Part shown: positions 1-64,000 of the stretch, piece after piece
Layout of the letters: the number at the start of each line of letters is the position of its first letter
How positions within the stretch are numbered: the first letter of the stretch is position 1
Assembly (NCBI GenBank): GCA_000092065.1
Contig: CP000587.1
Source of the DNA: Ostreococcus lucimarinus
Lineage: Eukaryota
Length of the DNA: 64,000 nucleotides
Strand: one strand, 5' to 3'
Notes under the pieces: generated by a model
Told to the model about the DNA's origin: nothing
The model's database searches: none
The model's input: the letters and a program-made list of their open reading frames with translations, nothing else
Made by a program: the position numbers and the translations under genes

Positions 1-180
1 TCACGGTCGTCGTGTCCGCCTCAAAGATCTATTCGTCATTGTGAACGAATCAACACTCGTCAGTCTCTCATTCCGCGTTTTTCATCGTCGCGACGCGCGT
101 TTAACACGATTCGCGTCGCTCAAAGTCGCGTTCGCGTCCGCGTCCCGCTCTAGGGCTTTCACCCATCCACAAAGACGCAC

Positions 181-360
181 CTCGTTGCACGCGATGATTT
201 GGCCGTTCGCCTTCTTCACCTTCTTGAGGCGAGACATGAAGTACCAGAACTTCGATCGCGCCTTGACGTCATCGAGCGCCCACAACTTCATGCGGAACAC
301 CTCCGGCTCGGGGTGCGCATCGGTCGGCACGTGTCGGCCGACGACTTGGTATTGGTGGTA
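181..360 (-). CDS. RPL18A: 60S ribosomal protein L18a (eL20), internal 60-codon exon. The gene is partial: the first exon lies upstream (above 363) and the 3' exons lie beyond the window start.
   Basis: Translation [60 protein letters not shown] matches the conserved eL20 core ([21 protein letters not shown]). The exon is flanked by a CAG acceptor (+361..363 on the minus strand) and a GTGCGT donor (+175..180 on the minus strand). The remainder of ORF 82..738 is Arg-rich read-through. Confidence 0.7.
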
Positions 361-857
361 CTGCGTCGAGCAATCATTCGCGCGTTTTCTCGTCAGTCGA
401 TCGTTCGTCGAGCGCTTCGATCGCGCGCATCGCGAGCATGAAATTATCTTCCCCCGAACGCGCCGCCGCGCGCGCGACGTCCGCGCGCGCGTCCCACCGC
501 GCGCGCGTCGTCCCATCGTCCCGTCGTCGCCCGTAGGGTTTCGCCGCGATCGCTCCGTCCGACGCTTTCGCGTCTCGCGTCGCGCGCGCCGCGCCGCGCG
601 CGCCGCGCGTCGCGCGCGCGCGTCATCGTTTTCGCATCTCGCGCTGTCCACCGCGCGCGCCACGCACCCTAATTTTCGCCATCGTTCGCGACGCGTCGAG
701 TAAAGAGGTCGATGGCGCGGCGCGATGGCGCTCTTCACCGCGGGGCGAGCGACACACGGACCCTCCGGGTATCACACACGCCACCAGACACCCCCCGAAA
801 CGGCCGACGCCGACGCGCGCGCCGCACGCGGCGACGCGCGCCGGCGACGCGCGCGCG

Positions 858-1805
858 ATGTCGCACGTCTCGGCGCGCGCGGCGATGCGGTCGTCGTCGA
901 CGTCGACGGCGACGAGGACGAGGACGAGAACGACGCGCGCGCGCGGAGGGGATCGCGCGGCGCGCGGGGACGGTGGAGGAGGCGCGATTGCGACGGTCGA
1001 GCGCGGTTCGGCGCGCGCGACGACGCTCGGAACGCGCGCGCGACGGCGAGTCCTCGCGCGCGGGACGGCGTCGAGCGGAGACGAGGGACGAGAGCTTCGA
1101 AGACGCGCGGCGGCGGCGGTGGGGCGAGCGGCGGCGGCGAACGCGAGCGCGAGCGCGTCGGCGAACGCGCGGCGACCGAGAGTGGACGATGGAACGCGCG
1201 ATGGAGCGGTCGGGGACACCGCGTTCGAGCGGTCGGGGGGATTACTGTACGTGCGAAATTTCTTTGAACCCGAGACGTTCGAGCGCGTGGCGGCGGAGTG
1301 CGAAAAATTGCGCGCGAGCGTGACGCCGGAAAATAGAGCGTGCGCGCGGCAGAGGCTGGGTGTCATGGTACCGTCGGATAATTTCGTGCACGAAGCCTGC
1401 GTGGCGAGCTCGGTTTCTGATCGCCTGCGATCGTTATTGCTCGGTGAAAATGACGACGCGGGTGCGTTGGTCGCCGGCGACGTACCCGTGGAATTCAGAG
1501 TGTACCCCGTCGGCGGGTCGATGGACTGGCATAAAGACGTCGCGTTGTACACGAAACCGCAGTATGAAATAGTATTCACGGTGACAAACACGAGTGATAG
1601 TACGACGGAGTGGGAAGATGAGAGAACTGGAATGCGTTACGGCGGCTGGACCGAGCCAAACTCGGTCATCATCGTTCGCGCGGATGGCGCTCCGCACAGA
1701 GTGACGGGCGTGACGAGAGGTGAGCGTTCGATCATCAAGTTCGTGCTCACGCAAACGCTGGAGAAGACGGATGATTTCTTTGATAACCTTCTCATCTACA
1801 CGTAG
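858..1805 (+). CDS. 2OG-Fe(II) oxygenase-like hypothetical protein with a long S/T/R/A-rich N-terminal extension (possible transit peptide).
   Basis: The C-terminal half has normal composition and an HxD...H pattern (SMDWHKD ... GAPHRV) typical of the double-stranded beta-helix 2OG oxygenase fold. The overlapping minus-strand ORF 623..1591 is low-complexity Pro/Arg/Ala. The start codon is uncertain. Confidence 0.45.
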   Translation: MSHVSARAAMRSSSTSTATRTRTRTTRARGGDRAARGDGGGGAIATVERGSARATTLGTRARRRVLARGTASSGDEGRELRRRAAAAVGRAAAANASASASANARRPRVDDGTRDGAVGDTAFERSGGLLYVRNFFEPETFERVAAECEKLRASVTPENRACARQRLGVMVPSDNFVHEACVASSVSDRLRSLLLGENDDAGALVAGDVPVEFRVYPVGGSMDWHKDVALYTKPQYEIVFTVTNTSDSTTEWEDERTGMRYGGWTEPNSVIIVRADGAPHRVTGVTRGERSIIKFVLTQTLEKTDDFFDNLLIYT

Positions 1806-1842
1806 TCAGTTAGTGGCTAAACAAGTTGTTGTATAATACAGT

Positions 1843-3408
1843 TTAGCGAGGCATCCGAAATGCCAAGTATCGCCGAACCCATCGCTCGTAATCCTCGCGT
1901 ATGATCTCCCAAATCGCGAGAGACAGCTGCTCTTTCTTCGTCGGAGGGTGAATCATCGTCTTCACTACTGTGTTTCGCAGGGCGATGTTCGATTTTTTGT
2001 TCACGCCAGCGGAGTGACGCCAAATCGCCGACTTTGTTCGATCTGCGACGTCGATGGAGTCACCAAATCCGAATCGCTCGCCAGCTTCAACGATTCTAAG
2101 CCTGACCGCGGGTGCTTGCAAGACGTGTTCTACGCAACTCGACACGTGGAAGTCTACGGCGGCGATCGGTATGTCGTCGCGGCGCATGAAACCACCCCAC
2201 GTCTTGGCTGCATCCGTTGCTTCTCGCGCGGCGTCGAATGCGAGTTCGAGATACGAAAGCCACGGCGACTTATCGTCAATGATTTCCGGATTGCGCAGCT
2301 CGTCGTACTCGAGCGGTACATCATTACTTTTTGCCGTCTGCTTGAACCGATTGAACCATACGTGCGAAAAACCGTGTAACATGGCGACGTCTCCGGGCAT
2401 TCCGCCAAAGTGCGCACGAATCATCAAAGCCTGAACGACGGTGGCCTCGGCCGCCGGCAACGCGGCCTCGACGTCATTGAGCGCGAGCATGCCACTGGCT
2501 GAATCGCCAGCGACGCCGTACGAAACGCTATCTTTGATGCGGATAGCCGCCATTTCGCCAGCTATACGAGCCACCGCGGCGCGCAACGCGTCCGTCGGCT
2601 CGAATCCTTTGCTCGTCGCGCACATGAGCCACGTCAACAGTACGACATCTGGATGCAGGATAGCATCTTCTAATGAAATGATCACGAGTCTACGGACGCA
2701 TTCGATGAGCGCTTGCGGGTCTAAACACATGTGCATGGCTACGCGCGAAGCAGCAGCAGCGCGACCTCGCCTGATATTCTTCTGCAATGCGGATTTGATC
2801 ACGCTCAACTTGAGCTGTTCGCCATCTGCACTCGCTCGACTCGCGCGAACTTCAGCGTACTCTTTCGCGTCCCGTAACGCTTCGCGCAACGCGTTCTCTT
2901 GATCTGGACCATCGTCGCTCGCGACGTCCGTCATCAACTTTAGCGTCGTCGAACACGTCGTACCGCTCGCCAATTTCTCTTTAACCACGACTTGACTCGC
3001 CCACTTCGCCGAAGATTCCGCCTTAATAGATTTCCCCAACGACAACGACACGTCCCAACGTGAACGCGCCGCGTCGTAGGTCAACAAAAATATGCGCTCG
3101 CGCTCGCGCTCGCGCTGCGCCGCCATCATGCTCGCGAAGGCGTTCGTCGCCGGTTTTGGTTTTGTCGCCGGCTGTTTCTCGGCAACCTCAGCATCGCTGT
3201 CGCCATCCTCTCGACGTTCACGTATAATGCACGTCCCGACGTGAGATTCCAAAAGCATCTTGGCAACGTTCTTTGCGCATAAAGGACACCGTTCGAATCG
3301 CGACGATGAATCCGTGGAAGTTCGCGCCTTCTTCGCGCCGTCCGCCGCGCTCGGCGTCTTAACAGCCGGTGCAAAATACGCGGCGATGCTCCCTCGTTTA
3401 TGCGTCAT
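1843..3408 (-). CDS. UBZ4-type (Rad18-like) zinc-finger protein with an uncharacterised C-terminal domain.
   Basis: The N-terminus carries CPLCAKNVAKMLLESHVGTC (a C-x2-C...H-x3-C UBZ4 pattern). It is followed by a roughly 400-aa region of normal composition with no motif I recognise. Confidence 0.55.
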   Translation of the reverse strand: MTHKRGSIAAYFAPAVKTPSAADGAKKARTSTDSSSRFERCPLCAKNVAKMLLESHVGTCIIRERREDGDSDAEVAEKQPATKPKPATNAFASMMAAQRERERERIFLLTYDAARSRWDVSLSLGKSIKAESSAKWASQVVVKEKLASGTTCSTTLKLMTDVASDDGPDQENALREALRDAKEYAEVRASRASADGEQLKLSVIKSALQKNIRRGRAAAASRVAMHMCLDPQALIECVRRLVIISLEDAILHPDVVLLTWLMCATSKGFEPTDALRAAVARIAGEMAAIRIKDSVSYGVAGDSASGMLALNDVEAALPAAEATVVQALMIRAHFGGMPGDVAMLHGFSHVWFNRFKQTAKSNDVPLEYDELRNPEIIDDKSPWLSYLELAFDAAREATDAAKTWGGFMRRDDIPIAAVDFHVSSCVEHVLQAPAVRLRIVEAGERFGFGDSIDVADRTKSAIWRHSAGVNKKSNIALRNTVVKTMIHPPTKKEQLSLAIWEIIREDYERWVRRYLAFRMPR

Positions 3409-3715
3409 CGCCCGAGACGCGCGCTCACCGCGAGTTCACAGTGTTCGTCGTCACCTCTCGCACACTCACTCGTATCGCCTCGCTCAATCCTTTCGCGTCG
3501 TGCAACGACTTCGTAATCAAGATTTGAACTCTCGCGATGGCGTCCTTGGGTTCGATTTTCGACGTCGTCGCGGCGTGGCCTCCGATCTTCTTGCGCGATA
3601 TGGGAAAGTCGTTCGCGCGCGTCTCCCTCGAGCGTTTCATCGACGCGCGACGCGCGGACGAGTGAAGTCGGTGCGCGAGGCGCTGAGTTGTTTTGATTTG
3701 CTCGGGCTATCACAG

Positions 3716-3845
3716 CTATCGCGCTACTTCTACAGTTCTACTCTTTTCCTTCTTTTCCTTCTTTTGCTTCTTCTCCTTCTTGTCCTTCTTCTCCTTCTTC
3801 TCCTTCTTCGCCTTTTCGTTTTTCCGACGCGCGTCGTTCTTCGCA
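3716..3845. repeat. (ctt/ctc)n coding microsatellite.
   Basis: ttccttcttttccttcttttgcttcttctccttcttgtccttcttctccttcttctccttcttcgcc. It encodes the K/E-rich tail of the G-patch-like protein on the minus strand. Confidence 0.85.
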
Positions 3846-4984
3846 ACGTCGTCGTCGTCGTCGTCGCCGAAGTCGGTTCGTCTGACGCCCGTCCACTCGC
3901 TCTTCAACACGCCTCTGCCGCCGAGACCTCGCTTCGTGCCCTTGGCGACGTTTGTTTCGTGCGCGGATTTAAATAAAGCCTCTTGATCGTTCTCGGTGAA
4001 TCCCTTGCCGCGCTTAGCGCGATCGGCGCCGTCTTCGTCGTCCGCGGCGCCGTCGTCGTTCAAGTCGCGCTCGCGTTTCGAGCCGACCAAGCCGCCCCAG
4101 GCGAAACCCGCGCGCGTCCACCAATCGCTGAGTTTGGTGCTCAAAGACTTTTCACCCTCGTACGACACGCCCGAAGGTCTCACCGTCGTTTCGACCGCAC
4201 CTTCGCCGTCGGATTTGCGCTTTTTCTTGTCCTTCTTAGACTTTTCCTTTGGCTTTTTCTTCGTCTCCGCGGCGGCGGGCGCCGACGCGCTCCCGCGTTG
4301 AATCCCATACTTGGCCAACTGTTCCGCCTCAAACTTTGCGATGCGTTCGAGCTTACCCACGCGCCCACCGAACGTGGATCCGCGATGATTATCCTCCGCC
4401 AGCTCTCGCATGAGCTGCAAATCGCTCTTCGATCCGCTAAACGCCACGCCGTCGCGTCCCGTCGCCGTCCCCAGTCTCGCCGCGACTTCATCCTCGCTCG
4501 AATCCTCGCTCTCGCTCGAGTCTCCATCGCGTCCCGACGTCGACGTCGACGACGTCGTCTTCCCATCCTCCTCGCCTCCGACGACGCGCGCAATCTTGCT
4601 CGCCGCGTTCGCGTACGTCCCCTCCCACCACTTTTCGTCCCACGCGTACCTCGTCTTCCTCTTCCCCACGCCCGCGTTATCCTCGCGCTTCACCACCTCG
4701 ATCGCCTCCGCGCGTCCGTGTCGTCTTTTCCCCAGTCCATCGCCCCTGTCGCGCGCGCGGGGTCGTTCGCGCGCCGTCAGTCTCCGCTCTTCTCTTCGGG
4801 GTCGGGCGTCCCGCCGCCGGTCGTCGGTCGCGTCGGTCGCCTCGGTCGTCGGTCGCGCGCACTTGGACCATCCCATCGCGCGCAGCACGCGCTCGCCCAT
4901 GCCGCCGTACGACTTCGCCCCCGGCGCGGCGTCGTGCGTCGGCACCTTCATCGCGTCGTCGCCCGCGCGCGTCTCTGCGGGCAA
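3716..4984 (-). CDS. G-patch-like nucleolar/RNA-processing protein with a Lys/Glu-rich C-terminal tail.
   Basis: The N-terminus carries GMGERVLRAMGWSKC (similar to the G-patch GxxxLxKMGW motif). The C-terminus is KKEKKEKKDKKEKKQKKEKKEK, encoded by a (ctt/ctc)n microsatellite at 3716-3840. The actual start may be the internal Met near 4951. Confidence 0.5.
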   Translation of the reverse strand: MPAETRAGDDAMKVPTHDAAPGAKSYGGMGERVLRAMGWSKCARPTTEATDATDDRRRDARPRREERRLTARERPRARDRGDGLGKRRHGRAEAIEVVKREDNAGVGKRKTRYAWDEKWWEGTYANAASKIARVVGGEEDGKTTSSTSTSGRDGDSSESEDSSEDEVAARLGTATGRDGVAFSGSKSDLQLMRELAEDNHRGSTFGGRVGKLERIAKFEAEQLAKYGIQRGSASAPAAAETKKKPKEKSKKDKKKRKSDGEGAVETTVRPSGVSYEGEKSLSTKLSDWWTRAGFAWGGLVGSKRERDLNDDGAADDEDGADRAKRGKGFTENDQEALFKSAHETNVAKGTKRGLGGRGVLKSEWTGVRRTDFGDDDDDDVAKNDARRKNEKAKKEKKEKKDKKEKKQKKEKKEKSRTVEVAR

Positions 4985-5094
4985 CCGTACCCTGTACGCG
5001 AGTCGCCGTCGCCGGCAACCCCCCTGCGCCGCACCTCGCAGCGCGCTGCACGCGCGAGCGTCGCGAGCGAAACCCGAGACGCGCGTCGCGAGCG

Positions 5095-5739
5095 ATGTTT
5101 AACGCGATGCCGCGCGCGTCGCTCTCGCCCGCGTCGTCCTTGTTCACCTCGCCTCGCGTCGGCGTCGATTCGGACGTGTCTTTGACGAGTGTTGTGGATA
5201 ACCACCATCGGCGGGCGCGCGTCGTCGGTCGTCGCGCGCGACACGTCGCGCGCGCGTCCGAGGTCGACATCGACGCTGGTAAGTACATGCTCGAGCGCGA
5301 GGACTATCTGTTCGTCGATTGCCGTTCGTGGAAGGAGTACGACCGCTCGCACATCACAAAGCCGCCGGCGAAAACAATCAACGTGCCGCTCGCGCAGGAC
5401 GCGAGCGTGGAGGATTGGGTGAAAGCCGCGCGAGAAAAGACGCGACCTGGTATGAAATTGTTGATCGTCGACGCCGATGGGGCGAGAGTGGCGGAGTTGG
5501 TAAGCGGGCTCGAAGCCGCGGGCTACACGAACGCAGTCCCGGTGGCGGGCGGCTACGCGGCGTGGACCGCCAAGTACACCACGTTCGGGCGTAAAGTGCC
5601 ACCGAAAGGGAAATTCGTGAGTACGGGGAAGGAGGCGTTGAAGAGCGGGTTGGATCTCGATCCCAACGTCGCGAGCGCGTACGAGGAAAACTGGGGTCGA
5701 GCGCCGCCGAAGTACGGCGAGGAGGCCAAGTCGGACTGA
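5095..5739 (+). CDS. Single-domain rhodanese-like protein, probably catalytically inactive.
   Basis: Rhodanese-homology signature YLFVDCRSWKEYDRSHI...INVPL. At the expected catalytic Cys loop (LLIVDADGAR) the position is Asp. A Ser/Arg-rich presequence precedes it. The start may be an internal Met. Confidence 0.6.
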   Translation: MFNAMPRASLSPASSLFTSPRVGVDSDVSLTSVVDNHHRRARVVGRRARHVARASEVDIDAGKYMLEREDYLFVDCRSWKEYDRSHITKPPAKTINVPLAQDASVEDWVKAAREKTRPGMKLLIVDADGARVAELVSGLEAAGYTNAVPVAGGYAAWTAKYTTFGRKVPPKGKFVSTGKEALKSGLDLDPNVASAYEENWGRAPPKYGEEAKSD

Positions 5740-5879
5740 GACCACATTCGGCCGATCGCGCGTGTAATTAAAGCATTGATGTCAGAAACGTACATTTCAG
5801 AAATAACCTTCGCCTGCGCTCGGCGTCGTTTCGTGGAGGACGGTTCGCCGCCGTCCGCGTCGCGCGTCGCGCGAGCTCG

Positions 5880-6785
5880 ATGACGACCGCCGCGACGGTG
5901 CGAGTATCGCCAGACTTTGCCTCGCCTCGCGCTATGAGACCGATACCCGGTCCCGCAAACGCCTTCGCGTCGCGTGAAAACATCGCACACGCGCGCGCGA
6001 ACGGTGAAGGCGACGAAGGTGCGCGTGAGGCGACGCCCAACGACGCGACGAGTTCAAATCCCGCGGCGACAGCTGAAGATGTCCTCGACGCCGCGCTCTT
6101 CGCGTCCGCGCCTTGGCGCCGCGCGCTGGACGCCATCGACGTCGAAAACTTCGACCCGAATCGTGCGGAGTGTAAATACAACGTCGCTTGGTTGCGTCGC
6201 GGTGGATGGCGATCGGGAAGGGCGCCGCGCGTGGCGGGCGCGCTTCGCGAGCTCGGCGCTACGTCGAACGGCGACGGCGCGGGAACGCTGTGCGATCCCA
6301 CTGGTGAGATTAGAGTCATCGTGCATCGGGAATTGATGATGAGTGAGCGTGCGCTTGCCTCGGGCTGCGCGGTGGTGCTGCGAGACGTGCCGGTGTTGAG
6401 TGTGGATGCCACGGCGCACGCGCTCGCGGTGACGAGCGAAAACTTAGTGGCGGTGTTTGAGGCAGACGTCGATGCGTACGCTGCGAGCGCAGCGAAGCGA
6501 ACGAGAATCGAGCGCGAAGCGTTGCGAGAGCGGTTAAGAGAAAGCGCGGTGATCGAAGCGGTGAGCGGAGTCGACTGGGAAGACTTTGAAGACGTCGCCG
6601 GAGATTTTTCCGGGTACGGCGGCGACGCGCCACCCTCGGCTGAAATCGACCACAACGCGCGCGATGAAGAGACAGTGCACACGGACGAAATGATGAATGA
6701 TGTGACGACCGCGCCCACGCCCGATGGACCGAGTGACTTCGCGCTGCAGCTTGCGGCGCTCTACGCCGACGACGGGGACGCTTGA
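5880..6785 (+). CDS. Hypothetical protein; the strand choice over antisense ORF 5768..6718 rests on composition.
   Basis: The plus-strand frame has balanced amino-acid composition (e.g. TLCDPTGEIRVIVHRELMMSERALASGCAVVLRDVPVL, OB-fold-like). The minus-strand frame is Ser/Ala low complexity. Confidence 0.35.
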   Translation: MTTAATVRVSPDFASPRAMRPIPGPANAFASRENIAHARANGEGDEGAREATPNDATSSNPAATAEDVLDAALFASAPWRRALDAIDVENFDPNRAECKYNVAWLRRGGWRSGRAPRVAGALRELGATSNGDGAGTLCDPTGEIRVIVHRELMMSERALASGCAVVLRDVPVLSVDATAHALAVTSENLVAVFEADVDAYAASAAKRTRIEREALRERLRESAVIEAVSGVDWEDFEDVAGDFSGYGGDAPPSAEIDHNARDEETVHTDEMMNDVTTAPTPDGPSDFALQLAALYADDGDA

Positions 6786-6901
6786 GTGCTTGACTGCATC
6801 GGCGATCTCTTCATAACCTCGCGCGCGAGAACGACGACGACGAACCAGCGGACTCGTGTTGACGGCGAGATAATCGACAAGCGCTCGTGCAACGCCTGGC
6901 G

Positions 6902-7549
6902 ATGGCGTCAATCCCGACGCTACGCATCGCTTACGCCACGGGTAACCACGGCAAGTTTGCCGAAGCCAAGCACGTATTCAACAGACCGGAAAACCTCGCG
7001 CGAGCGAACGTGATTCTGCAGCAGTTCGACGTGGACACTGTTGAAATACAAGGCTCAAAAGTGGACATCAGCAAGCACAAGCTCAAAGAGGCGGCGACGA
7101 TTCTTTTTCAAGAGGCAGATGCGGGCGATTTTGATTACCTCCTCGTCGAAGACGTGTCACTCGATCTCGACGCCTTGAACGGATTCCCGGGGCCCTATTG
7201 CAAACCCATGCTTGAAGCGATCGGACCCGATGGACTATGGGACGTGATGTCCCGGTACGAAGATCGTAACGCGACGGTTACGTGCACGGTTGGAGCGATG
7301 GCCGTGCGAGCGGGGGGCTCTCGCGAGACGAATGTGTTTATCGGCTCTATCAGGGGAACGATGGTGCCTCCGCGAGGTGAAGTCAAGCACGGCAAGGCGT
7401 CGTGGAACAGCGTTTTCCAGCCCGCGGGATTCGCCAAGACGTTTGGAGAACTGCAGTTCGTGGAGCAAGCGGAGATTTCGCACAGGCGCATTGCGCTTGA
7501 GAAGTTTTTAGGAAACGCAATCGAGGCGGCGACAGAGGTCAACTGTTAG
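6902..7549 (+). CDS. ITPA: Inosine triphosphate pyrophosphatase (HAM1/ITPA family non-canonical purine NTPase).
   Basis: IAYATGNHGKFAEAK, DVSLDLDALNGFPGPYCK, FQP...KTFGEL and EISHRRIALEKF are the characteristic Ham1-family motifs. The start is placed at MASIPTL. Confidence 0.85.
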   Translation: MASIPTLRIAYATGNHGKFAEAKHVFNRPENLARANVILQQFDVDTVEIQGSKVDISKHKLKEAATILFQEADAGDFDYLLVEDVSLDLDALNGFPGPYCKPMLEAIGPDGLWDVMSRYEDRNATVTCTVGAMAVRAGGSRETNVFIGSIRGTMVPPRGEVKHGKASWNSVFQPAGFAKTFGELQFVEQAEISHRRIALEKFLGNAIEAATEVNC

Positions 7550-7599
7550 AAGATCTTGTAGCATGATTATTAGCCATATATAGATAGAACGGTGTCTCG

Positions 7600-9174
7600 T
7601 TAGTAGTACGTCGGATCATCGCGCGAGTTGCGAGACGGCCTCGCCCGTCTAGCATCGCCGTCGTCCCGAAACGGTCGCCTTTCGTCTTCGTAATACTCGT
7701 CCACTTCGTACTCATCTCTTGAGCGACCACCGCGACGTTCATTTTTACTTCGCGACTTGCCGAGCTCGACCGATCGTCGACCGATGAGAAACCAAATCCT
7801 AATCAACAATAGTGCGCGGCTCGGAAGCGAAAATAATTCCTCGACGACAATGTCTCGCCATTCTGCGAGCTGCCGAGCGTCGTTTTGCGACGAAACCTCC
7901 ATGACGGCTTCGTCGTAGTCATCTAACGGCTCGTGATCGTCCGCGAACTCTTCTTCGTGGAAATGCCGACCCAACCTGCGCGGTTGGCGTTTCGCGCCGG
8001 CGTTTCGCGCCGCAACCGCCACGTTCGCCACCGCGGCGAATATCGCGAGCGTCGTGATCCCGGCTGCGAGTGGAAGCACTTGCGATGAGGGTGTCGCGCT
8101 CACACCGACGCTCGATCGGCCACTGTTGCCGTCGAAACCTAGCGTGCTTCCGAGTGCGCCAGTCAGCGCGTTGAATGGATTTTGAGCCGTTTGGCGCGAG
8201 AAGGACGACGCGTCGCTCGCTGCCGACACCCCTCGTCGCGTTGTCATCGCCGACGACGCGCTCTGCGGAGATTTGCGCAAGTCAATCGCCAATGTAGGCG
8301 CTGTTCGACCCGTGGCTTCTTCAGCGAACTCGAGCAAAGCGCCGACGCTTCTGTCGGCGCTCGCGTGGCGGTACACCGGCCCTTTGCCCGCGGGCAAAGC
8401 GACGATGGTTGGAAAAGTCTTGGCGCGAAAGTATTTCGCCGCAAACTGCTTCATCTCAGCGCTATCGCATCTCAGCCGGCACACGCGCACGGTGGGGTCG
8501 TTGGCGTAGCACACCGCTACCGCCGTCCACGCCGGCTGCACGTCGTCGCACCATCGGCAATTCTCCGTCTCCACCAGCAGCATCACCGTCTCGTCCCTGT
8601 GCGTCAGCATCCCCACCACATCATCTCGCGTCAACTCTTCCACCGCGCTCGCGCTCACCACGGCGTGCGTTCGCGTCGTCGGCGCGCTCATCCGTCTCTG
8701 TTCGCTCCTCGACCGTCTCGCTCGCGCGAACTCCGCGTCGCGTTCTCGTTCGCTCATCGCCGTCGTCCGTCGACTCCCGTACTCTCCCACTTCACCTCGT
8801 CTCCATCGTCCATCATCATTCGTCGTCGGAATCAACAGCCGCTGTCCGACGTACAGCGCCGGCGCGTCTTCGTCGTTTCCTTCGTCGTCGAACCGAATCC
8901 CATTCGCCTCGCACACCGCCTCCGCGCTCGTCCCGTGCGCTCGCGCGATCTCGTTCAGCGTGTCCCCGTACATCACCGTGTGCACGTCGTAATCATCCCG
9001 ATCCCGATCCCTCGCTCGCGCGTCGTTCGTTCGCGACGCCCGCGCCGTCGTCGTCGTCGTCGTCGTCCCGCGCGACCGTTGGCGACGATTCCGCCGAAGA
9101 CGACGCCCGTCGCGCGTCGCGCCGCGCTCGATCGCGCGCGTCGACGCCGCGCCGCGCGTCGCGCGCGTCGACAT
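7600..9174 (-). CDS. Membrane protein with a LysM domain and a thioredoxin-like (CxxC) domain.
   Basis: LysM: YDVHTVMYGDTLNEIARAHGTSAEAVCEANGI...LYVGQRLLIP. Thioredoxin-like: LLVETENCRWCDDVQPAW...FPTIVALP. A transmembrane segment follows (LPLAAGITTLAIFAAVANVAVAA). The start codon is uncertain. Confidence 0.6.
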   Translation of the reverse strand: MSTRATRGAASTRAIERGATRDGRRLRRNRRQRSRGTTTTTTTARASRTNDARARDRDRDDYDVHTVMYGDTLNEIARAHGTSAEAVCEANGIRFDDEGNDEDAPALYVGQRLLIPTTNDDGRWRRGEVGEYGSRRTTAMSERERDAEFARARRSRSEQRRMSAPTTRTHAVVSASAVEELTRDDVVGMLTHRDETVMLLVETENCRWCDDVQPAWTAVAVCYANDPTVRVCRLRCDSAEMKQFAAKYFRAKTFPTIVALPAGKGPVYRHASADRSVGALLEFAEEATGRTAPTLAIDLRKSPQSASSAMTTRRGVSAASDASSFSRQTAQNPFNALTGALGSTLGFDGNSGRSSVGVSATPSSQVLPLAAGITTLAIFAAVANVAVAARNAGAKRQPRRLGRHFHEEEFADDHEPLDDYDEAVMEVSSQNDARQLAEWRDIVVEELFSLPSRALLLIRIWFLIGRRSVELGKSRSKNERRGGRSRDEYEVDEYYEDERRPFRDDGDARRARPSRNSRDDPTYY

Positions 9175-9399
9175 CGCGGTCGTCTCCTTCGTGCTTCGCG
9201 CGCGCCGCACTGCCGATCGCGCCGCGCCTCGACGTCGCGCGGCGCCCTTCCCGCCCTCGTCCAGATTTTTTCGTCTTCGCGCGCGACGGGGCCTCGCCGG
9301 CTCGAGGGGCCGCGACGCGTCGGGTGACGATCGCGCGCGGCCACCGGTGCGCGCTGAAGCGACGAGAACGCAAAGAATTTTGGTACAAATTACAATTTT

Positions 9400-12300
9400 T
9401 CAGCCGTCGTCCGTTTCGTATTCGCTCTCTTCGTCGTCGCCGTCGTCTGTCTCATATTCGTCGTCGTCGTCTGTCTCATATTCGTCTTCGTCGTCGTCGT
9501 CGTCGTACCGCGTAACCGCGGGTCTACGACCGTGTAGAGCGCGGCGGAGTAGTGCTCGGCCGAAATGAAGATCATCTTCCGCGTCGTCACTGTCGCTATC
9601 GATGAAGTCAGAGTCGTATTCGCTGGAATCGTCGTCTCCCGAGTGCACGCCTTCGCCGTCGTCGTCGTAACGCACCCAATCGACCTCAGCCTCGCGCACC
9701 ATCTCGCGTAGACTGTTAATTTGATGCCGAATGCGCGCTTCGTTGATGTTTACCCGACCGTCTGCATCCTCAATGCGTTCTTCCGAGTCTTCGTCCGAAT
9801 AATCTTCTTCCCATCCATCGTGGTCCATGTTCAAAACCATGGGCTCGATCTCTTCGTGCTCGTCTTCGACGTCTGATTCGTCATCGGCTGGTCGTAGTCT
9901 CCCAACTTCGTGCAGACGCACGGTTGACTCGTGTGTGTTCAAGATATCATACTCCACCGTAGCGCAAAGAGTGTCGGAATTCACATCCCACGCGGCGTCA
10001 ATCATGCCCGAAGGAACGTCGACAGTGCAAATATCTGAATAATCGAGCATGTCGATGGTACAAAAAGAATGCTTGTACGGATGATGACACTTGCGCAAGG
10101 ATGAAAGCGGTGGCTCGTTTCTAGGGTGTAAAATGTGCGCCATACCCACGGTGCCGGTGAGGTTGAACTTTAGCGCTGCACGGTCGAGTGAAGGCACCAC
10201 GCGGAGCAAGCGTGATGACCGAATGTCCCACACTTCCCGCCCGATAATGATTTCGTTTCCTCCCGGATGGAAACACGCGCCCGCAGCCTCTGAATAACGG
10301 TCGAATCGTCGAATTGGCTTATCATTCGCCAATCGTACATCCCAGAGTACTTCATCCCACAAAATCAAGTCGTCGCTTGGAGAAAATGAAACTTCGTCGT
10401 TGTTTTTCGTCAATAACGGAGGGCCGCCAGTGTTCGAGGTGAGCCTGCGTGTAACGCGATGTGTTTCCATGTCCGCGAGCTCGACGACTGATTCGAGGCT
10501 ACCGCTGACAAATTGAGAGCCCGTGGAGTTTATGGCGCACCCAGAGTGACCAGAGCACCAAAGCATGTAGGGCGCATCGTCTGGATTCGGGAGGCTCCAA
10601 ATTGAGCAGCTTTCCACCGACGTAACGGCGAATAACGGTGTCGGGCACAGCGGACCAGCCGCCGCAATCTTGCGAATGGCGCCACTGACCCTCCCTGGCG
10701 TGGCGGCTATTTCCAAGAGCTCTCCAGATATGTGGTCGTACAGATGAAGCTCGCCGTCATTGTCACCGATGATGATTTGTTCCGGCACGCCATACAAGAA
10801 AGACGCGGCGGTGAATAAGCAATCATTGCCCCGAATCGCGCGCAGCGGTCTGAATCTGCTGTACACAAAGTGTCGATCAGCTCGACGCATGCCGGCATCC
10901 CAGCCAGTCACGTTAGCCCACTCACGCTGGCGAAGACGAGCCGTCAAGTTTCGCGGTGCTTCAAGAATACGTTTTGGCTGAGGACACTGATGCGGCGCAA
11001 GCAAAGAGAAGGGAGCGCACGCCGTAATCGGCGCGGCGCACTGCCGATGCTGAGCTCGGAGGTATTGCGTCAGAATAGAATCTAATCGCGAACGCACGCC
11101 ACAACCCGTTTCACCGCGTGGTGCATCGGAGACCAACACACCGGGTGTAGGAAACTCTTTGTGAACGCGCTCCTTCACGCTTGGCGATGGTGTTTGGTGT
11201 TCATTCGCACAGCAGGCGCGTTCTGTTGCACCAACTGCAATGGGTGGTGTGATAAGAGATTTCCGTATTTCTTCTCCGTTAGTTTTTCGCTTTTTGCCTC
11301 GTCGTGTGCTGCAAGGAGTAACAACAATACCATTTGCTCCTGGTTTGCTCGTTTTGACCGAATTGACCGAAGTTGTGACCACTGCGGGTGAAAGTTTGCT
11401 GGCTCGACTTGATTCTCCACGCCGTGGCCCTTTGCGCGGCGGCGCTTGAGTGGAGCCTTGCTCGAGCCCAAGAGTGAACGGTTCGCCCGCAATCCCGAGC
11501 ATACCGCGTGCCGCACCAGTCATTCTCGATCGTGGTGCACGCCGATACATCTTTGTGCGAGCTGTCTTGCTCTTGAAATTTAGCTTGAGGCGCGGCGCAG
11601 GCGAAGGACACAAACGACCTACACTCGCGCTGCGACCCGGGCGCTCCATCCCCGCCTCGTCCACGAGCGAAGCCGCGGTACTCGTCAAGCCAGCCGCGAC
11701 GAGATGCTCATGCATTATTTGTAAAAGCTCGTTGTGCGGATATCGAACTTTAGTTGCAGCTGCAATCAAGTGTCGTTCGAGTTTCGCCAGAGGCGGCGCC
11801 GCAGCGTCGGACGCCACCGCGGGCGTCGTCGCTTTGACGTTTGCAAACCCTGCGGTTGCCGCGATGAGCTCCACGGCGCATCGATGAAACTCTGTGGCGG
11901 CAGCCTGAACCGTAGCAGCTGTACCGTTTTCGCGCTTCGAGTCCACGATCGCTAGTTCGTCAAACGCGGAGTGTTGCGTCGTCCCCGTCTCGCGCAAAAG
12001 CTCTGAAAGATGCCGCGCTATTTGCAGCGTCTGTAGAGTGTTTGCGATTGACGCATCGCGAGATAACCCGAGCAAGGCACGACAACAAAGTGCTCTAGAT
12101 ATGTTCATAGACGGCTGAGGTAACGTCTTCGACGTTTTAAACAGCAGGTTGAGCAAAGACTTAACGCCAAAAGCCTCTCGGATATGTTTCCGCCCCGCCT
12201 CAAACGTTTCCTCCATTCGCGCGTAGTCAAAAACTGAGAACGACTTGCCATCGATGCTGTGAGAGCGCTGTAACTTCCCACTCTGTGATTTAGCATCGGT

Positions 12301-14199
12301 ACTATGCAAGGCGTAAGGGGGAGAAACGAGATTGCAAACGACTTTCAAAGCCTCGACCACGGCTTCAGTGTCGACCGCCTCTGCCGCATTCTCGACGACA
12401 TCTATGAGAACGTACCCAGAAGAGTAATATTCATCAAATTGCGCCTTTGCCGTGTGCACTCTTCCAGTGGGATGTGACGTCACAATCTTTAAAACGCTTA
12501 AAGATCCCAAAACGCACTCGCGAAGAGTTTTTTCACCCGGAGCCAAAGTGAGCAAGTCGAGCATCACCTTCGGCCCTTTTTGCGCCACGAAGGCTTCTAT
12601 GACGAGCCACGACTTGGTTTGCATGACGGCGGCGATGCGCTTTTGGCGACTCACTAAGCTAAATAGTCGCTCCGTCGCATCGTATCCGATATCCATCGCT
12701 TGTAGCATCGCACGATTATTGGTGCTCGTACTCTTCTTCGATTTGCCCATCACCTTTTCTTCGATCGCTTTGACGTGTTGCGCAAAATGCGCGCGCATGT
12801 ACTGTCTAAGCAACAAGCTCACGTGATCTCCAGTCTCTTTCGCCTGCGAAATCTCGTTCGGAGACATCGATGGGCGCACCTTATCTACGTCTACAACCAT
12901 CACTGCCAACGTCCGAAGGACGTCAAGGACGAGCTTGAGGCCAGCCTCCGCGTCAAACGCCACGACGACGACGGGGATTTGCATGGCAAACGTCAGGAAC
13001 AATGCGGCTTGACGACGCGCGTACTCGTTGCTGCAATCCAAAAGCTCGAGCGATACTTTCACATATCGTCGTGCCAAGTCCACCTGCGGCGACACGAGAC
13101 GTTCGAGCGCCGTGGTGATGCTCGCGATACCGAATAGGCAGCGCGTCAAATTGTAGTACGTCATAGGCCCTCTGGGAATGTTTAGCAACAACTTTGCGCC
13201 ACCGGCGTCAATGAAAGAAATCGCAAACTTCCGATGCGCCAGAAACGCACTGACGATAGAGAGCGCTTCGGATAGTTGAGGATCTCCAGGCCAAGCCGAA
13301 GTTTCTCCGTGGTGCCGCTTGAAGCCGTACTTCTCAAGCCACCCGTTTTCGCGGGGTCCCGCGACGAGACGCAGAGAGAGTTCGAGGACACCGTGCTTGA
13401 GTGCCTCTGCAAAACACTCAACATAATCGCCTATTGCTCCCACACACGTCAAGCGCGCTTGCATTAACGAGCGATGAAGATCGTCGTGATCGCCCGCATC
13501 GAGTCCGCTCGAGCAACCTTCGCCGGCGTCCTCGGCTAAACGCAACGTGTCCTCGCAAGAAATTTCCCACGCGGGCATGTCTTCGCCACCGCGACAGATC
13601 AACCGCACGAGCGGTATCAACAAACTCTCCATCACCCCGTTTCGTATGTTATCGCTCGCCGCGGTATCCGTGACGAGTAACGAGCAAAGCGCGCCCATCG
13701 CGTACGTCTTCAGCCGCCGCATGTCCAATTCCGCCGTCGGCCCGAGCAAGTGTTCGTTATCTCGCCTCGCCTCCATCGCTTGCACGTACGACCGACCCTC
13801 AAACGCGATCTCGCTCAGCACGTTGCAATACAAATCTTTCGTCGCATCATCGAACGGAAGGATTGAACATTTTTGCGCGTTTCGCATTCGGCACCCCAAC
13901 CCGCACGCGCGCATCACCCGCATCGCTCCCGCTTGCTCGCACAGTGCGCTGACGTACATCTGCTCCCCCACGGCGATGTCAACGATCGACCGCCGCCACT
14001 CAGGCTTGAACGGCATGTCATCGATCGCCTTCAGCCCGGCGTACTCGCGTCGGAGCGCGCTCGAGCACGACCCGCTGAAATCCTCAAAGCCTCGTTCCTC
14101 GCGTTCGATCGCGCGCGCCAGCGCGTGATACGACCGCGTCGCATCGTCAATAGCGCCTCGCGTGCGCGCCGCGACGACGCTTTTCCACGCCTCCTCCAT
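9400..14199 (-). CDS. DCAF1: DDB1- and CUL4-associated factor 1 (DCAF1/VprBP) homologue, a CRL4 substrate receptor.
   Basis: Several blocks match the human DCAF1 sequence as I recall it: KFAISFIDAGGAKLLLNIPRGPM, QYLRAQHRQCAAPITACAPFSLLAPHQCPQPKR, HFVYSRFRP, VLWDVR...FHPGGNEIII...EVWDIRSSRLLRVVPSLD (WD40) and LHEVGRLRP, followed by a long Asp/Glu tail. Start placed at MEEAWKSV (14199); ORF sequence upstream of it is GC-rich read-through. Confidence 0.85.
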   Translation of the reverse strand: MEEAWKSVVAARTRGAIDDATRSYHALARAIEREERGFEDFSGSCSSALRREYAGLKAIDDMPFKPEWRRSIVDIAVGEQMYVSALCEQAGAMRVMRACGLGCRMRNAQKCSILPFDDATKDLYCNVLSEIAFEGRSYVQAMEARRDNEHLLGPTAELDMRRLKTYAMGALCSLLVTDTAASDNIRNGVMESLLIPLVRLICRGGEDMPAWEISCEDTLRLAEDAGEGCSSGLDAGDHDDLHRSLMQARLTCVGAIGDYVECFAEALKHGVLELSLRLVAGPRENGWLEKYGFKRHHGETSAWPGDPQLSEALSIVSAFLAHRKFAISFIDAGGAKLLLNIPRGPMTYYNLTRCLFGIASITTALERLVSPQVDLARRYVKVSLELLDCSNEYARRQAALFLTFAMQIPVVVVAFDAEAGLKLVLDVLRTLAVMVVDVDKVRPSMSPNEISQAKETGDHVSLLLRQYMRAHFAQHVKAIEEKVMGKSKKSTSTNNRAMLQAMDIGYDATERLFSLVSRQKRIAAVMQTKSWLVIEAFVAQKGPKVMLDLLTLAPGEKTLRECVLGSLSVLKIVTSHPTGRVHTAKAQFDEYYSSGYVLIDVVENAAEAVDTEAVVEALKVVCNLVSPPYALHSTDAKSQSGKLQRSHSIDGKSFSVFDYARMEETFEAGRKHIREAFGVKSLLNLLFKTSKTLPQPSMNISRALCCRALLGLSRDASIANTLQTLQIARHLSELLRETGTTQHSAFDELAIVDSKRENGTAATVQAAATEFHRCAVELIAATAGFANVKATTPAVASDAAAPPLAKLERHLIAAATKVRYPHNELLQIMHEHLVAAGLTSTAASLVDEAGMERPGRSASVGRLCPSPAPRLKLNFKSKTARTKMYRRAPRSRMTGAARGMLGIAGEPFTLGLEQGSTQAPPRKGPRRGESSRASKLSPAVVTTSVNSVKTSKPGANGIVVTPCSTRRGKKRKTNGEEIRKSLITPPIAVGATERACCANEHQTPSPSVKERVHKEFPTPGVLVSDAPRGETGCGVRSRLDSILTQYLRAQHRQCAAPITACAPFSLLAPHQCPQPKRILEAPRNLTARLRQREWANVTGWDAGMRRADRHFVYSRFRPLRAIRGNDCLFTAASFLYGVPEQIIIGDNDGELHLYDHISGELLEIAATPGRVSGAIRKIAAAGPLCPTPLFAVTSVESCSIWSLPNPDDAPYMLWCSGHSGCAINSTGSQFVSGSLESVVELADMETHRVTRRLTSNTGGPPLLTKNNDEVSFSPSDDLILWDEVLWDVRLANDKPIRRFDRYSEAAGACFHPGGNEIIIGREVWDIRSSRLLRVVPSLDRAALKFNLTGTVGMAHILHPRNEPPLSSLRKCHHPYKHSFCTIDMLDYSDICTVDVPSGMIDAAWDVNSDTLCATVEYDILNTHESTVRLHEVGRLRPADDESDVEDEHEEIEPMVLNMDHDGWEEDYSDEDSEERIEDADGRVNINEARIRHQINSLREMVREAEVDWVRYDDDGEGVHSGDDDSSEYDSDFIDSDSDDAEDDLHFGRALLRRALHGRRPAVTRYDDDDDEDEYETDDDDEYETDDGDDEESEYETDDG
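9425..9500. repeat. Imperfect tandem duplication (unit about 24 bp, tcgtcgtctgtctcatattcg) inside the acidic tail of DCAF1.
   Basis: The sequence at 9441-9490 repeats and encodes DDDEYETDDDDEYETDDG. Confidence 0.6.
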
Positions 14200-14560
14200 C
14201 TCGCGCGCGTTTCGTTTCGATTCCGCCGCGAACGTCGACGCCGCCAACTTCTCCACGCTCGGCGGCACCGCGTGCTCGCGCGTTCGACGCCCCCGCGCGC
14301 GAGGCGTCGCCTCGCCGCCCGCGCCGCCGCTCGTCGTCGCGCGCGGCATCGCGTCGCCGCGCGGCATCGCGCGCGCGCCGCTCTGCCGAGCCGCCGGCGC
14401 GTCGCCGGCATTCGTCGACGCGTTCGAGTCGGCACAGACGCGCTCGCGAACGCATCGCGCGCCGAACGAGCGCGACGACTCGGCGTCGCTCGGTCGCGCG
14501 CGTCGTCGGACCTCGCGCCGCGCCCGTCGTCCGCGTCGCTCGCGCGCGCGCGTTCGGACG
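14200..14560. promoter_or_regulatory. Putative bidirectional promoter between the divergent DCAF1 (minus) and ThrRS (plus) genes.
   Basis: A 360-bp head-to-head spacer. Inference only; no motif was identified. Confidence 0.3.
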
Positions 14561-14845
14561 ATGTTTCGATTGACGACGACGTCCCCGGCGTTGGCGACGC
14601 GATGCGCGCTCGGACGGCGCATCGCGGGCGCGCATCGCGCGCGAATGACGACGTGCAACGCACGGCGGCACGATGTCGTCGGAACGCGCGTCGTGGGCGC
14701 GCGACGAGACGCGAGGACGCGATGGACGGGGGCGGGCGCGAGCGCGGCGGCGAGCGATAAGGCGAACGCGACGGCGAGCGACGCGGAGCCGGTGAAACTG
14801 CTGACGAGCGATGAGAGCGAGAATTTGTTGAAAATACGACACACG
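14561..14845 (+). CDS. Threonyl-tRNA synthetase exon 1: presequence plus linker, ending ...ENLLKIRHT.
   Basis: Starts MFRLTTTSPALATRCALGRRIAGAHRARMTT (transit-peptide-like). It is in the same frame as exon 2. Splicing gives ...IRHT|SAHVMAMAVQKVFP, matching the bacterial ThrRS motif RHSCAHLLGHAIKQLWP. Confidence 0.5.
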
Positions 14846-14998
14846 GTGCGTTGGAAATGCGAGGCGTGGGGAGACTTGCGTCGGTGGTGGATCGGACGAC
14901 GACGCGCGAGGGGCGAGCGGAGGGGGTTTGTGCGCGACCTGAACCACGCAGGGACGAAAGGAGACTGACGATGGGTTCGCTGATTTTACGCTTCGCAG
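14846..14998 (+). other. Intron (153 nt) in the ThrRS gene.
   Basis: GTGCGT donor at 14846; branch-like CTGAC at about 14964; pyrimidine run ttttacgcttcg followed by a CAG acceptor at 14996-14998. An in-frame TGA at 14966 and 14981 rules out read-through. Confidence 0.6.
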
Positions 14999-16705
14999 AG
15001 CGCGCACGTGATGGCGATGGCGGTGCAAAAGGTGTTTCCGAGCGCGCAGTGCACGATCGGGCCTTGGATCGACCGGGGATTTTATTACGACTTTTACTAC
15101 CCAGAGGGTTTCACCGATCAAGACATGAAGAAGATTCAAAAGGAAATGTATAAGATTATTCGCAAGGATTACCCGCTTCGCAGGGAGGAAGTGTCGCGAG
15201 AAGAAGCCGAACGCCGAATCCGGGAGATTAACGAGCCGTACAAGCTCGAAATCTTAGAAGCCATCAAGACGGAGCCGATTACGATTTATCACATCGGCGA
15301 CGAGTGGTGGGATTTGTGCGCGGGACCTCACGTGGAGTCCACGGGCAAGCTTGATCAGAAAGCGTTCGCGCTCGAAAGTTTGGCTGGGGCGTACTGGCGT
15401 GGTGACGAAACGAAGCCGATGTTGCAGCGCATTTACGGCACGGCGTGGGAGAATGAAGCACAGCTTCAGGCGTACAACGATTTCAAGGCGGAGGCGAAGC
15501 GTCGCGATCACCGAACGATCGGTAAGGATTTGGGTTTGTTCTCCCTTCAACAAGATAACGCTGGCGGCGGCTTGGTGTTTTGGCATCCGAAAGGCGCGCA
15601 CATGCGACACATGATCGAGACGTACTGGAAGGATCTCCATCTGGCGCGCGGGTACGAGCTCTTGTACTCACCGCACGTCGCCAGGCAAGAGTTGTGGAAA
15701 ACCTCTGGTCACAGCGATTTTTATTCCGAGAACATGTACCAGCCCATCAAGGTTGAAGATGAAATGTATCAGCTCAAACCGATGAACTGCCCGTTCCACA
15801 TCGTCGTTTACCAAGACGGATACTACTCGTACAAGGATTTACCCATTCGTTGGGCTGAGCTTGGCACGGTGTATAGATATGAACGTAGCGGCACCATGCA
15901 CGGCTTGTTCCGAGTGAGAGGTTTCACGCAGGATGACGCGCATATATTCTGCCTCCCGGATCAAATCACAGACGAGATCAAGAGCGTTCTCGATTTGACT
16001 GAAGAAATTCTGAGCACGTTTGGTTTTAAGGAGTTTGAAGTCAACCTATCCACCAGGCCGGAAAAGTCTGTCGGCGACGACAAGATTTGGGACACCGCGG
16101 AAGGTGCGCTTAAGGACGCATTGCAAATGAAGGGATGGGATTACATCGTCGACGACGGCGGTGGAGCGTTCTACGGGCCGAAGATTGACATTAAGATTTT
16201 GGACGCAATCGGGCGTAAGTGGCAATGCTCCACGGTGCAGCTCGACTTCAACCTGCCGGAGCGATTCGACCTATCCTACGTCGATCGCGAGAACGCAAAG
16301 CAGCGACCAATCATGATTCACCGCGCCATTTTCGGTTCCCTTGAGAGATTCTTCGGTATTCTCACCGAGAACTACGCCGGGGAGTTCCCGTTGTGGCTCG
16401 CCCCGATTCAAGTGCGCTTGCTTCCTGTGACGGACGAAGTCAGCGATTATACCGAAGGCGTCGCGAAAAAGCTCCGCGATGCGGGCGTGCGCGTTGAAAT
16501 TTGCACCGGACAACGTCTCGCTAAGCTCGTGCGCACGGCTGAGAAGGCAAAGATCCCGGTCATGGCGGTCGTCGGTAGAGAAGAAGCGGAGAACAACACG
16601 TTGGCTGTGCGTACGTTCAAGGATGGCGACGTCGGTACATTGTCTGTCGACGAAGTGTTGTCACGCGTCACCACCGCGAACGCGACAAAGGGTCAAAGCT
16701 TCTAG
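14999..16705 (+). CDS. Threonyl-tRNA synthetase catalytic core plus anticodon-binding domain (class II aaRS), exon 2.
   Basis: GPWIDRGFYYDF, class II motifs (FRVRGFTQDDAHIF, GGGAFYGPKIDIKILDAIGRKWQCSTVQLDF, MIHRAIFGSLERFFGILTE) and a C-terminal anticodon-binding domain. The ORF-track start at 15008 is a GTG. Confidence 0.9.
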   Translation, partial: SAHVMAMAVQKVFPSAQCTIGPWIDRGFYYDFYYPEGFTDQDMKKIQKEMYKIIRKDYPLRREEVSREEAERRIREINEPYKLEILEAIKTEPITIYHIGDEWWDLCAGPHVESTGKLDQKAFALESLAGAYWRGDETKPMLQRIYGTAWENEAQLQAYNDFKAEAKRRDHRTIGKDLGLFSLQQDNAGGGLVFWHPKGAHMRHMIETYWKDLHLARGYELLYSPHVARQELWKTSGHSDFYSENMYQPIKVEDEMYQLKPMNCPFHIVVYQDGYYSYKDLPIRWAELGTVYRYERSGTMHGLFRVRGFTQDDAHIFCLPDQITDEIKSVLDLTEEILSTFGFKEFEVNLSTRPEKSVGDDKIWDTAEGALKDALQMKGWDYIVDDGGGAFYGPKIDIKILDAIGRKWQCSTVQLDFNLPERFDLSYVDRENAKQRPIMIHRAIFGSLERFFGILTENYAGEFPLWLAPIQVRLLPVTDEVSDYTEGVAKKLRDAGVRVEICTGQRLAKLVRTAEKAKIPVMAVVGREEAENNTLAVRTFKDGDVGTLSVDEVLSRVTTANATKGQSF

Positions 16706-16793
16706 GAAGAGTCATTATGGACGATAAACGCATCTTTTGTAATCGCTAATCACAACTGGAATATTCTTTACTTAACACGCCGCGTCTCCGTCA

Positions 16794-17456
16794 TCAATCG
16801 AAGTCGCTGTCTTCGTCGTCGCTATTCAACGCCATCTTCGCCCCTCGACGAATATTCGTCGCCTTATCTATCACATTCATCGCCTTCTTAGCCGCCCGCG
16901 GGTTCGCATCGCAGTCGTTATCGCCACCTTCGTAATTAATCACCCCCTTCGAAGCGAGCACCAGACGCAAATGCTCTGTGGGAAAATCATCCGTCCCGCC
17001 GACGTCGTCGAAACCGACAATATAATCCACAACCTTGGTGTTACGAATCAGACAGAGCGTCGGCAACATCCAAATTTTAAGCTTTTCCGTCAAAAACGGC
17101 GACTTCTCGGCGTTGATTCTACAGACTAACGTCTCCGTGTGCTTCCTCGCCACCGCCGCGACGTGTTTATCCATCACCTCGCACGGCCACGACGAAGTTC
17201 TATAAAAATGTACAATCATCTTATCCTCTCCCTTCATCTTTTCGAAAAACGCTTTCTCATCATCTAAATCATTCACCACCCCGTGTCCACGCTCCAGCGC
17301 GCTCTTCCGCGCTTCGTGCGTCGATTTCATCGCCTCCAAGCGTTTCCTTCGAATATCCTCCAACGCGTCGCCGTCCATCTTTTCCAATCGATGCAGCTCA
17401 TCGTCCACGGAATCCTCCACCGCGCGCGCCATGTCGTACACCTTTTGCTCCACCAT
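16794..17456 (-). CDS. TXNDC9: Thioredoxin domain-containing protein 9 / phosducin-like protein (TXNDC9/PLP1 family).
   Basis: An N-terminal coiled region, then a thioredoxin fold lacking CxxC (KMIVHFYRTSSWPCEVMDKHV...LPTLCLIRNTKVVDYIVGFDD), and an acidic C-terminus (SDDEDSDFD). Confidence 0.8.
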   Translation of the reverse strand: MVEQKVYDMARAVEDSVDDELHRLEKMDGDALEDIRRKRLEAMKSTHEARKSALERGHGVVNDLDDEKAFFEKMKGEDKMIVHFYRTSSWPCEVMDKHVAAVARKHTETLVCRINAEKSPFLTEKLKIWMLPTLCLIRNTKVVDYIVGFDDVGGTDDFPTEHLRLVLASKGVINYEGGDNDCDANPRAAKKAMNVIDKATNIRRGAKMALNSDDEDSDFD

Positions 17457-17775
17457 GGCCTATCGCGTTCGAGTTGCGTCAGTCGTCGTCCGTTCGCGTT
17501 CGGTCGCGGTCAACGCGCGCGCGACAGCTCGAAAGTCAAAAAATCAAATCGACGCGCGCGCGGCGTGTCGCTTTCACCGTCGCGCGCGGCGCTTTTCGAA
17601 CGCACCTGCATCGCGTCGTTAGCGTTCATCGCGCGCGCGTCCTCCGTCGTCGCACGCGGTGTGTCGTCGTCGCGATCGCGTCGTCGTCGCGTTCTGACGC
17701 TCGGAGTGAGCCGTGAGCGTAAAGTCTTCTTTGAGCGATACTGATTATAAAACTTCTCGAACGAGCGTCGCGCGC

Positions 17776-17849
17776 GCGAAGAATCGGACGAGCGAGGACG
17801 CCGAGCGATATCGCTCAAACGTCTTTTCTCGCACGTCGTCACCGATTCG
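17776..17849 (-). promoter_or_regulatory. Candidate SECIS element (form 2) in the 3' UTR of the glutathione peroxidase gene.
   Basis: Minus-strand RNA: cgaaucgg-UGAC-GACGUGCGAG-AAAA-[GACG uuu gagcgauaucgcuc gg CGUC]-CUCGCUCGUC-C-GA-uuc. It has a UGAC/CGAU quartet with tandem G.A pairs, a 10-bp helix II with one U.U mismatch, an unpaired AAAA 11 nt after UGA, and an apical helix III. Folded by eye only. Confidence 0.45.
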
Positions 17850-17875
17850 CGCGGCACGGCGCCGTCGATTTGATT

Positions 17876-18559
17876 TTAAAGGTATGGATTCCGCGGTTTC
17901 GCCGTCAAAGCGACGCCGTCCAAGGCGCGCTTCAAATCTTCCTCGAATCCTTGCTCCAGAGGATCTCCCGGGCCGTACCTGCGAAGGACTCGGCCATCGC
18001 GACCGACTAAAAACTTGGTGTAATTCCAAGGAATTTCTCCGTCGAACGGCGGTCTCTTTAAAAACTCGTACACCGGCGATTGCTTCGCCGAACTCGTGAC
18101 GTCGTCCACCAACGGCGCCGTCAAAACCGCATCCGGATCATCCTTGAATTCCTCGTACGACGCCGGATCGATTCCTTTGCACCTGACCGGTTTAGCCTTG
18201 ACCGCGATTTTATCCATCACCGGAAACGTATCGACGCCGAATTTCTTATACGCGTACGCGCGTTCCATCTCGCTCGTTCCCGGCGCTTGGCACCCGAACT
18301 GATTCGCGGGAAACGCGATGATTTCAAACCCCCTATCGCGATACGTCTCATACATCCGCCTCAGCGCTGGGTAGTTGCTGTTCACCAGAGGTCACTCGCT
18401 CGCCACGTTGACGACGACGCTCACTTTGCCCCGATACGCCGCCAGCGGCGTCGGTTTCCCGTACTGCATCACCGTGAGATCGTACAACGACTCGGGCGAC
18501 TCCGCCGCGCGCGCCGGCGTCACCGTCACCATCGCCGCGAGCGTCGCGACGCGCGCCAT
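17876..18559 (-). CDS. GPX: Selenocysteine-containing glutathione peroxidase; the in-frame TGA at 18392-18394 encodes Sec.
   Basis: ORFs 18392..18784 and 17876..18385 lie on the same strand and in the same frame, separated only by TGA-CCT-CTG. The joined product is ...LYDLTVMQYGKPTPLAAYRGKVSVVVNVASE-U-PLVNSNYPALRRMYETYRDRGFEIIAFPANQFG...WNYTKFLV.... The TGA falls exactly at the GPx catalytic position (NVASxU; Tyr at U+7 as in human GPX1/4). Start placed at MARVATLAAMV (18559); upstream Met codons are alternatives. Confidence 0.8.
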
Positions 18560-18786
18560 CGCCCGTCGTCGCGTCGTCGTCGCGTCGTCGTCGTAAGCAT
18601 CGTCGACGGTTACCGCGACACCCCTACCGTTCGTCGCGCGCGTCGTCGTCGCCGTCGCGCGCGCTCGCCTCGTCGTCGCGCGCGTCGTCGTCATCGTCCG
18701 CGTCGCGCCCGCGCGCGCGGCCGTCGTCGACATGAATCGCCGCGCCGGCGCACCTCCGCGCGTCACAGAGTGTCGCGTCCGCATCC

Positions 18787-19785
18787 ATGTCGGCGCGCGC
18801 GTTCGCGTTCGCGTCGGCGTCGCGCGCGCAGCCGACGCGCGCGCTCGCGCGCCGTCGCGACGCGCGGAGACGCGCGTCGAACGCCGACGGCGCGTCGTCC
18901 TGGACCGTCGTCGTCGATCGCGCGTCGTCGCGCTTCGGCAGCGACCTGCTCGTCGAGCGCGTGTCGAGCGACTGCCCGAACGCCGCGTTCGCGGGCGCGC
19001 TGGTGCTGACGCGCGCGGACGCGCCCGACGCGGTGCTGAGCGAACGACGAGACGACGGACGCGAGTCGCGGTCGGGACGCGCGGTCGGGCGAGGCGGGGT
19101 GTTCGACGCGTTCGCGACGCTGCCGGCGACGCTCGAGGGCGAGGCGAGACGAGGGAAGAAGACGATCGGAATATTAGGCCTGGGGGCGGGCACGTGCGCG
19201 GAAATCATGGCGGGACATCACGACGACGTGGACATGATCGGGTGGGAGCTGGATCCAGCCATCGTGGAACTGGCGAGACGACACTTCGCGGTGGGGGATT
19301 TGGAACGCGAGGGGAGGTTGCGCGTCGTCACGGGGGACGCGTTCGAGGGGTGCGCGCGGAGCGAGATCGAGTTCGATGGACTCATCGTCGATTGTTTCGA
19401 TGAGAATTCAGTCGTGGTGGCGTGTTTGAAGGATAAAGCGACGTGGGAGGCGTTGGCGGCGCGACTGAAACCGGGCGGTCGCGTCGTGGCCAACGTGAGC
19501 ACGGGACGAGGGAAAGGCGCGAAGCTGGACGACGCCATCGCGTGCGCGCAGGCGCTCGCGGACGCGACGTCGGATGAAGTCACGATTTGGCGCGCGGGGG
19601 CGTGTTCGATATGGAACGAGCTCATTTTGAGCGGGCCCGAGGTGAATTGGCGTCGCGTCGCGGACGAGTACGGCGATTTCGCGAGTTTGACAAAGGATTG
19701 GTTTTACTTTAAAAAGCCAGCGGACGCGGCTTCCGGCGCGCCGTGGCTCGCGAAAACGCTCGGGGTAGACAACGATAGCGCATAG
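18787..19785 (+). CDS. Spermidine/spermine synthase-like class I SAM-dependent methyltransferase-fold protein.
   Basis: GKKTIGILGLGAGTCAEIMA...DMIGWELDPAIVELARRHF...GRLRVVTGDAFEG...FDGLIVDCFD resembles the PABS (spermidine synthase) core. The N-terminus is Ala/Arg-rich and the start is uncertain. Confidence 0.5.
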   Translation: MSARAFAFASASRAQPTRALARRRDARRRASNADGASSWTVVVDRASSRFGSDLLVERVSSDCPNAAFAGALVLTRADAPDAVLSERRDDGRESRSGRAVGRGGVFDAFATLPATLEGEARRGKKTIGILGLGAGTCAEIMAGHHDDVDMIGWELDPAIVELARRHFAVGDLEREGRLRVVTGDAFEGCARSEIEFDGLIVDCFDENSVVVACLKDKATWEALAARLKPGGRVVANVSTGRGKGAKLDDAIACAQALADATSDEVTIWRAGACSIWNELILSGPEVNWRRVADEYGDFASLTKDWFYFKKPADAASGAPWLAKTLGVDNDSA

Positions 19786-19826
19786 CAAATACATTGTACA
19801 TTATTATAGAAACAACACGAATACAA

Positions 19827-20191
19827 TCAATCAAAGTCGCCGAAGACGCTTTGAATCGCCGCCTTCGTCAAACCATCCGGCGTGTGCGTCGCGCGAAATC
19901 CCGCTCGAATCGCCGCCTCAACGTTCCGCTCGTCGTCGTCGAACAACACCACGGTACCCCTAAACTTTTCCCACGCGTCTTCACCGTACTTTTCGCGCAA
20001 AAGTTCCTCTATTTGTCTATTCTTCCCGCCCTCGACCGCGCACCCATCCTTCACGCCGACGCGACTCGGCGTCGAAATGTCCGCTCGCGTCATCGCCCCC
20101 TCGCCCAACACGCGATCGACGTACGCTTGTATGACCGCATACTTGCCAAAACTCGTTATTTTCACATCCATCCCTCGTCGATTCGCGTACT
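19827..20191 (-). CDS. MDP-1-like HAD-superfamily phosphatase, exon 2.
   Basis: NRRGMDVKITSFGKY...GTVVLFDDDERNVEAAIRAGFRATHTPDGLTK aligns with the human MDP-1 C-terminal half (DRRGQDVRLYPEV...[28 protein letters not shown]). The first 2 nt complete a codon split across the intron. Confidence 0.5.
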
Positions 20192-20315
20192 CTGTCGCCC
20201 GCGCCGTCGTCGCGTCCGTCAGTCGTCTCGTCGTCGTCGTCGCGTCCGTCGACCGCGCGCGCGCTCGACCGCGGCTTCGAATCTCGCGGTCGAGCCTCTT
20301 CGTCTCTCGTCGCAC
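20192..20315 (-). other. Intron (124 nt) of the MDP-1-like gene.
   Basis: On the minus strand: GTGCGA donor at 20315-20310, a CTGAC branch-like motif about 30 nt before the ACAG|AG acceptor at 20193-20192. The frame is restored in phase 1. Alternative acceptors are possible. Confidence 0.4.
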
Positions 20316-20499
20316 CTAAAAACGCTCGAAAGCACTCGACGTCGACGAACTCTCGCTCGACGTCGCGCAGCTCGAGCGCCTCGACGCGCTCGACCGTGAC
20401 GCGCTCGGCGAACGAGTGCCGCGCGAGGACGGTGAGATCGAAATCGACGCACGCCAGGCGCGCGTCGCCGGACGCGGGCGCCGCGTCGTCGCGCGCCAT
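20316..20499 (-). CDS. MDP-1-like HAD phosphatase, exon 1 with motif I.
   Basis: MARDDAAPASGDARLACVDFDLTVLARHSF...: DFDLT is the HAD motif I (DxDxT). It lies in the frame of ORF 20017..20943; the remainder of that ORF is read-through. Confidence 0.45.
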
Positions 20500-20647
20500 C
20501 GGTCGCGTCGCGCGATGTCGCGTCGCCGACGTCGCGTCGCGTCCAACACCATCGCGTCGTCGATCGGCATCGGCAGAGCGCGACGACGCGATGGACTCGG
20601 ACTCGCGACGCGGCGACGCGGCGCGCGCGCGATCGACGCGCGGCGCG

Positions 20648-21574
20648 ATGCGCGGCGCGCTCGCGGCGCTCGTCGGCGCGCTCGCGGCGTCGCGCATCGC
20701 GCGCGCTTCGTCGCAGGGTGTTGAGACACCGCCGCTGAACGCGCACGTGAGCGCGCGCGCGCGCGTCGCGAGCGCGGGAATGGACCCGAACATCGAGGCG
20801 ACGGCGGCGGCGTGGTTCGCGAATCTCGGGTTCCGCGTCCTCGAGGGCGCGACGGCGACGACGCGGGGCGCGTGGGGAGGGACGGCGCGCGAGAGCGACG
20901 CGCGGTTCGCGACGTCGTATTGCCTGGACGCGAGCACGAACACGAGCGCGCTGGAGGATTACGATTTCGTCGGGTGGTTGCCGGTGTCGAACGCGATCGA
21001 GGACGTCATGAGCGATCGCGTCGACTTTAAGGTGGTGCTGTTCGAAACGATGGCGACGGAGTGGTGGGAGCACGCGAGGACGCGAGCGGAGAGCGCGAAG
21101 GCGCTGGGAGACGCGTGCGGATGCGGCGCGGGGGCGACGCGGTCGACGGCGTCGACGTGTGGGAACGAGGATTATCATTATTGCGATATTTATCCGTGCG
21201 TGTGGGAGCGCGCGTTCGGGAGCGCGACGCCGGACGAGGAGACGTGGAAGACCAAGTACATCGAGCGCGTGCGCGAGATCAAATCCGCCGCGCCGCCGGG
21301 GCGTTTATTGACGATACCGATGACCGCCGCCCCGGTCGGGCACGCCACCGCGGTGAAGATATCGAAACTCATAGCGCAGTTCCTCGAGATCACGGACGAT
21401 CTCGACGCCTTCGGCGAGGCGTACCCGTTCCTTCGTCGCGATTTGAACGGCGTCGCGCTCAGCAACGTCTCCATCGCGTGGGTCGCGTTCGTCGTCGTCG
21501 CCAGCGCGTACATCGGTTTCTTCGCCAACAAGAGCGATCCGGCGAGGCGATTCGTGCGTCGGCACATCTGTTAG
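20648..21574 (+). CDS. Hypothetical secreted/membrane protein with a predicted signal peptide and a C-terminal transmembrane helix.
   Basis: Start MRGALAALVGALAASRIARASS is chosen to avoid the antisense overlap with MDP-1 exon 1. Cys-rich middle (CGCGAGATRSTASTCGNEDYHYCDIYPC); C-terminal hydrophobic stretch SIAWVAFVVVASAYIGFF. Confidence 0.4.
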   Translation: MRGALAALVGALAASRIARASSQGVETPPLNAHVSARARVASAGMDPNIEATAAAWFANLGFRVLEGATATTRGAWGGTARESDARFATSYCLDASTNTSALEDYDFVGWLPVSNAIEDVMSDRVDFKVVLFETMATEWWEHARTRAESAKALGDACGCGAGATRSTASTCGNEDYHYCDIYPCVWERAFGSATPDEETWKTKYIERVREIKSAAPPGRLLTIPMTAAPVGHATAVKISKLIAQFLEITDDLDAFGEAYPFLRRDLNGVALSNVSIAWVAFVVVASAYIGFFANKSDPARRFVRRHIC

Positions 21575-21679
21575 CGCCCGTCCAGACTTAGTCCATAGCA
21601 CGAATGTCCATAGCACGCTCGCGCGTCGACGCGCGCGACCAAACCAAACTCAACTTCCGAAGCGCCGCACACGTCGACG

Positions 21680-23242
21680 ATGCCCGACGACGGCGCGCGC
21701 GCGGCGGACCACGCGCGAGGGCAGCGAAAGCTCGATGAGTTTCGACGACACAAAGCCGAGGCCAAGGCGCGGTCGAGCGAGGACGCGCGCGCGACGCGCG
21801 ACGACGAGAAGGCTGCGCCGAGCGAGGCTGCGGAGAAAAAACACGACGACGTCGCCGTCGTCAAGCAAAAGCTCGTCAAGGCGGTGAAAAAGGGGAAAGC
21901 GATCGAGGCGGAGCGAGACGCGGCGCGCGCGCGCGCGGAGGCGGCGGAGGAGGCGCGGGATGCGCTGATGAAGGAGTTGGAGGTGGTCAAGGCGGAGACG
22001 GGGGAACGAGCGGCGGCGCGAGAGGAAGCGGAAGTCATGCGAGAGCAGTTGAAACGAAACGCGGAGGCGTTGGCGTACGCGAATGATGAATCACGCGAGG
22101 CGGCGGATGCGGCGCGCGCGGTCGCGAAGAAAATGGAGGAAGAGCTAGAGACGTTGCGCGCGGCGCTGCGGGAGGCGACGGCGGGCGCGGAGAAGGCGTC
22201 GCGAGGCGAGGAAGAAATCTCAAAGCTTCGAGAAGCGCTGCGAGAGGCGAGCGAAGGCAAAGCGTCGGCGGAAAAGCAAGCCGAGTCGTTCAAGCGCGCG
22301 GCGGAACAGACGACGAGTGGGGCGGAATCTAGGGTGTTGGAATTGAACGCCGAACTCGACGCCAAGTCGACGAAATTATCCAGTCTCGAGGCGGAACTTC
22401 TGGCGCTGTCGAGCGCGGCCGAAGACGAAAAGTCTGCGTTGGCGGCTGAAAATATTCGGCTGGCGAGTAAATTAGATGAGGGCCGGTTGGCGCTCGAAGA
22501 GGTGGAAAAGGAGAAGGAGATGTATCTCGCGGAATGCGAAAGAGTGTTGCAGCAAAACGAACAACACGAGCGAATGGCGGAAGAGTTGAAGCAACGATTG
22601 AGGGAGTCCGAGATGAAAGCAGAGGCACACGCCGATGAGATGAGTTCACTCAAGACATCCCAGGACGCGAACAAAGCCGTCGCCGAGGCAGAAAAACGCA
22701 TCGCCGAAGCGCAATCGCAATTGGCGATGGTACAAGATGACGCGAGCCACATGCAAGCGGCGGCGGAATCGCAGGCGAAGGAACTCCGTACGAAGATCCA
22801 AAGTCTGGAAGCGCAAATCCAAAGTTTGGAAGTGGCGTTGCAAGCGCAACGAGCGACGCCGACGCCACCGAGCGCTACCGACGAATCCATCGGACTACGC
22901 CAAGAGTTAGATTCGGCGAATCAACAAATTAAGCAGCTTCAGAGTTTGCTCTCGGACGCTCGCGCAAGCCAAGCCGCCTCGAGTTCCTTCACGAACAAAA
23001 AGAACGAAGACTTCGCGGACACAGATATCGAGGGCGCAGTTCTCACGGGCGGCTCATACGCATTCGTCCCGCTTCAAAATCAGATGAAGTCGTTGACAAA
23101 CGCGCCGATGCTCCACCACCCGATTGCGCTGGAAGTTGCGAGTAACTTTGACAGAGCATCTGTGTACTTGCAACGACGACCGTTCGTCCGTCTTGCGCTT
23201 TCCGTGTACGTCTTCATTCTGCACTTGATCATTTTGTTTTAA
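21680..23242 (+). CDS. Tail-anchored coiled-coil protein (golgin-like).
   Basis: About 450 aa of heptad-like E/K/A/L-rich sequence, then a single C-terminal transmembrane segment (FVRLALSVYVFILHLIILF). Confidence 0.55.
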   Translation: MPDDGARAADHARGQRKLDEFRRHKAEAKARSSEDARATRDDEKAAPSEAAEKKHDDVAVVKQKLVKAVKKGKAIEAERDAARARAEAAEEARDALMKELEVVKAETGERAAAREEAEVMREQLKRNAEALAYANDESREAADAARAVAKKMEEELETLRAALREATAGAEKASRGEEEISKLREALREASEGKASAEKQAESFKRAAEQTTSGAESRVLELNAELDAKSTKLSSLEAELLALSSAAEDEKSALAAENIRLASKLDEGRLALEEVEKEKEMYLAECERVLQQNEQHERMAEELKQRLRESEMKAEAHADEMSSLKTSQDANKAVAEAEKRIAEAQSQLAMVQDDASHMQAAAESQAKELRTKIQSLEAQIQSLEVALQAQRATPTPPSATDESIGLRQELDSANQQIKQLQSLLSDARASQAASSSFTNKKNEDFADTDIEGAVLTGGSYAFVPLQNQMKSLTNAPMLHHPIALEVASNFDRASVYLQRRPFVRLALSVYVFILHLIILF

Positions 23243-23276
23243 TACAACGAATTGGCGAGGCCTAGCGACTAAAATT

Positions 23277-24869
23277 CTATTCATCCCCGACGCACTTGGC
23301 TTGACGATTCCTGATGGCGAGGCGACATTGCTCAACCTCCAAAGGACATTCGTCTTCACCATCCCACCCACCGATGAGCGCTATGAGCATATCAACGGGA
23401 GGTAACGGCTGTAAAGCTTCGATCCAGCGTTCGTTGCGCGCACGTTTGGCTCTTACTCGACGCTGAGCATTCTCCTTCACGTCTCTTTCGAGTTGCTGTT
23501 CTCGCGAGCGAAGAAAGAGCTTTGGAAGTCGATCGGCCTCAGCCGTCATGATTTCCTCCCTCGTGCGTTCCCTCGCACCGGTCGAAGACTTGAAATTGCT
23601 CACGACCACGGCGACTTCACGAATCTTGTCCGTCGTGCGTTTTCCCACGGTGAGTAAAGCGAGCTCGGTGGCCTTTTTGGTCAGGACGTCTTCCGCGGTT
23701 TCCGACGTCGCGTCTTCGAACTTTACAGGGAAAGCAGCGCTCTTAGAGTACTGCACTGACGTTCCTTCGATGGCCATCTTCACCGTGAGCGTCGAGGGCC
23801 AGCGCTCCGTGTATGCCTGATGCACTTTGATGGTGGAGTACAAGTCGCGCGCGCGCGCGCCGAGAGTGAGCCCAATTCTCTCTCGTTCGCCGCACGTCAA
23901 TGGATTGTACCATCCCGCTGGTCCACCCGTGACACCGACGTCGCTACCTACGTTTTTTGGTAACGGCTTTGGTACCATCGTGAGCGTCATCGAAGAGCTG
24001 AGCGTATTCTTTTCGTGCACCTTGTGCACGACTTCAGAGTCGTCGACGCCATGCGCGGCTTTGCACAAAGCCAGCGCCCTTTCGCGCGTGAGTCCTACGA
24101 GCGCCTCCAACCGCTTCGCGTTTAGCTCGCGAACATCCCAAGCGGTGCGTAAATTATGCAACGCGAGGTTCCTACGAATCAAAGGTTCGTTGCACTTTGG
24201 CAAATGCGAACTCGGCAGTTGGCGAAAGCATCTTTCGAGATCGGCTTCGTCTTCAATGACGACGACACCGTTCGGTTTCGCTAACTTCGAAGCGATTTTC
24301 GCCAACATCTTGTTTCGCGCGACGCCGACGGACACGCTGTACCCGCACTCTTCCGCGATCGCTCGACGTATGGATTCCGCAAACGCCTTTCCTCGCTGGG
24401 ATGGCTTGGCACCGTTTTCGAGCTGCACGTACGCCTCGTCCACGGACGCTCTTTGATAAATCAGCGTGCCACCGTCGACCCGCAACCGTTCACACGCAGC
24501 GTACAGCTTCGCGTGCAATTCGTACGAAGCGCGCGTGTACGGCTCGTAACTCAACATGTGATCGTCCGTCGAGTGCACGTGCACCACCTCGCCGCCGTGC
24601 GGCGTCAACAACGCCCGACACTTGTCCGGATTCATGTGTTTCGTCGCCCCTAACTCCCGCGCGCGATGATCGACGCATATGATATCCCCATGCTGCCGCA
24701 CCGCCACCGGCACGTCTCTCAACCTCGGATTCCTTTGTTTCTCCACCGCCGCGAAAAACGCGTCCGCGTCCACGTGCGCGACGCATCGTCCTCGTCGTTT
24801 CGACGTCGGTCTTTCCCCCCCGAACCCGTCGTCGGTCGCGCCCTTTTCTTGACTTCCTCGCGTGCGCAT
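23277..24869 (-). CDS. Y-family translesion DNA polymerase (DinB/Pol kappa-like).
   Basis: AHVDADAFFAAVEKQRNPRLRDVPVAV and ASVDEAYVQL correspond to Y-family motifs I and III (DMDAFFAAVE, SxDEAYLDxT). A thumb and little-finger region follows. Confidence 0.8.
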   Translation of the reverse strand: MRTRGSQEKGATDDGFGGERPTSKRRGRCVAHVDADAFFAAVEKQRNPRLRDVPVAVRQHGDIICVDHRARELGATKHMNPDKCRALLTPHGGEVVHVHSTDDHMLSYEPYTRASYELHAKLYAACERLRVDGGTLIYQRASVDEAYVQLENGAKPSQRGKAFAESIRRAIAEECGYSVSVGVARNKMLAKIASKLAKPNGVVVIEDEADLERCFRQLPSSHLPKCNEPLIRRNLALHNLRTAWDVRELNAKRLEALVGLTRERALALCKAAHGVDDSEVVHKVHEKNTLSSSMTLTMVPKPLPKNVGSDVGVTGGPAGWYNPLTCGERERIGLTLGARARDLYSTIKVHQAYTERWPSTLTVKMAIEGTSVQYSKSAAFPVKFEDATSETAEDVLTKKATELALLTVGKRTTDKIREVAVVVSNFKSSTGARERTREEIMTAEADRLPKLFLRSREQQLERDVKENAQRRVRAKRARNERWIEALQPLPPVDMLIALIGGWDGEDECPLEVEQCRLAIRNRQAKCVGDE

Positions 24870-24876
24870 GTCGTTT

Positions 24877-25269
24877 TTACGGCGTCGATTGATACATCCC
24901 GATCATGTGGCCGTCCGGCGTTCGCACGCACGCCACCGCGCCGTGCGTCTCGTACTGAATCTTCCCGTCCAATCGTCCTCCCAGCGTCAGCGCCGCGTTC
25001 ACGCGCGTCTGCACGTCGTCCACCTCGAAGTGCAATATCGGCGTGTACCCCGTCTGCAGCTGCGATTCGTGCTCGGCGCGTTGCAGCGCGAGCGTCGGCG
25101 CGTTTCCCGTCGTCGAATCCGCACCGCGCGAATCGAGCGCGAGTTCGGCGAACGTTTCCGTGCAGACGGCGATTCGGAGACCGAGGGCGCGCTCGTAGAA
25201 GGCGGCGGCGCGCGGGACGTCGCGCTGGAGGAGCAGGATCTGGCGCAGCGACGGGAACGCGCGCGTCAT
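24877..25269 (-). CDS. Glyoxalase/VOC (vicinal oxygen chelate) family protein.
   Basis: 130-aa beta-alpha-beta-beta-beta module (FYERALGLRI...ILHFEVDDV...VRTPDGHMIGMYQ). Confidence 0.6.
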   Translation of the reverse strand: MTRAFPSLRQILLLQRDVPRAAAFYERALGLRIAVCTETFAELALDSRGADSTTGNAPTLALQRAEHESQLQTGYTPILHFEVDDVQTRVNAALTLGGRLDGKIQYETHGAVACVRTPDGHMIGMYQSTP

Positions 25270-25348
25270 CGACGGACGGCGTGTGGCGCGCGGCGCGAGC
25301 GCGAAGATCGATCGAGGCGTCGGGACGCGGCCGTCGTAAAACTACAAA

Positions 25349-28300
25349 CTAAAATAGACCCGCGAGCTCGGTGTCGGCCTGCGCGAGCTCGATGAGCAAA
25401 TCGTCGTCGAAGAATTTACTCACGGTGACGTCTTCGGACATGCCCTTGCGACGACGCGTCTTGACCATGAACTCGCGAGCGAGGTGAGGGACGGGGGCGG
25501 GTTCGAGGGGACGCAACACGACGGTCTTGTCGAGAGGATCGCCCGGAACGACGGCCCAGTGGTCGAAGTAGGACTGACCGAAGGCTTGGCCTTGGGTGTG
25601 GTAGCGCAGGTCGGTCTCGAAACCAAAGGTTTCGATGGCGGGGATGAGCGCCTTGACGGTGTACACGGGGGTGCCAGGTTTTGGGGCATCGCTGACGACG
25701 TGTCCGCGACGTTTACTGAGCACGGTGTAGATGGCGCTCATGCAATCGGCGGGAGATTGGATCTCAACTTCGTAAATGGGCTCCATCAATCGCGGAGTGG
25801 CCATGAGGAAGGCGCTGTACGCGCAGCGACGCGCGGTGGGGATGATTTGCCCGCCCCCTCGCTGAAGCGGGGCGTCGGCGACGACGGCGTCTAAAATTTT
25901 GAACTTGACCTCGCGGATAGGCTCATCGCACAGCGGACCCTCGCGCGTGCCCCACTGGAATCCTTGTACAACGGAGTCACGAATCGCCGCAAGCAATCCT
26001 TTGTCGACTTCGGACGGCAAAGTGTCGTCCAACAACGCGTTGGGGCCGGCCGCGTCGGGGCCAAACGCCCAGACACTCTTCGCAGCGAGCGCGTCCCACT
26101 CGTACTCTGACTTGAAGAAATCGCTCACCTGTTTCTTCGGCGCACTCAAATTGACTTTGCCGGTCTCGATATCTCGCGCAAGTCCCTTGTCGAGGGGCTC
26201 GGCGATCATCGTGAGTTTGTTCTTTTTGTTCGGCGTCTCCGCGTAGCACTTGAGCGAGCTCGTCTCCACGACGGTTTCGTTAAAGCAAACCACAGGATCA
26301 CTCACCTTGACCTCGATTTCGCTGTACATTTCTCGGAGATCCTTCATTACGCTATCTAAAAACAACTCCCCCGTGCCCATGATTGTGTGTTCGCCGCTTT
26401 CCTCAACCTTGGTCACGCAGGCGGGGTAGGATTTGGTAATCTTGCGTAAACCTTCAACCATTTTCGGCAAGTCGCTCGGGTTGAGAGGCTCCGCAGCGAT
26501 CTTCATCACCGATTTGTTATCGAACTCTAACGGTTTGAAAGCGTACAAGTCGTCGTCGTACCCTTTCGGCATCTTCTCCGGTACCAACGTGGCAGTTGTG
26601 GTGATGCTTTGGTCTATGCCTTCGATGAGGACCCAAGCGCCCGCGCGCGCTTCCTTGATGGGAATACGATAACGCGCTTCATATATCCACATATTCGTCA
26701 CATTCTTCACCACGCTGTCTTCTTCGTCATCTGGGGAGAAGTTTTCGCCGAGAACACGAACGCGATCGTTCTTCCTAAGCGTCCCGCACATCACGCGACC
26801 GAGCGCGTCGAACGCCGAGCAATCGCTTTTTGGGATGAGTTTGGAAACCATCACCACGGCTGGTGCGTCCGGGTCACACGCCCGCATTGCATCGACGAGT
26901 TTGCCACCGTTCTTTACCGGGCCGCTGTAAGCGCGCTCAATCTTCATAGCCGCGCCTTCTTCCGCCGTCGGGATGTGTGCGGCGAGCATATCCGCCAGCC
27001 CAGACGCGGCGCCGAAAATCTTCTGGCACGTCATCTTGAGCAGCGGCTTCGTGTTTGCTTTCGTCTCCTTTGGCTTCAGTTTGATGCCAAATTCCTTCAA
27101 CTTATCAGACACGCTGTCAATAGTTTCACCGACAACTTGGCTGAAAACTTTGTACAACGGTTCGAGGATGAACTGCACGAAGGTGCGCTCGCCGCCGCCC
27201 GGCGGTGGCTTCTTCTTGAACATCCGCGTATCGCCGTGATAATACACATCGCCCCACATCCTCTTTGCGAACTCCTTATGATCGACTAACACGCCGTTCA
27301 CATCGACGTAGAGTTTGGCGAACGATTCTAAGGTGAAACTAAATCCGTACAAAGCGCTCCCAAAGCAAACCTTGCCGTTTTCCGGACTCACCGTCGGCAG
27401 AGCTCCGTCGGCGTCTGGTGTGTAAAACGTCTCGATCAAGCCGTTGATTTCTTCGATCGTGTGACGGAGCTTGTGATAGGCATCCGCGGGCGGAAGCTTG
27501 AGCTCGACAATCAAGCGATCAATCTTCGATATGAAGACGCACACGGGCAAACCGTCTCGCGCCGCGTGCTTGATTTGTCGCGTCGTCGAAGTCATAACAC
27601 CTTCGCACGCATCGACGACAAGCAACACTCCATCCGCCAACCGCATCGATGCCGTCACTTCATCGCTAAAATTCACGTGTCCTGGCGTATCCATGACGTT
27701 AAACACCATCGTCTTCCCTCGACTCGTCTGCAACGGCAGCGTCATCGGCGTCGACTTGAGCGAAATCCCTCTCGCCTGCTCATCCATCCTCGTATCCGTG
27801 TACCTCAGCTGCTTATCGTTCGCCAGCCAGTCATAATTCACGTCGTGCGAACACTCGAGCAGCATGTCAAACAGCGTCGTTTTCCCGTGATGCAAATGTC
27901 CCGCCACGCACACGTTGCGTCCCATTCTTCGCGACTCCCCGTGCAAGCCCACCAGGAACTCCTCGCTCACCTTCATGGCGACCTCCGCGTCTTGCGACTG
28001 CACTTGCGCCCCCACGCTTCCTCCCACGTATCTCTGTCCCGCGGCTTCGATGTTCTTCACCTTTACCGGCGCCACGATGGGCGTCTCGAGCGCCTGCGCG
28101 TCTTCGTTCTCCACGAGCGTCTCCGTGCCCTCCCCGTACACCTCCTCGGCGGTCGGGTAGTACTTTTTATCCTCCGCGAGCGTGATCGCGGACGCGTTCA
28201 AGTCATCATCGTCCATCGCGTCGTCCTCGCTCGCGTCGGACGCGTCGTGGGCGTCCTCGCGCGCGGCGTTCGTCGCCGCCGCCGCGCGATCGTCCCGACT

Positions 28301-28393
28301 CTCGTCGCGACGCGCGACGTCGTCGTCGTCGTCCGACGATCCAATCTCGGGGCCGACGTAGTTTCCGAACTCATCGTACAGGTTCGCGTCCAT
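25349..28393 (-). CDS. SNU114: U5 snRNP 116-kDa GTPase (Snu114/EFTUD2).
   Basis: MDANLYDEFGNYVGPEIGSSDDDDD acidic N-terminus, then an EF-2-like GTPase (GHLHHGKTTLFDMLLE, NVMDTPGHVNF, SKIDRL) and EF-2 domains II-V. Confidence 0.9.
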   Translation of the reverse strand: MDANLYDEFGNYVGPEIGSSDDDDDVARRDESRDDRAAAATNAAREDAHDASDASEDDAMDDDDLNASAITLAEDKKYYPTAEEVYGEGTETLVENEDAQALETPIVAPVKVKNIEAAGQRYVGGSVGAQVQSQDAEVAMKVSEEFLVGLHGESRRMGRNVCVAGHLHHGKTTLFDMLLECSHDVNYDWLANDKQLRYTDTRMDEQARGISLKSTPMTLPLQTSRGKTMVFNVMDTPGHVNFSDEVTASMRLADGVLLVVDACEGVMTSTTRQIKHAARDGLPVCVFISKIDRLIVELKLPPADAYHKLRHTIEEINGLIETFYTPDADGALPTVSPENGKVCFGSALYGFSFTLESFAKLYVDVNGVLVDHKEFAKRMWGDVYYHGDTRMFKKKPPPGGGERTFVQFILEPLYKVFSQVVGETIDSVSDKLKEFGIKLKPKETKANTKPLLKMTCQKIFGAASGLADMLAAHIPTAEEGAAMKIERAYSGPVKNGGKLVDAMRACDPDAPAVVMVSKLIPKSDCSAFDALGRVMCGTLRKNDRVRVLGENFSPDDEEDSVVKNVTNMWIYEARYRIPIKEARAGAWVLIEGIDQSITTTATLVPEKMPKGYDDDLYAFKPLEFDNKSVMKIAAEPLNPSDLPKMVEGLRKITKSYPACVTKVEESGEHTIMGTGELFLDSVMKDLREMYSEIEVKVSDPVVCFNETVVETSSLKCYAETPNKKNKLTMIAEPLDKGLARDIETGKVNLSAPKKQVSDFFKSEYEWDALAAKSVWAFGPDAAGPNALLDDTLPSEVDKGLLAAIRDSVVQGFQWGTREGPLCDEPIREVKFKILDAVVADAPLQRGGGQIIPTARRCAYSAFLMATPRLMEPIYEVEIQSPADCMSAIYTVLSKRRGHVVSDAPKPGTPVYTVKALIPAIETFGFETDLRYHTQGQAFGQSYFDHWAVVPGDPLDKTVVLRPLEPAPVPHLAREFMVKTRRRKGMSEDVTVSKFFDDDLLIELAQADTELAGLF

Positions 28394-28668
28394 CGCGTCC
28401 AAGTTCGCGGGCGCGCCGCGCGCGCGTGTGACGACGCGCGGAAAGTCGCGCAATTCGCGACGACGGTGCAAACCCCCGCGGCGCCGCGGCGCGGCGCGGC
28501 CGCGGTTCGACGCGGCGAGCGGTGGGGAAGCCGGTCGGTGAAGACGACGTGAAACGCTAATAAACTTGAATGAACGTATTACACAAAGTTTGCTCGCGCG
28601 ATCGCGCGGGCGCGCGAAGGCGACGAACGTCGCGAGTGACCATCGAGCGGCGGCGCGGCGCGGCGATT

Positions 28669-30597
28669 TTACGCGCCGACTGGCTCTTCTCTTGGTTCAA
28701 GATTGATCCAAACACCTTCCGGGAAGCAGATGGTGGTATCGTACATGATGTTTAATTCTTCACCGAGCTTGTCGCGACCGGGTCCAGCTTTGGAAAGCTT
28801 GAACTTTTGAACCGTGCTGGCGAGCATGGTGGTCGCGGCGAGCAAGGCGAAGACGCCGCCGATGCAAGATCGCGGTCCAGCACCGAACGGGGTGTACGTA
28901 AAGTCGCGACCAGCAGTCATGCGGCGGCGCATGCGCTCGCGCGCTTGCTCGAGCTTCGCGGGATCACCTTTGGCGACCGCGGATGCTTGCTTCTCCGCCT
29001 GCGCGTAGAGCGCCTCGTCGGTGAAGCGGTCGGGATCAAACTTTTCAGGATTCTCCCAAACTCTCGGGTTTCGCCCCATGGCGTACGTGGATAATAAAAT
29101 AAAGTCTCCAGCTTCAACCTTGTGTCCGCTGGGCAGCGTGTCCGCGCCTTCGGCGAGGCGCGGGAACAAGTTGATCGGGGCGTATTTGCGAAGCGATTCC
29201 TTCACAACTCGCTGCGTGTAAGGTAATCGGCCATCTTGCACATCCTTAAATGTCGGCGGTCGACCACCGAGCGCCTCTAACTCCTCTTCGATGCCACGCT
29301 GAATGTGTTCGTACCTCGCCACGTGCCAGAGGTTCACGGTAAAGTTGGACGCCGTCGTCCTGTGACCCGCCGCCATGATGTCGTTGATATCCCCCCATAA
29401 ATCGGCATCCGAAAGAGGATTGCCGTCGGCATCCTTCGCCTTGACCAATACATCTAACAAACAATAATCTTCCTCATCACCTGCCGCTAAGCGCTCCTTA
29501 ACCACCGCTCGGCGCTCGCTCATGAGCTTTGTGCCAACAGACTCCAAAATCGCGTACTGCTCCTTGAGCTCTCGCACTCGACCGAGACCCAAAAAGTTCT
29601 GGAGCTTGAGAATCGGCCCGGGGGTGATGAAGAGCTCGCCCATGATCTCGCTACTACCGTTGTACGCGTTCAAGAGCTTGGAAATATTATCATTTTTGCC
29701 CTCTTCGCCTCGAAGCGTTCTGGCTTCGTGCGCCTCGCACTGCTCAAAGTCGTACGCGAACGCAACCTTGCCGATGACATCGAGCGTAACTTGCTGAGAG
29801 TCGACGTCGATGTTGATTTCCATCGGCTTACCCGGGTTCATCGCCGCCGCCGACGTCCACGTGTTGCACATGTACGCGATGCGCTCCTCCACCGTCGACG
29901 AAAACTGGCTCAGCGAAAACGAGTTGATGAACGGCTTTTGGCACATCAATCTATGATCGCGGTTGTACTGCCCATCGCTCCCAGTGATGCCTTTATTTTG
30001 GATCACGTATCGGAAAGCGTCCGGAAGCATTCGTAATCTGTAGTTTTTCGCATTCGTGAAGCACACGTACTCGACGATTTCCGGGTCCAAAATCGACACG
30101 CAAAACGGCCCGATGGCATTCTTGATCCCCACGCACTCGCCTTTCTCCGCCGCCCAATCGAGCATGGCGATCGGCATCCCCACTGGATGTTGCGCTGCCT
30201 TCACCAACGACTTCAAGAATGACTTACTATCGATCATCGCCGGATTCCCATCCGCGTCTGGCCGCGTCGGCGGCGGTCCCGCGAACCCCAGCGCCTCCTT
30301 CGCCGCCGTGTACGGGCACGCGCCTCCCTCTGTTTCGCCCTCGACCGCGTCTTCACCGCCGACCACAACACTCTCACCGCTCGACGTGGCCGTGGCGACC
30401 TCATCGTCCTCCTCCGCGACGAGCTCCGGCGCGCTCGACGCCCCCGAGCGCGTCCTCGCGAGCGATCGCATCCCGTCCCTCGACGCCCCCGTCCCGCGAA
30501 TCGCCGCGCGCGCGCGCGCATTTCGTAGAAAGCGCGCGTCGGCGCGCGCGCGAGCGCTTCGCGGCGCGTGCGCGCGCATCGTCGCTCCGTGAATCAT
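28669..30597 (-). CDS. Cytochrome P450 with an N-terminal organellar presequence (CYP97-like carotenoid hydroxylase candidate).
   Basis: Heme-binding FGAGPRSCIGGVFAL (FxxGxRxCxG) and ESLRKYAP (ExxR). Long Ala/Arg-rich N-terminus. The CYP97 clan assignment is an inference. Confidence 0.85.
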   Translation of the reverse strand: MIHGATMRAHAPRSARARADARFLRNARARAAIRGTGASRDGMRSLARTRSGASSAPELVAEEDDEVATATSSGESVVVGGEDAVEGETEGGACPYTAAKEALGFAGPPPTRPDADGNPAMIDSKSFLKSLVKAAQHPVGMPIAMLDWAAEKGECVGIKNAIGPFCVSILDPEIVEYVCFTNAKNYRLRMLPDAFRYVIQNKGITGSDGQYNRDHRLMCQKPFINSFSLSQFSSTVEERIAYMCNTWTSAAAMNPGKPMEINIDVDSQQVTLDVIGKVAFAYDFEQCEAHEARTLRGEEGKNDNISKLLNAYNGSSEIMGELFITPGPILKLQNFLGLGRVRELKEQYAILESVGTKLMSERRAVVKERLAAGDEEDYCLLDVLVKAKDADGNPLSDADLWGDINDIMAAGHRTTASNFTVNLWHVARYEHIQRGIEEELEALGGRPPTFKDVQDGRLPYTQRVVKESLRKYAPINLFPRLAEGADTLPSGHKVEAGDFILLSTYAMGRNPRVWENPEKFDPDRFTDEALYAQAEKQASAVAKGDPAKLEQARERMRRRMTAGRDFTYTPFGAGPRSCIGGVFALLAATTMLASTVQKFKLSKAGPGRDKLGEELNIMYDTTICFPEGVWINLEPREEPVGA

Positions 30598-30882
30598 CGT
30601 TCAAAGTCGACACGCGCGCGCTGGCAAAGATATGCCTCGTGCGCACGAATGCGACGTTCGCGCGCGCGCGGGTCGCGCGTCGAGGCGTTCGAGCGACGCG
30701 GGCGCGCGAAGGCGCGTTGAGCGAGCGTTTCGCGCGCGCCAACGGGTCGTCGCGCGCGAGACGCGGCGGCTTCTGGCCGCGATACGGCGGCGACAGCGCG
30801 CAACCATATCCACAAAGTTTGGTCTATGCGTAAACAGTGTCAGTATTTAGTGTCGATTTCGTCTATGTAGTGTCCGCCTTCT

Positions 30883-32148
30883 TCACGAACGCGCGCGAAG
30901 CGCGTCGACGCAGAAGGAGACGGGATCGGAAACATCGCTCGGGACCTCGATCGCGAGCGTGTTGACTCGTGCGAGATCGCTGGATGACGCGCGAAACGCG
31001 TCGATGGGGACGACGAACGAGCGCCCGCACTGGGCGTCGATTTCGTAGTCGGACGACGACGACCCCGGATCGAGACGGAATTTTCTGCCGACTTGCGTCT
31101 CGACGGCGGGAGTGAGGACGGTGCCGTTTCGCCATTGCTTTCGCGTGCGGTGACTGAGACCAATGATGAGCGAGACGTCGAAATTGTCCGTGCACGAGAT
31201 GCGAATCCAAACGGAGACGCTCGAGACGTTGGCGAATGGCTTTGCCGATATTTCACAGAGCCAGCAATGAAACGCGACGCGTCCTCGCGGCGAAAATTCG
31301 CCGCAGAGCGCAGACGAAGACTCCATACGCCCGTATCCTTCGCGGTTGATGACAAGCCAGCGATCGCGATACGGCAAAAGTGCCCATCCCGCGCCGAGGC
31401 CACCATCGTAAATCTTCGCTTCGACGCGGGCGCGCGCGCCGAGATCGACGTCTAGACGTCTCGAATCTTCGCCGCACGACACCGGACGAAACTCAATGTT
31501 CATCTTTCCTTGAATGGGGTGCGCAAGCTTTTCGAACGCATAAAACGACAAATCGAAATGAGGTACCGGACCACAGCAGATCTCTTGAGTGCCGTATTCG
31601 TAGTCGCACGGGCAAGTGTCGATGATTTTCACTTTGATGACGAGCGACTCATCCCAGCACCGCACGAACTCGTATTCAGTCGACGTAGCATCATCGCGCT
31701 TCGCCGGGCGCGCTGGAACCTTCCGTCCGTACGAATCGAGAGCGTCGGGATCGACTTCCCAAAAGCCGCGCTCGCGAGAATACTCGATTCGCCCACCGCT
31801 AAAGTCTTTTAGCACGAATCCGGAGACGCATCGTACCTCGAAGCACGACCCACACGCGCCTTCGTGGAGTTTAAGATCGTAATCCGCCACGGCAGCGACG
31901 GCATCGCGCGCGTAAGGTAGGTTCTCGTTGCTTTCTAGTCCCTCTCCTTTGTTGACAAAGCCGCACGCGTTGCCATAGAGGTCGCCAAAAATTTGTTTGG
32001 CGAATGTCTTCTTCCATGCGTCGGGGGCGTCGAAGTACGTCGCGCGAGCGCGAGACCACGATCCAACTGCCGCGTCTACTCGCACGGCGCGCGAAACAAC
32101 GACGATGAAGGTCGTCAAAGCGATCGAGGCGCGCATGATTGTGAGCAC
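30883..32148 (-). CDS. Secreted expansin-like (DPBB/barwin-like domain) protein.
   Basis: A signal peptide, then GNACGF...GACGSCFEVRC...CPCDYE...CCGPVPHFDLSFYAFEKLA matching expansin domain 1 motifs (GACGYGN, GxCGxCFEIxC, HFDLSxxAFxxIA). About 200 aa of unrelated sequence at the C-terminus. Confidence 0.6.
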   Translation of the reverse strand: MLTIMRASIALTTFIVVVSRAVRVDAAVGSWSRARATYFDAPDAWKKTFAKQIFGDLYGNACGFVNKGEGLESNENLPYARDAVAAVADYDLKLHEGACGSCFEVRCVSGFVLKDFSGGRIEYSRERGFWEVDPDALDSYGRKVPARPAKRDDATSTEYEFVRCWDESLVIKVKIIDTCPCDYEYGTQEICCGPVPHFDLSFYAFEKLAHPIQGKMNIEFRPVSCGEDSRRLDVDLGARARVEAKIYDGGLGAGWALLPYRDRWLVINREGYGRMESSSALCGEFSPRGRVAFHCWLCEISAKPFANVSSVSVWIRISCTDNFDVSLIIGLSHRTRKQWRNGTVLTPAVETQVGRKFRLDPGSSSSDYEIDAQCGRSFVVPIDAFRASSSDLARVNTLAIEVPSDVSDPVSFCVDALRARS

Positions 32149-32194
32149 ATGTGCTGTCGTCGGCGTCGGTTACAATTCTCCAATGTCGAGTCGA

Positions 32195-34456
32195 TCACGG
32201 CACGTACGCCGCAGCCGAAGCGACGTCGCCGTGTGTCTCGAAATACTCCACTAATGTCGCTAGAAATCTATCGCTGCTTACTGTGTCGCTATCGATGATG
32301 AGGCAACAGTGCTTCCGTGCCCGCGTCACGGCGACGTTCATGCGCCGACTATCGGAGAGGAATCCCACCTCGCCCGATGCGTTCGAACGCACTGCGCTGA
32401 TAATGATGGCTTCTTTTTCGCGTCCCTGGAATCCATCGACGGTAGACACTTCCAGATTTTTGAGCGCGTCGTCTCTGGCGCGAAGTTCACGAAGCACCGT
32501 GACTTGACCGTTGTACGGCGTGATGACGCCGATGTCGTCCACGGCGACGTCGTGGCGAGCGACGAGACGCCTGACCACTTCCATTACCACCGCCGCTTCG
32601 TCGGGATTTTCTTTGCTTTCGCCATCCTCTTCTACGCGCTCGTCCATATCGCAGCCGGCGGTGTCGATCAAGAGTAAAACGGGAGGGTCGTCCTCGCCGT
32701 CGCCTCGAAGTCGATGCGTCGCGACGGATTCCGCCGCAGTGAGCTTACCTTGGTACATCGCCTCCGAGGACCACGTCATGATATCAGCATGCATGCGATA
32801 CTGCACGGTAAGCATACGAGCAACTAAATCGCCGTACATGTCGTGAAGCCGTTGAAAAAGCGTGTCGCTCAATCCTTTCGCCTGCGCTTCATCCGAGATC
32901 ACCGTAGGCGGAAGCTGCAAATGATCGCCGGCGAGCACAGTCTTCTTACCTTTTAAGACTGCTCCCCAGCACGCGGCTTCGAGCGCCTGGGCGGCTTCGT
33001 CTATGACAACGACATCGAAATCTTGAAATTTCAACGTTCCCGACAGCGCTCCACTGAGCGTTGAGCACACGACGCGCGCGCCGTCGACGACATCCCTCAT
33101 CGCCGCCTTTTGACGATTCCGTTCCTCCTTTGCTAGCACTCTCAGCTCCTTGCGAACTTCGTTCCGTTCGACGCGATCTTTTCTGTCGTTGAGCTTCAAC
33201 AACTTTCTACGCAATATTTTGCTCTCCTTTGCGCAATCTTTAGCGAGCTTGCTGTTATCGCTCGCCAGGAGTTGTGCCTCGAGTGACGCCGCGAGCACGG
33301 ACGGCAGCAATCTTGCCGGGTGACCGACGCGTACCAGGCGCATTTCGCCTCCTTCGGGAAGCTTGATTTTCATCAAGCGTTCGACTAAGTTGTCTATGGC
33401 TATATTTGAGGCCGTGCACGCGAGCACGCGAGAGCCGCGCGCGACTTCCTGTGCCACGTACTCGACCACCGCCGTCGTTTTGCCCGTACCGGGAGGTCCA
33501 TGAATCAGTGCAAAGTCTACGCAGCGCAACGCGTGCTCGATCGCACCACGCTGCGACGCGTCTAAAGCGGTGTTGATCCATTCGACCTCTTTCCCAGTTT
33601 TCGAAACTCGAGGCTTGGAGTCCCCGAACGCGACGCCGACTAGATGCGCCCCCGGCTGTTTCGCGTCGCTCGAACCCCCATATTTCCCTACTCGCTCGAC
33701 CGCGGAAACCAACCTTTTGTGCGTCGCCTCGTTGGATAACCGTTCTAAACGTAACGTGCCGCTGAGCTCGTCCGGCATGTCATCGCACGCGAGCTCGATT
33801 TGCGTATCCCGAATTCTATACACGACGCCGCTCGCCAGCGGTTCGCCCTCCGCCGAAGACTTATTCGGCCTCAAGCAAACCACATCGTGCGGACTCAGCT
33901 TATGCGGCGGCAACGGCAAAGCATCCGAACCATTCGGCCGACTCGCGAGCTCTAAAGTCACGATCGTCTGCCCGAGCAAACCGCCGCGAAGATCCGTCGC
34001 GGTCAATCCCAACAGCGCTCGACCGCGTCTCGCCGCCGCCTCGGGAGATAGCCCTCGCAATATCTCCTGCGCCTGCGCCTCCTCGGCCTCGCGCTCGAGT
34101 TCGAGCAAATCCATCGTTTTCTTCGTCCAGCGCGCCAAACCGTCCCCATCGCTCGCGTCCTCGCCGAAATCGCGCAATTCCTCGAGCGTCGCCGAGACGC
34201 CCAGCCGTCGACGCAGCGCCTCGACCACGTCTTCGTCCCGCACGCAAACCATCTCTCGATAAATCCGCGCGTTCGCGCTCAGGTCCCCGACGACGATTCT
34301 TCGGTCGCTTCCCGCGTCGCCGTGCGAGGCGTGTTCGAGGCCGTGGCGTTCACAGAACGCGTGCAACTGCGCGCGCTGTTTCGCGGAAAGCGCTGGAGAG
34401 AACTCGACGCGCGCCGGTTTACCGCCGCGCGCGGCGTCACCGCGCGCCATGATCAC
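32195..34456 (-). CDS. SF1B DNA/RNA helicase of the SMUBP-2/IGHMBP2 (Upf1-like) family with an N-terminal R3H-like domain.
   Basis: VEFSPALSAKQRAQLHAFCERHGLEHASHGDAGSDRRIVV (R3H-like). Helicase motifs: ALIHGPPGTGKTTAV (I), VVIDEAAQA (II), GDHLQLPP, VQYRMH, and VDGFQGREKEAIIIS...RRMNVAVTRAR (V/VI). Confidence 0.85.
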   Translation of the reverse strand: MIMARGDAARGGKPARVEFSPALSAKQRAQLHAFCERHGLEHASHGDAGSDRRIVVGDLSANARIYREMVCVRDEDVVEALRRRLGVSATLEELRDFGEDASDGDGLARWTKKTMDLLELEREAEEAQAQEILRGLSPEAAARRGRALLGLTATDLRGGLLGQTIVTLELASRPNGSDALPLPPHKLSPHDVVCLRPNKSSAEGEPLASGVVYRIRDTQIELACDDMPDELSGTLRLERLSNEATHKRLVSAVERVGKYGGSSDAKQPGAHLVGVAFGDSKPRVSKTGKEVEWINTALDASQRGAIEHALRCVDFALIHGPPGTGKTTAVVEYVAQEVARGSRVLACTASNIAIDNLVERLMKIKLPEGGEMRLVRVGHPARLLPSVLAASLEAQLLASDNSKLAKDCAKESKILRRKLLKLNDRKDRVERNEVRKELRVLAKEERNRQKAAMRDVVDGARVVCSTLSGALSGTLKFQDFDVVVIDEAAQALEAACWGAVLKGKKTVLAGDHLQLPPTVISDEAQAKGLSDTLFQRLHDMYGDLVARMLTVQYRMHADIMTWSSEAMYQGKLTAAESVATHRLRGDGEDDPPVLLLIDTAGCDMDERVEEDGESKENPDEAAVVMEVVRRLVARHDVAVDDIGVITPYNGQVTVLRELRARDDALKNLEVSTVDGFQGREKEAIIISAVRSNASGEVGFLSDSRRMNVAVTRARKHCCLIIDSDTVSSDRFLATLVEYFETHGDVASAAAYVP

Positions 34457-34659
34457 CGACGCGCGCGGTCGATCGCGCGGTCGATCGCGCGAGGGAGGTC
34501 GGCGGACGCCGCGCGCGCGCGCGGCGCTGTGGCGGTGTGACCGTCTTCGCGTAACCGTCAGCCGAGTGCGTGCGCCGAGGCCGATTTCTTCATCGCGCGC
34601 GCGACGAACGACGCGACGGCGCGTGGCGACGCGCTTTAATTATAGTAATTATTTCACCG

Positions 34660-36324
34660 CTATTTGGAGCTCGCGGCGATGACCCAGGCGAGCTGACGCA
34701 GAGTTCGTCGCGTGACGTCGACGCACGCGCGCTCGTCGCGAGCGAGTTGCTCGAACGAGGCGTCGGCGACGTCGAGGAGCGTCGGCGCGTCTCGAGGCCA
34801 AACGTCTCGAAGAGCATCGTGCGCGCGACGCGCGAGCGCCGTCGTCGCCTCTTTCGTGGCTTCGATAAAAATCTTGACGTCGTCGTCGTACCCGGCGACG
34901 CGTTCGCGCGCGAGCACGGCGGCTGGAACGGGGTCGACGTCGAGCCAATCGCCGCCGCGAATGGAATCGACGACGCGGACGATTTTTTCGAGCGTCGTCG
35001 TCGAGAGTTTTGCTAATCCGTCGCACACGCACTCGTCGCGCAGTTCGTCCAGCGCCTCCTCGAACGCAGCGACGGTGTCGGCAAAGTTGTCGCGGCTCGA
35101 TCCAGACGTGCTCGCGAGCGTCTCGCCAATCTCTTCCGCTCTCGCGTCGACGGCGGCGATGAGCGCGACGAGCACCGACGACTCGACATCGTGTGCGCGC
35201 GCGGCATCGTCGCCGAGCGGTACGGCCACGAGCGTGGCCGGGTCACCGGGCGACGCCGGCGGCGCCGCGTTCGCCGTGGATTGTTCGGCCGTCAACGTCG
35301 CGTCGAGCTCTCGAACGAGCTCTCGAACACGGCGCTGCGCGTCTTCGGACGCGCCGTTCAATAACGCATCCATCGCGCGCTCACACGCGACTTCAACGTG
35401 CGCTTGCGCTGTCGCCGCGCCGAAGTCAGCCAGACGCTCGACCAAAATCGCAGCCGCGCGCTCGTCGTCGTCCTCATCCCCCGCCAGCACGTCCGCCGTC
35501 GCCTTCACCACCGACGTCAGCGCGCTAAAAGCCCCCATACCCACGCTCTGCGTCTTCTTCGTGACGTTCGTCGCGAACGTCTTCGGGTCACTCGCTGCGT
35601 TTTCAATCACTCCCTCAGCGTTTTCCAACGCGCGCTTCGCCTTGTTCGCCGCGCCGCCGAACGCGGCCCAAGCGCCCGATGCGAACGTCTCCGCCAGCCG
35701 CACCGCGTCCGCCGTCTTCGGCGCGTCATCTCGGGCGTCTTCGTTTCCATCCTCCGCGTCGTCATCGTCTTCGCGAACGACGCGCGTTCGCGCGCCATCG
35801 TCGCCGACGACGTGCGACGAAAACGTCTTCAAGTCTCTTCGCAGCGCGCGCGCCGCGTCCGACGCCGCCGCCTCCTTCACCACCGCCTTCGCCTTCGCCA
35901 AGCTCGCGCTCGCCCATCCACCCAAATTCATCGCCAATTTTCCCACGTCTGGCGCGTCCAACGGCGGTAACGGCGGCGGTTTCGCCGTCGACGCCTTTTC
36001 CGTCTCCGTCGTCGTCTCCGTCGTCGTCGTCGTCTCTGTCTCGCCCTCGCTCGCCGCGCGATCCGCGTCGTCCGTCACCGACGACGAACCATCGTCGCGC
36101 GTCGTCTCTTCCGGCGTCACCGCCTTCCCGTCGCGCCCGTCGCGCGCGTCGTCGTCGTCGTCGTCATCGTCATTCTTTCCGTCAAACACATCATCGTCGT
36201 TCTCGTCGTCGTCGTCGCGCGTCTCCGGTGACGCGTCGCGCGCGTCGCCGTCGACGCCTTCGCTCGCCTCGTCGTCGTCGCTCGAATCGAGCCAGGCGTC
36301 GATCTCGTCGTCGTCGTCGGACAT
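34660..36324 (-). CDS. Acidic hypothetical protein (Asp/Glu-rich N-terminus, alpha-helical C-terminus).
   Basis: Start MSDDDDEIDAWLDSSDDDE. The antisense plus-strand ORF 34712..36910 is Ser/Ala low complexity. Confidence 0.4.
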   Translation of the reverse strand: MSDDDDEIDAWLDSSDDDEASEGVDGDARDASPETRDDDDENDDDVFDGKNDDDDDDDDARDGRDGKAVTPEETTRDDGSSSVTDDADRAASEGETETTTTTETTTETEKASTAKPPPLPPLDAPDVGKLAMNLGGWASASLAKAKAVVKEAAASDAARALRRDLKTFSSHVVGDDGARTRVVREDDDDAEDGNEDARDDAPKTADAVRLAETFASGAWAAFGGAANKAKRALENAEGVIENAASDPKTFATNVTKKTQSVGMGAFSALTSVVKATADVLAGDEDDDERAAAILVERLADFGAATAQAHVEVACERAMDALLNGASEDAQRRVRELVRELDATLTAEQSTANAAPPASPGDPATLVAVPLGDDAARAHDVESSVLVALIAAVDARAEEIGETLASTSGSSRDNFADTVAAFEEALDELRDECVCDGLAKLSTTTLEKIVRVVDSIRGGDWLDVDPVPAAVLARERVAGYDDDVKIFIEATKEATTALARRAHDALRDVWPRDAPTLLDVADASFEQLARDERACVDVTRRTLRQLAWVIAASSK

Positions 36325-36354
36325 CACAGCGCGACGCGCTGTGACTCCGAAACG

Positions 36355-37341
36355 ATGTTCGCGCCCGGACCGCGCGGTCGCGCGCGCGCGCGCGGCCGCG
36401 ACGGCGCGTGCGGGGACCCGATGTTTTACTACCTCGCCTGGCGCTCGCTCGAGGCGATCGCGCGGTGCTGGCGGGCGACGCGCGACGCGTTCGGGTTCGA
36501 GCCGGTCGGCGCGGCGGCGACGCTGGGCGTCGTTTTCGTCGAGCGCGTCGCGCGACGCGCGCCGGGCGCGATCGGGGACGCCGCGCGCGTCGTTTCGAGC
36601 GCCGCGATGTGCGCGCGCGGGCGCGGGCGCGGCGGCGCCGCGGAGAGGCTTCGGGACGCGGCGCTCGCGACGTGCTCGCACGAGAGCGACTTCGCGGTGG
36701 CGTGCTTCGCGGGATCGATGTTCGCTAAGATGGCGGAGACGGAGCGGCGAGTGCGGGAAGCGGTCGGGACGCGCGCGAGCGCGCCGGCGACGGTGGCGTT
36801 CGCGCTGGCGCTGGGAATGGCGACGAACGCGGCGGCGGCGGCGAGCGCGCGCGCGCTCGGATACGGCGACGCGTGCTGGCGCGGCGCGGGGGGGCTCGTG
36901 TTCGCGCTGAAGACGTATCGGGCGAGGGTCGATTACGCGAGAGGATATCGCGGACGGGTGAGCTTTTTTGGATTCATCGACGTGCCGGCGGAGACGGCGA
37001 GCGTGGCGGAGATTGTCATTTTGGCGTTGATGGATTCGTCGCCGACGGCGTTGAATCTGTACGGCGCGGGCGCCGCCGTGGGATTCATGGTGGCCTCGTT
37101 TGAGCGAGAAACGATGCGCGGCTTAGCGTGCGCGACGAGAGGCGTGAAAAAATTGCTCGGCGTAGCGCTGGGACCGAGCGTTCGCGTCGGCTCGCGCGTC
37201 GTGTTGGCGCGCATGCGCAACGCGTCGCTCAACGGCAATTGGGGAATCGTCGTCGAGACGCGCGGGGATCAGGTGACGGTGTCTCTGGACGTCGACGGGC
37301 GAAACATCACGGCTTTACGAGATAACCTAATCGTCGTCTAA
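36355..37341 (+). CDS. Hypothetical protein.
   Basis: Normal composition in the C-terminal two thirds (FFGFIDVPAETASVAEIVILALMD...GNWGIVVETRGDQVTVSLDVDGRNITALRDNLIVV). The start is uncertain. Confidence 0.35.
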   Translation: MFAPGPRGRARARGRDGACGDPMFYYLAWRSLEAIARCWRATRDAFGFEPVGAAATLGVVFVERVARRAPGAIGDAARVVSSAAMCARGRGRGGAAERLRDAALATCSHESDFAVACFAGSMFAKMAETERRVREAVGTRASAPATVAFALALGMATNAAAAASARALGYGDACWRGAGGLVFALKTYRARVDYARGYRGRVSFFGFIDVPAETASVAEIVILALMDSSPTALNLYGAGAAVGFMVASFERETMRGLACATRGVKKLLGVALGPSVRVGSRVVLARMRNASLNGNWGIVVETRGDQVTVSLDVDGRNITALRDNLIVV

Positions 37342-37394
37342 ATTCTACGTCTACGCGCTGCTGTAAAACTAAACTGTACCGATTGCCGAACGCT

Positions 37395-38621
37395 TCACCT
37401 TCGCACGACGGCGAAACGATACACCGGTCGCCATTTGCCTTCGCACACGATATCGCGCTCGGTGAACGCCTCGTACGGATTTGCCCGTAGCCATCGTCGA
37501 TTTCGAACCGGCTTTACGTCCGGAAGCGGTTCCCATTCAAATTTGTGCGCGGCGTCGTGCTCCGGGACGTCGTCCAAAGAAGCGGGCACCTCGGATTCGT
37601 CCATATCCCCCACTCGCGCGTACGTCGCTTCGTCGATGATAAAGTCATCGTTCGCGGCAACGACATCGTACATTTCAGACGCCAACGCTTTCACGTCCGA
37701 GCAACAGAAGAGCTCGCCACCGCTCGGAAGGACATTCGCGAGCGCTCGCGCGAATTCGGGCGTCATCACGCGCCGCTCGAAGTGTCGTCCTCGACTCCAA
37801 GGATCGGGGAACTGCACGCACACCGCGCGCACGTTCGGTAAGTTCATACTCTCCAACGATACGTTCACGTTGGCTGAAACGAAGTGCACGGGCAGACGTA
37901 ATCGCGCCTCATTCGCCCGCACCCACGCGTTCGCCTGCCGCACCAGCGGCGGGTAAATTTCAACCCCTAATAAATTAAACTCCACGCCCTGCTTCGCTCG
38001 CGTGAACGCTTCCGCGCGTTCGGTTGATAAAGCCTTAATGAAACCGCCCTTAGCGGTGCCGACGTCTACTAACAGCGGCCGTCCGCGCGCGTCTCCGAAC
38101 GCGCTCGACCAATACGCTTCGTCGAGCGTCAACGGCGCCTGAAACGGCGCCGACATCGGATTGGTCATCTTCTTCATTCGTCGATTCAGATTCTTCTTCT
38201 TTCCATCGTGCGTCGTCGCCGCCTCCGTCGTCGTCGTCGTCGCGACGTTCAACATTTCGTTCGCGTCTCGACACAACGTCTCGTCCGCATCACCCTCTTC
38301 GAACGCGCGGTGCCGCGAGCACATCGTCCCGCCGTCCCTCGCCTTTGCCGCGCAAAACCGTCGTTTTCGCGGCACGTACCGCGCGCAGCGCCCCTCACCG
38401 GGTTCACCGGCGAGCGCGCGTTCGAGGCGCTTCAATTCTTCGTACTCGGCGAGCCACGCGGGGTCGGCGACGATGGCGTCGAGCGACGCGCGCGCGCCGG
38501 GTCGGTCGACCTCGTAGTCGTCGTCCCGGCGGCGGAGCGTCTCGCGCAGGACGCGCGCGCGCGCGACGACGGCGGACGACGACGGGTCGTCATCGCCGAC
38601 GTCACCGACGCGGGAGGACAT
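37395..38621 (-). CDS. TRMB: tRNA (guanine-N7)-methyltransferase (TrmB/METTL1 family).
   Basis: LLVDVGTAKGGF...VQFPDPWSRGRHFERRV...GGELFCCSD; the FPDPW(x)K(x)RHxKRR motif is diagnostic. A Cys-rich N-terminal extension is present. Confidence 0.8.
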   Translation of the reverse strand: MSSRVGDVGDDDPSSSAVVARARVLRETLRRRDDDYEVDRPGARASLDAIVADPAWLAEYEELKRLERALAGEPGEGRCARYVPRKRRFCAAKARDGGTMCSRHRAFEEGDADETLCRDANEMLNVATTTTTEAATTHDGKKKNLNRRMKKMTNPMSAPFQAPLTLDEAYWSSAFGDARGRPLLVDVGTAKGGFIKALSTERAEAFTRAKQGVEFNLLGVEIYPPLVRQANAWVRANEARLRLPVHFVSANVNVSLESMNLPNVRAVCVQFPDPWSRGRHFERRVMTPEFARALANVLPSGGELFCCSDVKALASEMYDVVAANDDFIIDEATYARVGDMDESEVPASLDDVPEHDAAHKFEWEPLPDVKPVRNRRWLRANPYEAFTERDIVCEGKWRPVYRFAVVRR

Positions 38622-38802
38622 CGCGCGCGCGGTCGCGCGGTCGCGCGTCGCGGCGATGTGTCGTAAAGCGCTGTCGTAAAGCGTAAAGCGACGCGGCGCG
38701 GCGGCGCGTCTTACAAAAGTGAAAAATGCGTCATCGCGTCGCGCGCGTCGCGCGACGGTCGAGTCGGTCGACGTCGATCGATAAAGGTTTGATTCCGTCG
38801 GT

Positions 38803-39468
38803 TCACGCCGATTTGGCGGCGTACCACGCGGCGACTTCCGGAATGGCGTGAAACTTTTCGTAGTACGCGACGACGTCGGCGAAGGCGTCGAGACACTCTT
38901 TGGGCACGTGATCGATCCCGCCGCTGCGAAATCTGCGCAACAGCGGCACCAACGCGCAATCCGCGATCGTCACCCGGTCGCCGCAAAGAAACTTGCCGCC
39001 CGCGACGCGCTTGGAGATGAAGCCGCAGTATCGCGGAAGCTCTTCGCGGATCCAGCGCTCTCGCATCGCCTTCGTCGTCGCCGCGTGCGCGTCCGACCCT
39101 TTCTCGAGATTATACTTCTCGGGCGCCATGCCGACCGCCAAGTTCGGGTACCACGACTCGCGCATGTCCTCCACCAGCGACACCGCCTCGTCGATTTCGC
39201 TCGCGCGTTGTTCGTCGTACAATCCGGCTAACCGTCCGCAGTATCTCAAAATCGCATCCGATTGCGCCATCGCTTCGTCGTCGACGTACATCACGGGCAG
39301 TTGTCCGTACGGCGTCGTCGGTTTCACGCTCGGCCAGTCCTCGAACGCGACGCGGTCGTCTCGGAAGGGAATCTTCGCGATCGACAGCGTCAATCGAATC
39401 TTCTCCGCGGGGCCTTCGATGTTAAAGTATTGCAAGCGCAGCGCGGGCGCGGCGGCGGCGGCGGACAT
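38803..39468 (-). CDS. GST: Glutathione S-transferase (sigma/PGDS-like).
   Basis: LRLQYFNIEGPAEKIRLTLSIAKIPFRDDRV...YGQLPVMYVDD N-terminal thioredoxin-like domain and a helical C-terminal domain. Start placed at MSAAAAAPAL. Confidence 0.8.
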   Translation of the reverse strand: MSAAAAAPALRLQYFNIEGPAEKIRLTLSIAKIPFRDDRVAFEDWPSVKPTTPYGQLPVMYVDDEAMAQSDAILRYCGRLAGLYDEQRASEIDEAVSLVEDMRESWYPNLAVGMAPEKYNLEKGSDAHAATTKAMRERWIREELPRYCGFISKRVAGGKFLCGDRVTIADCALVPLLRRFRSGGIDHVPKECLDAFADVVAYYEKFHAIPEVAAWYAAKSA

Positions 39469-39691
39469 GTCGAAGCCGTCGTTTATTCGGTCGCTTCGTT
39501 CGCTCGGTTCGCGCGGATCGCGCGAAAGTGACGCGCGCGGGTGGACGCTGACGATGATGATTGATGATGACGAATCGCGTCGCGTCAACGCCGACACGCT
39601 TCGACACGCTTCCATGGTGAAACTAGTCGCGAAGGCGCGTTACAACAAAATAGAGCGTCGCGAAGGAGCGAGACTAGGACGCGCGGATCGA

Positions 39692-42600
39692 TCACACGAA
39701 CGCGTTGCTGGCGCTGAGGTGCTGGATCAAACCGAGGGCCAAATCGCGGTCGACGCCGCTTCGCTCGGCGACGGCGCGCTGCTCGGTGAAGGTGAGCGTC
39801 TCGAATTTGGAGAGTAAACCGCCGTCGAGGACGTCGAGGGGGGCGAGTAATTGCACATGCTTGCCTTCGAAGACTTTGGGGGTGCGAAACGTGCGCGGGT
39901 TGCAACCGATCGGTGAGCGCACCGTGGTGTTCAACTCGCGTTGAAGGGCGTGGAGCTTGGCGTACGTCGGCTCGTCGGTGGGCATGAAGATGCCCAAAGC
40001 GCCGTCGAGCGTGCCGAAGAAGACGGCGTGTCGATTGGTGCCTTTGGGGCGTTCTCCCGGCGCGGCTTTCGCGGTCGTACCTTCCACGTTAAAACGCACC
40101 ATGCGAGAGATGGGCGAACCGACGTGGTACGCCGAACGCACGAGGAGTTTCTGTCCTTTCCACGACTCGAGCGATTTTGGATCGTAGCCAAAGATGCGCG
40201 CGTTGCCGCTCATGTCGGACCCGAGCAAACTCAGAGTGGCGCCGTCGATCAAGAACTCTGTGCTCACGACGTCCATGCGATCGAAATCCTTGCTGAGCTG
40301 AATGATCGACTTCTCGAAGCCGTTCGCCTTCCAGCGGAAAAAGTGCAAGCCCTTCTCTAAATCGCCCACCAGGATGAAATTCTTCACGACGTTGATGCTC
40401 ACGGTGTGAATTGGGGTGTCGAAGAAAGCGACACTATTCAATTCGACGCCATCCCACGTGTGCACGGTGAGCTTGGTACCGACCGCAACAATCAGGTGAC
40501 CGTCGAGCGCCGATAACGCGGTGCACGCCATCTTCGCTTCGCGCACGCAGCACACTTGTCCTTTCCATCTGTACCCATCCATGGATTCGGCGTCGCGCTC
40601 CCACACCATTTGAAATAAAATGACGCGACCGCGACACGGCGTGTCTTCTCCTCCAGGCATCGCCGTACCGACGGCAAGAAGTGAAAGGAGTGCCCCAGTG
40701 TTAATGTCTCTCAATTGGACATTTCGAACGCACTGCACGTGCTCGCCCGGTTCGAGCGCGTGTTGCCACGCGCTATCGAGCGATCCAGGAACGAGGAGTC
40801 GCACCGAGTATTGTAACTCCATGTCATCGTTCGCTTTCGCGCGCTCGCGTCGCACTTTTGCCAAGGCGATACCGTGGACATTATCTTGCTCTATTTCCCG
40901 TTCGACCCAAGGCACAGGAGCTGATGTAACCAGTGCGTAGAGCTTGAAATCTGGCAGGTACGTAATCGTGTGCGGCGTACACTTGAGCGCCACCTTGCGC
41001 ACCGGCCACGCAGCTTCGTAGTGCATTTTACTAGGCATCTGACAAATGCGCACGCCACCCAACGCGGTGCCTAGAATGAAACCGTGCGGACAGTTGACGT
41101 TGTGGAATACCGTGAATGCGACGACCTCGCCTTCACCACGCGTCGGGAGAGCTAATACGCGAGACCTGCGAACGATGAGCCACAACGGGTTTGGGCCTGC
41201 GACAAAGATGCCTTGCACGCCTTGTCCTTCGCCGACGTTACCGATGCGCGTCAATCGCGCGCCCGCTAGGGAGTCTCTAAGCTGACCTGCGGCGCCTATG
41301 CCAGCGACATTCAAACCAGAACCTTCAACGTCGACGTTGACGCGAGAAAATCGCAACTCATTCTTTTCGAGCGGTTCGTCTTGTCCTTCGTACGTCGTCC
41401 CGGCGGGAACAATGAAACCCTTATACAAGAGCAACGTGCCATCGCCACGCACTGCGGTGAGCAAAGGGCGCTCGTGCGCATCTTGGAATGAATCGATGCG
41501 AATATCGACAATCTCAGGGACACTGGACTCAGCGTTGACGGGTGTTTGCGGACTCAATACGCGCATGCCCTCGGACAGCCCATCGGCGCACCAGATGCGC
41601 GTGCAGCTGGGCAACGAAAACAATTCCAGACTTCCACCCTCGCGCGTCAGCGCGACGATGGCCTCGCTGTTGTTGCACGCGCCGCTCTTCTTGTTCCCTT
41701 CCAAACCCGTAATGGTGCCATTCGTCGCAGCTCGATGAATCCATCCGCTCTTGCGTTCGCCCCCGCCCGCCGCGTCTGCGGCTTCAACAGAATCATCCAC
41801 CAGAGCGAACGCCGTTACTGAAGATGTTGGGATCGCCCCCGTTTCCATCAACGAAACACTCATCTGTTTTTCGTCTCCGGACAACAATCTTATCGAACCA
41901 TCCGATAGCCGAACGATGATGTAAGGATCTAAAATCTGTGCGGACGCGATCGCGGCTCCCTTCGGTGCGTCCATGTCCTGCAAACCGACGTCTTGTACCT
42001 TCACGCCTCCCTTTAACACGCGGATGCCCGTTCCCGTGACTTGGACCGAGCAGTAATGTCCGAAAATATTCGACGCCGCCAACGTGGCTTGATTCGTGAT
42101 GAACTCGAGCGAGGCGCTCACTTCTTGAAGCTCCTCGCCGGTTTCCATGATCATCGTCGACGACTTCATGCTCAGTAACAAATGATGATGGAAAGGTTCG
42201 CGTTCTTCTTTCGAACCTTCTTTGCGATAGTGCAACGTCCACAAACCTTGTAAATTGGGCAGCGTACCGGATTCGACTTCGGTGACGAGTTCAGGCTGGA
42301 CGCCACGAGTCAAAATTGCCAGCGCACCGTTCTTCCCTTGACCGCACGCGGTGATGAGCTCGGTGCGCTCGTTCTTGTTCGAACCCATGGGCGCGCTCGC
42401 GCCGACGGCGATATCCACCACAGGCGCGACGCCGAGCAAAGAGTCCTTGACCTTCAAATCGTAACCAGCAACCTTCAAGCCTGGGATGATGCCGGCCAAG
42501 CCTTCGCGCTTCTTCTCCGTTTGCACGGCGTCGGTCTGCACAGTCTCCGTTTTCGTCGTGCCGTAGAGCAACGCCTCGAGCTCGTCATCGTCATCTTCGG

Positions 42601-44035
42601 GACTCGGCGTCGACGGCGCTGGTGGCGGCGCCTCGGCGGTTTTGGCGCGTTTGCGATTCGCCGCGCCGCCCGATTTAGAGCGCTTACCCTTCGACTTCTC
42701 CGTCGCCTCATCCTCGCTCTCGTCTTCGGCGTCGGGAAGCATGAGAGGTGCCGTCGGTTCTTCTTTAGGCGTGAACTTCACCAAAAGCGAGTCACCAATG
42801 CGACTTCCTAGGAACAACAAATCTCTCGACAGCAGACACATGCCCGAAGAGAGCACAGCGCCGCCGGCGCGCTGAAGCATCATGCGACGTAAACTACGGC
42901 CATCGGTGTGAAGAGCTAAGAGCAACAACGCACCGGTTTTTGTTGTCACCAAGACGCGATCTTCCGACACAACAGACGCCTGAGCGCCATCTAACGTGAT
43001 CTCTAATCCGCAATCGACGGCGCGCGCCGCGCACGCCGGCGGCGGGTTCGCCATGGCGTTCTCCCCCATTCCCGCCGCGCGCGCGGCGACTTCGGCGTCG
43101 TTCCCTTCTTGCGGCCCACCGTGACCGAAAGTATTCAACCCGAGCACGGACGAGCTCTCTTGGGATTCGTGCAGCAAAAAGTCTTGCGAAAACACCAACG
43201 CGCCGCCGAGCGGCGGCAAGAGCGCCGTCAACTTGTACGAGCTCGACGGCAAGTTCTGCCGACGCCAAATCACCGTCCCCTTTTGCTTGTCAACGTCCAC
43301 GCTCAGCGCCACGATCTCACACGTATCTTTGCTCAGGTTATACCGCCCAGCCCACGTCGGCGTCTTTTCGTACAAAACCGCCAGCGCCGGCTCGCCGTAT
43401 CCGTGCAAAAAACACGCGTCGCGAATCAATCGCACCCCCGGCAGGTGCAGCGGGAACGACTCGCGCACGCTCGCCGCGGGTCCTCGCACGCGTCCCTCGT
43501 CGTCGTTCGCCACCAGCCCCAACCCCCCGTCCACGCTCGGCAGCACTCGCACCTTGCCCGCGACGCCGTCCTCCCGCAGCACCACCGCCGCGCACCGACC
43601 CTCGGGATCGCTCACCACCAGCGGCGCCTCTCTCGACATCCGCAGCGTCGTTCCCAGTGGATTACACCCCAGCGCACTCTCGAACGAGTGCATCGACGAG
43701 CAGCACACGTCCCCGGTCGCCGCGTCGTACTCCACCACGCTCAGCTTTCGCTCGCGAATCGCGATCAACAGCGCGTCTCGCTGATTCCTCGGCGCCCCGA
43801 ACCGTCGTCTCAGGACGCTCATCGACCCTATCGCGCCCTGCGCGTCGAACTCGGCGCACACGTCGAGCGATTCTTCGTCACCGCGCCGATTGACGGCGTA
43901 CACGGTGATGCGATTCGCGCTCGCGACGATCAGATTCGGGTCCCCGCCGTCGCCCACGGGGCGCGTGAAGTACGCCGTCACCGCGTGGTCGACGCCCGTG
44001 GGCGGGTGCACCTCGCGGTGCACCGCGTGCGACAT
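39692..44035 (-). CDS. CPSF1: Cleavage and polyadenylation specificity factor 160-kDa subunit (CPSF1; DDB1/SF3b130 beta-propeller family).
   Basis: MSHAVHREVHPPTGVDHAVTAYFTRP matches the CPSF160 N-terminus (MYAVYKQAHPPTG...). About 1447 aa with three beta-propeller regions and a CPSF_A C-terminal domain. The ORF-track N-terminal Arg-rich extension is read-through. Confidence 0.9.
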   Translation of the reverse strand: MSHAVHREVHPPTGVDHAVTAYFTRPVGDGGDPNLIVASANRITVYAVNRRGDEESLDVCAEFDAQGAIGSMSVLRRRFGAPRNQRDALLIAIRERKLSVVEYDAATGDVCCSSMHSFESALGCNPLGTTLRMSREAPLVVSDPEGRCAAVVLREDGVAGKVRVLPSVDGGLGLVANDDEGRVRGPAASVRESFPLHLPGVRLIRDACFLHGYGEPALAVLYEKTPTWAGRYNLSKDTCEIVALSVDVDKQKGTVIWRRQNLPSSSYKLTALLPPLGGALVFSQDFLLHESQESSSVLGLNTFGHGGPQEGNDAEVAARAAGMGENAMANPPPACAARAVDCGLEITLDGAQASVVSEDRVLVTTKTGALLLLALHTDGRSLRRMMLQRAGGAVLSSGMCLLSRDLLFLGSRIGDSLLVKFTPKEEPTAPLMLPDAEDESEDEATEKSKGKRSKSGGAANRKRAKTAEAPPPAPSTPSPEDDDDELEALLYGTTKTETVQTDAVQTEKKREGLAGIIPGLKVAGYDLKVKDSLLGVAPVVDIAVGASAPMGSNKNERTELITACGQGKNGALAILTRGVQPELVTEVESGTLPNLQGLWTLHYRKEGSKEEREPFHHHLLLSMKSSTMIMETGEELQEVSASLEFITNQATLAASNIFGHYCSVQVTGTGIRVLKGGVKVQDVGLQDMDAPKGAAIASAQILDPYIIVRLSDGSIRLLSGDEKQMSVSLMETGAIPTSSVTAFALVDDSVEAADAAGGGERKSGWIHRAATNGTITGLEGNKKSGACNNSEAIVALTREGGSLELFSLPSCTRIWCADGLSEGMRVLSPQTPVNAESSVPEIVDIRIDSFQDAHERPLLTAVRGDGTLLLYKGFIVPAGTTYEGQDEPLEKNELRFSRVNVDVEGSGLNVAGIGAAGQLRDSLAGARLTRIGNVGEGQGVQGIFVAGPNPLWLIVRRSRVLALPTRGEGEVVAFTVFHNVNCPHGFILGTALGGVRICQMPSKMHYEAAWPVRKVALKCTPHTITYLPDFKLYALVTSAPVPWVEREIEQDNVHGIALAKVRRERAKANDDMELQYSVRLLVPGSLDSAWQHALEPGEHVQCVRNVQLRDINTGALLSLLAVGTAMPGGEDTPCRGRVILFQMVWERDAESMDGYRWKGQVCCVREAKMACTALSALDGHLIVAVGTKLTVHTWDGVELNSVAFFDTPIHTVSINVVKNFILVGDLEKGLHFFRWKANGFEKSIIQLSKDFDRMDVVSTEFLIDGATLSLLGSDMSGNARIFGYDPKSLESWKGQKLLVRSAYHVGSPISRMVRFNVEGTTAKAAPGERPKGTNRHAVFFGTLDGALGIFMPTDEPTYAKLHALQRELNTTVRSPIGCNPRTFRTPKVFEGKHVQLLAPLDVLDGGLLSKFETLTFTEQRAVAERSGVDRDLALGLIQHLSASNAFV

Positions 44036-44350
44036 CGCGGCGCCGCGCGCGTCGAGGGCGGCGCGAAATGCAGGTCGAATGCGATCGAAGGCGCGCGTCG
44101 CTCGACATCGCGACGCCGCCGACGCGCCGGCGCGTCGATGCGGACGGCGACGCGGACGACGACGACGACGACGGCGACGGCGACGCGCGCGCGACGCGGG
44201 ACGCGCGCGACGACGACGACGCGCGCGGACGCGCGCGGTCGACGGACGACGCGCGCGCGCGGGACGTTCGAGGACGACGACGCGGGCGCGCGGACGACGC
44301 GCGCGCGCGGCGACGGGCGCGCGGGAGAAACGCGGGCGCGGGACGACGCC

Positions 44351-45769
44351 ATGGGCGGCGCGCGGCGAGGCGCGGGCGCGGAGGACGGGACGACGGCGGC
44401 GGCGGCGACGGCGAGCGCGGCGCGAGACGACGCGGGTCGGAGGAAGACGAAGGAACGGCGCGTGCTGTTCGGGGTGCCGATGTCGCCGGAGGTGTACGCG
44501 ATCGCGTTGGTGTATTTCGTGCAGGGCGTGATCGGGCTGTCGCGGTTGGCGAAGGATTTTTATCTCAAGGATGAGCTGCGCTTGGGGCCGAGCGAGACGG
44601 CGATGATTTTGTCGATTTCGCAAGCGCCGTGGTTGATCAAGCCGCTGTGGGGGTTTCTGAGCGATTCAGTGCCGCTTTTTGGCTATCGGAGAAAGTCGTA
44701 CTTGATGGCGTGCGGCGCGGTGGGGTGTTTGGGTTGGGCATCCATGGCGACGTGGGTGGACGCGCCGGAGACGGCGCTCGTGGCGTTCACGCTCGGGTCG
44801 CTGAGCATCGCGTTTAGCGATGTTTTGATCGATAGTATCGTCGTCGCAAAGGCGAGAGGTGAAGAACAAGGGGTGTCGGGATCGTTGCAATCGCTTTGCT
44901 GGGGGTTCGTCGCCATCGGGAGCATCGTGAGTTCGTATTTTAGCGGGAGTTTGATTGAATCGTACGGCACGAGATTCGTCTTCGGCGCCACCGCGGTGTT
45001 TCCGCTCATGATCGCCGGAGCGTCGACGTTGGTGCAAGAGAAGCCGATCGTCGAGACCGCGCAGGTGTCGAGCGAGGGCGTGTTGAGTGATTTCAAGGCG
45101 ATGTCGGGGAAATTGTTCCAAGTCGCCAAGCGGCGAGACATTTGGGCGCCGGCGTTCTTCGTGTTCTTGTGGCAAGCGACGCCGAGCGCTGGGACGGCGA
45201 TGTTTTATTTCAACACGAATGAGCTCGGATTTTCGCCAGAGTTCTTAGGCCGCGTGGCCCTCGTGCGCGCGTTTTGCGCGCTCGGCGGCGTGGCGTTGTA
45301 CAACGGTTACCTCAAGCGCGTACCGCTCAAAAAGATGTTTTTGTGGACCTCCATCTTGGGCACCGCGCTCGGCTCCACTCAACTTTTACTCGTGAGTCGC
45401 ATGAATTTAGAGTTAGGGATTAGCGATAAAGTGTTCGCGCTCACCGACACCGCGGTGTTGACGGTTTTGGGCGAAGTGAGCTTCCTGCCGGTGCTCGTCT
45501 TGGCGGCGAAAATTTGCCCGGAGGGCGTAGAGGCGACGTTCTTCGCGGCGCTCATGTCTCTCTTCAACGCCGGCGGCGTGACGAGCGAGTTTCTGGGCGC
45601 TGGGTTGACCAAATCGCTCGGTGTTACCGCGGACAACTTCGACAACCTCTTTTTGCTGTTGTCCATTTGTCTCGTCACCGGTTTACTCCCGCTCGCAGCC
45701 ATCAACCTCATAGACGAAGTCAAGGACGACGACGCGGACGACGTCGAGTCGGCGCAAAAGAACGCGTGA
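44351..45769 (+). CDS. Folate-biopterin transporter (BT1 family, MFS).
   Basis: MSPEVYAIALVYFVQGVIGLSRLA...APWLIKPLWGFLSDSVPLFGYRRKSYL is the BT1 signature, with 12 predicted transmembrane segments. The start could be 44351 or 44480. The ORF-track 5' extension is antisense to CPSF1. Confidence 0.8.
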   Translation: MGGARRGAGAEDGTTAAAATASAARDDAGRRKTKERRVLFGVPMSPEVYAIALVYFVQGVIGLSRLAKDFYLKDELRLGPSETAMILSISQAPWLIKPLWGFLSDSVPLFGYRRKSYLMACGAVGCLGWASMATWVDAPETALVAFTLGSLSIAFSDVLIDSIVVAKARGEEQGVSGSLQSLCWGFVAIGSIVSSYFSGSLIESYGTRFVFGATAVFPLMIAGASTLVQEKPIVETAQVSSEGVLSDFKAMSGKLFQVAKRRDIWAPAFFVFLWQATPSAGTAMFYFNTNELGFSPEFLGRVALVRAFCALGGVALYNGYLKRVPLKKMFLWTSILGTALGSTQLLLVSRMNLELGISDKVFALTDTAVLTVLGEVSFLPVLVLAAKICPEGVEATFFAALMSLFNAGGVTSEFLGAGLTKSLGVTADNFDNLFLLLSICLVTGLLPLAAINLIDEVKDDDADDVESAQKNA

Positions 45770-45864
45770 GTTAGTTTAAGAGCGCGACGTAGACGTAGAA
45801 ATTATTACATTATTTACTACAGACTCGTGTAACCGCCATTCGCGCGCAACCTCGCCTCGAACTT

Positions 45865-45927
45865 GGTCGCACCGCGGAGTCGAACCGCGAGACGAGCGCC
45901 CTTCGGCGCCGCCGACCCTCTTGCGAC
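45865..45927 (-). pseudogene. tRNA-like remnant (T-arm plus acceptor 3' strand; too short for an intact tRNA).
   Basis: The minus strand reads ...CGCGG-TTCGACT-CCGCG-GTGCGAC-C: a perfect T-stem with a canonical TTCGAnT loop, and the GTCGCAA 7-mer at 45921-45927 pairs 6 of 7 with the acceptor 3' strand. Only 63 nt, with no D-arm and no proper anticodon arm. Confidence 0.25.
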
Positions 45928-46620
45928 GGGACCCTCCGGCTCGCCTTCTGAGGCGGCCTTCACAGGGAAAATATATACGGGTGATCTAAGGAAGTAGAAA
46001 ACTAACCAATAATTGCCGCCGTGCAGTGCGGTTCGTTCGTTCGTTTTGTTTGCCTATGTTCTGAAAAACGTTGGAGGACAAATTTTGATCTACCGCAGGA
46101 TACCGTGTTTTGTTTTGCGTGAGGCTGAAAGATGGTCGAAACATGCATGTTGTGATCTGGAGGATCGAGCGCGTAAACGAGTAAACAAAAGAGGTTCACG
46201 TAAACCTGATCAAGAGCGCCCATAATAAATGCTATCGAAGCAAGCATATCAACATGATGGATGACTGCGGAGAATAAATCCAAGCGAAGCGCGCGAAGCG
46301 CGTGAATGATAAAGAACAAACAGACAAACTTTTTCTCGCACTATCGGCGAAGGAGGATCCAAAATAACGCATCGGCGATCTACGAATGAAACGACGCGAC
46401 GCTTGAAAACACTCAAAAAGCAAACCTCGTCCAAAGCGCGACGAAACGTGCGAAAAACGCGCGCGCGTCCGCGTTCGCGGTGACATTCTTTCTGCGCGTC
46501 GCGATCAAACGTACCGCCCGAGGGCGAACAACGGTAAACGGTAAACATAGAGTGCGCGTACGCTATCTTCGTCGCGGAAATCGCGCGCCGCGCGCCTGCG
46601 TTCGCGTGCGTGCACGAGTT

Positions 46621-46633
46621 TTTTTTTTTTTCG
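46621..46633. repeat. T13 homopolymer (A13 on the minus strand), followed by (gaat)3.
   Basis: Seen directly in the sequence. It could act as a Pol III terminator on the plus strand or be a poly(A) remnant on the minus strand. Confidence 0.9.
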
Positions 46634-46914
46634 CCCTAACGAATGAATGAATGCGTGCGTGATCGATTCACGCGAGATCTCCCGCCGTCCCGCTCGCGCG
46701 CGCCTTTCCCTGCCCCCCGCGCGAGCGCTCGAGCGCCGCCTCGCCCTCGCGCGCGCTCGGAGCGTCGACGCGCGCGCGACGCATCGCGCGCGCGTCGAGC
46801 TGCCGCGCCGATCCCTTCGCCCGCGGGGTGCCCTCGGGGTCGCGCATATTCGGACATTCGGACGATTTACGACGCACGCCGCGCTCCCGCGATGGCGTCG
46901 AAGACGTCCGCAGT

Positions 46915-47763
46915 ATGGCGCGCACCGCCGCGCGCGTCCTCGCGTCGCCGACGCCGTCGCCGCGCCGCGCGCGCGCGCCGCGCGGTGCGACGCGCGCCGC
47001 GATGTCGTCCTCGACGTCGTACGTCCCGCGGGGCCCGATCGAGCGCGCGCGCGTCGCCGTCACGGGCGCCAATCGCGGGATCGGGCTCGAGCTCTGTAAA
47101 GCGCTGCTCGCGCGCGAAAACGTCGTCGAGGCGGGGTGTCGACGCGCGAGCGACGCACTGCGCGCGCTCGAGCGCTCGAGCGATGGACGGTTGATCGTCA
47201 GCGAGGGCGTGGACGTCGGCGACGACGCGGCGATCGACGCGTGGGCGAGGGCGATGACGACGCGGGGACGACGACTGGACGTCGTCGTCAACAACGCGGG
47301 CGTCGTCGGAACGAACGGGTACGACGCGTGGGATTTAGAGACGACGACGGCGGAGGAGATGATGTACGTGTTTAAAATTAATTGCGTCGGGCCCACGCTC
47401 GTGGTTCGAGCGCTGCTGAGACACGGATTGATCGGCGCGGACGCGAACGCGCCGTCGCTCGTGGGCAACGTGACGTCCAAAGTCGGAAGCGTCGAGGACA
47501 ACGGATCGGGTCGAGGATACAGCTATCGCGCGTCGAAATCGGCGTTGAACATCGTCACGAAATCTATGTCCATCGATTTAGCGAGCCGAGGCGTGCATTT
47601 CGCGCTTTTACACCCCGGCTGGGTGAAAACGGACATGACGGAGAGCAGAGGCCTCATCGACGCCGAAGAGTCGGCGCGCGGTCTCATCCGCGTTTTGCAG
47701 GGCGAATTCGGCGATTGCGAGCGGTTTTGGTTCGATTACAAGGGCGACAAGATTCCTTGGTAG
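46915..47763 (+). CDS. Short-chain dehydrogenase/reductase (SDR).
   Basis: VAVTGANRGIGLELCKAL (TGxxxGxG NAD(P)-binding motif), NNAG, and the catalytic YSYRASKSALN (YxxxK). Confidence 0.8.
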   Translation: MARTAARVLASPTPSPRRARAPRGATRAAMSSSTSYVPRGPIERARVAVTGANRGIGLELCKALLARENVVEAGCRRASDALRALERSSDGRLIVSEGVDVGDDAAIDAWARAMTTRGRRLDVVVNNAGVVGTNGYDAWDLETTTAEEMMYVFKINCVGPTLVVRALLRHGLIGADANAPSLVGNVTSKVGSVEDNGSGRGYSYRASKSALNIVTKSMSIDLASRGVHFALLHPGWVKTDMTESRGLIDAEESARGLIRVLQGEFGDCERFWFDYKGDKIPW

Positions 47764-47998
47764 CGCATTTCGTGTCATCGACGCACGCGTAGACTCCGAA
47801 CGCGCCCCTTTCGCCCGCCCGAAACGCCCAAAGCGCCCCGCTCGACATCCACGTGGAAAGCGTCTTATCCGCGTCACCGCCGCGAAATTCGGTGGTCGAT
47901 CGCGTTCGTCACACGCGCGCGCGTCGAGCACGCGCGATTCGCGCCGCGAGCGGCGCGCTCGGCGAAAGAAATTTTTGCGCGTCGAATCGTCGTCCGTC

Positions 47999-49252
47999 AT
48001 GGACCGCGTGCCGAGCGCGGACGACCTCATGGCGACGTTTCTGTGGAACGCGCAGCGCGCGAGCGCGGGGACGCCGTCGAACGGGACGTCCGGCGCCGCG
48101 GCGCACGGCGCGCGCGGCGTGAACCGCACGCCGTCGCAGCACGAGATGGAGAGTTATTACAACGCCATGATGGCGAGCGCGGCGCACGGCGCGCACGCGG
48201 GATTCGGGGCGTACGGGGCGCTGGATGGATCGATCGCGCACGCGCGAGACGCCGCGGGGGGCGCGGGGAGCGCGCCGGGAAGTCGAGAGGGCACGCCGGG
48301 AATCCCGCGGGTGGCGTCGATCGACGTGCTGCGGAAGATGATCATGAGCGGGGGGCTGGGGGGGGGCGGAGGACCGGGAGGAGCGTCGCCGGGGTCGGCG
48401 ACGCCGACGACGGCGGCGGCGTTTTCGGCGTTCGCGAGCGGGGCGAATTTGGACGCGCTCGGCGCGGCGGTGGCGATGGAACAGAGCAAGGCCGACGATG
48501 AGGGGAAGAAAACGACGACGACGAGGTCCGGGGCGAAGCGCTCGGGGAGGAAACCCGCGGCGAAGGCGCCGGCGGCGAAGAAGGCGAAGGCGCCGCCGGC
48601 GAAGAAGGCGGCGGCGGCGACGACGACGCGCGGAGGAAAAGCGGCGAAGGACGCCGTGGCGTCGCCAGCAAAGGCGGCGGCGAAGGCGCCCGCGGCGAAG
48701 GCGCCCGCGGCGAAGGCGAAGGCGGTGGCGGCGAAGAGCGAGCCGTTGTCTTCGGACTTGGATCACGATAGCGACGGCGACTCTCGCGATGGCGACGGCA
48801 ACGGCGACATGCGACGCCGACGCCGAATGTTGAGCAACAGAGAGAGCGCCAGGCGCAGTCGGCGACGCAAGATTGAACACGTGGCCACGCTCGAAGGGCA
48901 AATCGCTCAGTTGACGGCTGAGTTGACGGCGGCGTTGCAACACACGCAAGGCGTGGAGCAGCGCTACCAGGCGCTCGTGCGAGAAAACCACACCATTCGC
49001 GCCGAGAAGGATAGACTTTTACAACTTCTCCGCGAGGCCGGTCCTCCGGGAGGTGGGGTGACGACGCCCAAGACGGGTTCCGCCATGGAGCGCAAATCTA
49101 GTTTACAGCGAATCTCGAGCAACGGAGACATCAAGGGCGAGCTCGGCAAGGGGTCGCCGACCATCGGTTTGGGCACGGGCTTCGTGCCGTTCCGATCGTT
49201 ACAGAGTTACGAAAACCTGCTCTTGCTCCAACAGAAGTCCGAGAAGCAGTGA
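47999..49252 (+). CDS. bZIP transcription factor.
   Basis: RRRRMLSNRESARRSRRRKIEHVATLEGQIAQLTAELTAAL: basic region N-x7-R plus a leucine-zipper heptad. Ala/Lys-rich AKAPAAK repeats upstream. Confidence 0.75.
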   Translation: MDRVPSADDLMATFLWNAQRASAGTPSNGTSGAAAHGARGVNRTPSQHEMESYYNAMMASAAHGAHAGFGAYGALDGSIAHARDAAGGAGSAPGSREGTPGIPRVASIDVLRKMIMSGGLGGGGGPGGASPGSATPTTAAAFSAFASGANLDALGAAVAMEQSKADDEGKKTTTTRSGAKRSGRKPAAKAPAAKKAKAPPAKKAAAATTTRGGKAAKDAVASPAKAAAKAPAAKAPAAKAKAVAAKSEPLSSDLDHDSDGDSRDGDGNGDMRRRRRMLSNRESARRSRRRKIEHVATLEGQIAQLTAELTAALQHTQGVEQRYQALVRENHTIRAEKDRLLQLLREAGPPGGGVTTPKTGSAMERKSSLQRISSNGDIKGELGKGSPTIGLGTGFVPFRSLQSYENLLLLQQKSEKQ

Positions 49253-49306
49253 ATCCGGCGTCGAATCCATTGTATTGCGCACCATTCATTCATCCTAGCC
49301 ACGACG

Positions 49307-50017
49307 GTGACTCACGCGCGCGCGCAGTCGCCACTCTTCGACGCGTCCACCATGTCGCCGGCGCTCGCGCCGTTCGCCGGCGCGCCGTTCGCGCGCGCGC
49401 GCCGTCCCGCGCCGACGCGTCGCGCGTCGCGCGCGCGCGCCAGAGAGAGCGACGACGCCCGCGCGTCGCTGTCGTCGCTCGACGCGATTTTATCCACCGA
49501 CGCCGACCGCGCGTCCTCGAGCGACGGCGCGTCGGCGCGCGACGACGCGCCGAGCGACGCCGCGACGCCGACTCGAGTGGTCTCGCGCGCGGTCGACGTC
49601 GCGCTCGACGACGACGTCGTCGCGCGGGTCGAGCTCGAGGTGCGCTCGGCGACGTCGCGGTTGACGCGCGCGACGATGAAATCGCCGCTCGGCATCGTCT
49701 TCGAAGACGTCGACGGCGACATCGCGGTGGTCGAGTTTTACGACGAGAGCGATCTGGGACCGCGCGGGCGCGGGATCAGGGAGGGAGACGTGTTGCGCGC
49801 GACGTCGGCGATGATTCCGGAGATGCGGTATCCAAAGTTGAACGTGATAGGCGGCGGCGTCGGGCGACCGGGATGGCGTCGGGTGATGTACACGTGCGCG
49901 TCGTCGCAGGACGGTAACTTGGACGACGTGACGTTCGATCAGGCGATGAAAGCGATCGGGTCGAACGCCAAGGCGGGAAATTACGACGTCGAGCTCGTGT
50001 TTGAACGCCGCGCGTGA
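49307..50017 (+). CDS. Hypothetical protein with an organellar presequence.
   Basis: N-terminus MSPALAPFAGAPFARARRPAPTRRASRARA. The C-terminal 120 aa has normal composition (LGIVFEDVDGDIAVVEFYDESDLGPRGRGIREGDVLRA, PDZ-like). The antisense ORF 49490..50797 is Arg-rich noise. Confidence 0.4.
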   Translation: MTHARAQSPLFDASTMSPALAPFAGAPFARARRPAPTRRASRARARESDDARASLSSLDAILSTDADRASSSDGASARDDAPSDAATPTRVVSRAVDVALDDDVVARVELEVRSATSRLTRATMKSPLGIVFEDVDGDIAVVEFYDESDLGPRGRGIREGDVLRATSAMIPEMRYPKLNVIGGGVGRPGWRRVMYTCASSQDGNLDDVTFDQAMKAIGSNAKAGNYDVELVFERRA

Positions 50018-50347
50018 ACGCTCGCCGCGCGATGACGCGCGCGAATAAAGACAGAGAGCGCAAGCAGGAAAAAGGGACCGGCGTCGAAACCGACCGCGCG
50101 TCCTCGCGCGCGCCCCGTAGAGCCACTTTAGCGTTGTCACGAACTTTCCTTTGCGTTTCGCGCGATCGCGCGCCGTCGCGAGCGCGCCGTCGCGCGCGGC
50201 TTCCGCGCGCGCGCGCGGAACCAGGCACCCCCCTCGTCCCCGAGATCTCGGCCCTCGCGTGCCGCACTCGTCGTCGCGCGCGACGACGCGCCCGAGCGCG
50301 CGCGCGCTTGGAGCGAAAGAAACAACGTCCCGCGCGTCGTCATCGCC

Positions 50348-53300
50348 ATGGACTTCGACGACTGGTTCGCGAACGACGACGAGTTGCGTCGGATGTCCGT
50401 CGAGGCGGATGCCGCGCGCACGGCGCGGGATGACGCCGAACGCGCGCGCGGCGCGCGCGCGAGCGCGAGCGCGGAGACCGCGGTGGCGATCGATGACGTC
50501 GCGCACACCCCGGGGGGCGAATTCGAGGCGATGGAACGAGAACTCGAACAAATCGTCGACGAGGAGCGCAGATCCGGATTCGAAAGCGACGACGACGACG
50601 ACGGCGGATTCGACGATGATTTGATCGACTACGATGACGAGGACGAGGATGAGGACGACGACGATGATTTCGACGATGCGTTCGTCACGGACGAGTATTC
50701 GTTTTCGAGCGACTCGCACTCCTCGATCGATGAGACGCAGGAGGGTGAAGTGCAGCAAACGCAAGAGGCGTTCGAGACGGTCGTCCCGGAGACGCAAGTA
50801 TTGATTTCGCAGCAGGCGAACGATGATGTCGTCATCATTCCGGACGAAGACGCGGACGAGATTCCACCGGGCGTGAACGACGCGATCGAAGTGCGCGATG
50901 CGAACGCGCTGCCGACTGAGGATTTAATCCGGTTGCTCAAGGAACGTATGAGGTCTGGCGAAGCGAGGGAGATCGAGGCGAGGTTGGAGAGTGAAGGCTT
51001 CGTTCGGGCGGATCGCGATGTACCCCGTGCTACGCCAGCGCAAACGGAGCCGATACGTCGGCGCGGACGTGGCCCCGACCGTAGACCACGAAAGAGGAGA
51101 CGCCGCGTCGTCGAGCCTGGGCAACGGACGCTTCACGACGTTGGCTTCGGGACGGGCGCTGAAAACGGCGCCGAAAGGGCTGTCGACGATGACGACGGTG
51201 ACATCGTCGTAGAAGGTGTGTCGCGTCACATCCCACGACTCGATCGACCTCCCGTGCCATCGACTGTTGATGAGCTTTACGATGTTTGGGAGCGCACGGC
51301 GAAGGATCTCGTTCCGCGAGACGCATCTATTTACAGTAATTTTCGGTATGCGTTCGGAGACGAAAGCGAACGCGGCGAGCGTTATCGCGAGAAAGAAATG
51401 AAGGATATCGGAAATCTGCTGTTCAAATATAAAGCGGACAAAAAGCCTGGACAGCACGCAATGCTCAAAGGCCGCGAACGCGAGGGTAAGACGGGCGCGT
51501 TGTTTTCCATAACTCTCGCAGCCTTACTCTTGAACATCCGCGTCGTCATTCTTTGCGCGCCTTTGAAGGTTGCGCCGATCTGCGACATGGTACGAAAGCT
51601 CAGACGTGCTGGTTTCGGGCGTATGTACGACACGCAGCACACGCTCGGACCGGTGCAAGCCAAAAGAAATAAGATCCCCAGCGCTCAAATGGGACAAATA
51701 TACGTCGCCTCTCTTTGTACGTTGGGAGATTTGAAAAAGGTGAAGAACTGGATCAACTGTCAGAAACGAGACGGTCAGTTGACGTTGACGCTCATGGATG
51801 AATGCGACGAGCTCACTCAAGGAAAGGGGCACAGTACAATAGAGATTGAGCACAGAGTAGACCCAGACACGTTTGCGCAGTACATCCGTCAAGAAAGACG
51901 CGGTGAAGATTATGAAGACGTGCTCGATGTACCAAGCGATCGAAAGGCGAGAGGGAAGAATTTCAAAGCGCAAATCGCAAAGGCATCCCAATATTTTCGA
52001 CAGCACGTGCATCCCGAGACGCAAGTGATCGCGTGCTCTGCGACGCTGAGCGGCTACGTCTTGAATCCTATTGGCGTCTTCCGTAACGATTTGCCGACGA
52101 GTATTTTCAAAGTGTTTCCAAAGGATGGATACTGTGGCATCGAAAGATTCAAAATCCCCGAAGGCTGCGAGCTCGAACACGACGGCAATTTATCCTTGGA
52201 GGCTTTCAGTGAGTCGAACGCTGTGGGAAAGTTACTACAACGCTTTTATACGCGAAGAAACGAATGCGATGGGCAACGTCTCCAACCTTTGCCAGGGAGC
52301 TCAGCGACCGAAATCGCACTTCGTGGTATGCTGTTTTTATCGTGCACCCCGAAGGTGAACGTGCACGGCGGCGTGCATGATCTCGCAAAAACGGTGACAC
52401 AAATGGTTGATTCTTGGGGCACTGGCATCAGTTCACAGAAGACTCTATTTATTTGCTACGTTGGATCGCCGCGGGTACTTTTCGCGGGTAGTTGGCAGTC
52501 GATGCCCAGTGGATATTCGTTTGAAGCTATTTACAACGAAACCGCGTCTCGTGTGAAAAAAGAGAAATTTGCGAACGTTTCCCTTCGAAAAGACGAGCCA
52601 TTCAGCAAAGTTTGCACGCACGTCGTCCTCATCGGCTATAATCTCACGCGTCGCGCGATGACGGCGGCGTTCACTCCGAAAGACGAACCTGGAGTACTGT
52701 GCAAAATCCAATATGGCATCATCACTGCGCCGAAGACAACGGCAGTCGATACCACGAGCCAACGAGTGAATCGTCCATCTCACGAGTTCGCGCAGCACGT
52801 GGTGCCTGAAAACTATAGCGTCGACGTCGCGATGTGGCCTCAAACTTTGGAGGTGTGCCAACGTTATCGAGAGATGGAGGACAAAATGGTGGAAGAACAA
52901 CGTGGGTCGCCGAAAATCCACGCCGAGTTCCGCCAAGCGATCGACGTCTATCAACAAGGTCTCGACAGCCACATAGTTTCCAAGAGGCGCATTCCTCTCG
53001 ATTGCATGAGCAACACCGGTCGCAAAGAGCGATATCGCCAGCAATCGGCCGTGGATCCGGACGAAATCGAACATCTGAAGGCCTTCAAAGTGTGGCTAGA
53101 GAATCACGAATACCAGCCAGGCAAAAAGTTGCACCAAGAATCAGTGAGGGTCTACTACGCAATCATAAGACGGTATTTCGTGAGCAACGCTGACATTGGA
53201 GACATTATTAAAGAAGTGAAAGATTGGGTAGAACGTCATCCAGAAGCCTCGGACTCTGAGGAAAACGAATGCAATCCGCGTAGCGCAGCTAGCGAGCGCA

Positions 53301-53395
53301 CTAGCGAGCGCACTAGCGAGCGCACTAGCGAGCGCTTCCTTGCGCTCGCAAGGAAGCATTTCCTAAGTTTTTGGGAAGATAGATCTCGTGGGTAG
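50348..53395 (+). CDS. Large ORF: a GC-rich acidic/NLS N-terminal region fused to a low-GC divergent SF2 (DEAD/DExH-like) NTPase domain. The true start may be 51398.
   Basis: From about 51200 the nucleotide composition drops sharply to roughly 50% GC against about 68% in neighbouring genes, and codon third positions lose their GC bias. Motifs present: KGREREGKTGALFS (Walker A), ILCAPLKVAPI (motif Ia-like), LTLTLMDECDEL (motif II, DECD), VIACSATLSG (motif III). The C-terminus has SERTSERTSERTSER from a 12-bp x4 tandem repeat. Confidence 0.5.
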   Translation: MDFDDWFANDDELRRMSVEADAARTARDDAERARGARASASAETAVAIDDVAHTPGGEFEAMERELEQIVDEERRSGFESDDDDDGGFDDDLIDYDDEDEDEDDDDDFDDAFVTDEYSFSSDSHSSIDETQEGEVQQTQEAFETVVPETQVLISQQANDDVVIIPDEDADEIPPGVNDAIEVRDANALPTEDLIRLLKERMRSGEAREIEARLESEGFVRADRDVPRATPAQTEPIRRRGRGPDRRPRKRRRRVVEPGQRTLHDVGFGTGAENGAERAVDDDDGDIVVEGVSRHIPRLDRPPVPSTVDELYDVWERTAKDLVPRDASIYSNFRYAFGDESERGERYREKEMKDIGNLLFKYKADKKPGQHAMLKGREREGKTGALFSITLAALLLNIRVVILCAPLKVAPICDMVRKLRRAGFGRMYDTQHTLGPVQAKRNKIPSAQMGQIYVASLCTLGDLKKVKNWINCQKRDGQLTLTLMDECDELTQGKGHSTIEIEHRVDPDTFAQYIRQERRGEDYEDVLDVPSDRKARGKNFKAQIAKASQYFRQHVHPETQVIACSATLSGYVLNPIGVFRNDLPTSIFKVFPKDGYCGIERFKIPEGCELEHDGNLSLEAFSESNAVGKLLQRFYTRRNECDGQRLQPLPGSSATEIALRGMLFLSCTPKVNVHGGVHDLAKTVTQMVDSWGTGISSQKTLFICYVGSPRVLFAGSWQSMPSGYSFEAIYNETASRVKKEKFANVSLRKDEPFSKVCTHVVLIGYNLTRRAMTAAFTPKDEPGVLCKIQYGIITAPKTTAVDTTSQRVNRPSHEFAQHVVPENYSVDVAMWPQTLEVCQRYREMEDKMVEEQRGSPKIHAEFRQAIDVYQQGLDSHIVSKRRIPLDCMSNTGRKERYRQQSAVDPDEIEHLKAFKVWLENHEYQPGKKLHQESVRVYYAIIRRYFVSNADIGDIIKEVKDWVERHPEASDSEENECNPRSAASERTSERTSERTSERFLALARKHFLSFWEDRSRG
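53281..53340. repeat. Tandem repeat (agcgagcgcact)x4 followed by a short inverted complement (cttccttgcgctcgcaaggaag).
   Basis: Seen directly in the sequence. It is in-frame in ORF 50348..53395 and encodes (SERT)4. Confidence 0.9.
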
Positions 53396-53471
53396 AACTT
53401 GTGTATGTATTGACGAAAGAATTGAATATTAAACAACGAACGCGCCGCGACGCGGCCTATGACGACGACGA

Positions 53472-54782
53472 TCACGATTTGAAGTTGACGTACGACGACG
53501 TGCGAAGGGCGTTGACGATTTCGTCGCTGTACCCCTTGCCGCCGTTGATCGGCCGCACCGCGCGCACGGGGGCTAGGACTTCTTCCGAGTAGTCGCACTT
53601 GAACCCGCCGATGACGGCGTCGAGAAGTTCTTTATCTTCGACGCACGCCATGAGCATGCGCGGCGAGCCGTACACCTCGCTCACGAGCTCGAATTCGTTC
53701 GCGTCGGCCGCGCTGAGGTTCTGCACGTCCCACGAGAGCGTTCGCATGACGTCGTCCACCAACGCCGGCGGACATCTCAAACCCATCAAACGCTGCGCCA
53801 GGGCGACGCGCACGCCCATGGAATCCGGCGCGCCCTCGGGCGCCGCGTTCAGCTCGGCGATTTTCGCGTCGTTCTCCGCCGCCGCGAAGTTGTCTCGGTA
53901 AATGCGCGACACGCCCGCGATGTGGTCGACGCCGATGACGGCGACCACCGTCCCGTCGTCCGTCTTCTCCGCGCACTCCTTGATCGTCGACGCCATGACG
54001 CGATCGCGCTCGTCGATGATGATTCGCTCGAAGCAATCGTCCACGCGCTCGTTCGCCTTGGCCGCTAACGGGTGATCCTCCGGTAACAGCAGGCGATAGT
54101 TCCGCTCGCTCTGCGCCGCGAACGTCCCGTCCAATTCCTCCAGCGTCGGCGTCGCCATCAATCGCTTATACGTCACCGCTTTCGGTCGATCGCCGTAAAT
54201 CACCGTCGCTCCGACCGCGAACGCCGCGGCGTACACCAAGACCTCGGGCGGTAACTGCGCCTTCATGTTTTCCCACTGCGGCGAGTCCGCGATGGGTCCC
54301 AGCTCCCCCTTCAGCGCCCCCGCCAATCGCGTCACGAACACCAGCGCCTCCGGCGCCGTCGCCGCGTCCACCATCATCGCCGTCACTCCTTGCTCGTAAT
54401 TCACCGCGTTTCCCGTCGCGTCGCCGTGTTCGCTCGTCACCGCCGTCTCCACGACGACGACTTTCGGCCCTCGTCTCAAAATGTACTCCGCCGCGTCGTG
54501 CGCCCCCTCCACCAGGTGCGACACCCCGAACGCGACGCACCGCTCGTCGAGCGGCGTGAACGTTCCCGTCGTCCACGCGTCCGGCGTCGCCGTCGCCGTC
54601 GTGGACGGCGACAGATCGAAGTCGTCCTCCTGGTCCTCGAAGAACGCCCTCGGCGCGCGCGCGACGCGAGCGGGACGCGCGCGGGACGCCGTCGATCGCG
54701 CGATTCGCGCGCGCGTCGGACGACGCGCGTTGGACGACGCGTTCGCGCGCATCGTCGACGCGCGCGCGATCGAGGCGCGCAT
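53472..54782 (-). CDS. TraB/PrgY/GumN family protein.
   Basis: RGPKVVVVETAVT...DGTVVAVIGVDHIAGVSRI resembles TraB-family motifs (VVLVGTAHVS; VVVVELC...). A Ser/Arg/Ala-rich N-terminal presequence. Confidence 0.55.
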   Translation of the reverse strand: MRASIARASTMRANASSNARRPTRARIARSTASRARPARVARAPRAFFEDQEDDFDLSPSTTATATPDAWTTGTFTPLDERCVAFGVSHLVEGAHDAAEYILRRGPKVVVVETAVTSEHGDATGNAVNYEQGVTAMMVDAATAPEALVFVTRLAGALKGELGPIADSPQWENMKAQLPPEVLVYAAAFAVGATVIYGDRPKAVTYKRLMATPTLEELDGTFAAQSERNYRLLLPEDHPLAAKANERVDDCFERIIIDERDRVMASTIKECAEKTDDGTVVAVIGVDHIAGVSRIYRDNFAAAENDAKIAELNAAPEGAPDSMGVRVALAQRLMGLRCPPALVDDVMRTLSWDVQNLSAADANEFELVSEVYGSPRMLMACVEDKELLDAVIGGFKCDYSEEVLAPVRAVRPINGGKGYSDEIVNALRTSSYVNFKS

Positions 54783-55545
54783 GACGCGTCGCGCGGGCGT
54801 GTGTCGAAGCGATGTTTAACGCGTTCAGGGTTTGAGACTCGTCTCGCATTACGCGCCGCTCGCGCGGCGAGCGTCGATATCGTGCGCCCACGCGGACGTC
54901 TTGACGTGCGACGTCGTGGTAAACGTCTTACCGGCCTCACCGCCGACGACGTCCTTATCCTGCGTCGTCGCGCGCCGTCGTCGTCGTCGTCGTCGTCAGT
55001 CGGTCCGTCGGCGCGTCCGTTCGCGTCCCGATTCGCGTCTCGCGTCGTCCAATCCTCGCGCGTTCGCGCGCCCGCGTCGTCGTCCGCGGCGCGCACCTTC
55101 GGCACGTCGTTCCCCTTTCGCGCCTTTGCCTCGCTTTTGGCCCTCGCGACGTCTTCCTCGCGTCGTCGCGCCTCGGCGAGCTCGCGCTTTCCCGCGCGTC
55201 GCGCCCTGTTCTTCTTGTTGTTGCTCCGCGCGTGTCTCGGCAGCGCCGCGGTCGCCGCGCGCGACGCGCTCGACGGCGCTTTCGTCGGCGTTTTTCGCGT
55301 CGTCGCCGGCGCGCCGCCGCGTCCGAGCGCGCGTCGCAGCAGCGCGAACGCGACGGCGCCGACGACCGCCAGCGGCACGAAAAGATTCGTCGACGCCGCG
55401 TCGTCGCGCGTCGTCGCGCGTCGTCGCGACGCGTCCGAGCGCGCGCCGCGAGCGTCGCGTCGCGTCGACGCGCGCGCCATGCGAGCGCGCGGGCGCGCGC
55501 GACGCCGCGCGTCGACGATTCGGTGTCGCACAGTGACGCGCGTCG

Positions 55546-56345
55546 ATGCCGACGCGCGACGGCGACGCCGCGCACGCGCGCGCTCGAGCGCGACCGTACG
55601 CCTCGCTCGAGGGCGACGCGCGCGATTACGCGCGGTGGGCGCGCGCGTGCGCGGCGTCGCGCGGCGACGCGACGACGCGCGACGCGCGAGACGCGCGACG
55701 CGGACCGCTGCGCAGGCGTTTCGACGTCGCGCTCGACGCCCTGCTCGCCGAGCTGCGCGCGCACGAGGACGCGGAGCCGTTCGCCGTGCCGGTGGACGCG
55801 CGGTACGCGCCGGATTACTACGCGGTGATCGAGCGGCCGATCGACGTGGCGACGATGCGCGCGCGCGCCGGCGCGAGCGCGTACGCGAGCAAGGACGCGT
55901 TCGCGGAGGATCTGGCGCTGATGGAGGCGAACGCGGTGGCGTACAACGGCGCGGGGTCGACGGTGGCGAAAATGGCGCGCGCGGTGGTCGGCGCGGGGGA
56001 GGAAATGCTGCGGCACGTGCCGCGGGTGGATTTCGAGACGTGCGAACGCGTGGCGGCGTACGCGGCGCGCGTCGAGCGAGGGGAGACGCTCGAGGGCGAG
56101 GGCGAGAGCGAGAGCGAGAGCGAGAGCGAAGAAACGCGCGAGAACGATGCGGACGAACCGGGAACGAAATCGTGGAGGAAACGGACGCTGGAGACGCGCG
56201 TGCGGCGAGTGCTTCGGGCGAAGGCGCTCGCGGACGCGCCCGTGGGAATGCGACGCGCGTGTCGACCGAGAAGCGCGCGCGGTATGCTCGAGTTCATGCG
56301 CGCGAGCGAAGATCACGTCGATGCATGCGTCGGTGCGCGCGCGTT

Positions 56346-56377
<32 letters not shown>

Positions 56378-56817
56378 TTCCCGAGGACGAAGGTTTCGTC
56401 GCCAACGCCGTGCCGACGCTTCCGAAATATTCCGCCACCGCCGAGTGTGTGAGCGCGGAAGCGCTGGACGACATGATGATGCGGTCGATCGCCGTCATCA
56501 TCGACGCGCGCTCGCGCGTGGGCAAAGCGTCGATCGAGTATTCGATGACGAGCGCCGCCGCGAAGCTGCTTCTCTCCGTCGCCGACGATTTCACCGCTCG
56601 AATCTCCGTGGACGTGGCCAAGGCCCTCGCCGCGCGAGAGCTCGAGCGCAAACGCGAACGCGCGCGCGCCACCGTGAACGCGTCGGGGATCAACGTTCCC
56701 GAAATCGCCCACCGCATCGGCCTCCGCGCCGACGTCGCGCGCGTCGCCGCGCGAGCCATCAAAAAATTTCTCGAGCGCCCGCTCGGTCCGCATCCGCGCT
56801 CGCGCTCGAAAACATAG
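55546..56817 (+). CDS. Bromodomain-containing protein.
   Basis: FAVPVDARYAPDYYAVIERPIDVATMRARAGASAYASKDAFAEDLALMEANAVAYNGAGSTVAKMA is a canonical bromodomain (F.PVD...PDYY.VI..PMD..T....Y.....F..D..LM..NA..YN). Contains a (gagagc)n-encoded EGEGESESESEE tract and an Asp8 tract. The N-terminus may extend into 54832..55536 with an unrecognised exon or frameshift. Confidence 0.7.
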
Positions 56818-57001
56818 TTTCATATCGTTACAGTAGGATATTAGTTTTAGCGTTTTCATTCCACACTAGCGGCGTAGCCTCGAGCGCGCGACCCGTCGCG
56901 CTCGTCGCGCTCGCCTCGCGACGTCTGTCTGTTTCAACTGTCCGTTCGGGTCACCGTCAGTCCGCCGCGCTCGCTCCATCGCGTCCGGCCGCGCTCGCGC
57001 C

Positions 57002-57421
57002 ATGTCGCCGTCCGGGTCGCTCGCGCGCGCCGACTCGGCGTCCTCGAGCCCCCTCGCGAGCGAACGCGCGGATTCCGTGGGCGATTTACCGCGAATTCCC
57101 CTCGGATTCGGCGCCCCGACGCGAAATCACGCGCGCACCGACAGCTCGTGCAGCACCGACGGCTTGATCTCGCGCGACGTCGACGTCGAGCGCGCGCTGG
57201 GTGATTTCGCCGAGACGTCGGACGGCGGCGTCGCGCGCGCGTCGACGTCGCCGCTCGCGCCGCGCGTCTCGCGGGGGAAAGTATCGCGAGCGCTCGCGAG
57301 CGTCGGCGACTACTTCACCGAACGCGCGAACCGACGGTTGAAGTTCGCGGTCGCGATCGCGCTGGTGCTGGCGCTCGTAGTGTTGATCGGGATGCCGCTC
57401 CGAGCGTGGACCAAGGGCTGA
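57002..57421 (+). CDS. Small tail-anchored protein (hypothetical).
   Basis: A Ser-rich soluble region, then a C-terminal transmembrane segment (FAVAIALVLALVVLIGMPL) and a short lumenal tail. Confidence 0.3.
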   Translation: MSPSGSLARADSASSSPLASERADSVGDLPRIPLGFGAPTRNHARTDSSCSTDGLISRDVDVERALGDFAETSDGGVARASTSPLAPRVSRGKVSRALASVGDYFTERANRRLKFAVAIALVLALVVLIGMPLRAWTKG

Positions 57422-57628
57422 GCCGACGACGCGAATCGACGCGCGTCGCCGCGGCTAATAATACCGCGCGCTCGCCGAGTCGCTCGCGACTTTTAACGCG
57501 CGTCTCGCGTCTCGGCGCGCGACGTCGCACCGCTGTAACACCACGCGTTGGATTAGTTTCGAGTTCGACGACGTCCGCGTTCGACGCGTCGCTCGTTCGT
57601 ATGCTACAAATCGCGTCGCTCCGCGCGT

Positions 57629-57836
57629 CTACGCGTTCGGCCGAAACCCCATCAATCGCGCCGCGCTGCTCTGCGTCGCGTACATCACCCCGAACGCCAG
57701 CCCGAGTCCCCCCATCGTGACCGCCGTCGGCGTTCGCATGCACACCTTCGCCCGCGCGCCGCCGCCGACGATCCATCCCAATCCACCGCCCGCGCTCGCG
57801 CCCAGGAGTACGTCCCGGTAGTCCGTCGCGTTAAAG
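57629..57836 (-). CDS. Candidate terminal exon of a small glycine-zipper membrane protein (Romo1/Mgr2-like or Tim17-like fold). This is not in the ORF track because it has no in-frame ATG.
   Basis: The minus-strand frame +1 of listed ORF 57315..57776 gives ...SNFNATDYRDVLLGASAGGGLGWIVGGGARAKVCMRTPTAVTMGGLGLAFGVMYATQSSAARLMGFRPNA*. It is preceded by CTGAC...CGCGCAG|, an acceptor-like context at about 57840. Confidence 0.3.
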
Positions 57837-58327
57837 TTGCTCGCTGCGCGCGCGCGTCGTCCCGACGGCTTCCGTCAGTCTCCCGTCGCGCGTCGCGCGT
57901 CGGTCGTCGACGCGCGAGAACGCATCGACGGTTCGCGCGTCGTCCGTTCGCGTCGTCCGTTCGCGTCGTCGCCGCGCGGCGTCGCCGTCGGTGTCACCGA
58001 TCGACGGTCGCGCGGCGTCGCGCGGCGTCGTCGCGTCGCGCTTTGTCGCGTCGCGCGCACCGACGGCGCCGAAACTCGGCGCGCGATCGACGACGTCGTG
58101 CGTCGGGCGATCGGCGATGACGCCCATGGATTCGCGCGCGTCGACCACTGCGGGCGAAGGTCCGCGCGAAGGATCGATTCGATCGCGCCGCACACGACGT
58201 CGCGGCGACGCGCCGACGACGCGCGCGATCGAATCGGCGCGCGGCGCCGTCGGACGACGACGCGCGCGACGGCGGCGGCGAACGGCGCCGCGCGTCGAGG
58301 GAGGGAGGGATCGATCGCGCGCGCGAT

Positions 58328-59524
58328 TTGAAAGTCGACCTCGCGAAGACGCGGCGCGAGCGCGCGGGCGCGCGGGCGAGGATGACGCAGGGCATGGGGG
58401 TGTCGACGTCGGATCCGTCGTCGCTGCCGCCGCTCGTGGAGGCGAAGAAAGGGACGACGGCGGGGTGGTTGGGACGGGGACGCGCGAGGGAGGACGCGAG
58501 CGGGACGCGGGACGACGACGACGGGACGAAGGGGGAAGCGAAGGCGAAGGAGGCGCGCGAGGGACGGTACGAGCGGGTGAATCCGATGAATTACGCGTCG
58601 GTGAACGATACGACGAAGCTGCTCGTGTGCGGAGGGATCGCGGGGGCGTTTAGTAAGTCGTGCACGGCGCCGTTGGCGAGGTTGACGATTTTGAACCAGT
58701 TGCAGGGGACGAACGCGGTGCCGGGGTGGGAGGCCGCGGCGGGACGAGCGTCGATCGTGAGCTCGCTGCGACGGATCGTCGCCACGGAGGGAGTGACGGC
58801 GCTTTGGAAGGGGAACGGGGTGACGATCATACATCGCCTGCCGTACAGCGCCGTCAACTTTTACGCGTACGAGCAAATCATGAACGTGCTGGATAAAGTG
58901 ATGACGACGTTACACTTCGACGAGAACGGCGACCCAGCGGTGGGGGCGTTTAAGTGGGGGTTCGCGCAGCGCTTGCTCGCGGGCGGGAGCGCGGGCTGCA
59001 TCGCGTGCACGCTGACGTATCCCTTGGATTTGATTCGCACGCGCCTCGCCGCGCAGACGACGGTCAAGCATTACAACGGCATCGCCGACGCGTTCATGAA
59101 GATTTTGCGCGATGAAGGCACGAAAGGCTTGTACCGCGGTCTGAAACCGACGCTGATCGGCGTCGGGCCGAACTTGGCGCTCAACTTTGCGGCGTACGAG
59201 ACGTTGAGAAATCACTTGCAATCGCTCGATCACGGGATGTATCCGATGGCGGTCGATTTGGCGAGCGGGAGCGCGGCCGCCGTCGTGAGCGCCACGGCGA
59301 CTTTCCCCATCGATCTCGTGCGACGCCGAATGCAGATGCGCGACGCCGTGCGAGGTGACAGTTTTGTCGGTGTATTTAAGCGCGTGTTGGCGAAGGAGGG
59401 CGTCACGGGACTGTACCGCGGCATCCTCCCTGAATTCGCCAAAGTCGCGCCGGGCGTCGCGATCACGTACACGTCGTACGCGTTTCTCAAGCGACTGGCT
59501 GGGGTGGACACGGGTCGTCTTTGA
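58328..59524 (+). CDS. Mitochondrial carrier family (SLC25) protein.
   Basis: Three repeats carrying Px(D/E)xx(K/R) signatures: PLARLTILNQ, PLDLIRTRLAAQ, PIDLVRRRMQM, with six transmembrane helices. The N-terminal extension makes the start uncertain. Confidence 0.85.
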   Translation: MKVDLAKTRRERAGARARMTQGMGVSTSDPSSLPPLVEAKKGTTAGWLGRGRAREDASGTRDDDDGTKGEAKAKEAREGRYERVNPMNYASVNDTTKLLVCGGIAGAFSKSCTAPLARLTILNQLQGTNAVPGWEAAAGRASIVSSLRRIVATEGVTALWKGNGVTIIHRLPYSAVNFYAYEQIMNVLDKVMTTLHFDENGDPAVGAFKWGFAQRLLAGGSAGCIACTLTYPLDLIRTRLAAQTTVKHYNGIADAFMKILRDEGTKGLYRGLKPTLIGVGPNLALNFAAYETLRNHLQSLDHGMYPMAVDLASGSAAAVVSATATFPIDLVRRRMQMRDAVRGDSFVGVFKRVLAKEGVTGLYRGILPEFAKVAPGVAITYTSYAFLKRLAGVDTGRL

Positions 59525-59589
59525 ATCGCGCGCACGCTGGAGAAAGTAGTTGAATCACGTTGTATTAGGAGAGAAAGTAGTCTGCGAAA

Positions 59590-60063
59590 TCACGTCGTCG
59601 TCGTATTCGTCTCGGCTGTCGGCCACACGTACTTGGGCTTGATCGGCGCCGCGCGTTCGATGATTTCCACCATGAGATCCGTCGGAAGCGCCCCGAGATC
59701 GCGTCCGTCGCCCTCGCGTTCGAGTCTCTTGTGCGCCAACAAAAACGCGCGCGTCGCGAGTTTAAAAGCGTCGCAGAACGTCGAATGATTCTCGATCGAC
59801 CACGTCTCCATCGTCGGTCGGCGAATCTCCACCTCCTCCCTCTTCGTCCAGATTTGATCCCACTCGTCGTAATCCATCTCATCCTCGCGCGCGACGACGC
59901 GATAGATGAACGAATCGTTCACCACGCATCGCTGCCTCGATCGCGAGCACGAAAGAAACGTCCACGGATGCGAATCGTACGTCCTCTGCTCGCGCTTCTC
60001 GCCCGGCTGCAACACGTTGTACGCCTTCACCCGTCCATCGTACGCCAGCCAATACGCCCGCAC
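59590..60063 (-). CDS. VHL beta-domain-like protein (hypothetical).
   Basis: YWLAYDGRVKAYNVLQPGEKREQRTYDSHPWTFLSCSRSRQRCVVNDSFIYRV parallels the human VHL beta-domain as I recall it ([51 protein letters not shown]). The C-terminal GALPTDLMVEIIERAA is a BC-box/F-box-like helix. Confidence 0.45.
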   Translation of the reverse strand: MRAYWLAYDGRVKAYNVLQPGEKREQRTYDSHPWTFLSCSRSRQRCVVNDSFIYRVVAREDEMDYDEWDQIWTKREEVEIRRPTMETWSIENHSTFCDAFKLATRAFLLAHKRLEREGDGRDLGALPTDLMVEIIERAAPIKPKYVWPTAETNTTTT

Positions 60064-60537
60064 GGGTTCGTCCGTCCTGTTCGAGCGTCGATCGTGGATT
60101 CGTCAGTCCCGTCGTCGATTCGCCGTCCCGTCGTCGATTCGCCGTCTCGTCGCGCCGCGCGTCGTACACGTTCATAAACGTCACGCGAACCGCCCGGTCG
60201 CTCCGAACGCTCCGCATCGTCTCGGGAGCGACTTCTCGCGTTTTTTCGAGGAGCTCTCGAAGCGGATCGACCGCCGTCGCCTCCTCGACGCTCGTCGGCC
60301 ACTCCGACGCGCCGGTTCGAGTTCTGCGAAATTTGGACGGCAGACACGACGGCGCGTCGCGCGCGACCGCGTCCGCTCGACGCCTCCGCGCGACGCGCGT
60401 CGCGCGCAGCAAAAAACATCCGATCGCGCGCGCGAATCGCGCGGCGAGCATCGCGATCGCGCGCGCGACGGCTCCAATCATGCGCGCGGGCGAGTGCGGC
60501 GCGCTCTCGGACGAACCGTCGGCACTTCTCGACGCGC

Positions 60538-62241
60538 ATGGACGCGCGCGAGGCGGTCGCGCGCCTCGCGCCGACGCTCGCGATGCTCGCGGCGATCGTC
60601 GCGGCGCGCGCACGGGCGCTGACGCGCGCGATGTACGGCGCGATGACGACGAACGCGCTCGTGAGCGGTGGGTTGATGTTCAGCCTTTCGCGTTACTTCG
60701 CGAGCGTCGGGCGCGCGCTGGCGCGGCGCGCGGTCGTCGCGGTCGATCGCGCGGTGTTCATGACGTTCGTCGTCGCGCGAGGGGCGTACGAGGACGACGA
60801 CGACGAGTACGAGGACGTGCGCGCGTTCGTGGAGGAATACTTTTCGCGCGAGTCGTCGACGTGCGAGTTTCGCGCGAGGTACGCGTACGAAGGATTTCAA
60901 TCCGCGCGGGCGAGCGAGGCGCGAAAGGGTGACTCCGGAACGCCGCAGGATCGATCGCTGCGCGGCGTCAGACTGGATGCGCTCGTGGGGGGAAGCGCGA
61001 TTCGAACGCGCGTCGACGGGAAGTCGGTGCGCGTCGCGCATCGATCCGGGAACGCTTCGAGACGCGGCGACGGCGACGAGACGGATGGTTCCTGGTACGA
61101 CGACTTCGTGCGTCAGCGAGAGAGGAACGCGCCGGGACGCGGGGACGGAGACTCGTTGGGCGATCAGTTTGAGGTGAAGATGTATCGGCTTTTCCAATCC
61201 GAGGCTCGCATGAAGGAGCGCTTGTTCGAGTTGATGAAGAGGGGTCGGGCCGCGAAAAAGAAGCACCAACAACAGCGCTGCAGCGAGCACACGTCTGTGT
61301 ACATGCCGAAGACGGTGACGCAGTATCACGAGACGACGACGCCGGGACGTCAACCGTCTCACGTGCAACGAGTTCAACAACAGTGGATCTTGCGCGAGAA
61401 ACCGAGTCGACCTCTAGAAACGGTGGTGCTGCCTCCGGGCGCTAGGGAACGGCTCGTCGCCGATGTCGACGATTTCTTGTCGAGCGAGCGTTGGTACGTC
61501 AATCGCGGTTTGCCGTGGCATCGCGGTTACCTACTTCACGGTCTCCCCGGTACTGGGAAAACGTCGCTCGTGTTCGCGCTCGCCGGGCACTTTAAACTGC
61601 CTCTGTACACCATTCGGCTTAGCGATGAACGATTGGACGATGAAGGCTTACACTGGCTCTTCTCGAACACGCAGAGACGATCGATCATTCTCCTGGACGA
61701 CGTCGACGCGCCCGGCGCGAACGCGGTATTTCGAGAGCCGGCGCCGGAGAGCACGGGAAATTTGTCCGTTTCGTCGACGCTTTCTTTGCTCGATGGAGTC
61801 ACCGCCGTCGACGGTCGCTTGATTTTCCTGACGTGTCGAGATAAGTTGTCGTTAAACCCAACGCTCATTCGACCCGGACGCTTCGACGTCCTCATGCGCT
61901 TCGACGCGCCCAGCAAAGAGCAAATCGCGGCGTATTACAAGCATTTCTACGCCGAGTGCGACGTCGCCGACGACGAGCTCTGGAAAATGGCGAACTCTTT
62001 CGCGGCGATCGCCGTCGACGTGGACAAGATGCCTAAATCCATGGCCGCGCTCCAAGCACTGTTCATCGCGAACAAGGACGACCCAGCCGCCGCTTTGGAG
62101 GCGATGCAAAGCCGAGTGACGCAGCAAAAATCCAAGCGCGTCTCCGCGCTCGGCGGCGCGCTCACGCGAAGTCGCAGCGGAGGCGAGACGGAGCAGCGCG
62201 ACGCGGTCACCAAGCTCGAAACCATCGAAGCGAACGAGTGA
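60538..62241 (+). CDS. BCS1: BCS1-like mitochondrial AAA-ATPase.
   Basis: N-terminal transmembrane region plus BCS1_N-like region, then WHRGYLLHGLPGTGKTSLVFALAGHFKLPLY (Walker A), SIILLDDVDA (Walker B), and sensor/Arg-finger motifs (PGRFDVLMRF). Confidence 0.85.
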   Translation: MDAREAVARLAPTLAMLAAIVAARARALTRAMYGAMTTNALVSGGLMFSLSRYFASVGRALARRAVVAVDRAVFMTFVVARGAYEDDDDEYEDVRAFVEEYFSRESSTCEFRARYAYEGFQSARASEARKGDSGTPQDRSLRGVRLDALVGGSAIRTRVDGKSVRVAHRSGNASRRGDGDETDGSWYDDFVRQRERNAPGRGDGDSLGDQFEVKMYRLFQSEARMKERLFELMKRGRAAKKKHQQQRCSEHTSVYMPKTVTQYHETTTPGRQPSHVQRVQQQWILREKPSRPLETVVLPPGARERLVADVDDFLSSERWYVNRGLPWHRGYLLHGLPGTGKTSLVFALAGHFKLPLYTIRLSDERLDDEGLHWLFSNTQRRSIILLDDVDAPGANAVFREPAPESTGNLSVSSTLSLLDGVTAVDGRLIFLTCRDKLSLNPTLIRPGRFDVLMRFDAPSKEQIAAYYKHFYAECDVADDELWKMANSFAAIAVDVDKMPKSMAALQALFIANKDDPAAALEAMQSRVTQQKSKRVSALGGALTRSRSGGETEQRDAVTKLETIEANE

Positions 62242-62262
62242 GCGCGCGATTGATTGATTGAT
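62241..62262. repeat. (gatt)5 microsatellite in the 3' flank of BCS1.
   Basis: cgattgattgattgattgatt, seen directly. Confidence 0.9.
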
Positions 62263-62364
62263 TGATTGTTTTTAGACTTTTAGATTTCGTACACGACGCA
62301 CAGAACGCGCGTCTCTTCGTCCCGGTCGACGTCGTCTCCGACTGAACACTAAAATAACAACCCG

Positions 62365-63468
62365 ATGCGATCGAGCGTCACATCGCGCGCGTCACGTCTC
62401 GCGCGCGGCGCCCATCGCGCGATGTCCGCGAAAAAGAGTGAAACGAAAGTGAGCGCGTTCGAGACGGACACGTCTCGTCTCATCGACGGCGACGATGACG
62501 ACGCGCACTTCGACAGCTCGCGCTCGGTGTGGGGAAAGCGAGACCCGGGATGTTTGGGCGGTTATAACGACGTCGTCAGTCGACTGCCGTCGTTTCAGAT
62601 CTTCATGTTCGTCGCCATCAGCGCGGCGGTCATGACGGTGCTCTGGGGGACGACGAGCACGCAGGCGGAGAAGAAGGAGCTCATGAGCGCGTTCATCGGA
62701 AGCGCGGCGGTGGAGACGATGCTGAGCCTCGATAACTTGGTGGTGTTTCATCAAATTTTCGGCACGTTCAAGGTGCCGCCGAGTCGAAGGCCGGGAATTC
62801 TGGTCGCCGGTTTGCCCATCATGCTCGTCGTGCGCGTGACGCTGTTTTTGAGCTTTCACGGCGTGTACACGTACGTGCGCGTGCTCTTCGTGCTCATCGG
62901 CGTGTTCATAATTTATCAAGGCGTGTGCGTGGCGTACTTCTCGGAAGACGACGACGATAACGATGATTTGAGTTCAAATTGGATAGTCAAGGGGGTGCGG
63001 GGGTGCTTCGGGAATAGGATGTCGACGAAATACGAAGGGAGCGCGTTTTACGTGCGTACGCCGGATGGGGCGTTGCAGTTTACGCCGCTCATCTTGGTCA
63101 TGGTCTTCATCGAGGCGTCGGATTTGATGTTTTGCATCGACGGCGTGTCTACCATTTACGTCGTCGGTCACACGGACTTGCTCGCGGTCGTCTGCGGCGA
63201 TTGTTGCGCCGTGCTCCTGGTGCGCGCGTTGTACCCGCAGTTGCAAGGCACGGTGGAGATTTTCCCGGATTTGAACTACGCCGTCGCCGCGACCTTGGTC
63301 GCGGTCGGCGTCGACATGATTCTCACCGCGTCCAAGCGAGAGCTCCCCGTGTTCGTGCTCGTGTGTTTCATGGTGGCTGTGTTCATCGCCGGCGTCGTCT
63401 CTTCGTTGGTTCGCGGGTTGATATCCAAGACGTGCGCCGACCGCAAACCGGCGACGCACGACGTCTAA
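62365..63468 (+). CDS. TERC: TerC-family integral membrane protein.
   Basis: ETMLSLDNLVVFHQIF and the second repeat FIEASDLMFCIDGVSTI are the paired TerC (SxDNxxVF) signatures. An N-terminal presequence. Confidence 0.8.
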   Translation: MRSSVTSRASRLARGAHRAMSAKKSETKVSAFETDTSRLIDGDDDDAHFDSSRSVWGKRDPGCLGGYNDVVSRLPSFQIFMFVAISAAVMTVLWGTTSTQAEKKELMSAFIGSAAVETMLSLDNLVVFHQIFGTFKVPPSRRPGILVAGLPIMLVVRVTLFLSFHGVYTYVRVLFVLIGVFIIYQGVCVAYFSEDDDDNDDLSSNWIVKGVRGCFGNRMSTKYEGSAFYVRTPDGALQFTPLILVMVFIEASDLMFCIDGVSTIYVVGHTDLLAVVCGDCCAVLLVRALYPQLQGTVEIFPDLNYAVAATLVAVGVDMILTASKRELPVFVLVCFMVAVFIAGVVSSLVRGLISKTCADRKPATHDV

Positions 63469-64000
63469 CCGCGCGCCGCGTCGCCGCGCATCGTGTAACA
63501 TACGACTCATAATAACGCAACGCCGTCGCGAGCGTTCGCGCGATCGATCACGTCAGCGCTCGCACCGCGTCGTCCGCGTCGCACGCCTCGCACGCCAACC
63601 GCGCCGCGTCCTCGAACGCCGCCTTCGCCTCGCGAACCGCCCGCCCTCGCGGCGCGCGATTCGACGCCGCCGCCGTCGCCGTCGCGCGTCGTCCCTCCAA
63701 AGCTTCGATCACGCGCGTTCGCGCGCGCCGCGCGTCCACCGCGACGCACGCGCGTCCGTCGTCGCGTCGCGCGCGCGCGAGCGCCAGGAATCCTCGTCGC
63801 AGCGCGCGCTCGAGCTCGAGTTTCGTCGCCATCGCGCGCGCGCACGCGTCGAGCGCCGCGCGCAGCTCGTCGTCGGGTCGCGTCGACGCGCCTGGGCGCG
63901 CGCGACGCGCCGCGCGCGACGACGACGACGCGCACGCGCCCATCGGCGACGAGTGCGGCCGCGGCACATCGCGAAGACGACGCGACGCGAAGCGAACGCG

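Follow-up and report, generated by a model that had tools for sequence, protein, structure and literature searches.

Gene Organization

A nuclear gene for threonyl-tRNA synthetase (ThrRS) of Ostreococcus lucimarinus CCE9901 lies on the plus strand of the 64-kb stretch of DNA analyzed here (the window) and consists of two exons, whose joined reading frame encodes a protein of 663 amino acids. Exon 1 (14561-14845; 285 nt) opens with the ATG start codon at 14561 and encodes a presequence-like part rich in Arg, Ala, and Thr (residues 1-77; 14561-14791), followed by a short segment ending in KIRHT (residues 78-95, VKLLTSDESENLLKIRHT; 14792-14845) that aligns with residues 57-74 of E. coli ThrRS. 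Next comes a phase 0 spliceosomal intron of 153 nt (14846-14998), which carries GTGCGT at its 5′-end (14846-14851), a branch-point-like CTGAC at 14965-14969, and CAG at its 3′-end (14996-14998). Two TGA codons in the frame of exon 1 lie within it, and their removal with the 153 nt to give one frame of 663 codons agrees with the original prediction, which was made from the sequence of this DNA. Exon 2 (14999-16705) begins with SAHVMAMAVQKVFP and closes with a TAG stop codon (16703-16705). It encodes the remainder of the N2 editing domain (residues 96-245; 14999-15448), as located by Pfam tRNA_SAD and by alignment with 1tje and 1qf6, then a stretch (residues ~246-560; 15449-16393) that comprises the linker helix and the class II catalytic domain, and finally the anticodon-binding domain (residues 566-652; 16409-16669).

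The predicted exon and intron coordinates are borne out by relatives. In a related Ostreococcus lineage with conserved gene order (L001), the orthologue is intronless, with exons 1 and 2 fused in one ORF, and pairwise alignment with the spliced coding sequence of the O. lucimarinus gene crosses the junction without gaps. Another Ostreococcus lineage (L003) has an intron of 146 nt, a length that is not a multiple of 3, at the identical codon boundary; it has the GTGCGT, AGACTGACG, and CAG signals in common with the 153-nt intron, and the interior has diverged. The transcript of a relative (P0088) contains a complete ORF of 658 amino acids and reads through the junction as ...LLKIRHTSAHVMAMAVQ. 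Because of the intronless orthologue, the intron at the same position, and the transcript across the junction, the splice is accepted, and 14846-14998 is, on this comparative evidence, a genuine GT-AG spliceosomal intron, the transcript support being that of a relative's mRNA.

Upstream of the ATG, an intergenic region of 193 bp (14368-14560) separates the gene from a divergent neighbor on the minus strand, whose probable ATG is at 14367 and whose first residues, MPRGD, resemble the MPRGRRD of its L003 orthologue. The region presumably serves as a shared promoter and 5′-UTR, and its length leaves no room for additional coding exons. Elsewhere in the 64-kb window, no Rfam match was obtained at the gathering threshold, no SECIS element was found by Rfam near the GPx gene, and no tRNA genes were found.

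Catalytic Core and Editing Domain

The product is a member of a known enzyme family, the bacterial-type ThrRSs, to which the present analysis adds only a small correction of annotation. It matches the TIGR00418 thrS equivalog profile with 711.9 bits (cut-off, 383.65), residues 93-653 corresponding to positions 1-562 of the 565 in the profile; because position 1 falls on residue 93, the match crosses the splice junction. The protein aligns with residues 50-628 of E. coli ThrRS (1qf6) at E 2.6e-155, and residues 264-652 align at E ~1e-112 with structures, 1evk among them, in which E. coli ThrRS is truncated at the N-terminus. Pfam places tRNA-synt_2b (PF00587) at residues 348-554 (E 4.6e-50) and recognizes the anticodon-binding domain as HGTP_anticodon (PF03129; E 1.9e-18). 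The catalytic strings KPMNCPFH, FTQDDAHIF, and IMIHRAI are conserved, being identical or nearly so in E. coli, and within them MNCP.H, QDDAHIF, and IHRA make up what we take to be the zinc-site context of ThrRS, on the assumption that the zinc ligands are those of the E. coli enzyme.

The original prediction held that the RHSxAH motif, at which it let the catalytic ORF begin, follows roughly 240 residues of TGS and editing domains, and hence that both domains are missing. This placement is wrong. In E. coli ThrRS the motif R72-H73-S-C-A-H77 is the first element of N2 and is preceded by only the TGS domain of ~60 residues and a short linker; because RH(S/T)xAH corresponds to E. coli 72-77, the start of N2, the editing domain is present, its coding sequence being divided between the final codons of exon 1 and the initial ~450 nt of exon 2. 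Residues ~84-245 correspond to the E. coli editing domain, the isolated editing fragment 1tje aligning at residues 49-223 with E 3.5e-33; tRNA_SAD (PF07973) is matched at residues 189-241 (E 4.5e-13), and residues 93-213 give weak matches to AlaX and the AlaRS editing domain.

All six editing-site residues checked by alignment are kept, namely H94 (14840-14842), H98 (15005-15007), K177 (15242-15244), D200 (15311-15313), C202 (15317-15319), and H206 (15329-15331), all encoded on the plus strand and equivalent to E. coli H73, H77, K156, D180, C182, and H186. The same six are present in eight of nine plastid-type homologues, the exception being a mis-spliced gene model. The residues H73 and H77 have been described as crucial for post-transfer editing (PMC5909460). 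The N2 domain, with its HxxxH and CxxxH motifs, is thus complete as judged by alignment, and the HxxxH motif is interrupted by the 153-nt intron, with H94 in exon 1 and H98 in exon 2. The Met of SAHVMAM was considered as a replacement for E. coli H77 and rejected, H73 and H77 both being kept; this Met occupies the position of H81, where homologues vary widely (Q, A, S, H, or M).

Absence of the TGS Domain

Of the canonical ThrRS domains, the O. lucimarinus enzyme lacks only TGS (N1). A Pfam search of residues 1-118 gave no match to PF02824 at a threshold as lax as E<=10, and a local TGS profile found no TGS coding sequence in 13000-15100 or in a six-frame translation of the 64-kb window; the Fervidibacter sequences P0124 and P0139, used as positive controls, do give Pfam TGS matches. 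On this point the original prediction, which saw no TGS coding sequence in the 800 bp before the gene, stands. Only positions 52-81 of the local profile, its last ~30, were matched, at the segment of residues 78-95. This segment, which plant and algal orthologues conserve as LPTxExSxNLLxIRHT, is on the basis of that match what is left of the final TGS strand together with the linker, and it runs into the start of N2.

In six plastid-type homologues no TGS domain was found by Pfam either, and in one algal member of this type (P0180) a WHEP-TRS domain stands at the TGS position. A wider proposal is that the plastid-type clade as a whole (green algae, land plants, and one homologue with a signal-peptide-like N-terminus) dropped N1 and kept the checked editing residues, with an intron splitting HxxxH that is possibly ancient; put together in this form, it is advanced tentatively and is rather unlikely to hold throughout. 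For the intron, a Malus gene model departs directly after IRHT, in view of which the HxxxH-splitting intron may be ancient.

N-Terminal Extension and Localization

As predicted, exon 1 encodes a short presequence-like N-terminus: its first 60 residues contain 13 Arg and Lys against 2 Asp and Glu and are rich in Ala and Thr. Between Ostreococcus lineages this part shows little conservation (61% nucleotide identity), and an extension of comparable length is found in all of the Ostreococcus lineages compared. The assignment to an organellar type of ThrRS paralogue likewise proved sound, the protein being 67% identical over 595 residues to the Nymphaea enzyme named "threonine--tRNA ligase, chloroplastic/mitochondrial 2" (XP_031492008.1). 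By this similarity the protein is orthologous to the "chloroplastic/mitochondrial 2" ThrRSs of land plants, and residues 1-77 are, from orthology and amino-acid composition, a putative organellar targeting peptide. The Arabidopsis counterpart, At2g04842, is described as mitochondrial and chloroplastic (PMC7564348) and as plastid/mitochondrial (PMC7066320), and a separate cytosolic (and mitochondrial) ThrRS is encoded by At5g26830 (PMC7564348).

A cytosolic, TGS-bearing ThrRS of Ostreococcus was not among the best 120 database matches to P0259, the eukaryotic-type representative used as the query, which came from animals, fungi, and protists only, and nothing specific on an Ostreococcus cytosolic ThrRS was found in the literature. 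With the expected separate cytosolic ThrRS not among these matches, an organelle-only role of the present enzyme is putative. Green algae would in general be expected to possess a eukaryote-type cytosolic ThrRS as a distinct enzyme.

Proposed Function and Alternative Explanations

Taken together, the locus is best explained as a nuclear gene of two exons for a bacterial-type, organelle-targeted ThrRS that has an intact N2 domain and belongs to a clade in which TGS was lost throughout, a reading to which we assign a probability of about 0.88. The N-terminal extension would direct import into the chloroplast, and probably into the mitochondrion too, and would then be removed; the mature enzyme would charge organellar tRNA-Thr; and the intact N2 site would clear mischarged Ser-tRNA-Thr by means of the equivalents of H73, H77, K156, D180, C182, and H186. 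Loss of the TGS domain probably goes back to the ancestor from which the whole plastid-type clade descends and is not specific to O. lucimarinus, and the former N-terminal position of the domain may now be occupied by the targeting peptide.

The public NCBI/JGI model of this gene comprises 564 amino acids and begins with MAMAVQ at Met101 (15011), and the ThrRS protein is a 100% match to a database protein of O. lucimarinus CCE9901. If this single-exon model were correct, there would be no presequence, and exon 1 would be non-coding or a chance ORF. Most metagenome gene calls, like the NCBI/JGI models, are of 564 amino acids, and long chance ORFs are frequent in the GC-rich window; however, calls of this length are the expected output of intron-blind gene callers, and a protein of 564 residues would lack the targeting sequence, both His residues of HxxxH, and the first element of N2. 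The final 18 codons of exon 1 are moreover conserved from bacteria to plants, the L001 orthologue joins both exons in a single ORF, and the relative's transcript encodes all 658 residues, so that the single-exon structure has only a small chance of being right. Because the two-exon structure is supported by L001, L003, and P0088, the public model is considered truncated. Another possibility, that a TGS domain is encoded farther upstream by an additional exon joined through splicing to exon 1 or 2, draws on nothing beyond the general occurrence of unannotated 5′ exons and is vanishingly improbable: only 193 bp lie between the ATG and the divergent neighbor, TGS-like segments are absent from all frames of the 64-kb window, the intronless orthologue and the relative's transcript begin with a presequence rather than with TGS, and the plant and algal orthologues also lack the domain.

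The original prediction itself took the enzyme for an editing-deficient organellar ThrRS lacking both TGS and N2, of the kind exemplified by yeast mitochondrial MST1, or for a second, specialized ThrRS paralogue. The absence of TGS, and an ORF that begins near RHSxAH after the last stop codon, do accord with the former, but RHSxAH marks the beginning of N2 and not its end, the 1tje and tRNA_SAD matches cover the editing domain, and the six checked residues are conserved. The MST1 structure (3ugq) aligns with residues 281-588 only of the O. lucimarinus enzyme; therefore MST1 lacks ~185 residues, comprising N2 and the linker, that are present here. An MST1-like loss of proofreading is accordingly extremely unlikely, and at the level of sequence this reading is already refuted. 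It is also very unlikely that the gene encodes the sole ThrRS of the cell, serving cytosol and organelles from alternative starts such as M1 and M29 or M101. Several in-frame Met codons are indeed present in the ORF, and no second, cytosolic-type Ostreococcus ThrRS appeared among the best 120 matches; yet that search is uninformative, because these matches were saturated by animals and fungi, eukaryotic cytosolic ThrRSs form a distinct TGS-bearing clade, and Arabidopsis retains At5g26830 as a separate cytosolic enzyme (PMC7564348).

The organelle-targeted, editing-competent reading removes a false lead, namely that of an MST1-like loss of proofreading in O. lucimarinus. It is also of small practical value: because the 564-aa model lacks the targeting sequence and the editing His residues, automated inferences drawn from it ("cytosolic", "editing-defective") would be wrong, and joining the two exons in the model brings back an ordinary organellar ThrRS. 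The lack of TGS across the clade is of minor comparative interest and might help to define the role of N1, which in bacterial ThrRS has been described as "regulating the editing function" (PMC5909460). If loss of N1 does alter the coupling of editing and aminoacylation, organellar ThrRSs would represent a natural experiment on TGS function.

Comparison with Known Threonyl-tRNA Synthetases

A scan of genome contigs returned one locus only. In a rough neighbor-joining (NJ) tree, unsupported and without bootstrap, O. lucimarinus ThrRS groups with P0286 and P0122, and the plastid clade adjoins TGS-bearing sequences. The nearest bacterial sequences, from Fervidibacter (52% identity), a cluster with a Cyanobacteriota MAG (45%), and a Calditrichaeota MAG (56%), are all TGS-bearing, and the Calditrichaeota MAG locus (L004) also codes for TGS. 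A TGS-less cyanobacterial ancestor, which might have been expected, is thus unsupported. Some naturally TGS-less bacterial ThrRSs of ~573-606 amino acids (such as P0144, P0151, and P0155) have RHSxAH within their first ~20 residues and resemble the plastid type in domain content, P0144 combining tRNA_SAD, the core, and the anticodon-binding domain with no TGS; these enzymes are, however, scattered in the rough NJ tree and are not the nearest to the plastid clade. Because of this scattering, and because the plastid clade neighbors TGS-bearing sequences, loss of TGS in the plastid clade and in TGS-less bacteria looks independent.

With canonical bacterial ThrRSs (E. coli ThrS, 1qf6; S. aureus, 1nyq), the O. 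lucimarinus enzyme aligns throughout N2, the linker, and the catalytic and anticodon-binding domains, but it lacks the TGS/N1 residues 1-~55 and carries a putative eukaryotic targeting sequence ahead of the remnant. Yeast MST1 is likewise a nuclear-encoded, organellar, bacterial-type enzyme without TGS; it differs in also lacking N2, which O. lucimarinus keeps complete. The closest resemblance is to the organellar ThrRSs of land plants (At2g04842/EMB2761 type), to which the rice chloroplast ThrRS TSV2 (675 amino acids) also belongs. These have in common with the algal enzyme a presequence, no Pfam TGS, tRNA_SAD, the class II core, the anticodon-binding domain, and the junction segment LPTxExSxNLLxIRHTxAHVMAMAVQ, whereas the O. 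lucimarinus presequence is different and shorter, and its gene has a single intron.

Gene Structure and the Intron

The threonyl-tRNA synthetase (ThrRS) gene lies in eukaryotic, gene-dense DNA (GC 55–72%), and its start codon is the ATG at 14561 on the plus strand. Exon 1 (14561–14845, 285 nt), which ends in ...KIRHT, is followed by an intron (14846–14998, 153 nt) that begins with GTGCGT, carries CTGAC 30 nt before its end, ends in CAG and has two TGA codons in the reading frame; exon 2 (14999–16705) begins with SAHVMAMAVQKVFP. Splicing of 14561–16705 yields a protein of 663 aa, and a re-reading of the sequence bore out all of the exon and intron coordinates originally proposed. The exon-2 ORF is 100% identical to P0001, a 564-aa "predicted protein" of Ostreococcus lucimarinus CCE9901. 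This public NCBI/JGI model (15011–16705) starts at Met101 (MAMAVQ) and leaves out exon 1, so that neither the presequence nor either histidine of the HxxxH editing motif is included. Many metagenome gene calls have the same 564-aa MAMAVQ start or read out of the intron (577–608 aa, as in P0090 with 577 aa and P0082 with 608 aa), which would be the expected output of intron-blind gene callers. The family itself is known and widely annotated, and the sole new element here is the corrected O. lucimarinus gene model.

Three independent sequence comparisons indicate that the 153-nt intron is real. In L001, a 101-kb metagenome contig of a related Ostreococcus lineage, which shares with the window the large divergent gene upstream and the thioredoxin-like and glutathione peroxidase (GPx) genes downstream, the ThrRS is a single uninterrupted 657-aa ORF (3001–4974), and its pairwise alignment with the spliced coding sequence is gap-free across the junction, with AAAATACGACACACG before and AGCGCGCACGTG after it. 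In L003, a locus (2205–4327) from a third lineage with 92% amino-acid identity, an intron of 146 nt is located at the identical codon boundary, and its removal is needed to keep the frame because this length is not a multiple of three. The two introns share the GTGCGT 5′ site, the AGACTGACG branch region and the CAG 3′ site, whereas their interiors have diverged (only ~57% alignable, vs. 78–88% identity in the flanking exons). Finally, the complete transcript ORF of P0088, an MMETSP relative (658 aa), runs over the junction as ...TSDESENLLKIRHTSAHVMAMAVQ....

Within Ostreococcus, the presence of an intron at the RHT/S position is polymorphic (none in L001, 146 nt in L003 and 153 nt in the window). 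The intron lies between T95 and S96 and thus interrupts the HxxxH motif, of which exon 1 encodes H94 and exon 2 encodes H98. A Malus baccata gene model (P0179) leaves all homologues directly after IRHT (IRHTFGINGAF...), which suggests that land plants also have an intron at this point, with the model running into it; the intron would then be ancient in the green lineage.

Domain Composition

Pfam places tRNA_SAD at residues 189–241, tRNA-synt_2b at 348–554 and HGTP_anticodon at 566–652 of the 663-aa protein. The NCBIfam thrS equivalog TIGR00418 scores 711.9 bits (cut-off 383.65), and its match spans the splice junction, since profile position 1 corresponds to residue 93. Among solved structures, E. 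coli ThrRS (1qf6) aligns over chain residues 50–628 (E 2.6e-155), and 1tje, an isolated N-terminal editing fragment from E. coli, over residues 49–223 (E 3.5e-33).

The original prediction placed the TGS and editing domains (~240 aa) before the RHSxAH motif and took the enzyme to look either like an editing-deficient organellar ThrRS or like a second, specialized paralogue. In E. coli, however, RHSCAH is R72-H73-S74-C75-A76-H77 (numbering from the structure alignment), and the motif therefore opens the N2 editing domain, after a TGS/N1 domain of only ~60 residues. The whole N2 domain is present in the Ostreococcus protein, including all six of the editing residues compared: E. coli H73, H77, K156, D180, C182 and H186 correspond to H94, H98, K177, D200, C202 and H206. 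These residues are also kept in two other Ostreococcus lineages, Nymphaea, Digitaria and three more plastid-type homologues, with the exception of the Malus model, which is non-homologous straight after IRHT. Double mutation of H73/H77 in ThrRS abolishes post-transfer editing (PMC5909460).

TGS/N1 is the sole missing domain. No Pfam match to TGS was found in residues 1–118, even at E ≤ 10. A local TGS-plus-linker profile, built from 29 TGS-bearing relatives, matched the spliced protein only at positions 52–81 (the last strand, linker and motif), with no other match in 13000–15100 or anywhere in the window translated in all six frames. The divergent neighbor probably starts at 14367, leaving 193 bp of intergenic DNA before the ThrRS. 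Pfam, the profile and this gap agree with the earlier claim that no TGS coding sequence lies upstream. TGS is equally absent from the plastid-type proteins P0122, P0133, P0138, P0167, P0179 and P0180 and from full-length Nymphaea P0286; it is matched in both positive controls, P0124 (Fervidibacter) and P0139.

Origin of the Plastid-Type Clade

In a rough neighbor-joining tree of 92 full-length representatives and the window protein, without support values, the plastid clade adjoins TGS-bearing sequences, namely Fervidibacter and a cluster including a Cyanobacteriota MAG, and the TGS-less bacterial forms are scattered away from it. A pattern scan of GTDB genomes gave one bacterial locus, the AT-rich L004 of a Calditrichaeota MAG (RQOG01000092.1), with a normal TGS and 56% identity to the Ostreococcus-type ThrRS over residues 89–513. 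Such identity to a plastid enzyme is high for a bacterial sequence. Because both the tree neighbors and L004 carry TGS, the domain appears to have been lost at the origin of the plastid-type clade.

Neighboring Genes

The order divergent gene, ThrRS, thioredoxin/phosducin-like, GPx and spermine-synthase-like is kept in L001 and L003. In the GPx gene (17876–18784, minus strand), VVVNVASE is followed immediately by an in-frame TGA (about 18392–18394) that occupies the catalytic Cys/Sec position, with coding sequence on both sides. This TGA is kept in the window, L001 and L003, and the three 3′UTRs share the segment GTGACGA(C/T)G(C/T)GCG(A/G)G...AAA; Rfam gave no SECIS at E ≤ 1. The enzyme is probably a selenocysteine protein. 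For the divergent gene (9400–14367, minus strand, ~1650 aa), Pfam gives no more than a weak beta-propeller match. The mechanical ORF of this gene continues across ThrRS exon 1, in antisense, as far as 14844, an instance of long chance ORFs in GC-rich DNA.

Function and Comparison with Known Enzymes

A match of 67% identity over 595 residues links the protein to "threonine--tRNA ligase, chloroplastic/mitochondrial 2" of Nymphaea colorata, in line with the organellar-type paralogue originally proposed. The Arabidopsis protein of this type, At2g04842/EMB2761, is listed as both mitochondrial and chloroplastic (PMC7564348; PMC7066320), and TSV2 of rice is a ThrRS of the chloroplast (PMC8661440). 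Residues 1–60 are rich in Ala and Thr and contain 13 Arg/Lys vs. 2 Asp/Glu, a composition consistent with an organellar presequence that may direct import. The cytosolic TGS-bearing ThrRS expected in O. lucimarinus was not among the matches listed, which animal and fungal sequences filled, and nothing specific on such an enzyme was found in the literature. Most likely, the standard ThrRS mechanism applies: the enzyme would be imported into the organelle and its presequence cut off, the class II site would charge tRNA-Thr, and N2 would hydrolyze Ser-tRNA-Thr.

The original prediction thus stands for the gene structure and for an organellar-type paralogue without TGS, but not for the placement of the motif or for an editing-deficient enzyme resembling yeast mitochondrial MST1 (3ugq), which aligns to residues 281–588 only. 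In P0180, an algal plastid-type ThrRS fragment, a WHEP-TRS domain (PF00458, E 3.1e-14) at residues 35–72 lies between the presequence and N2, the place of TGS in bacterial ThrRS. The Nymphaea organellar ThrRS lacks TGS, like the Ostreococcus protein.

Follow-up and report, generated by a model that had tools for sequence, protein, structure and literature searches.

The closest described system is found in Ostreococcus itself. Twenty-nine selenoproteins, five of them glutathione peroxidases (GPx), were reported for O. lucimarinus by Lobanov, Fomenko, Zhang, Sengupta, Hatfield and Gladyshev in 2007 (Genome Biol 8:R198, PMC2375036), who name as typical of Ostreococcus SECIS elements a long apical mini-stem and a G that precedes the quartet. 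In O. tauri, a 'Glutathione peroxidase D' (ostta07g00300) has been quantified by proteomics (Cells 2022;11:340); it is tied to the O. tauri orthologue discussed below by the shared name 'GpxD' and not by sequence. The locus analysed here lies on the minus strand of a 64-kb window (the whole stretch of 64,000 nucleotides under analysis) and is almost certainly the nuclear GpxD gene of O. lucimarinus CCE9901, one of the five genes for a selenocysteine (Sec)-containing GPx, its UGA codon being recoded by means of a form-2 SECIS. Both the gene and its SECIS have been known as GpxD since 2007, and the present analysis confirms known biology. The entry 'O. lucimarinus GpxD' in additional data file 2 of Lobanov et al. 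starts with MRTRHSVTRGGAPARRFMSTTAARAG and matches the open reading frame (ORF) translated from the ATG at 18784; it contains ...AAYRGKVSVV(V)NVASEUPLVNSNYPALRRMYET..., and its residue 111 falls at PTPLAAY, as in the ORF from 18784. As for the origin of the DNA, five proteins encoded in the window are present in the protein collection, and three of them match O. lucimarinus CCE9901 entries exactly (XP_001418816, XP_001418594 and XP_001418812).

Sequence and ORF table between 17600 and 19000 display a minus-strand ORF (18392..18784) that closes with a TGA (18394..18392), followed by CCT (18391..18389), CTG (18388..18386) and then a GTG-started ORF in the same frame (17876..18385). Such a pair of same-frame ORFs split by TGA-CCT-CTG had been noticed in an earlier examination of the letters alone (the sequence-only reading), and it is plainly there; the TGA is the sole interruption of the frame. 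When translated through, the frame reads ...KVSVVVNVASE, the TGA, PLVNSNYPALRR...FPANQFGCQAPG...IPWNYTKFLVGRDG...NPYL and a stop, or, in longer stretches, ...YRGKVSVVVNVASE, the TGA, PLVNSNYPALRRMYETYRDRGFEIIAFPANQFGCQAPG...EIPWNYTKFLVGRDGRVLRRYGPGDPLEQG...NPYL and the same stop. With Cys in place of the internal stop, the product scores 75.6 bits against the Pfam family PF00255 (GSHPx; cut-off 27, E 2.7e-21), and a structure search returns 41 solved chains at E <= 1e-5, which comprise natural glutathione peroxidases or GPx-like peroxiredoxins together with seven de novo designs based on GPX4. The closest solved relative is poplar GPX5 (PDB 2p5q, E 6.2e-33), and the GPx identity that the sequence-only reading had assigned to the read-through product is borne out, its best solved relatives all being GPx. 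The features of the locus are collected in Table 1.

Table 1. Features of the GpxD locus, with positions counted along the window.
Feature	Position	Strand	Description and evidence
GpxD coding sequence, published model	17876..18784	-	ATG 18784 to TAA 17878..17876; 302 residues, Sec at 131
Presequence motif TTRRRAMARVATLAAMVTVTPARA	18503..18574	-	Twin Arg, hydrophobic stretch and AxA just before the mature GPx domain; putative function, inferred only
In-frame UGA read as Sec	18392..18394	-	Peroxidatic residue in NVASE-U-PL; TGA shared with O. tauri, Cymbomonas and 6 further orthologues (metagenomic or assembly); opposite the peroxidatic Cys of 2p5q
Clade-specific insert of about 36 residues (KAKPVRCKGIDPASYEEFKDDPDAVLTAPLVDDVTSS)	18029..18136	-	Replaces the usual VNG turn; conserved Cys; alignment A4
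Form-2 SECIS, whole hairpin	17770..17857	-	RNAfold, pattern scan, covariance model, covariation, sub-threshold Rfam SECIS_1
SECIS helix I, 8 bp	17853..17846 with 17780..17773	-	CGCGCGAA/UUCGCGCG
SECIS core, 5' side	17838..17842	-	G 17842, UGA 17841..17839, C 17838; GUGAC invariant in 8 distinct elements
SECIS helix II	17837..17828 with 17796..17787	-	9/10 pairs, one U.U
Unpaired AAAA atop helix II	17824..17827	-	Every orthologue has an unpaired, A-rich motif here
SECIS helix III and apical hairpin (long mini-stem, hence form-2)	17797..17823	-	MFE and centroid folds
SECIS core, 3' side, CGAU	17783..17786	-	C 17786, GA 17785..17784, U 17783; GA invariant in alignments

In a structure-relative alignment the TGA coincides with the peroxidatic Cys of poplar GPX5, a Tyr follows at +7, and bacterial homologues carry Cys at the same place (alignment A4), so that the codon sits at the Sec/Cys site of the family, where it had been placed from the letters alone. 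For the orthologues, the DNA surrounding homologous proteins was retrieved, and the stretch 5' of every called gene was translated. Every orthologous locus obtained in this way, from O. tauri, Mamiellophyceae-like contigs and Cymbomonas, carries a TGA at the homologous codon; the sense codon that close relatives might have had there, a check named in the sequence-only reading, is found in none of them. The motif NVASE-TGA-PLxNxNYP is conserved in 11 loci (O. tauri, other Mamiellophyceae-like contigs and L012) as well as in Cymbomonas genomic DNA, whose frame reads VVVAVNVASE-TGA-PLQNANYPG. These loci include three from O. tauri (L001-L003), a close relative of the window with a downstream ORF 98% identical (L004), three further contigs that resemble Ostreococcus or Micromonas (L005-L008), L010, which is richer in AT, and L012. 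Conserved protein flanks the codon on both sides, as in SLYDLTVxQYGK...KGKVxVVxNVASE-TGA-PLxNxNYP.

A GPx frame split by a single in-frame stop could also be a pseudogene, or the product of a sequencing error, in which a nonsense codon inactivates the active site; no CDS appears to have been deposited, as this reading would have it. UniProt accessions follow positional order along the window, and those of the two flanking genes are consecutive (A4RZL5 and A4RZL6), which suggests that GpxD is absent from the deposited O. lucimarinus CDS set. However, the same TGA recurs in 8 independent assemblies whose downstream ORF is identical, the codon and the protein around it are shared across genera, and a conserved, covarying SECIS lies 3' of the gene, so that inactivation or error is left with hardly any probability. 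The contigs with the exact downstream ORF were also checked for transcripts: all those that reach past the gene run into neighbouring genes and are therefore genomic rather than transcript-derived.

The UGA might instead be read as a standard amino acid (Trp or Cys), through a variant code or SECIS-independent read-through, and a single database entry, P0043, is translated with W at this codon. Yet among the 16 long ORFs of the window TGA is the stop of 6, one of them a neighbouring gene whose product is exactly equal to XP_001418816; the codon falls on the peroxidatic Sec/Cys residue of GPx, a SECIS is present, and Lobanov et al. (2007) showed selenoproteins of O. tauri by 75Se labelling. This reading is accordingly regarded as extremely improbable.

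The third alternative is the one assumed by metagenome callers, namely that translation terminates at the TGA and that the downstream ORF is made from its own start as a second product. Gene callers do give proteins of 158-169 aa that begin just past the TGA, and most close database homologues of GpxD (P0001-P0003, P0005, P0006 and P0021) are of this kind; in Cymbomonas, the annotated model P0024 has the Sec segment spliced out. The sequence-only reading had anticipated that gene callers would truncate or split the gene, and these six truncated homologues, the W of P0043 and the Cymbomonas model agree with it. As a description of the biology, however, two products would require a nuclear gene of a eukaryote to start at GTG by bacterial rules; orthologues differ in the start that was called (GTG, TTG or, 14 codons in, an ATG), each fragment would lack half of the thioredoxin fold, the second would also lack the peroxidatic residue, and the SECIS would be left without a role. 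The chance that two separate products are made is considered negligible. Taken together, the conservation of the TGA, the conserved protein flanking it and the use of TGA as an ordinary stop exclude for practical purposes a pseudogene, a sequencing error, two genes and a variant code. The locus is a real gene for a Sec-containing glutathione peroxidase with a SECIS in its 3' UTR, and what is directly seen of it comprises its structure, the conserved UGA, the anatomy, conservation and covariation of the SECIS, and the match to the published GpxD.

The hairpin lies where the sequence-only reading had located a form-2 SECIS, 3' of the TAA stop codon (17878..17876), and it is both conserved and covarying across orthologues. 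It spans the nucleotides 19-106 past the TAA, with the UGA of the core 35 nt past it, in a region that would be transcribed as the 3' UTR of GpxD, and it folds with -46.2 kcal/mol (RNAfold, z -2.83). Helix I is separated from the core by an asymmetric internal loop; in the core, the GA of the 3' strand is predicted to form tandem sheared G.A pairs with the UGA of the 5' strand. Eleven nucleotides separate this UGA from the first A of the unpaired AAAA, above which helix III pairs GACG (17823..17820) with CGUC (17800..17797) and carries the apical hairpin GAGCGA-UA-UCGCUC (17816..17803). The apical sequence is wholly different between species, with the stem kept. Both the G-type quartet and the long mini-stem agree with the 2007 description of Ostreococcus elements.

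How unusual such a hairpin is was gauged by scanning both strands of the window (128 kb) with a custom, loose SECIS pattern, with 60 dinucleotide shuffles as control. The loose pattern itself has 2 matches in the window against 1.6 expected from the shuffles, and matches as strong as the GpxD element (8 bp or more in helix I, 9 pairs or more in helix II) are expected 0.05 times per 128 kb; the GpxD match is, in addition, on the correct strand and within 110 nt of the stop codon. The second match, at 42794..42711 on the minus strand, lies inside a 1643-aa ORF and within chance expectation, and was rejected as a SECIS. The same architecture is found 3' of six other distinct orthologue genes: the pattern scan recovers equivalent elements 3' of the O. 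tauri, L004, L009 and L012 genes, and by eye such elements are recognized at L006 and L007 too. A covariance model (R1) trained on seven of these elements (alignment A1) gives 81.5 bits to the GpxD SECIS against 18.9 bits for the best unrelated match in the window, and detects the L008 element, absent from the training set and the only independent test of the model, with 30.6 bits (E 3.5e-7); a leave-out alignment (A2, without the window and L004 elements) was misaligned by MAFFT on its 3' side. In a model-based alignment of 8 distinct elements (A3), which was itself fitted to the model, 82.8% of the cells are paired compared with 20-57% in slid controls, changes occur on both sides of 12 of the 16 pairs, and the observed covariation score is reached in none of 500 shuffles; helix II taken by itself is 88.8% paired, with changes on both sides in 8 of its 10 pairs. 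Neither a relaxed pattern applied to 900 nt nor R1 run with its filters off detected a SECIS 3' of L010, and R1 detected none in the Cymbomonas locus (L011). The L005 contig has only 52 nt of 3' flank.

A search of 17500..18000 (501 nt) against Rfam at E <= 10 returned chance matches and no SECIS match; on a segment of 111 nt, Rfam SECIS_1 (RF00031) is the top match (17774..17852), with a full-length canonical alignment, and scores 21.9 bits against a gathering threshold of 35 (E 0.021). The low score counts against the assignment, but probably reflects a limitation of SECIS_1, which expects an AUGA quartet and a short apex.

Recoding in GpxD is expected, from knowledge of the family, to proceed as in other eukaryotic selenoproteins. 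In the mRNA, the codon of the peroxidatic residue is an in-frame UGA, and the machinery for Sec insertion (SBP2, eEFSec and Sec-tRNA[Ser]Sec) would be drawn in by the hairpin of the 3' UTR: SBP2 would bind the kink-turn core of the SECIS, eEFSec would deliver the Sec-tRNA to the UGA, and the ribosome would insert selenocysteine instead of terminating. Within the 64-kb window no tRNA, and hence no tRNA-Sec, was found; the presence of the machinery is taken from the literature, namely the 29 selenoproteins of this species and the 75Se-labelled proteins of O. tauri. The catalytic chemistry and the reductant may likewise be proposed by analogy with the family. The product would be a GPX4- or plant-type peroxidase whose selenol, assisted by the conserved Gln of GCQAPG and the Trp-Asn of PWNYTKF, would reduce hydroperoxides, the oxidised selenol being then regenerated by a thiol reductant. 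These residues are invariant among the 23 sequences of alignment A4 (Q73, W160 and N161 in its numbering) and complete, with the peroxidatic Sec/Cys, the catalytic tetrad of the family (Gln in GxQxPG, Trp and Asn in WNF/YxKFL). The catalytic Gln is that of GCQAPG, the counterpart of the catalytic Gln81 of human GPX4, and not the Q of FPANQFG, the motif quoted in the sequence-only reading, which on this point has to be corrected. Two further Cys residues mark the GpxD clade, one in the insert of Table 1, around which the alignment to PDB chains is broken in two (query residues 123-158), and one directly beside the catalytic Gln (GCQ); at the position of the canonical resolving Cys in the 2p5q alignment, GpxD has a Tyr.

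Candidate in-frame ATGs for the start of GpxD occur at 18784, 18733, 18694 and 18559. The first lies 3 nt from the ATG (18787) of the divergent PABS gene, which leaves no space for a promoter and argues for a GpxD start further downstream; judged from the sequence, the published start at 18784 is thus questionable and the true one uncertain among the four ATGs. The start at 18559 implied by the sequence-only reading survives as one of these candidates, the published model starting at 18784. In 9 of 9 orthologues, a twin Arg, hydrophobic residues and an AxA motif directly precede the mature domain. In Cymbomonas, L010, L012 and the contigs resembling Micromonas, 29-70 further residues stand before the RR motif, and in most cases they are rich in Ser, Thr and Arg. 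This layout resembles a bipartite presequence, in which a stromal signal would be followed by a Tat signal for the thylakoid lumen. When seven N-termini were searched with the Tat-signal profiles of Pfam and NCBIfam, none matched except for a weak, sub-threshold hit on that of L010 (PF10399, 21.3 bits vs 24). In both O. lucimarinus and O. tauri the RR is immediately followed by a Met, which makes an ordinary ER signal peptide equally possible. From the RR/hydrophobic/AxA pattern, the Cys of the insert, the Cys of GCQ and the loss of the resolving Cys, it may be speculated that the GpxD of Mamiellophyceae and Cymbomonas is a Sec-peroxidase of the thylakoid lumen with an unusual recycling mechanism, a tentative proposal that is considered rather unlikely to be correct. 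As a published prediction places a chloroplast transit peptide on no O. tauri selenoprotein (Cells 2022;11:340), a lumenal GpxD, if true, would be new.

The practical value of the locus lies in annotation. Almost all automated and metagenomic models of GpxD orthologues are truncated or mis-spliced at the UGA, and the covariance model together with the orthologue set can be used to re-annotate GpxD across Mamiellophyceae.

Among known systems, the GpxD of O. tauri is a syntenic orthologue (PABS-like gene, GpxD, thioredoxin-like gene and ThrRS, in this order), with 82% identity in an alignment of the downstream ORF that covers 70% of the query. It shares the TGA and the SECIS architecture of O. 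lucimarinus; the apical part and several helix positions of its SECIS differ, with compensation. In its published model, the Met that immediately follows the RRR motif is the first residue. Poplar GPX5 (2p5q), a Cys-GPx of plants that depends on thioredoxin and belongs to the GPX4-like clade, has NVASxC/U..NSNY, FP.NQFG.Q.PG and WN..KFLV in common with GpxD. By comparison, however, it uses Cys and not Sec, has a Gly after the peroxidatic residue where GpxD has Pro-Leu, and lacks the 36-residue insert; its resolving Cys, that of FVCTRFK, aligns with a Tyr in GpxD. At the level of the RNA, the GpxD element shares with Rfam SECIS_1 and with vertebrate form-2 SECIS, such as those of GPX4 and SelT mRNAs, helix I, the internal loop, the UGA/GA quartet, a helix II of about 10-11 bp, the AAR motif and the additional helix III; it differs from them in having GUGA rather than AUGA, a longer apical mini-stem and a high G+C content.

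The deposited O. lucimarinus coding-sequence set appears to lack GpxD, the selenoprotein glutathione peroxidase gene, despite its publication in 2007 (Lobanov et al.), since UniProt accessions follow positional order along the window and those of the genes on either side of it are consecutive (A4RZL5 and A4RZL6), and since the exact sequence of the 169-aa downstream ORF, the part after the Sec codon, was found in ENA and Logan only. In Cymbomonas, the Sec codon seems to have been spliced out of the gene model P0024 (CYMTET_52316); the genomic frame contains VVVAVNVASE*PLQ, a segment that the annotated protein lacks.

Features of GpxD, its orthologous loci and their surroundings (window coordinates unless a locus is named).
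Feature	Position	Strand	Remarks
Presequence region upstream of Sec codon	18503..18784	-	Compared with L001 (O. tauri), L005-L008 (Ostreococcus-/Micromonas-like), L010, L012
36-residue insert	18029..18136	-	KAKPVRCKGIDPASYEEFKDDPDAVLTAPLVDDVTSS; conserved Cys; in place of the GPx VNG turn
Second match to loose SECIS pattern	42711..42794	-	GUGAC, 11-position helix II, 5-bp helix I
Published GpxD start/neighbour ATG junction	18782..18789		ATG 18784 (-), ATG 18787 (+)
GpxD locus with flanks	17457..18786		Neighbours' accessions consecutive
Low-complexity DNA, GAC/GCG-rich	18560..18760	-	Encodes Thr/Arg/Ala/Asp runs: TTTRATTRRARATATTTRA, DDAYDDD
Sec segment in Cymbomonas tetramitiformis	L011 ~3003..3110		LGRX02034506.1
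Frameshift zone, L008	~2440..2603		C-terminus altered
Frameshift zone, L009	2001..2585		N-terminal half scrambled

The published GpxD ATG is a mere 3 nt away from that of a divergent PABS-domain gene whose product exactly matches XP_001418594. A start at 18784 thus leaves zero intergenic space between the two genes, which argues for a true GpxD start further downstream, at 18733, 18694 or 18559. Three Logan contigs carrying GpxD stop at one shared position, which lies 208 nt 5' of the downstream ORF, and this common end is suspected to be a repeat-induced assembly break. Two long-read ("pilon") assemblies, L008 and L009, show apparent frameshifts in the orthologue that probably reflect faulty assembly and not biology; in L008, the called ORF extends into the SECIS because of its altered C-terminus.

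In all GpxD orthologues, twin Arg residues, a hydrophobic stretch and then AxA lie directly N-terminal to the mature domain, and several display an extra Ser/Thr/Arg-rich presequence of 29-70 residues. This layout looks like a bipartite chloroplast and Tat lumenal signal; alternatively, it may be a signal peptide of the ER type, because O. lucimarinus, O. tauri and L006 have a Met immediately behind the RR.

Beyond GpxD's own element, the second pattern match is probably not a SECIS, as it falls within a 1643-aa ORF (39692..44623, minus strand) and such a match is in line with chance (1.6 expected per window). In the 3' flank of the L010 orthologue (flank at 2481..3380), no SECIS was found by a relaxed pattern, applied to this locus only, or by R1, the covariance model built from seven SECIS elements, run with filters off; nor did R1, likewise unfiltered, find one downstream of 4734 in Cymbomonas L011. 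The in-frame TGA is kept in L010, a more AT-rich orthologue.

The 36-residue insert is common to Mamiellophyceae-like orthologues, occurs in a diverged version in Cymbomonas and is missing from L012 and bacterial GPx. The residue just before the catalytic Gln of GpxD is a conserved Cys (GCQAPG). In comparison with usual GPx, GpxD has this Cys-containing insert instead of the VNG turn, and its Sec is followed by Pro-Leu where usual GPx have Gly.

Follow-up and report, generated by a model that had tools for sequence, protein, structure and literature searches.

A spacer of the Ostreococcus lucimarinus genome, lying between the BT1 transporter gene and the SDR gene, holds a structured RNA module made up of a kink-turn (K-turn) hairpin and a tRNA-like structure (TLS). 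Comparison among related genomes indicates that the module is under purifying selection and is not a decayed gene; it is syntenic in Ostreococcus, Micromonas and a Bathycoccus-like alga. It matches no known RNA family. It probably sits at the end of a non-coding RNA. The original prediction, made for a 64-kb stretch of DNA that we call the window, described a tRNA-like "remnant" here; it overlooked the kink-turn hairpin directly 5' of the TLS, and it did not recognize that no other piece of the island is as well conserved as this "remnant". The module occupies 102 nt of the minus strand (45866-45967), in the order K-turn hairpin, 4-nt linker, TLS:

45932..45967, minus strand: kink-turn hairpin, with C-stem CCC/GGG, 3-nt bulge UGU, tandem G-A/A-G pairs, non-canonical stem and variable hairpin cap
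45928..45931, minus strand: pyrimidine-rich linker UCCC between the K-turn and the TLS (0-8 nt in relatives)
45866..45927, minus strand: tRNA-like structure (TLS), 62 nt
45922-45927 with 45866-45871, minus strand: acceptor-like stem GUCGCA/UGCGAC, 6 bp
45914-45921, minus strand: TLS junction AGAGGGUC, which includes GGU
45891-45913, minus strand: generic 9-bp TLS hairpin with a GAAG loop
45873-45889, minus strand: T-arm CGCGG-UUCGACU-CCGCG

The TLS is Y-shaped, consisting of an acceptor stem, a junction, a hairpin and a T-arm; it has neither a D-arm nor a 7-nt anticodon loop, and only 32 nt lie between the acceptor and the T-stem. The near-perfect minus-strand T-arm that had been predicted is indeed present, and so is the tRNA-like region as a whole, but the latter spans 62 nt and not 63 nt at 45865-45927, and its acceptor-like helix, thought to have 7 bp, has 6 bp plus an A-G mismatch. 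Similarly, the hairpin that had been called UUCG-type exists, but its loop reads GAAG on the functional strand and is not conserved between species: among relatives, the helix has 9-10 bp and the loop 3-8 nt of varying sequence. The GGU of the junction is invariant across the Ostreococcus lineages and is not kept in Micromonas; a GG-containing junction is found in Ostreococcus and the Bathycoccus-like relative.

Is this structure more than a chance likeness to tRNA? It has the UUCRANY T-arm closed by a G-C pair and the acceptor stem joining both ends that are expected of tRNA, and, with covariation in the acceptor, hairpin and T-stem and no conserved anticodon-like loop, it has the character of a conserved tRNA-like fold without decoding capacity, of the mascRNA or t-element type. 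The motif GGUUCRANUCC, its 5-bp stem and the 6-bp acceptor-like stem recur in all 13 aligned sequences with compensatory changes, and the covariance model R1 scores the TLS at 93.4 bits. In this sequence alone, the T-loop motif GGTTCRANTCC is not significant (1 match vs. 0.29 expected; 24 of 100 shuffles reach it). It is thus the comparative evidence, not this motif alone, that sets the TLS apart from chance. ARAGORN, with and without its intron mode, found no tRNA in the window, L001, L007 or L013, and a single odd call in L010 was not reproduced by relatives. A canonical tRNA gene was rejected on the basis of the missing D-arm and anticodon loop, the negative ARAGORN result and the lack of an Rfam tRNA match at E<=10. 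Inspection also led us to reject a tRNA-Sec and a permuted or intron-containing tRNA: the UCA in the window's K-turn loop is unconserved, and the strands follow one another as they do in a normal tRNA.

The hairpin upstream of the TLS has every part of a K-turn, i.e., the C-stem, the 3-nt bulge, the tandem G-A/A-G pairs and the non-canonical stem. The pattern CCC-NNN-GA-hairpin-GA-GGG occurs in all 13 sequences, the lone C-stem variant (UCC/GGA in L037) being compensatory; the non-canonical stem covaries as well, and the 3b-3n position is U-G, A-G, A-C or C-A among homologues. A regular-expression scan of both strands of the 64-kb window returned only this site and one apparent chance match. 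In the Bathycoccus-like scaffold (L094), three K-turn hairpins stand in tandem, 60-75 nt apart, which suggests that the K-turn is more than an end cap. A SECIS element was considered and rejected, as helix II has just 4-8 bp, the loops lack a conserved AA and there is no upstream ORF.

In all lineages in which the module was found, it lies at the same syntenic spot, antisense to (convergent with) BT1, with about 80-130 nt between the BT1 stop and the module. These lineages comprise 11 of Ostreococcus, including O. tauri (chromosome 7), two of Micromonas (M. commoda and a second Micromonas-like scaffold) and the Bathycoccus-like scaffold, and their CPSF160 proteins are just 41-49% identical. 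A search of 336 kb found a single module at each locus, and the 64-kb window contains one. In the covariation alignment of 13 sequences (an earlier version had 10), 93.3% of cells were paired, compared to 37-47% with the partners slid, and 17 of 27 pairs exhibited compensatory double changes; none of 500 shuffles reached the observed pairing and covariation values. Such changes were found in all five helices (acceptor, 5/6 pairs; TLS hairpin, 8/9; T-stem, 2/5), and G-U pairs that are possible on one strand only fix the strand of the RNA. At the level of sequence comparison, then, the structure, strand and position of the module, the selection on it and its phylogenetic range are established, and comparison backs the notion that the island contains a separate non-coding RNA element whose T-arm and acceptor stem are tRNA-like.

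The module is embedded in a larger spacer with the following features:

45769 (BT1 stop) to 46915 (SDR ATG): BT1-SDR spacer, 1,145 bp
45828..45832, plus strand: TGTAA, which probably serves BT1, the convergent gene, as poly(A) signal
45968..46548, minus strand (taken from its continuity with the K-turn and TLS): unit body, conserved within Ostreococcus only
45972-45977: TATATA, 4 nt from the K-turn hairpin
46549..46563, minus strand: block A, GCGUACGCGCACUCU, with palindromic core CGTACG; 5' limit of conservation
46619-46631: T13 run, a simple-sequence stretch of the diverged spacer that separates the RNA unit from the SDR gene
46641-46652: (GAAT)3, simple sequence in the same diverged spacer

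At 1,145 bp, the spacer is the longest among the surrounding L001 gene calls, in agreement with the unusual length of about 1 kb noted originally. Its GC content (0.513 for 45770-46640; 0.446 for 45975-46420) is below that of the whole window (0.616), but the description "far more AT-rich than anything else" was overstated: the lowest-GC 870-nt stretch in the window is coding sequence at about 51.3-52.6 kb (0.493). The sequence features listed for the island were all located, with coordinates shifted by 1-2 nt; the T13 run, for example, had been placed at 46621-46633. The TATATA predicted near 45975 and the GAAT repeat after T13 are where the list above gives them. TATATA is restricted to the window species and L007; in the latter, the T run is interrupted (TTTCGTTTTCT) and the GAAT copy number differs, and more distant relatives lack both T13 and the GAAT repeat. 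Judged by their conservation, these three features are bystanders that lie beyond the conserved unit or on its margin.

In Ostreococcus, that unit is non-coding, measures about 700 nt (45866-46563) and has the module at its end. Its body is a series of short linear blocks that are conserved, with A-rich tracts and a recurring UUCAGA / YAGAU motif; UUCAGA occurs 14 times vs. 1.2 expected. Compared to L007, the body is about 97-98% identical apart from 8 indels. Because most of these are not multiples of 3, and because six-frame tblastn between species revealed no conserved ORF in the unit (the matches were inconsistent in frame and strand), we regard the unit as non-coding. A 105-aa ORF at 46002-46319 was rejected, since indels break it in L007, and Pfam assigned no family to a 594-aa ORF in an insertion in L026. 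An nhmmer profile of the Ostreococcus body found no homologue in the Micromonas or L094 spacers; with the body conserved only within Ostreococcus, the deeply conserved unit is the module alone. RNAalifold, applied to 11 and to 4 sequences, yielded no body helix with consistent covariation, and two body pairings, CCGCAG/CUGCGG and CCUCC/GGAGG, were discarded as unsupported outside one clade. The body also carries repeated pyrimidine-YAG motifs; none of the 11 Ostreococcus lineages has the genus-specific intron signals GTGCGTG / ACTGAC on the RNA strand, and on the opposite strand these signals are inconsistent between species. Block A is kept in 8 of the 11 Ostreococcus lineages, at a distance from the TLS end that we describe as constant (642-700 nt in the 8), and identity to L007 drops beyond it. 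We consider block A a candidate promoter-proximal element or RNA 5' end; an O. tauri transcript start is predicted near the GCGTACGC block, with the transcript itself, antisense to BT1, expected over chr7 ~83.8-84.6 kb of the 2014 assembly (CAID01000007.2).

Where would transcripts end in this spacer? Conservation between the window and L007 stops exactly at the last acceptor base (45866), and the least conserved part of the spacer in this comparison is the 96 nt directly after the BT1 stop, which argues against the element being a 3' UTR of BT1. TGTAA is the green-algal poly(A) signal. Alignments show TGTAAC on the BT1 strand of O. tauri, L013, L016 and L020 as well, and the position of the signal likely puts the BT1 3' end a few tens of nucleotides from the 3' end of the TLS. 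On the RNA strand, no consistent poly(A) signal (UGUAA) or Pol III terminator follows the TLS: there is a T5 in L007, a T4 in L037, L016 and L020, and no T-run nearby in the window or the other lineages examined. This inconsistency, together with internal T5 runs in the conserved unit, speaks against the Pol III transcript that had been proposed. In Micromonas, the strand that carries the K-turn has, ~20-45 nt upstream of it, a sequence resembling the 3' end of an intron, with a putative branch point (CUGAC/CUGAU), a pyrimidine tract and CAG. For M. commoda (CP001325.1, 41.1-42.4 kb), the predicted terminal intron has its 5' site near CAGA/GUAAGA and its 3' site at CUCUUCAG/G, the slash marking the splice junction. 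A genuine intron end here would make the module the last exon of a longer Pol II transcript. A catalogue of 50-300-nt O. tauri RNAs (131 snoRNAs and 128 other medium-size RNAs), compiled in a study that discarded profiles near coding sequences, has no entry at chr7 83-86 kb and thus records no stable ~62-nt TLS product.

Searches for known families were negative. The whole window had no Rfam match at gathering thresholds, and Rfam 15 returned only noise at E<=10 on 45600-46900 and at E<=5 on five relatives. A scan of IMG/VR with a DNA pattern recovered only phage tRNAs and tmRNAs, at <=33 bits, vs. 74-108 bits for Ostreococcus homologues. A literature search brought up no described Ostreococcus long non-coding RNA and no K-turn/tRNA-like module.

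By analogy to MALAT1/mascRNA, the island may be a ~700-nt minus-strand non-coding RNA gene with a 3'-end module at which tRNA-processing enzymes would cut and a protein bound to the K-turn would protect the new end; we find this proposal about evenly poised between right and wrong. Its mechanism is modelled on MALAT1/mascRNA, on plant mitochondrial t-elements and on the O. tauri mncR67-tRNA-Glu dicistron. Transcription of the non-coding RNA would run towards the convergent BT1 gene and end in the K-turn hairpin and, 4 nt on, the TLS. The TLS retains the acceptor stem and T-arm, and in Ostreococcus and the Bathycoccus-like relative its GG-containing junction could mimic the tRNA elbow. Protein-only RNase P (PRORP) would cut on its 5' side and RNase Z on its 3' side. 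The predicted RNase P cut, 5' of G45927, would leave the linker (45928..45931) as the 3' tail of the upstream RNA. Cleavage would in this way make the mature 3' end of that RNA without polyadenylation, and it would probably also stop transcription before an antisense run into BT1. An L7Ae-family protein (Snu13/15.5K-like) on the K-turn, a few nucleotides from the new end, would block 3'-to-5' trimming, much as snoRNP proteins protect snoRNA ends from such trimming. This protective role is drawn by analogy, as MALAT1 itself uses a triple helix and not a K-turn. The bound protein may itself be part of the RNA's function. We infer that a single transcript takes in both the module and the ~600 nt upstream of it, and likewise the cleavage, the protein binding at the K-turn and any downstream function. 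PRORP of O. tauri has RNase P activity on pre-tRNA, and PRORP cleaves tRNA-like t-elements (PMC3858429); O. tauri also has a validated ncRNA-tRNA dicistronic precursor (preprint 10.64898/2026.07.10.737489). A broader version is more tentative, and we rather doubt it: a Mamiellales-wide long non-coding RNA with a 3' end formed by protein-only RNase P at a D-armless tRNA mimic, capped by a K-turn RNP and arranged tail-to-tail with the folate/biopterin transporter gene since before the Ostreococcus-Micromonas split. Such an end would be a third way to stabilize long non-coding RNAs that are not polyadenylated, besides the triple helix and snoRNP ends, and the K-turn hairpins, of which there are one to three per RNA, may also be dedicated to docking or buffering a protein of the L7Ae family, for instance Snu13.

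The ~105-nt module could, instead, itself be the gene, specifying a small, stable, RNP-forming RNA, such as a tRNA mimic or the partner of a K-turn protein; the rest would then be a promoter, a lineage-specific leader or the regulatory DNA of the neighbours. We think this unlikely, though it accommodates several observations. Beyond Ostreococcus, the module alone is conserved, and the T-loop of a tRNA is also the Pol III box B. Some lineages have a T-run immediately after the acceptor stem (T5 in L007, T4 in L037), and in Micromonas a T7 or T5 run lies just upstream of the K-turn. However, the terminator is inconsistent, inspection revealed no box A match, no conserved USE-type (CCCRTAA) site of a Pol III type-3 promoter was found, and no conserved promoter stands at a fixed upstream distance, TATATA being limited to the two lineages named above. 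Nor is an RNA of 50-300 nt catalogued at the O. tauri locus. Within Ostreococcus, high conservation continues unbroken for 600 nt upstream, and the apparent 3' splice site of Micromonas implies a longer precursor.

We see a smaller chance still that this is a snoRNA-type locus, giving rise to a polycistronic or unusually long box C/D-like RNA in which the K-turn would be the C/D or C'/D' motif and the TLS would release the RNA, the reverse of the plant tRNA-snoRNA dicistrons. In most lineages, the 5' strand of the K-turn does resemble a C box (GAUGAUGR); the 3' strand, however, reads NGGA or CGA and not the D box CUGA, and the sequence between the boxes is a self-paired hairpin that leaves no guide. 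The defining parts of a box C/D snoRNA (C and D boxes, a terminal stem and a guide of at least 10 nt) are therefore not assembled here. In O. tauri, stable RNAs of unusual length arise from 10 intergenic snoRNA clusters (PMC7671301), and in Arabidopsis PRORP and RNase Z process a tRNA-snoRNA precursor (PMC3858429), but 0 of the 131 snoRNAs and 0 of the 128 other medium-size RNAs of O. tauri map to chr7 83-86 kb. By inspection, the body has no conserved C/D or H/ACA box pairs on either strand, and no Rfam snoRNA matched in six lineages.

Very improbable, in our estimation, is a relic or a DNA-level feature, be it a tRNA pseudogene, a SINE, a retroelement, an origin, a centromere-like island, a TFIIIC B-box insulator or a promoter or UTR of BT1 or SDR, even though the island has low GC and simple repeats, the T-loop motif by itself is not significant in the window, and B-box sequences can serve as TFIIIC sites. 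The compensatory double changes in all five helices and the strand-specific G-U pairs largely refute this reading: they tell against a pseudogene or tRNA fragment and, since they act at the RNA level, against an origin or centromere-like AT island. The element is single-copy and syntenic across three genera despite the divergence of CPSF160. One copy per locus in the 336 kb searched, at an unchanging syntenic position, purifying selection and the lack of target-site duplications, none of which were seen around the element, tell against a decayed retroelement or SINE. As for a UTR or promoter, the BT1-proximal 96 nt are the least conserved, and T13 and GAAT are unconserved. In size (~700 nt) and in having a three-way junction, the unit would be compatible with one carrying the stability domain of a telomerase RNA. 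Nevertheless, that it is the Ostreococcus telomerase RNA (in O. lucimarinus, 0 of 6 candidate loci yielded one; PMC8287931), or an RNase MRP, SRP or U3 RNA too divergent for Rfam, is barely credible: neither strand of the spacer in 10 lineages contains an 8-mer of (CCCTAAA)n, the Ostreococcus telomere repeat (PMC8287931), other O. tauri loci are annotated as encoding MRP, U3, the snRNAs and an SRP RNA, and no Rfam match appears even at E<=10.

The cleaved, K-turn-protected RNA that we favor would have several implications. Few marine picoeukaryotes are as abundant as Ostreococcus and Micromonas, and few eukaryotic genomes are as compact. Given this compactness, keeping a gene-free 1.1-2.5 kb in one place across the order carries a cost, and the stretch presumably has a function. 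If the mechanism is true, RNase P-dependent 3'-end formation of long non-coding RNAs, a feature of vertebrate MALAT1/NEAT1, extends to a green-lineage nuclear genome with a protein-only RNase P, and PRORP gains a natural nuclear non-tRNA substrate. The K-turn RNP would be a new kind of end-protecting element. Gene replacement by homologous recombination is possible in O. tauri, and a covariance model now exists for a new RNA family that was missed by Rfam, tRNA finders and the O. tauri 50-300-nt catalogues.

The closest parallel is offered by vertebrate MALAT1 and MEN-beta (NEAT1_2) with mascRNA. There, a long non-coding RNA made by Pol II ends in a TLS without a functional anticodon, as is proposed for the alga. 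In both, conservation is highest in the 3' module, and a structured element, which in the alga would likewise be stabilizing, lies immediately upstream of the RNase P site (predicted for the alga). The systems differ in that the algal stabilizer would be a K-turn hairpin (1-3 copies) and not a U-rich/A-rich triple helix, the algal TLS has no D-stem, and the enzyme would be a protein-only RNase P; the two share no sequence homology, no Rfam family matches at E<=10, and the algal cleavage is predicted. In the same genus, mncR67-tRNA-Glu of O. tauri is a non-coding RNA co-transcribed with a tRNA, its precursor being validated, and in plant tRNA-snoRNA dicistrons tRNA-processing enzymes set the ends of non-coding RNAs (PMC3858429). 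Here, by contrast, the partner is not a tRNA (no anticodon loop or D-arm; negative in ARAGORN and Rfam), and the upstream RNA, at ~640 nt, is not medium-size and carries a K-turn. Plant mitochondrial t-elements are also TLSs inside longer green-lineage transcripts, cleaved by PRORP and marking transcript ends (PMC3858429), and Arabidopsis GUT15 is a Pol II long non-coding RNA that yields a tRNA-like molecule (PMC6152437); the former are organellar, the tRNA-like part of the latter lies within an intron and affects splicing, and both lack an adjacent K-turn and sequence homology to the algal module. The K-turns bound by L7Ae/15.5K/Snu13 (U4 5' stem-loop, box C/D, U3 B/C) share the exact sequence signature, and the algal one forms as a local hairpin, like that of U4; it comes without an Sm site, a U6-pairing region, a guide or the D box CUGA, and its protein binding is predicted. 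Finally, tmRNA belongs to bacteria and organelles, its two ends pair in the acceptor stem and it encloses an mRNA-like part, but it resembles the algal TLS in combining an acceptor stem and T-arm without a D-stem and in having a long helix in place of the anticodon arm.

The spacer between the BT1 transporter and SDR genes runs for 1,145 bp, from the BT1 stop (45769) to the SDR start (46915). All of the features listed for it in the original prediction are present in the sequence, although their coordinates required small corrections.

Sequence features of the BT1-SDR spacer (window coordinates)
45866-45927, minus strand: tRNA-like region
45873-45889, minus strand: T-arm, CGCGG-UUCGACU-CCGCG
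45972-45977: TATATA
46619-46631: T13 run
46641-46652: (GAAT)3

On the minus strand, the T-arm is enclosed by an acceptor-like helix (GUCGCA/UGCGAC) of 6 bp, not 7 as first proposed. The island is indeed poorer in GC than the window (0.51 vs. 0.62), although a coding stretch at ~51.3-52.6 kb is lower still. By itself, the GGTTCRANTCC motif was not significant (1 match vs. 0.29 expected in the window), ARAGORN reported no tRNA, and the T13 run, (GAAT)3 and TATATA were not conserved in the relatives compared. Another spacer of unusual length (~760 bp, window ~54670-55440, from 17758-18522 of the same-species locus L001) separates divergent TraB-like and bromodomain genes.

Homologous loci were retrieved by exact-protein look-ups and one metagenome scan. 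CPSF160, which adjoins BT1, shares 83% identity with its O. tauri counterpart and 49% with that of Micromonas commoda, which places the window in Ostreococcus. The same-species locus was recovered (99-100% identical to the window), as were those of ten further Ostreococcus lineages, among them O. tauri (chromosome 7) and a group resembling O. mediterraneus. Every Ostreococcus locus keeps the arrangement CPSF160(-)/BT1(+)/long spacer, with spacers of 1.1-1.6 kb. In M. commoda RCC299 and a second Micromonas-like scaffold, the BT1-CPSF160 pair is followed, past BT1, by 1.2-1.3 kb without genes. One more distant locus, L094, has a CPSF160 of 41% identity; given its Ostreococcus-type gene order and ~45% GC, it is probably Bathycoccus-like. 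In O. tauri, the stretch from the SDR gene to the island is annotated with a 144-aa gene without Pfam domains (L059 2197-2631); because the same spot elsewhere in Ostreococcus yields only short, inconsistent ORF calls (e.g., 160 aa in the L020 lineage), this gene may be a mis-annotation.

What is conserved at these loci? Searches of every locus by regular expression and then by covariance model identified a module (45866-45967, minus strand) that occurs exactly once per Ostreococcus locus, 80-130 nt past the BT1 stop and on the strand opposite BT1; one copy at every homologous locus is at odds with the decayed retroelement or SINE suggested originally. Its 5' part (45932-45967) is a hairpin, CCC-NNN-GA-[stem-loop]-GA-GGG, which carries the sequence signature of a kink-turn (K-turn): a canonical C-stem, a 3-nt bulge, tandem sheared G-A/A-G pairs and a non-canonical stem. 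After a short pyrimidine linker, the 3' part forms a Y-shaped tRNA-like structure (TLS). An acceptor-like stem of 6 bp is joined, through a junction of 8-9 nt whose GGU does not vary within Ostreococcus, to a 9-10-bp hairpin, variable in its loop, and to a canonical T-arm. Elsewhere in the window, the K-turn-hairpin expression matches just once, at 17356-17411 (minus strand); this site falls inside a long minus-strand ORF (16794-17456) and probably arose by chance. In one same-species locus (L026 7150-9325), a strain-specific insertion of 2.2 kb separates the BT1 stop from the TLS (window ~45815) and leaves the module intact; its flanks are duplicated (99 nt on one side, TTACTACAGACTCGTGAAC repeated on the other), and its 594-aa ORF has no Pfam match.

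When ten distinct sequences were aligned under the model, 93.7% of cells were paired, vs. 34-50% when partners were slid by 1-3 columns; both sides had changed in 16 of the 27 pairs, and none of 500 shuffles reached the observed values. Because the alignment was itself fitted to the structure, the slid-partner control is more telling than the shuffles. The G-U pairs restrict the structure to the minus strand. In an enlarged set of 13 sequences, which takes in O. tauri and both Micromonas-like scaffolds but not L094 (found afterwards), 93.3% of cells were paired, 17 of 27 pairs had double changes, and 0/500 shuffles matched on all five measures.

The covariance model placed the Micromonas modules (37 and 27 bits) at the equivalent position and strand. 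Their K-turn strands are identical, and the acceptor stems have become UCUCAA/UUGAGA and CUCUCG/CGGGAG. The L094 module (36 bits) lies 78 nt from BT1; there (5576-5745, plus strand), three tandem K-turn hairpins, 60-75 nt apart, precede the TLS (CCCGAUGA...CGAGGG, CCCAGUGA...CGAGGG and CCCGAUGA...AGAGGG), whereas a single one is present in Ostreococcus and Micromonas. A CGUAGAU motif resembling those of the Ostreococcus body sits between the first and second hairpins. This syntenic deep conservation, with a single copy per locus, and the 13-sequence covariation rule out a tRNA pseudogene, a SINE or a DNA-only element.

In the window and its closest relative (L007), the module ends a longer unit: identity is ~97-98% from 45866 to ~46560, aside from eight indels, most of them with lengths not divisible by three. 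Strong divergence sets in on both sides, over the 96 nt adjoining the BT1 stop and over 46560-46660, and on the BT1 side the conserved stretch stops precisely at the final acceptor-stem base. Six-frame comparisons detected no coding signal in the island. At the end opposite the TLS is a palindromic block, GCGUACGC (46549-46563), 642-700 nt from the TLS 3' end in eight lineages. The intervening body yielded no helices with consistent covariation; what is conserved in it is a series of short linear blocks in which a UUCAGA/YAGAU motif recurs (14 occurrences vs. 1.2 expected). Each RNA has 3-6 pyrimidine-rich motifs ending in YAG-A (UUCAGA, CGUAGAU, CCGCAGA), placed at conserved blocks (window 45968-46548, minus strand, and homologous blocks in L007-L059). 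They resemble 3' splice sites but have no Ostreococcus-type 5' splice site or branch point to go with them; the Ostreococcus-specific intron signals GTGCGTG and ACTGAC (PMC2483917) are absent from the RNA strand. A profile of the body found no match in Micromonas or L094: only the module is ancient.

The TLS retains only the acceptor stem and T-arm of a tRNA, and its GG-containing junction (Ostreococcus and L094) could mimic the D-loop/T-loop elbow. Enzymes that process tRNA ends recognise the acceptor stem and T-arm together with the elbow. The PRORP of O. tauri shows RNase P activity, and PRORPs cleave t-elements, whose tRNA-like folds mark the ends of transcripts (PMC3858429); a dicistronic precursor that joins an ncRNA to tRNA-Glu has been validated in O. 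tauri as well (10.64898/2026.07.10.737489). Given the retained tRNA parts, the PRORP activity and the dicistron, we propose that the module is a 3'-end formation device. Cleavage at the acceptor stem would free the upstream RNA without polyadenylation and would halt transcription a few tens of nt before the convergent BT1 3' end, whose poly(A) signal is likely TGTAA at 45828. A K-turn-binding protein, 4-8 nt from the new end, would shield it; the three K-turns of L094 suggest that such binding may also contribute to function. Beyond a conserved structure that ends a conserved unit, we infer every step of this mechanism.

The main rival takes the module (~105 nt) to be a small RNA gene in its own right, which fits the fact that only the module is deeply conserved. 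It is opposed by the absence of a small RNA in the catalogue, of a promoter and of a terminator, and by an apparent Micromonas splice site. There, ~20-45 nt upstream of the K-turn and on the same strand, lies a sequence like an intron 3' end, with a putative branch point, pyrimidine tract and CAG (slash, splice point).

Intron-3'-end-like sequences in Micromonas
Micromonas locus L092, 5797-5950, plus strand: GCUGAUCUCUCUCUUCAG/G
Micromonas locus L093, ~5730-5790, plus strand: CGCUGACGUUGUCUUUUCAG/G

M. commoda has a candidate 5' splice site, CAGA/GUAAGA. If real, the splice site would imply a longer spliced precursor with the module as a short terminal exon.

The Pol III ncRNA originally considered is disfavoured by the lack of a consistent terminator after the module and by T5 runs inside the unit. 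A catalogued snoRNA or medium-size RNA was rejected, as 0 of 259 O. tauri candidates fall on chromosome 7 at 32 kb-146 kb, in libraries restricted to 50-300 nt from which profiles close to CDS were dropped. MRP, U3, SRP and snRNAs (U6, U2 and U5 motifs had been sought at the outset) were rejected, all being annotated elsewhere in O. tauri; telomerase RNA was rejected for want of a template 8-mer in ten lineages, although none is known from Ostreococcus. A tRNA, tRNA-Sec or permuted tRNA was rejected because the loops differ in sequence, there is no D-arm and the strand order is normal. No Rfam family matched the island in six lineages. The sole weak Rfam noise matches (miRNA and IRES models) came from a near-perfect palindrome of 32 nt made up only of G and C (CGACGCGCGCGCGACGCATCGCGCGCGCGTCG, 46766-46797), which precedes the SDR gene and is kept in L007.

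The literature that was searched holds no prior description of the locus or its architecture. A new RNA family is well supported, and the processing mechanism proposed for it is plausible. Its K-turn hairpin next to a tRNA mimic without a D-arm is a combination absent from each of the closest systems: MALAT1/NEAT1 with mascRNA, plant t-elements and Arabidopsis GUT15, the O. tauri mncR67-tRNA dicistron, and U4/snoRNA-type K-turns.
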